DNA of 20,000 bases from Mayamaea pseudoterrestris. Its lineage: Eukaryota. This document shows positions 1 through 20,000 of this stretch, in pieces. The stretch is from NCBI GenBank assembly GCA_027923505.1, contig BROI01000029.1, positions 309,370 to 329,369 of the forward strand, read 5' to 3'. Each line of letters begins with the position of its first letter. Position 1 is the first letter of the stretch. The notes beneath the pieces are model-generated. The model searched no databases. It was not told the origin of the DNA and was given only the letters and a program-made list of their open reading frames with translations. The position numbers and the translations under genes are program-made.

Positions 1-2
1 TT

Positions 3-170
3 GAGGTGACCGCGGAGTATTTTGTCAGCGCTGGAGCGGAACTTATCTGGGTCGTCAAATCCCAGACCGAAATGCCTATCAAGTATCCACTAACGAAAGC
101 AATTTTGGCAGATACGCAAATTGACGGGTGTGATTGTGGCTCTGGCAGAGCCATTGACTGTGATTTGTAA
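3..170 (+). CDS. Possible 3' end of an upstream gene (partial, product unknown)
   Basis: Frame 3 is open from the window edge to TAA at 168-170 (EVTAEYFVSAGAELIWVVKSQTEMPIKYPLTKAILADTQIDGCDCGSGRAIDCDL*) and is followed by AT-richer sequence. No recognisable motif. Confidence 0.3.
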   Translation, partial: EVTAEYFVSAGAELIWVVKSQTEMPIKYPLTKAILADTQIDGCDCGSGRAIDCDL

Positions 171-380
171 CTAGGTAAACTCATACTTTATCGGGAAAAG
201 TTAATCGCCTATTTACTGGTTGTCAATACTTGCTTTCTGTGCAAGTCTATGACACATTCTCGTGGGTTTGGCAAAGTGCATGCGAGCGAGATCAAACGGG
301 ATCTTTTCCTTCGTCTTACCGGTACTAAAAGATCGAGAAATCGGATCGACGCGGAGCGTCATCAATCACAAAGCAAGATT

Positions 381-2483
381 ATGATGTTATTCGAGGCGCG
401 ATCAAGAGCCGCAATCTTTTCTCTGTGTCTGGTATTTCAGCTATTCGAGTATAGAACTGCCGAAGCTTTTCTCCTGACTCGAAAGAACACGCGAGTGCCA
501 GCGCTGGGCGGATCTGCTAACGATTTTTCATCGTCGAAACAGCTTCACGATGACCTACGTCTGCACGAAAATGATCAACGGAGTATGCTTTTACAGGTCT
601 TGTTTAACAACTCGTTGACAGAAGTTACCCTAACCGGTCAAGCGAAGTTGAAAACGACGAGCGAGTCCGTCTTGCAAGACTGTGCTGTATTAGTGTCGCC
701 GCCAGATAGTCTTGAGGACTTGGGCTTGGGCCATGCTGCCATGCCAGCACTCCTCGTTCCCTTGACACCACCGCAACTAAAGCTTCTTCAATGCACCGCA
801 ATGAAACTGCCGCAATCCAAGTGGACACTCATATCATCGCTGAATCCACTCTTGGTGAACCGCGACGGCGCTTTGTGTGACAATATTCCTTGGGCCGAGT
901 GGACGGTTGATCCGCAGCAACGCAATCGCGATGCATCCAACAATATCATTGCAACCAAGTATCACTCTGGAAAGCGAGATGCCTACAATCGATTCCTGGG
1001 CAAGGACTGGGCTGGTTCTGCGACTGCCAGTGTTGGATTGCTGCGGAGCGTTTTGGATCAAAGGCAAGACTCGGCAAAAAATGACCTTGACGAAAGTGGC
1101 ACCAAGATTCTTGACGACTTTGGCTTGGACCAAGAGTCGCAAACGCAATTGGCGCGTCGTATTTGGGAGATTCAGTATCGCGAGGCGCAAATGGATTTGG
1201 CGGAGATTGAGTCGAACTTGGCAGTCGCAACGCAGCAAGCGAGAAATGACGTGAGCGTTTGGGAGCAACAGCGAAACGTTGCCGCCCAAGCATTGCAGAA
1301 GCTGCAAGCACAAGGGCAATCAAGCACTAAAGGTGAACTACAGTCCAGTGCGTTGGACAAGCCGACGAGAAATGCTCCGCCATACCGAGGCGCTTCTGGC
1401 TATGATCCTGCTGCCGCCGAAGATACGGCAACGTACCGCTCGCCCTATGACTTGCTCAAGGAAATTATAAAAGATCAATTGCAAGCGGAAATGGTTGGCG
1501 CCGTTCTAGAAATATCAAGTCTGCTGCAGGCGACCGTGGGTGGAGCATTGGTTATCCGACGAATATCCGCCAAGGAATCTATTTCCATTGCAGGTGAAAC
1601 ATTATCTATCGATAATACATCGGAGGACTACGGAAATCCCAACGTGACAGGCCGCACTACCATTGTCGTGGAATGCGACGCGGATGAAGCCATTGGTATG
1701 GCACTGGCCTGCGATGTGCCTCTCCACGTGGAGACTGAGCTTTTCGATCGAGCGAGCGTCATGTGCCAAGTCAAGGATGACGACCATTTCAACGCAACTT
1801 CCACCAGCTATAAGTCATTATTACGCACGTGGAGAGCCATGGATAGCGAACTGTCTATATTAAAGGAAGGCCAATATGTTAACCAGTCGAAAACGGAGCG
1901 AGTGCTGGCGGTTCGCAGTCCGCGATCGACCTCACTGTTTGATGCCATGTTTGCGATGCCGCCGCCTCCATCATCGCCCGTCTTTCCAACTGATAACCCC
2001 GTTAAAACGTTAAATGAATATGACGCATTGTCAGTTGTTGATAAAGCACAAACCTTGCAATCAATGAGCGGATTCAATGGGCGACTGCCCAGACCTCGAG
2101 TTGTGCGCGAGAAGCCATCGTCGTTGGATGAATTACTAATACCCCTTGTAGATGAGTCGGTTCGCCGACAGTACCTAATTCGCGATGCCAAGCAGCGAGG
2201 AGACACGGTGACTGCCGCAGAATTAGAATCTCGCAAGAGTCAGCGGCAGGTCGCAAAGGAACGAGCGGACTTTGCTCGAGATATGGGCAAGGATGACGAG
2301 GCCGAATATTGGGAAAACGAAGCTAACTTCTTAGAAACACTTCGAGCGGATGCGACCCAAGACGAGGGTGCATATTCAGAGTGGCTTGATCGGGACGAGT
2401 GGTACGAGCGGCAACGATTGAAACTAGCAAAGCGAGTGGACAAGAAAAAGTTAGGAACGTTGCTCGATGGGATTGACTTTTGA
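381..2483 (+). CDS. Putative plastid-targeted protein (about 700 aa) with a central DUF151/bifunctional nuclease (BFN)-like domain, coiled coil and charged helical C-terminus
   Basis: Uninterrupted ORF 249..2483. ATG 381 is preferred because it places a signal-like segment (AAIFSLCLVFQLF) before AEA|F (459-470), resembling the diatom ASAFAP motif. The segment PYDLLKEII...GGALVIRR...VECDADEAIGMALACDVPLHVETELFDRA resembles the DUF151 pattern (THDLL...D.RPSDAIALAL...PIYV). Confidence 0.75.
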   Translation: MMLFEARSRAAIFSLCLVFQLFEYRTAEAFLLTRKNTRVPALGGSANDFSSSKQLHDDLRLHENDQRSMLLQVLFNNSLTEVTLTGQAKLKTTSESVLQDCAVLVSPPDSLEDLGLGHAAMPALLVPLTPPQLKLLQCTAMKLPQSKWTLISSLNPLLVNRDGALCDNIPWAEWTVDPQQRNRDASNNIIATKYHSGKRDAYNRFLGKDWAGSATASVGLLRSVLDQRQDSAKNDLDESGTKILDDFGLDQESQTQLARRIWEIQYREAQMDLAEIESNLAVATQQARNDVSVWEQQRNVAAQALQKLQAQGQSSTKGELQSSALDKPTRNAPPYRGASGYDPAAAEDTATYRSPYDLLKEIIKDQLQAEMVGAVLEISSLLQATVGGALVIRRISAKESISIAGETLSIDNTSEDYGNPNVTGRTTIVVECDADEAIGMALACDVPLHVETELFDRASVMCQVKDDDHFNATSTSYKSLLRTWRAMDSELSILKEGQYVNQSKTERVLAVRSPRSTSLFDAMFAMPPPPSSPVFPTDNPVKTLNEYDALSVVDKAQTLQSMSGFNGRLPRPRVVREKPSSLDELLIPLVDESVRRQYLIRDAKQRGDTVTAAELESRKSQRQVAKERADFARDMGKDDEAEYWENEANFLETLRADATQDEGAYSEWLDRDEWYERQRLKLAKRVDKKKLGTLLDGIDF

Positions 2484-2608
2484 TTGCCAATTTGGAGATA
2501 TCTCACGTTCGACAGAAAGCGTACAGTAGCTTCATGATACATGTTTGTAATGTTAATTTATATGCATATATATCGTACGTGATTCTTTGCTTGCTACCGG
2601 ACGCGATG

Positions 2609-4087
2609 CTAGCAAATCACAGCTGGTTTGAGTTCATGATCATTGAGTCCATCCTCCTCGCTCGTGTCATCATAGTATTCAATCTGAGAGCTATCGTCTA
2701 GCCCCAAATCATAATCTAACCGTTCTATTCGACCCATTTCCAAGTGGGAATGCATCACGCTGTCGCCATGTTCACCGTCCTCAACAACCGGCGAAGGAGC
2801 AATCTCGTACACGATCACACCGAGAATCGTACCAGATAGGGCGACGAAAAACAGTTTCTGAGGAAGTATTCCTTGCGCTGCCACGGAGAAGACTACACTC
2901 CATATGTCTCCGGTCAGGAGTGACAAGTTGTAGAAAGTAGCTTCCGAAACCTGAAGAAACTGCGCCGTACCAACGTAACGCGCAATGCTGGCGACGACAT
3001 ATGCAGCCAGCACCCACCACGCCGTCGATCCGGTGCATGTTTCGCTACGATCGCCACTAGCAAAAAAGAATTCCGCAATCTCCTCGCGTTCAAACAAGCT
3101 GCAATGTATAAAGGCAATCATACTTGCCCAGAAGCCAAGCATGCCAAGATACTCGTCAGGTCCACCAATCGTTCGAACCGACACTTCCTGCACAACATTG
3201 CTCGCACCAACAAGCATGCCACCAATCGCCGCAAACAAGTCGCCAAGCATCATGTGCGGGTACTGCTGAACAACCACGCTTTCCGGTTCGCGCTGGTCAA
3301 CCTTGAAGTCGGTTACAATGTTTAGTACAATGCCGCCAATGCAGAGAGCGACGCCAACAAAGTGTAACTTGGTGTAGCAGCGTTGTAGAAAGACCTTTGA
3401 TAGTATGAGTGCGCTTGGAATGGCCAAGGCATCCAGCAAGGAGACGGATGTCAGTGTCGTGTACTGAAAGCCGCGCATGACAATGTAGTTGGCGTAAATG
3501 TCGAGTAAACTGATTGGAAAATATATTCTGCTCTTTTTCCAAAAATCAAAGGAAGGTGAAAGATCATGTTGAGAGGCTTGTCCTATTCTGTGGGCCGTAT
3601 CTTGTGGCATGGGCGTCGTAACGGAATTGTCGCTACTAGGTGACTCGCAGCTTGTTCGATCGGACATTGCATCATGGTCATCCTTTTCGTCGCTGCCAAT
3701 AGCAGTATTGTCGTTTCTGGCAACTTTAATCAGTAGCCCTGACAAGCCAACGTAAAAGAGCCCCACTGTAAACATTGGCGCCTTTAAGCGACAATCAATT
3801 GAAAGTGCAGCTTGGGCAGCTCCACTGCAGGCGACGAGAAACGAGAGTAATTGTCCAGCAAGTAAGACATCACACTTGTTCGCCAAGTGCTGGCAGACTG
3901 CCGAGGCCCGGCAAGAAATCAAGTCCATGAATGCGTGAACACAAGTTTGTTCACTGCTACTCTGAATTCTCATCTTTTTCATTCTTCCGGATGTCGAAGG
4001 CGGTGTTGCATTTGCGGGCGCAGATACCAACTCGGATCTTGGTCCACCAGCATCTTCGTCATAACGTCTTGAGGTTTCAACTTCCAT
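2609..4087 (-). CDS. SLC35F: Solute carrier family 35 member F1/F2-like (DUF914, DMT superfamily) transporter, 492 aa
   Basis: About 10 hydrophobic segments. Family-typical motifs LLDIYANYIVMRGFQYTTLTSVSLLDALAIP, LGDLFAAIGGMLVGASNVVQE, EYLGMLGFW and SEATFYNLSLLTGDIWS. Confidence 0.9.
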   Translation of the reverse strand: MEVETSRRYDEDAGGPRSELVSAPANATPPSTSGRMKKMRIQSSSEQTCVHAFMDLISCRASAVCQHLANKCDVLLAGQLLSFLVACSGAAQAALSIDCRLKAPMFTVGLFYVGLSGLLIKVARNDNTAIGSDEKDDHDAMSDRTSCESPSSDNSVTTPMPQDTAHRIGQASQHDLSPSFDFWKKSRIYFPISLLDIYANYIVMRGFQYTTLTSVSLLDALAIPSALILSKVFLQRCYTKLHFVGVALCIGGIVLNIVTDFKVDQREPESVVVQQYPHMMLGDLFAAIGGMLVGASNVVQEVSVRTIGGPDEYLGMLGFWASMIAFIHCSLFEREEIAEFFFASGDRSETCTGSTAWWVLAAYVVASIARYVGTAQFLQVSEATFYNLSLLTGDIWSVVFSVAAQGILPQKLFFVALSGTILGVIVYEIAPSPVVEDGEHGDSVMHSHLEMGRIERLDYDLGLDDSSQIEYYDDTSEEDGLNDHELKPAVIC

Positions 4088-4875
4088 ATTGTCCGTAGCG
4101 GGTTGTTGGTGGTGGCGCAGTGACTGTAAATCGGGTTTGAACTAAAGTAGCTAACGGTCGGTCAAGCTCGGCGAAAGAAGTTCTTCGTTGTATTTGCAGG
4201 CTAACACGAAAGCCTGATGGGTTGAAAATCTCTTCTCCCTCCTCACAGGCCTGATCAAAAATAGTAGTAGACTGAAAGTCAGCCCGTACAGAGACCAGTC
4301 GTTTGCTTGTTAACAGGCACGTTGCCTCGAAGGTACGGAACGAGTGAAAGTGACTGATTCACGGAACGAGTTCGAATCGATGCTTGACGGGATCAGTTGG
4401 GATATCGTAAACCTCTGGCGATCTAGCTCTCTAATGCACTGGTATAGTTGCTTTCAACAGCTCTGGCTCAACTCCCTCCACTCCATCTAGCGCTATTAAA
4501 AGAAAGACCCTCGACTGTTTCGTCCTTTCGAACGGATGATGAGGTTTGCGCGGGCCGTTTGGTCCGTCCGTCTTGGCTACGTGGCTTTGAAAATGTCACT
4601 CGGTCATGTGTTCTTTTCACTCCCATTTGGACAGAAATGTTGCGCACATGCGCGTTTTCACATGCATTCACTGTCATTGTACTTCTAACCTCGCAAGATC
4701 TACTTGTACATCTTTGATTACGCTGTGTATTGGTATATACTAACAATGAAGTGATTATCTTAAAGACAAAGGAGTTGAGGGATTTGGATGTTGGTGGCTG
4801 TTCTGCAAAAAGCACCTAATGAGCCACTTCAATCTTTTCCGTCCATGTGCCGTTCGATACAGTATGTGATGGAAT

Positions 4876-5937
4876 CTAGTGCTTGTCATAAACATGTACG
4901 CTGCAAAGCCGCACCGAGTCACAAGTGGAAAGGTTGACTCGCTCTTCGACCGTGACAATCAAGCGAATCCACGGCCGCTGCTTGGAACCCTTGGCCAAGT
5001 CCGACTTGCGAAATAGACCAAACGGGTGCTTTGTAGTGATGCGCGCGTGAACATGGTGATTGATTCCATCACAATACAACTGCATGTCAGTTGGCAGTAT
5101 GGCGCACGTCTTGGGTGATTGCAGCACCAAGTCAGGACTGCCTACAAAGTCATTGAGTCGAAAATACACTTCATTGACGCTGGAACTCGGCGCAATCCGA
5201 GGAAGCAATGCCTGGAAAAGCTCTTGTGATGATATCGTGGAATGTTGCGTCGTTTGATTGCATAACTTGCTGAGGAACTCCATGTACAGCGATGGACTCT
5301 TGACGCCGAGTCCGTCAACAATCACCCCATTGATGGTCAACTTGCTAGAAGCGACTTCATTCTGCAAAGACAGCATTTCTTCTGGATCATCCATTGAAAA
5401 GTCACTCAATGCACCTAGTTGAATGTCCTGCAGGAGTGGTGAGCTTGCGATCGTCCGGATCATCATGCGTCGGTCGTTGCTTCGACTGAACTTGGATAGT
5501 GAATTCTTAAGCTTCTCGATAGGATCCAATACTGGCACGGCTTGCTTCTGCTGCTTTTGTTTTTGTATCTGAGAAATAGCTGTTGCTTGAGACCCCGCCA
5601 ATGGAGATTGCTTGGAGTTGGCCGACTTGTCGTCGCGAGGAAAAGGAGACGATCGAGACGATGCAGGAGGTGCGTCGCGACGATCAACGTTTGATGCATC
5701 TCTCGCAGCGTGTGGAATTGCCCTCGATACTCGTGGCGACGATGAGCGCATTGACGACGGAGGCCCATCTCGACGCTCCAGATCCTTGAAAGCAGCACGA
5801 GGAACTTTGACCACCTGTCGCGGTGATGGCGCGCGAGCGACAAATTGGTTGTCAGCTGTGAAAGCTTTCGCCGGTGAGCTGGCCACAAATCTTTGCGCCT
5901 CCAATTGATGAGGTGTCAGGATGCGATTGAACACCAT
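4876..5937 (-). CDS. Hypothetical protein, tandem paralog A (about 353 aa): disordered Ser/Pro/Arg-rich N-terminus plus conserved C-terminal domain of unknown function
   Basis: Long ORF whose first ATG is at 5937 (the track start at 5994 is TTG). The C-terminal ~200 aa align by eye with the 6249..7052 product, which supports coding status. Confidence 0.8.
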   Translation of the reverse strand: MVFNRILTPHQLEAQRFVASSPAKAFTADNQFVARAPSPRQVVKVPRAAFKDLERRDGPPSSMRSSSPRVSRAIPHAARDASNVDRRDAPPASSRSSPFPRDDKSANSKQSPLAGSQATAISQIQKQKQQKQAVPVLDPIEKLKNSLSKFSRSNDRRMMIRTIASSPLLQDIQLGALSDFSMDDPEEMLSLQNEVASSKLTINGVIVDGLGVKSPSLYMEFLSKLCNQTTQHSTISSQELFQALLPRIAPSSSVNEVYFRLNDFVGSPDLVLQSPKTCAILPTDMQLYCDGINHHVHARITTKHPFGLFRKSDLAKGSKQRPWIRLIVTVEERVNLSTCDSVRLCSVHVYDKH

Positions 5938-6248
5938 TGTTCTATTGTCGATAGTCGGAGGATGGTGATGAAGTAGTAAAGTCGAACTGAACAATTAATT
6001 TGTCTTGGGCTCGACAATGAATCGAAATAATGGCGGCGAGCTTGGCGGCATCGCAAAAAGCGAGCCGGCACGTGCATTTCGTGAAAAGTCGACGCACGCG
6101 GTGCGCGCTTCAAATTCGAAACTTGCTCGCAATTTCATTACTGTATGTAGCCACCATTTTAGTAACAGCTATAACTTCCTATAATATACATCAAGCCAGT
6201 TTATCGTGTGCAGTACTTTTAGTCGCACTTTTAACTTCACACAAATCT

Positions 6249-7052
6249 TTACACAAAACCTAACTTCTCCGCCACCTTGACGGTGCAATATCGAACACTT
6301 TGCTGGTTGCTCAATTTGATTCTTTCGTGCACTGTCACCAGCAAATTGATCCATGGCCTCTTTGCCCGAGTCGATAGATCCACTTTGCGCAGCAAGCCGT
6401 AGGAGTGCAAAGTTTCGCTTTGCATGTGAATGCTGCCACTACAAGCGAAAACATCCAGTTTCGAATGAGTCGGCGGTCCATCATTTGAAGGAAGCAGCTT
6501 GAGATCGGGGCTGCCCAGTAGCGCATTGGCTAGGAAATACGCGTCATTGGCAGCGATAGACCGAGTCAGGCGGAGAATGGCTGCCTGAAAAATTTGCTCT
6601 GTCGACAAGCTCGACTCACACGCCAATGAATCACATATTTTTTCCATCACCCGAAGCATTTCTTTCTTTTGGAGATTGCTGCTTCCTCCCAACTTGACAT
6701 GGTTGAGCATTATTTTAGATTGCGTCACTTCTTCCTCCAGCTTAAGCCAGCCAGCCTCGTCGTCGGCGAGCGGTCCGACCAGCTTTGGCAAAGCAATATT
6801 CCTGAGCAGCTTGCTGTCTTCTAATAAGCGCAACATCATGATTCGATCATTGTTCTTGATGAATCGATACATAGCATTCTTGAGTTGCAGCTGTGTTTCC
6901 ACCTTGTCGGCCTTTGACGCCGGAAGTTCATGCTTGCTCGCCCGATAAAGTTCGCCCTTGGCGACGAGCTCCTTTGCCTTGCTAATGGCATTGCGCTGCA
7001 ATATACTACCGGGAGAAACGATTCTGTTGCGTGGTGAAAAGGGACGGACCAT
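6249..7052 (-). CDS. Hypothetical protein, tandem paralog B (267 aa), sharing the C-terminal domain with 4876..5937
   Basis: ATG-initiated ORF. Shared blocks include NDR.MM.R, EV..SK...N, YF..N...GSPDL, H..GL.RK.DL, RPWI.L.VTV.ER..LS and SVR.C.V.V. Confidence 0.8.
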   Translation of the reverse strand: MVRPFSPRNRIVSPGSILQRNAISKAKELVAKGELYRASKHELPASKADKVETQLQLKNAMYRFIKNNDRIMMLRLLEDSKLLRNIALPKLVGPLADDEAGWLKLEEEVTQSKIMLNHVKLGGSSNLQKKEMLRVMEKICDSLACESSLSTEQIFQAAILRLTRSIAANDAYFLANALLGSPDLKLLPSNDGPPTHSKLDVFACSGSIHMQSETLHSYGLLRKVDLSTRAKRPWINLLVTVHERIKLSNQQSVRYCTVKVAEKLGFV

Positions 7053-7320
7053 TTTGCGGCAACTTGATCAATCTACTCGCAGAGGAAGAAGCACCATGGA
7101 AAATGCTTGTTTTGCGTTTGTCGAGAAACTGATTTTAGCGAGTGCCGCCTCGCTCTTGCGCGCCAGTCGAGCTACGTGACGTAATGAAAAGCTTCCGATG
7201 ACCCAAGCAGAATGACCCTGCCGCTCGCCCCCATCGACCATGACGAAGATCTCGCGTGTCAACACATGCAGCATCCGCTCTAATAAGTTATAGCTTGGAC
7301 TTGAGAGGCTAGCTGCAACC
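7053..7320. promoter_or_regulatory. Short divergent (bidirectional) promoter region between paralog B and GFAT
   Basis: Only 268 bp separate the head-to-head ATGs at 7052 (-) and 7321 (+). It contains TACGTGACGTA at 7173-7183 (bZIP-type ACGT cores). Confidence 0.45.
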
Positions 7321-9717
7321 ATGGCGACGCTCTCTCGTCGCTTACTGACAACTCAGTCACTAGTCTCGCGGTCACTTGTGACGAGGAAACTCGCATCAAA
7401 AGCCACATTCATGTCCACTAGTTCAGCAATCATTGTTCCAGCTTTGACAAACAATCATAGTCAGCAGCAATCGAAGCATTCGCATGGTCTCTGGTTGGCG
7501 GCTGGCGCAGGCTTGTTGGGGTTATTGTCTTCGCAAGAATACAATCGTAGAGCGCAGTGCTGCGGAATTGCTGGAGTAGTATCGTCTGCCAAGGCTGGCG
7601 AACATCATGATGCAAGGTACGTTCCATCTTGTCTGTACATGGAGGCAACAACGCGAGACACGCAGCTGTGCGAAGCCCCCGTCGAGATGGAATAGAGAGA
7701 GTCCCCGACAGCATCGTAAACAACGCTTGCTTACTTTGCATCCAAGGCGAAATCTAACTAATCAGCTCTTATTCGCACAGAGACTTTCTACTGGAAGGAT
7801 TGAGCATTTTAAAGAGCCGTGGCTACGATAGTGCCGGTATGGCGACGACGACCGAGGATGGAAAAGCTTTGGTAAGTTATCATAGTCTTTAAAGCAAGTT
7901 TTTCTATCTAAGTTGGCACAATATCACGCACTCATGCCATCGTCTATTCGTCGATTCACTCGCTGTAACAGGTCGTCACAAAGTACGCAAGTGATGGCGA
8001 AAAGGCCGATTGCATAGACCTTTTGCGCTCACACTCACAAGGCTCCGTCGGTCACCCAGTCGGAATCGCCCACACTCGCTGGGCCACGCACGGCGCAAAG
8101 ACGGACGAGAATGCCCATCCTCATGTTGATAGCTCCGGAAAGATTGCCTTGGTGCATAACGGTACTTTGAACAATGCGAATGAGCTCCGACGCCGACTCC
8201 AGTCGGAAGGTCATGTATTTACATCGCAGACGGACACGGAAGTCATTGCGAAACTGATAGGTCACTACTACAAATTGAGTGAAAGCAAGAGCTTGCGGGG
8301 CGCGACGGAACAAGCCTTGTTAGAGTGCGATGGGTCCTGGGGTCTTTGCATCATGTGCTCCGATCATCCAGACGAATTAGTAGTCGCCTGCAACGGTTCA
8401 CCCTTGGTGATTGGAATTGCTGACGACCGCACGTTCGTTGCGAGTGAAACTGCCGCCTTTAATCGCTACACGAAAAATTTCATTTCCATGAAGGATGGCG
8501 AAATTGGAGTGCTGACGGCTGATGGGCAGCACTTGGACCTGACGCGTCAGCAGGTGGCACCGGATCACAAGATTGTTCTTTCGCCTGATCCGTACCCACA
8601 CTGGACGCTGAAGGAATGCATGGAGCAGCCCGAGTCGGTTGCACGTGCTCTTGGTTATGGTGGTCGCATGAGCTCCGACAGAATCCAGTTGGGTGGTTTG
8701 GATACGCATGTTGACAAGCTGAAGCGAATCAAGCATATGATGCTGTCAGCTTGCGGAACGAGTTTAAACGCTTCCAAGTATGGTGAACGGTTAATGAAGC
8801 TGATGGGTAGCTTTGACACCGTGACTTGTCTAGATTCTGCCGAAACGGAAGCGAAAGATTTCCCGTGTCCCAACAACGTATTGGAGTCAGGCTTGATAGT
8901 TGTGTCACAGAGCGGTGAGACGAAAGACGTTGTCCGAGTCGTGAACACGGCGTTAGAAAAGGGAGTCACTTGCTTGAGTGTCGTCAATACCGTTGGCAGT
9001 TTGATCGCCCGGACGACAAAGCTTGGTGTGTACTGCAATGCTGGGCGAGAAAATGCAGTCGCAAGCACCAAAGCATTTACCACGCAAGTGACTGTTCTGG
9101 CGCTAGTTGCGCTGTGGTTTCGACAATTGCGCGACACAATCGAAGGGACTCCTCCAAGTGTCGAAGCGATGCGCCTAAAAGATTCGTTGATGCGCCTTCC
9201 AATTACCCTCGGAATGGCCATGAAGACCAGAGAAAAGTGCAAGGCCGTTGCGCAGCGATTGAAAGACAAGGAACATTGCTTTGTTCTTGGTAAGGGGTTC
9301 GGTGAGCCAGTAGCCTACGAGGGAGCGCTGAAGATCAAAGAAATGTGTTATCTGCATGCTGAAGGCTACAGTGGCGGTGCTCTCAAGCATGGCCCATTCG
9401 CGTTGCTTGAAGACGACAAGGGCAAGTTTGGTGCCACGCCCATCATCATGCTCATCTTTGATGACAACCACGCCCATCATATGCGCACTGCTGCTGAAGA
9501 AGTCAAGGCCCGCGGCGCAGAAATCATAATTATCACCGACAAGCCATCGTTGGCCAGAGATTTGGACCCGGACCCAATCGTGATACCCACGAATGGTGCC
9601 ATGACTGCACTGGGAGCTGTCATTCCACTGCAGCTACTTGCATATGAACTGGCCATGCTCCGCGGAGTCAACCCCGATACACCTCGAAACCTTGCCAAGG
9701 CTGTTACAGTCGATTAG
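7321..9717 (+). CDS. glmS: Glutamine--fructose-6-phosphate amidotransferase (isomerizing; GFAT/GlmS), 710-aa precursor, join(7321..7616,7781..7871,7972..9717)
   Basis: Removing GT-AG introns 7617-7780 and 7872-7971 gives one frame: CGIAGV...[22 protein letters not shown]...VVTKYA...AHTRWATHG...NAHPH...VHNG...SQTDTEV (class II glutaminase). Two SIS domains follow with [25 protein letters not shown] and the C-terminal [11 protein letters not shown]. Confidence 0.97.
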
Positions 9718-10064
9718 CTAATTGTACGAGTACACGATTATTGCACGACGACTTGTAAAGTATTTAGCTTGCTGTGGAATTTGAAATATTCTGCCAATGC
9801 TCTCCTATAACCCAGGCTTAACAGCAGTATGCCCTCGAATACAATGCTTCTATTTGTAATAATGCAAAACGTACCGGTAGATTAAATAAGGTACTGATTC
9901 GAGCCCGAAATTATGTAGAGAGGATAGCTGCGAGGCTTTCATTCTTGTGAACGAGTGTCGCCAGTTCAAACTCGCACTGCACACCATGGCGATTCATTCA
10001 CCTGTCCAATTGTCCACCTATCCCATGCACAAACTCAGCCCACTTTCCTCCGCAACAGCGTAAC

Positions 10065-10538
10065 ATGTCAAATTCTTTGAACGTCCTTGCAATAGTCTTG
10101 TTTTGGTTCCTGTCCGTGACCAGTCTCATATCCGGCATATGCGGATTCCTGCTCAAGCTTCCAAAGTTCTATTTTCCAGAATGTTACATGGTCAATGGCG
10201 TTCCAGGCACAGGCGATACAGACTTTGAAAAGATTGCGACATTTGTCTTTGCATGCGTCTACATTGCGCCAATTGGAGGATTAGTCTACGCCTACTTTGC
10301 GCACGGCGCAGTGTCCGAGGCAATGATGTCTGCGTCGATTGCTCCGCTGCTGTACCACGCCATGTCATTCTTTGGGATCTACTTTGTCTTTGGTCGATAC
10401 TTAAATCCTGAATTCACATCAATGCACGGAGCTGCGGCAGTGCATGCAGTCTATGCCATATTGTTCGGAGTGCTCTTTTGGGCGGCGTCGAGTAACGAGA
10501 CGAATGAGGTGTTTACAACATCATCAAAGACTGACTAA
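10065..10538 (+). CDS. Small hypothetical membrane protein (157 aa, about 4 TM helices)
   Basis: ATG preceded by C/A-rich 5'UTR-like sequence. Four hydrophobic stretches (VLAIVLFWFLSVTSLISGICGFLL; IATFVFACVYIAPIGGLVYAYF; IAPLLYHAMSFFGIYFVFG; AAAVHAVYAILFGVLFWAA). Confidence 0.75.
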   Translation: MSNSLNVLAIVLFWFLSVTSLISGICGFLLKLPKFYFPECYMVNGVPGTGDTDFEKIATFVFACVYIAPIGGLVYAYFAHGAVSEAMMSASIAPLLYHAMSFFGIYFVFGRYLNPEFTSMHGAAAVHAVYAILFGVLFWAASSNETNEVFTTSSKTD

Positions 10539-11039
10539 TTATGCGAAGACCAGCTCTAGCATGCGTTATCTAATAATTCCGCACTGCAACAGCTCTGGCT
10601 AGTGGCTACAGTGTACTCCTACTAGATCGGTTGGTGGGGTGCAATGTATTCCGAAGGTGATTTAAAGTTACCCTTGTCAATTTTCGTCTCGAGATGCGCA
10701 AATGACAAATGGGATAGGAATCAGTTATATATTTACAAAGTATAGTGATGTCATGCTTATCAGCTCTCAGTCAGCAGCGATGATAGGCGGGGAGAAGATA
10801 GCTACCCCACGAACGCAGACGTTTCTCGTGCCAGGCTGGCGCGCTCACCGCCGACGGTTTGCCATGGCGGACCGTCGTCCTCCATTTCACATCAACACCA
10901 TTGAGCAAACATTCGTCAGTACACGTAGTTATCATATCGACTGCTAGTCGACAACAGCTTAAAACTTAAATTGCCTGGCTTCCCAACCAACAAAGTTCCC
11001 AAAGTTCCCCGCTAGGCAATCTAAACGAGCAAAGAAGTC

Positions 11040-12644
11040 ATGTTATACTCGAACGTTGTTGCAGCCTCCTCGGCCTTGCTAATTTGTATAGCCCAGGCTT
11101 CTGTAACTCCTCCGTCTAATACCTACTGGTCTCGAACGGAACGAGGCGCGCACAATGATGAAGACAATGATGAAGCTGACCTAGAGACGCTCCAAGAGGC
11201 ACTGAGTGGATGGGAGCGACGGCCAGCAAGGAGCAGTGGTCTGCACCCTCGGGCGGGGCTCGCGTCGTCATCACGATTGTCGAGCAGCAGCAACAACAAG
11301 CGGAGAGGATCTAATGAGGACGATGTTGATTTCAAAAGGTCTCAAGACTGGTGGAAGGATCCATTGGCGCAGTTTGATGGAGTTGATAGTCGGGGCAGTA
11401 GGGAAATGGCGCCTTCGAAGAAGGATGACGACTACGTTTTGAATGATGATGAGCCAGAGTCAATAATGGAGGAGGATGACTTTACACTAAACGTACAACC
11501 AGTTCGAACTAAAGCGCCCCTTCCAGTAATTGAGGAACAAAATGACGAAACTGAGGTCATAACACCGCGGCCTCGCAAGACGCAACGAGGCTCATTTGAG
11601 ACTCCGAAGGAGACTATCCAAGCGAGCCCAGAAAGTCGTGTCAATCATCAAGTTGCAATCCAAGAAGAATCGCGCCAAGGCTCCTCATTTGGGTTTCCGG
11701 TCCTGCTTGCGTCATTAATTCCAGGACCAGCGAAACAATTGCTTTCTCGCATTCCAGTCATGCAGGTGCTGGCGCTGCTGGCCGTTGCAAAGCAACTTTA
11801 CGAATGGCGAATGCAGCAACCGCTTAAAGTTATTAAGAGTGTTGCCAAAGCTGAAAAGTCGCCAGCAGCTCGCAAGAAGACGAACAAGGCTGTCGAGAAC
11901 AAGCCCATTAGACCCGAAACAACACGCATGGACCATTTAGACTTGGACAGCGAATCGGACGAGGAGCTGGATCTCGACGAAGTACCAGAAGCTTTTCGAA
12001 ACAACCCCAGAACCAGAGCCGTTTTTGAGAAAAAGAAGAAACGTGCGAATGCGGCACAAGCTGCTGCTGTCCCAGAACCAAAAGCTGAAGTTGTAAAGCC
12101 ACGAAAGGTTGCGCCCGCTAAGCCGGCCAAGAAGCGAGTGACGAGCAAGAGCCAAACAAAAATGATGCCGGTTCTCTCTGGTGGGTGGACAGATGGGCTT
12201 TTTGGACCGCGCCGACCATCTGCCAGGCAGCTTATGGAGAAGGTTACCTCGTTAGAGCAATCCTTTCAGCAAGCGGAGCAAGCAAAGTCCAACCTAGAGC
12301 AAGCTTACGAGAGGGCGAACTGGCAATTGCAGGAATCACAAACGGAGTTTGACAAGCTTAAGCAGACTACGAAGTATTTGCAAGCACAGCTTCGCGACAA
12401 CGAAGAAATGCTGGAGAAGGTGGTCAAGGAGCAGGAGCACAAGTCAACGGAGGAGCTTATGCAGATGAAAGAGGCCATGATTAAGGTTGTTGAGCGAGAG
12501 CGCGAAGCCATGCGAGAAGAGTTTATCAAGCAAGCAGCCGAGCTGGAGGAAGTATGGAAGCTATCGGTGGGCAAGCGACGTCATTCGAGCCGAACCCGCA
12601 GCAGCGTTGACGACGCAAAGAGCAATGTATACAGCGTGGAATGA
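11040..12644 (+). CDS. Hypothetical protein (534 aa): N-terminal signal peptide, acidic disordered region, central hydrophobic segment, basic region and long C-terminal coiled coil
   Basis: Long ORF. MLYSNVVAASSALLICIAQA is signal-like. FGFPVLLASLIPG...MQVLALLAVAKQLY is hydrophobic. There is heptad-rich E/Q/K sequence from about 12230 to 12560. Confidence 0.8.
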   Translation: MLYSNVVAASSALLICIAQASVTPPSNTYWSRTERGAHNDEDNDEADLETLQEALSGWERRPARSSGLHPRAGLASSSRLSSSSNNKRRGSNEDDVDFKRSQDWWKDPLAQFDGVDSRGSREMAPSKKDDDYVLNDDEPESIMEEDDFTLNVQPVRTKAPLPVIEEQNDETEVITPRPRKTQRGSFETPKETIQASPESRVNHQVAIQEESRQGSSFGFPVLLASLIPGPAKQLLSRIPVMQVLALLAVAKQLYEWRMQQPLKVIKSVAKAEKSPAARKKTNKAVENKPIRPETTRMDHLDLDSESDEELDLDEVPEAFRNNPRTRAVFEKKKKRANAAQAAAVPEPKAEVVKPRKVAPAKPAKKRVTSKSQTKMMPVLSGGWTDGLFGPRRPSARQLMEKVTSLEQSFQQAEQAKSNLEQAYERANWQLQESQTEFDKLKQTTKYLQAQLRDNEEMLEKVVKEQEHKSTEELMQMKEAMIKVVEREREAMREEFIKQAAELEEVWKLSVGKRRHSSRTRSSVDDAKSNVYSVE

Positions 12645-13377
12645 ATGGTGTCTACCTTGCGCGAATGAAGAGTTAGTCAATAGCATATCGCACTCTAAAC
12701 TTATACATTATGTCAATTAAGTCATACGGAGTTTCAGGGTTGGTAGCCGTAACAGTAACCAGTGCAGTGAAAGTGCCATGCTTTCCGCACACCAATTTCT
12801 GCTGCTTGACTCGCCGAACCCTTCAACATAGTCGTAACTCACAACAACTGAAGTACTTGCAGTAGCGGATATCGCCAATGATTTATGTGTTCGTCTCGGT
12901 TGATAAGCTAGTAATTGACTGTGAATGGAAGTGGAACACACGCAGCCTCGAGTCATGCTGCAAAACGGCATATCGGTAGGAGTACGTGTTTTCATTGAAG
13001 AACACTTGGGCGTTTCTTACTGGAACTTTATGTCCAATATAGCCTGACATTTTGATCTGATCACTCGAATATCGAAAACACGGTTTATTCTTGTGAAAAG
13101 CTGTCAATCCTTGAACTTTCGCCTCGCACAATAAGTCCAATGTCTAATCCATTCTTGATACGACCCAAAAACGTCAGAATGACCTTCGTTAGCGTTCTTC
13201 ACGGAACATTTAGGGGTCATTTCCGAATCGAGGAGCTTGAGGAAGCGATGGCACGCGCAAACAGACCATTACAAATCTTGCATCTGGCGTCTCCTTTTCG
13301 ACCAATCTTTGCAATCGTTCCGCACCACTCGAGATAAAAGTGTTCATTCTGCATTACATCATTCTGATAGACTAGCC

Positions 13378-16300
13378 ATGGGAGAGAAGCTCAAGTCTAT
13401 GACTGAAAATACTTCGCCGTCGATTGCCGATCAATCCTTCGCTGACGATGACGATTCGTCGTCCGTCTCCGAAACGTCAACCAGTGACCCAAGCACGGCC
13501 AACCCAACGCAAAAGAACGACTCTACGCCCGATTCGTTGACGCACAAGGAAACGAGAGCCGTCAATCGAAGCAAGGTGCTCGTCTACGTGGCCTTGTTGA
13601 TTGCTGCAATCGGTGTCGGCGTCGCAACCTACTTCATCTCCCATCAAGCCCAAGTCGATGACTATGAGACAGCCGTAAGTCTTCGAGAATGATATACGTT
13701 GCTTGTTCTCTTGCCGATGATGTGTCGAGAGAGAAATTTGATTACCTCTTGCTTTGGTATCAGGCGTTACGAAACATTTGAGACTACTGATGTACACTAT
13801 TGTCGAACAACATCCTCGTTCTCATTATCATTCTCATTATCTTTTACATATTGACAGTTCGCCAAGCACGCCAACGATGTTGGAATTGTTGCCAACAATA
13901 ACGCCAACAATCTATTTGGGGTGGTGCGCTCTATGGCCACGGCCATTACTTCGTATTCGCAAGAGCAGGAGCAAAGATGGCCGACGCTTCCTAACTTTGA
14001 CGCACGAGCAACCGATGCCAAAGGACTGGCTGGTTTAGAGTTTATCGCTTATGCTCCAAAGGTTGCGGCCGACGAAACAACGGCATGGGAAACATACGCG
14101 CAGAAGAAGCAAGGTTGGATTGCCAAGGATTGGAGCTATCACGATGTTTCGACTGACGCCGGTTCCGTCCCTTCTAAAATCTACTACGACGGTCCGCGTG
14201 GCGAAATCAATGAGAATGAGGATGCAGATGACGCAGTGGGAGCAGATGAGTTCGAAATGAAAGGTGTCCACTTTCCTCTATGGCAGGCCGGACCTGTTCC
14301 GCACAATGCATCAGTCATTAACTTTGATCTTTATCAGCATCCCGCGTTTCGCGACAAGTTTAATGACGGAATCGAAGCGAGAAAAATGCTTATATCTGGT
14401 GTTGTGGATATTGATTTCATATTGGAACGCATTATTAGCCACAATCACACAGATGGCGAACACCAAGACCATACGAGCAGTGTCATTTTTCAGCCAGTCT
14501 TTGACGACTTCACTGACGATGCCAATGTGACGGGCTTTGTTCTTGCCGGAGTTCCGTGGCAGCATGTTCTTAGCGGTATTCTACCAACCGGTAAGTTCTC
14601 GTATGAAGCTTGAGCGAGTTGGTGGATACAACTGCACTTATCTCATTTGTCAAATGCTCCGCAACTCAGGAGTCAACGGAATTCTGGTGCAAGTGCAAGT
14701 CACTTGCGGTGGCTCTTTCACGTACATGTTGAACGGACGCGAAGCTCTTTACGCCGGCAAAGGTCTTCTTGGAAAGGCGAATGATGAGCGTCACGTAAAA
14801 TCATTCCCATTCGCAGAAGTAACCCGTTTCACCGAAGACAATGAACAGGATTTTGATTGTTTATACGCGCTCAACGTTGTAGCTACGGAATCATTTGAAC
14901 AGACTTTTTTCACCAGCGGACCAATCGTCTTTGCATTTGTCGTTGCGATGACTTTTGTGGTCACCGCTTGCGTCTTTGCCGTCTACGACTACACGGTCTT
15001 TCGTCGCCAAGCCAAGTTGCTTAGCACGGCGGAACGGACCAATGCGATCGTCTCCAGTCTCTTTCCAAAAGACGTTCGTGACAGAATAATGGCTGAGGCA
15101 GAAGAACAAGCGCGCCAAGAATCGGCAAAGCCAACCAAGGCATTTGGGTCGTCGGCGAAAAACCAACTGAAAGCAATTCTTGGTGAGCACGACCATGCAA
15201 CTGATACGATCTTTAAAACCAAGCCTATTGCCGATTTGTTTCCAGACGTTACCATTATGTTTGCGGACCTGGTCGGTAAGTTAAAACTAAATGGAAGAAA
15301 AAACAACTCGCCATTGGCGTTGAATGCGAACTGACACGTATATAATTTTCGTACACAGGTTTCACAGCTTGGAGCAGCATGCGTGAACCAGCACAAGTGT
15401 TTACTCTTCTAGAAACCCTTTATCACGAATTCGATCAGATTGCACAAAGTCGTCGAGTATTCAAAGTTGAAACCGTCGGCGATTGTTACGTTGCTGTAGC
15501 AGGTCTTCCCGATGCCAGGAAAGATCATGCGACCGTCATGGTAAGCTCCCATGGCAGCGTGAGACCTCTGCCACGAAAGAATGTCAGATGACCGCTCACA
15601 TCTCCCAACTCTCCGTCAGGCTCGCTTCGCTCGGGACTGTCTTTATAAAATGCATGTTGTAGTCCGACAACTCGAGGTTTCTCTCGGACCCGACACAGCT
15701 GAGCTCGGACTTCGTCTTGGATTGCATTCAGGCCCCGTGACCGCTGGAGTTCTTCGTGGTAAACGTGCTCGATTCCAGGTAAGCGTGAATGCGTATTTGT
15801 TAGCATTGATCTCCAGCGTAGCAAATTCTCAAGTCGCGCATTTTCCGAGCAGCTCTTTGGGGATTCAATGAACACGACAGCCCGTATTGAGACAACCGGT
15901 GCCAAGAACAGAATCCACATGTCCCAAGAAACGGCCGACTTGCTCATTGGGAGTGGCAAAGGACACTGGATCCGCGCTCGCGAAGATAAAGTCCAGGCGA
16001 AAGGAAAGGGCGAGCTCACCACTTACTGGCTAGAGGTCAAGGGCGACGTCGCAATGTCCCGAAGCTCAGCCACCAGTAGCAGTGAGGGCGGAACTCGAAA
16101 CAACGTCGCTGCCGATCGTGAAACAAAGCCCGTCTCGTCCAGCGACCCAGGGCAGAAAACATCGACTGACGACAAAGCTTTGCGTCTCGTCAACTGGAAC
16201 ACGGAAGTTATCAGTCAGATGCTCAAGGACATCATTGCTCGCCGTGAAGCGATAGGTACTGTGTCTGATACAAATTCAAATCTCGCCGAGTTGGAAAAAC

Positions 16301-17352
16301 AATCCCAAATTCTTGATCACACTGTCCTCGAGGAATGCACCGACGTGATTAAGATGCCAAGCTTTTCTTCAATGCAGCATTCCAGCACGCCGATCAAGCT
16401 CGAATCAGTTGTCGTCCAACAGCTGCATCTCTACGTCGAAACAATCGCTGCCATGTACCGCTCCAACCCATTTCACAACTTTGAGCATGCCTCCCACGTC
16501 ACCATGAGCGCTACCAAGCTTCTTTCTCGCATTGCTGCACCAGACATTGAAATATCGGGCGACGGTGACATCAACAGTGAGAAAATATTGCACGACCACA
16601 CGTATGGAATTACATCAAGTCCCTTAACTCGGCTAGCCATCGTTTGGGCGGCATTGATCCACGACGTTGACCATACGGGCGTTCCAAACTCGCTGCTGGT
16701 CGAGGAACATGCAAGCATCGCTGCCGCTTACAAGAATAAAAGCGTCGCAGAGCAGAACTCCATTGACATCGCCTGGGACTTGCTCATGCAGGACACATTC
16801 AAGGACCTCCGCAGGACAATTTACCAGACGGAGGATGAGTTCAAGCGCTTCCGGCAGCTCTTGGTCAACGTTGTGTTGAGCACCGACATCATGGACAAGG
16901 ATCTGGCGGCAAAACGCAAGGCGAGATGGGTCTTAGCGTTCGACCCGAGAGCTTCGGTCGGATCAAAGGAGGAACTGACGGCTCGCAAGGCATCCATTGT
17001 CATTGAGCATCTCATTCAAGCTTCCGACGTCGCACACACGATGCAGCACTGGCACGTGTATCGCAAGTGGAACGCAAGACTTTTTGAAGAAATGTACAAG
17101 GTGTGGAAGGAAGGCAGGTCAGCTCAAGATCCCAGCGAAAGCTGGTTCCAAGGTGAGATGGGCTTCTTCGACTTTTATATCATTCCGCTCGCCAAGAAGT
17201 TGAAGGATTGCGGTGTGTTTGGTGTCTCTAGTGACGAATATTTGAATTATGCCCAGCAAAATCGTCGTGAATGGGAGTTGAAAGGGAAAGAAATCGTTTC
17301 CGAGATGGTGGAGAAGGCAGATGCCAAATTCAGCAGCCTTCTTTGCATGTAG
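13378..17352 (+). CDS. Membrane receptor-type (guanylate-like) class III nucleotide cyclase fused to a class I cyclic-nucleotide phosphodiesterase, with an extracellular CHASE-like domain; 1158 aa, join(13378..13674,13858..14590,14670..15275,15359..15540,15620..15778,15853..17352)
   Basis: Five GT(AAG)-AG introns splice in frame (3477 nt in total). TM1 is VLVYVALLIAAIGVGVATYFI and TM2 is IVFAFVVAMTFVVTACVFAVY. Cyclase motifs: VTIMFADLVGFTAWSS, FKVETVGDCYVAVAGLP, LRLGLHSGPVTAGV, RFQLFGDSMNTTARIE and KGKG. PDE motifs: NPFHNFEHASHV, IHDVDHTG, LSTDI and QASDVAH. Confidence 0.93.
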
Positions 17353-17498
17353 ATTGTCGTCACGACCCGATTTTGCTCCGGACTGCCGAAAGTAGACGTA
17401 AGTACTCTTTTAATTGCATTGTTTAAATCAAAAGCTCGCCAAGTAGCATTATGCCCTTAGTGAAACATTTAGCCGCTTGTCTGAAAGTGCACAGGTGC

Positions 17499-18332
17499 TC
17501 AGCGAACACGCGACAAGCGCAGAACCAAACACTCCATTTCTCGTCCCCACTCGCATCCAGCAACGCCGTAAACATTCTCAGATATATCCTCCACTCGCAA
17601 GTCAAAGTCGCTTGCCTTTTCCAGCAGCATCGAATGCGAAAGGGCGCACCGGACCTGGACGCAAAGGTAGATTGTGGTGTGCGCATGACTGAGACGTTGC
17701 AACGTTCGCAGCAGCGGGCAGACTAATCGTGGCGAAAACAAAACGTCCGTCCCAACAATTGTGTCGAGCGGATCCCCTAGCAGATTGCTGTTTGTCGCAA
17801 TGTCTCGTTCCAGGTGCAACCAATCCAAGATGCAGCAGCTAACATTGACGTTGGGAGCTTGTCGAAGCAGCGTGTCGCGGTTCCTTTGCACGTTCGCATC
17901 AAGGTTTTCAAATGCCTCAAGACATTCCGATAGAACGACTCGCTTCGTCGATGATACCACTGCCAATCCTTGTCCAAGAAGTCCGCAACCGGCGCCTACC
18001 TCGAGCACATTGCCGAGTGGCGTGAATGTTGTCGCGGCATCGGATAACGATGAGGCTGCTGTCAGATACGTCAAGAGCAGATAGCAAGTTTCCCAAACGA
18101 TACCACCAGTATGCTGTAGACAGGCTGAAACGTCTTGGTTGATGACAAGCATGTTGCTTTGTGGCGTCAGCTCATTGGCACTTTCCGTCGCGCTGCGTCG
18201 GATCGCTAGCGACGACAGGCGATAGGCTATTTGCGACGCATTTGCCAGCTCGAAAAAAGCGGAAGAAGCATCCTCGCCATTGATCAAAATGTCTGGAAAG
18301 ATGAGTGGTTCTATGTCGGAGTTGTGGGCCAT
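17499..18332 (-). CDS. Seven-beta-strand lysine methyltransferase, family 16 (METTL21-like)
   Basis: Motifs HTGGIVWETCYLL, VLEVGAGCGLLG (SAM motif I), VVLSE, LDW and DTIVGTDVLF. The ORF extends to ATG 18467, but ATG 18332 (MAHNSD) is a plausible real start. The start is uncertain. Confidence 0.85.
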   Translation of the reverse strand: MAHNSDIEPLIFPDILINGEDASSAFFELANASQIAYRLSSLAIRRSATESANELTPQSNMLVINQDVSACLQHTGGIVWETCYLLLTYLTAASSLSDAATTFTPLGNVLEVGAGCGLLGQGLAVVSSTKRVVLSECLEAFENLDANVQRNRDTLLRQAPNVNVSCCILDWLHLERDIATNSNLLGDPLDTIVGTDVLFSPRLVCPLLRTLQRLSHAHTTIYLCVQVRCALSHSMLLEKASDFDLRVEDISENVYGVAGCEWGREMECLVLRLSRVR

Positions 18333-18642
18333 AACGGTGATTGGAGATACTTGATTTGTCGTCGATGTAAACGAGCGAGTTGAATGATGGGCGGTGCATA
18401 ATATATTATGGTCGACCGTCAATAAGAACAGTGTCGTTCCGGTATTTAGAGCATGCCGTTGAGACATATTACAACGTACTGTGGTGCGAGCTACCGGTAC
18501 GTTGACAGTAGCCTATCCTCTGTACAAACTCACAGTCAAACCAAACTGAGCAATCCTCAATTTACCTACTATAGGAAGCATCAGCATTGTTAGTGGTTAC
18601 TTCAAAGTGAACCTATCACTGGTAGGCAGGATGTGATTCAGC

Positions 18643-20000
18643 ACTGGTGACAAGTTGTCACCAAAGACATTGCCATCCCCTGAGACACCAGCCAAGCTTA
18701 CCTTCTTGTAGCGCAGCCTGAAAAAGGATGTTGGCACCATTCTGGTGTAATTTGGCACCTACAGGGCCTGCTGTAGGGGCGTTTGAATGTCATGGCATCT
18801 GCGGGCTGAGACTGGTGACAAGTTGTCACCAAATACATTGCCATCCCCTGAGACATCCGCCAACCTTACCATCTTGTAGCTCAGCCTGAAAAATGATGTT
18901 GGCACCATTCTGGTATAATTTGGGCACCTACAGGGCCTGCTGTAGGGGTGTTTGAATGTCATGGCATCTGTGGGCTGAGACTGGTGACAAGTTGTCACCA
19001 AATACATTGCCATCCCCTGATGAGACACCAGCAAAGCTTACCATCTTGTAGCGTAGCCTATATAATGATGTTGGCACCATTCTGGTGTGATTTGGGCACC
19101 TACCGGGCTTGCTGTAGGTGTGTCTGAAAGTCATGGCATCTGCAGGCAGAGACTGGTGACAAGTTGTAGCAAATACCATGCAGTCCCCTGAGACACCATC
19201 TGAAGGCTGGGACTGGTGACAAGTTGTCAGCAAATACCATGCAGTCCCCTGAGACAAAGCCAGGCATACCATCTTGTAGCGCATCCCATTTAATGATGTG
19301 GCACTATTCTGGTGTCATTTGGGTGTATACATGGCCTGCTGTAGGGGCATTTGAATGTCAAGGCATCTGCAGGCTGAGACTGGTGACAAGCTTGTCACCA
19401 AATACATTGCATCCCATATAATGATGTGGCACCATTCTGGTGTCATTTGGGTGTATACATGGCCTGCTGTAGGGGCATTTGAATGTCAAGGCATCTGCAG
19501 GCTGAGACTGGTGACAAGTTTGTCACCAAATACATTGCATCCCATATAATGATGTGGCACCATTCTGGTGTCATTTGGGTGTATACATGGCCTGCTGTAG
19601 GGGCATTTGAATGTCAAGGCATCTGCAGGCTGAGACTGGTGACACGTTTGTCACCAAATACATTGCCATCCCATATAATGATGTGGCATTAATCTGGTGT
19701 CATTTGGGTGTATACATGGCCTGCTGTAGGGGCATTTGAATGTCAAGGCATCTGCAGGCTGAGACTGGTGACAAGTTTGTCACCAAATACATTGCCATCC
19801 CCTGAGACACCAACCAAGCCTACCATCTTGTAGCGCAGCCTAAAAAATGATGTTGGCACCATTCTGGTGTAATTTGGGCACCTACAGGGCCTGCTGTAGG
19901 GGCGTTTGAATGTCATGGCATCTGCGGGCTGAGACTGGTGACAAGTTGTCAGCAAATACATTGCCATCCCCTGAGACACCAGCCAAGCTTACCATCTTGT
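18643..20000. repeat. Tandem satellite/minisatellite array with palindromic core TGGTGACAAGTTGTCACCA; continues beyond the window
   Basis: The core ACTGGTGACA starts at 18643, 18811, 18980, 19152, 19212, 19379, 19507, 19635, 19764 and 19934. This gives unit lengths of 168, 169, 172, 60, 167, 128, 128, 129 and 170 bp plus a partial unit. The sequence between cores is homologous from unit to unit. Confidence 0.95.

Follow-up and report, generated by a model that had tools for sequence, protein, structure and literature searches.

Class II (Ntn) glutaminases require the free α-amino group of Cys1, and the described systems closest to the diatom GFAT considered here differ in how that residue comes to stand first. 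E. coli GlmS (PDB 2J6H, 4AMV) and human GFAT1 (6R4E), built like the diatom enzyme from a glutaminase domain and two SIS domains, differ from it in that they start Met-Cys, need Met removal only, and are cytosolic. In Arabidopsis GPRAT2 and Bacillus subtilis PurF, Cys1 is masked, as in the diatom GFAT, by a transit peptide and/or a propeptide that is removed exactly at the Cys; there, however, removal is reported to be autocatalytic, with the plastid stroma as the compartment, and the account cited here, as far as it goes, includes neither a sorting segment nor a −3/−1 rule (PMC7056826).

The leader itself has its nearest likeness among mitochondrial proteins. The stop-transfer pathway runs from a presequence and a hydrophobic segment through MPP and then Imp1/Imp2, and yeast cytochromes b2 and c1 are processed in this order, each having a basic presequence, a hydrophobic sorting segment, and a second cut close behind it (PMC8061763). 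The diatom GFAT differs from both in its cargo, a cytosolic-type metabolic enzyme, in a second cut that would create a catalytic N terminus, and in the Cys found at −1 in diatoms. In Smac/DIABLO, the new N terminus is the AVPI motif. Smac resembles the GFAT case in that cleavage in the intermembrane space exposes a functional new N terminus (PMC8061763), but that N terminus is a binding motif rather than an enzymatic nucleophile, and the proteins are unrelated. Yeast Ptc5 has a bipartite leader cut by Imp1, and its mitochondrial/peroxisomal link echoes the two GFAT leader types described below (PMC8061763), although Ptc5 carries both signals on one protein, whereas in the GFAT clade they occur in separate lineages.

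Mitochondrial targeting of diatom GFATs is already predicted in print. Several programs place three of four Cyclotella cryptica GFATs in mitochondria, with weaker ER signal-peptide predictions as well (PMC5124317), and HECTAR assigns three of six Thalassiosira rotula GFATs to mitochondria and one to the ER and predicts two as cytosolic (bioRxiv 10.64898/2026.07.09.737548). Both papers suggest a mitochondrial glutamine supply. Both the substrates and the enzymes that follow in the pathway belong to the cytosol, and fructose-6-P would need an inner-membrane carrier (PMC5124317); in the portions of the two papers drawn on here, targeting is left as a fructose-6-P puzzle, with no word on a hydrophobic segment, intermembrane space, a masked Cys1, or the cleavage site. 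No published account of an intermembrane-space sorting signal, a Cys1 cleavage rule, or a wide spread among protists was found: a search joining the intermembrane space with hexosamine and GFAT returned, among the matches listed, mammalian diabetes, cancer, cardiac or mitochondrial topics, and one joining it with diatoms and bipartite presequences returned nothing on GFAT.

GENE STRUCTURE AND TRANSCRIPTS

The window, the whole 20,000-nucleotide stretch of Mayamaea pseudoterrestris DNA that was analysed, carries on its + strand a GFAT gene of three exons (7321-9717) that encodes a 710-aa bacterial-type GlmS/GFAT. The spliced coding sequence is 2133 nt long (710 aa) and free of internal stops. 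Its features are as follows.

7275..7320, + strand: 5′ leader of the mRNA, minimum extent (X3 record 16 begins at 7275, X2 record 10 at 7265)
7321..7616, + strand: exon 1, encoding the 80-residue leader and, of mature GFAT, the initial 18 and 2/3 codons
7617..7780, + strand: intron 1, 164 nt, GT..AG (joint 7616>7781 seen in X2, X3, and X4)
7781..7871, + strand: exon 2 (from spliced contigs)
7872..7971, + strand: intron 2, 100 nt, GT..AG (from spliced contigs)
7972..9717, + strand: exon 3, an ORF encoding the remaining glutaminase domain and two SIS domains, with stop TAG at 9715-9717
9718..9853, + strand: 3′ UTR, minimum extent (X4 record 21 extends to 9853)

Spliced contigs in three of four public runs (X2, X3, and X4, which belong to one study and count as one source; the library type of all four runs is unrecorded) join exactly exons 1-2-3 and keep the leader contiguous with CGIAG. 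One of them, X3 record 16 (2210 nt), begins at 7275, spans the entire leader, and continues into the catalytic domain; in run X1 the gene has an unspliced, DNA-like form. The preliminary description had reckoned with a different exon that would place a Met directly before CGIAG, and the spliced contigs of X2, X3, and X4 contain no such exon. Nor does the genomic sequence offer another start: 7275..7320 has no ATG and an in-frame stop, TAG at 7291, lies 27 nt upstream of the Met1 codon; the upstream ATGs at 7212, 7240, and 7266 are unable, by an ATG/stop scan, to extend or replace the start at 7321; and translation together with the upstream scan found no in-frame ATG abutting the Cys81 codon.

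ANATOMY OF THE LEADER

Translation of 7321-7617 places Met1 at 7321, Cys80 at 7558-7560, and Cys81-Gly-Ile-Ala-Gly-Val from 7561, and divides the first 81 residues as follows.

7321..7401, + strand: residues 1-27, matrix-targeting-type start (translation; R-x-L-A motif at residues 22-25)
7402..7485, + strand: residues 28-55, Ser/Thr/Gln/His-rich spacer, polymorphic between alleles (SNPs 7429, I37V, and 7460, S47N)
7486..7533, + strand: residues 56-71, uncharged Ala/Gly/Leu hydrophobic segment, 16 aa (maximum KD over 15 aa, 1.66)
7534..7560, + strand: residues 72-80, QEYNRRAQC, 9-aa polar linker (A78-Q79-C80 are positions −3, −2, and −1)
7561..7563, + strand: Cys81, N-terminal nucleophile (Cys1) of the mature enzyme (profile and structure alignments of orthologs)

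What had first been described from the letters alone thus holds at every point of this anatomy: Cys81 lies at 7561-7563 with no Met directly before it, residues 1-72 lack Asp and Glu, the first acidic residue of the leader being Glu73, and a hydrophobic stretch, a linker, and A-Q-C precede CGIAG. A run of 72 acid-free residues has a probability of about 8e-5 when calculated from the mature part's own composition (12.2% D+E). The start of the leader is rich in Arg, Ser, Thr, and Leu, its first 30 residues hold six basic and no acidic residues, and the MPP-like motif, strictly defined as R-x-[FLYIM]-[SAT], occurs at residues 7 and 22. The leader of yeast cytochrome b2, at 80 residues, is of the same order as the 80 residues found here. 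We read residues 56-71 as a stop-transfer sorting signal, and the cleavage site is predicted between 7560 and 7561 (Cys80|Cys81). Among the SNPs listed, three in the leader are nonsynonymous and two synonymous, and two in the mature part are nonsynonymous and 12 synonymous, with 11 further SNPs outside these counts; the leader tolerates amino-acid change.

ENZYME IDENTITY AND CATALYTIC SITE

The family was assigned through four orthologs, rather than through the window's own spliced protein, and all four score 505-518 bits against TIGR01135 (glmS), for which the cut-off is 418. Window exon 3 shares 77-79% identity with P0014, P0043, and P0008 and 74% with P0099. Its domains are GATase_6 (7.1e-21) and, in two stretches, SIS (6.6e-33), GATase_6/7 being matched; exon 1 is too short and matched no family in Pfam or NCBIfam. 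The best solved relative of exon 3 is E. coli GlmS, aligned in one stretch with an E of 7.6e-96 (1.9e-101 for the ortholog P0004); human GFAT1 (6R4E) is a poorer match, in two stretches (E 6.6e-79), and the diatom enzyme is therefore of the bacterial type.

In four of four orthologs, position 1 of TIGR01135 (glmS), TIGR01134 (purF), and TIGR01536, which we take to be the asnB profile, falls on the second of the two adjacent Cys residues (CC), and CCGIAGV occupies residues 80-86 in the window, the same as in the orthologs. In P0004, C81 is matched to residue 2 of chain 4amv_A. The E. coli GlmS motifs that contain R26, R73, W74, T76, H77, N98, G99, and D123, which we take to be the glutamine-site residues, are conserved in P0004, and the window translation carries the same motifs. 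The glutaminase site is intact, and the enzyme should depend on Cys1.

CONSERVATION IN DIATOMS

The CGI motif is reached by 76 of the best 120 diatom matches; the remaining 44, gene calls truncated at the N terminus, are uninformative. None of the 76 starts Met-Cys, and 61 have a Met start, a leader of at least 45 aa, and the same three-part layout, a recurrence that takes the leader beyond chance. Across 62 full-length sequences (these 61 and the window), the medians are a leader of 83 aa, no acidic and six basic residues among the first 30, an uncharged segment of 17 aa with a maximum KD over 15 aa of 1.83, and a linker of 9 aa, which is also the window's. The residue at −1 is Cys in 76 and Ser in one of the 77 motif-bearing sequences (the 76 diatom matches and the window); −3 is Thr in 45, Ala in 27, Ser in three, and Val in two, and −2 is variable. 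Exon 1 alone (99 aa) found no match at E<=0.01 among longer proteins, so conservation of the leader lies in its layout rather than its sequence. The remaining 15 of the 76 matches have short leaders or no Met start and are likely truncated models, though some may be presequence-less isoforms.

Two features of this set run counter to the expected peptidases. The strict MPP-like motif precedes the segment in only 24 of the 62 full-length sequences, a counterpoint to MPP trimming. Yeast IMP has Asn or Ala at −1, where Cys is unusual, and the Cys at this position in diatoms is the corresponding counterpoint to IMP.

TWO LEADER TYPES BEYOND DIATOMS

Presequence, hydrophobic segment, and small-x-small|Cys, whose conservation in orthologs the preliminary description had left to alignment, recur in diatoms and beyond them; the three-part layout is found also in apicomplexans. 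Segment-bearing leaders outside diatoms mostly end A-x-A|C: in 62 such relatives (a set distinct from the 62 diatom sequences above), −1 is A in 40, C in 13, N in four, T in two, and S, L, and G in one each, and −3 is A in 42, V in nine, S in four, P in four, L in two, and T in one. A second type of leader lacks the segment and resembles PTS2, a nonapeptide near the N terminus with the consensus R-[LIVQ]-x5-[HQ]-[LA]. It was found in 21 relatives that include dictyostelids, Percolomonas, and others, and here −3 is Q in six, E, N, and S in three each, H in two, and V, A, Y, and I in one each. The window leader has no PTS2-like match and belongs to the hydrophobic-segment class. Both types frequently have an acidic residue at −2. 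A literature search found no paper connecting PTS2 with glucosamine in Dictyostelium, and one on an N-terminal extension of Plasmodium GFPT found nothing relevant.

The −3/−1 rule is established for signal-peptidase-type enzymes. Since the −3 constraint accompanies the membrane segment and is absent from PTS2-like leaders, the pattern points to cleavage by an enzyme of this type, which in mitochondria would be IMP.

PROPOSED INTERMEMBRANE-SPACE SORTING AND ACTIVATION

We posit, on the strength of the leader's sequence and at what we consider an even chance of being right, that stop-transfer import followed by IMP cleavage would yield GFAT as a soluble protein of the intermembrane space whose Cys1 is free; what we infer is the compartment, which peptidase acts, and that cleavage activates. 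GFAT would be synthesized as an inactive precursor bearing a bipartite mitochondrial presequence, whose basic, acid-free start would lead the N terminus through TOM and TIM23 until the Ala/Gly/Leu segment of 16 aa is arrested in the inner membrane. The matrix-exposed start would be trimmed, probably by MPP, and IMP, which is homologous to type I signal peptidase and works on the intermembrane-space side, would cut nine residues behind the segment, after A78-Q79-C80. This one cut would (i) release GFAT as a soluble intermembrane-space protein and (ii) free the α-amino group of Cys81; made during import, before domain folding, it would find exposed a scissile bond that is otherwise buried. Fructose-6-P and glutamine would enter, and GlcN-6-P would exit, the intermembrane space via outer-membrane porins, through which this space exchanges small metabolites with the cytosol, so that the rest of the hexosamine pathway could remain cytosolic.

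The conserved layout and the segment-linked −3 constraint support the earlier view that presequence, sorting helix, and small residues at −3/−1 form the architecture of an IMP substrate. The preliminary description had also placed the committed step of hexosamine synthesis in an organelle. Its import reading is supported by the sequence, but the phrase needs a qualifier, since metabolites pass between the intermembrane space and the cytosol.

ALTERNATIVE ROUTES TO A FREE CYS1

The main rival of IMP cleavage, which we think unlikely but serious, is autocatalytic release of the Ntn type: targeting would be unchanged, but the folded glutaminase domain would cut its own Cys80-Cys81 bond in the manner of PurF, and the segment would only anchor or sort. 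Class II amidotransferases remove short propeptides autocatalytically, so a peptidase is not strictly required (PMC7056826, PMC9140057); in MEROPS C44, a few residues ahead of the Cys are self-cleaved (PMC9140057), and the acidic −2 of both leader types hints at a shared intrinsic requirement. Against this, the window leader is 80 aa long and has targeting features, as opposed to a short C44-type propeptide before Cys1; the constant linker of ~9 aa between segment and cut is a signal-peptidase trait; and no GlmS/GFAT self-processing was found in the literature as far as it was covered. Among segment-bearing leaders, 75 of 75 from diatoms and 58 of 62 others have a small or aliphatic residue at −3, a position that is unconstrained in the 21 PTS2-like leaders, and this segment-tied constraint argues against autoprocessing as the sole mechanism.

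The segment might instead fail to arrest, in which case the whole precursor would be imported and the leader removed in the matrix, an outcome that we hold improbable. In published predictions, diatom GFATs are labelled simply ‘mitochondrial’ (PMC5124317; 10.64898/2026.07.09.737548), the glutamine supply suggested in both papers is mitochondrial, and the segment is moderately hydrophobic (1.66 in the window, median 1.83, on the scale used above). Yet Arg is absent from −2/−3 of the cut site, which is therefore not of the MPP type, a conserved uncharged segment of ~17 aa with a −3/−1 site would have no role in matrix import, and the need for an inner-membrane fructose-6-P carrier noted for C. 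cryptica would return (PMC5124317).

More doubtful still is that the segment serves as an internal signal peptide or anchor on which ER signal peptidase acts, with the enzyme bound for the secretory pathway or a plastid-associated compartment. ER signal peptidase obeys the same −3/−1 rule; moreover, one of six T. rotula GFATs and, more weakly, those of C. cryptica (PMC5124317) are predicted to enter the ER, and a table in PMC12292971 labels Toxoplasma gondii GFAT ‘Plastid’. However, the hydrophobic core lies 55 residues from the N terminus, behind a strongly basic region. The signal-peptide-like core in the first 30 aa that diatom ER/plastid import needs occurs in none of the 62 sequences: over 10 aa in this stretch, the maximum KD is 0.49 in the window, and no sequence reaches 2.0. 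The cytosolic substrates and next pathway enzymes also tell against an ER route (PMC5124317).

A further route, which we find slightly harder again to credit, would let the leader alone engage TOM/TIM23, after which IMP cuts and mature GFAT slips back to the cytosol; yeast Ptc5, which Imp1 processes at mitochondria before it arrives in peroxisomes, would be a parallel. Ptc5 and Nde1 are stop-transfer proteins with dual location (PMC8061763), and a cytosolic downstream pathway would need no explaining; however, GFAT has no second targeting signal, its C terminus (...KAVTVD) is not PTS1-like, and the route seems needless when Met-Cys and Met removal yield the same N terminus in other GFATs. That the leader is a gene-model artefact, the true protein starting Met-Cys from another exon or start site, is very improbable: 15 of the 76 diatom matches are short-leadered, but the spliced 2210-nt contig spans 7275 through the leader into the enzyme, an in-frame stop lies at 7291, no in-frame ATG adjoins the Cys, and 0 of 76 matches read Met-Cys.

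IMPLICATIONS AND RELATED OBSERVATIONS

If IMP-dependent sorting places GFAT in the intermembrane space, the transport puzzle of a mitochondrial GFAT and cytosolic fructose-6-P would be removed. An intermembrane-space sorting cut would then create an enzymatic nucleophile, going beyond Smac-type motifs, and import and activation would be one event. The question bears on carbon and nitrogen flow into diatom chitin, which makes up a large cell fraction in some species (PMC5124317).

A broader proposal, which we offer tentatively and think may well be too sweeping, is that the whole eukaryotic clade of bacterial-type GFAT never starts Met-Cys and has an organelle import peptidase as obligatory activator. 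In diatoms, other SAR, apicomplexans, and chromerids, the compartment would be the mitochondrial intermembrane space and the leader would end in an IMP site directly before Cys1; the peroxisome would take its place in dictyostelids, heteroloboseans, and others, where a PTS2-like leader adjoins Cys1. Hexosamine, chitin, and glycoconjugate synthesis would then have a committed step that is extracytosolic and import-activated across much of eukaryotic diversity.

The same layout in apicomplexan parasites gives GFAT maturation a wider interest. The main text of the T. gondii hyperLOPIT paper makes no mention of GFAT. In the table that labels it ‘Plastid’, T. gondii GFAT, TGME49_231350, is present in a complex IV subunit-BioID capture, next to cytochrome c, an indirect hint of intermembrane-space residence, and its fitness score is strongly negative (PMC12292971, Table 2).

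A Leader Precedes the Catalytic Cysteine of an Intact GlmS-Type Enzyme

The GFAT gene consists of three exons separated by two GT..AG introns and encodes a spliced product of 710 aa.

7321-7616, +: GFAT exon 1 (gene model)
7558-7560, +: Cys80 codon (translation)
7561-7563, +: Cys81 codon (translation)
7781-7871, +: GFAT exon 2 (gene model)
7972-9717, +: GFAT exon 3 (gene model)

A domain search places GATase_6/7 and two SIS stretches on exon 3, whose top solved relative is E. coli GlmS (a single stretch, E 7.6e-96); human GFAT1, in contrast, is matched more weakly and in two stretches. Four full-length orthologs score 505-518 bits, exceeding the glmS equivalog cut-off of 418 bits, and in all four the first position of each of three profiles (glmS, purF, asnB) aligns with the second Cys of the CC doublet. 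The motifs containing E. coli GlmS R26, R73, W74, T76, H77, N98, G99 and D123 are retained in the aligned ortholog, and the window translation carries the same glutaminase motifs. Because these motifs are kept and Cys occupies profile position 1, the glutaminase site is intact. Class II (Ntn) amidotransferases require the free alpha-amino group of the catalytic Cys (PMC9140057).

The frame opened by the ATG at 7321 reads [27 protein letters not shown]...[32 protein letters not shown]. Residues 1-72, described from the outset as acid-free, are so in translation: Glu73 is the earliest acidic residue, and given the 12.2% Asp+Glu of the mature part, 72 residues without an acid have P ~8e-5. The 80-residue leader contains nine Lys+Arg, one Asp+Glu and 20 Ser+Thr. 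An in-frame TAG lies upstream at 7291, and none of the ATGs at 7212, 7240 and 7266 is able to supply another N-terminus. A short upstream ORF (7266-7283; ATG 7266, five sense codons, TAA) would lie within the GFAT 5' leader if transcription starts at or before 7265, as record 10 of sequencing run X2 suggests.

Contigs from four public runs of one study (X1-X4; library type unrecorded) were compared with window positions 6000-10300. Those of X1 are unspliced and DNA-like over the gene, while X2, X3 and X4 each yield a contig that skips precisely both introns. X3 record 16 (2210 nt; 7275-7614 / 7779-7870 / 7971-9747) spans all three blocks, and leader and catalytic exon therefore reside on one mRNA. 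No contig of X1-X4 contains an alternative exon supplying a Met before Cys81; the absence of Met directly before CGIAG, a premise of the preliminary description, thus extends to the transcripts, and a gene-model artefact is ruled out so far as contigs can show. Contig breaks at 7371-7490 mark an allelic bubble, with paired 120-nt contigs differing at 7429, 7449 and 7460 in three runs, and the source appears to be heterozygous or mixed. The leader carries R17W, I37V, S47N and two synonymous SNPs, and the mature part two nonsynonymous and 12 synonymous among those listed (11 further SNPs lie beyond the listing), the expected pattern for a targeting peptide fused to a constrained enzyme.

Leader Layout and a Cleavage-Site Rule

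Those of the 120 best matches to exon 3 that carry an organism name are diatom proteins, from Fistulifera, Seminavis, Nitzschia, Cylindrotheca, Thalassiosira, Pseudo-nitzschia, Epithemia and Grammatophora oceanica (79% identity). Of the 120, 44 are N-truncated gene calls and uninformative; the CGI motif is reached by 76, none of which (0/76) starts Met-Cys, and 61 of these have a Met start and a leader of at least 45 aa, the remaining 15 being shorter or without a Met start. The bipartite layout noted in the window recurs in these 61 leaders.

Leader layout in 62 full-length diatom sequences, window included (medians)
Leader length: 83 aa (range 49-126)
Acidic residues, first 30: 0
Basic residues, first 30: 6
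Uncharged segment: 17 aa
Linker from segment to Cys: 9 aa

A search with exon 1 gave no match at E<=0.01 and the leaders do not align in sequence; layout alone is conserved. Among 77 motif-bearing sequences, position -1 holds Cys 76 times and Ser once, and -3 is T45, A27, S3 or V2, counts that, like those tabulated below, come from related, non-independent sequences and give a pattern, not a probability; -2 is variable (D, E, K, Q, others). The A-x-C originally seen before the catalytic Cys is thereby recovered in orthologs, with T, A, S or V at -3. The residue before the nucleophile (window 7558-7563) is likewise Cys in 75 of 76 diatom matches, forming a CC doublet; Cys at -1 recurs in apicomplexan and chromerid relatives, and most other lineages have Ala.

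A wider survey, which combined 50%-identity representatives with a profile search built from 16 non-diatom relatives, shows that leaders on this bacterial-type GFAT occur in many eukaryotes. Among 115 newly listed proteins, 96 bear a leader, 18 are Met-Cys and one is without the motif. Two leader types can be distinguished.

Leader types outside the diatom set
Type A (n=62): window-like layout with hydrophobic segment; Besnoitia, Chromera, Spongospora, Amorphochlora, Partenskyella; -1 A40, C13, N4, T2, S1, L1, G1; -3 A42, V9, S4, P4, L2, T1
Type B (n=21): 30-56 aa, no hydrophobic segment, conserved RRLxVTxxHL-like element; Dictyostelium, Heterostelium, Polysphondylium, Tieghemostelium, Percolomonas; -1 T13, V3, C3, A1, S1; -3 Q6, E3, N3, S3, H2, V1, A1, Y1, I1; relatives include P0317, P0323-P0326, P0333, P0341, P0342, P0344, P0348, P0368, P0382-P0384

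Eimeria and Cyclospora have similar leaders and the same CC site but fall below the hydrophobic-segment threshold for type A. Type B leaders (dictyostelids, Percolomonas, other protists) end in [D/E]-[T/V/C] directly before Cys1, and their conserved element fits the minimal PTS2 pattern, R-L-x5-H-L, which suggests a peroxisome-routed GFAT that would be activated by cleavage.

In a FastTree of 172 mature domains (one quick method, long branches flagged, indicative only), 15 diatom rows form a single clade (100), and one supported clade takes in every type A and type B row together with ~20 Met-Cys GlmS of 606-630 aa (most 606-609), 19 of them grouped beside type B. Ten of these Met-Cys proteins (P0283, P0284, P0292, P0294, P0300, P0301, P0306, P0307, P0315, P0330) share 61-64% identity with P0122, a protist protein; P0301 bears the name of a Patescibacteria MAG. 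A gene may have passed between these bacteria and eukaryotes, in either direction.

Import and Activation

In the stop-transfer route, as outlined in PMC8061763, a presequence is followed by a hydrophobic segment arrested in TIM23, the mitochondrial processing peptidase (MPP) cuts in the matrix, and Imp1/Imp2 then cut at the intermembrane-space side to free the mature protein. The window leader matches this layout and, as in Ntn amidotransferases with removable leaders, precedes Cys1. We posit that the second, Imp1/Imp2-type cut would fall between C80 and C81, and that cleavage during import, ahead of folding, would give the peptidase access to a bond buried in the folded enzyme. Small metabolites pass between the intermembrane space and cytosol via porins. 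An indirect experimental hint comes from Toxoplasma gondii, whose GFAT (TGME49_231350), a putative ortholog of the Besnoitia protein, appears beside cytochrome c in Table 2 of PMC12292971 among the proteins that BioID with the complex IV subunit ApiCox35 captured; the table labels it 'Plastid'.

Autocatalytic removal of the leader at Cys1, targeting unchanged, has a PurF precedent: in E. coli, AtGPRAT2 is cut back to Cys87 (PMC7056826). Self-cleavage should, however, constrain -3 in type A and type B alike, whereas a membrane-bound homologue of type I signal peptidase would be expected to impose a -3 constraint and a fixed short linker in type A only; a small -3 seems restricted to sites preceded by a membrane segment, and self-removal is the less likely reading, though the strongest rival. 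Transit through mitochondrial import followed by release to the cytosol, by analogy with Ptc5, is possible. A matrix location is unlikely: it leaves the conserved segment and site unaccounted for, and Arg is absent at -2 and -3 of the cut site. ER entry, on which plastid and secretory proteins of diatoms depend and for which weak predictions have been published, is disfavoured because the N-region is long and basic and because all 62 full-length diatom sequences lack a signal-peptide-like core within the first 30 residues.

Diatom GFATs have already been predicted to be mitochondrial (PMC5124317; 10.64898/2026.07.09.737548). The literature searched (main texts outside subscription journals) yielded no account of a bipartite, intermembrane-space-type GFAT leader, masking of Cys1 by a leader, a -3/-1 site abutting Cys1, the spread of leader-bearing GFAT over SAR lineages, or a PTS2-like alternative.

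Neighboring Genes

2612-4141, -: solute carrier family 35 member F open frame (E 5.6e-40), ~3 kb upstream of GFAT
6249-7067, -: 272-aa open frame, no Pfam match, upstream flank
11025-12644, +: 539-aa open frame, no Pfam match, other flank
13855-17349, +: consecutive open frames with CHASE (weak, below cut-off), guanylate/adenylate cyclase catalytic and 3'5'-cyclic nucleotide phosphodiesterase domains
17502-18512, -: lysine methyltransferase family Methyltransf_16 open frame (E 1.3e-19)

The opposite-strand frame at 6249-7067 ends ~250 nt short of the GFAT start, which would allow a short promoter region common to both. The frames at 13855-17349 are probably a single multi-exon sensor-cyclase-phosphodiesterase gene. 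Solute carrier family 35 member F belongs to a transporter family akin to nucleotide-sugar carriers.
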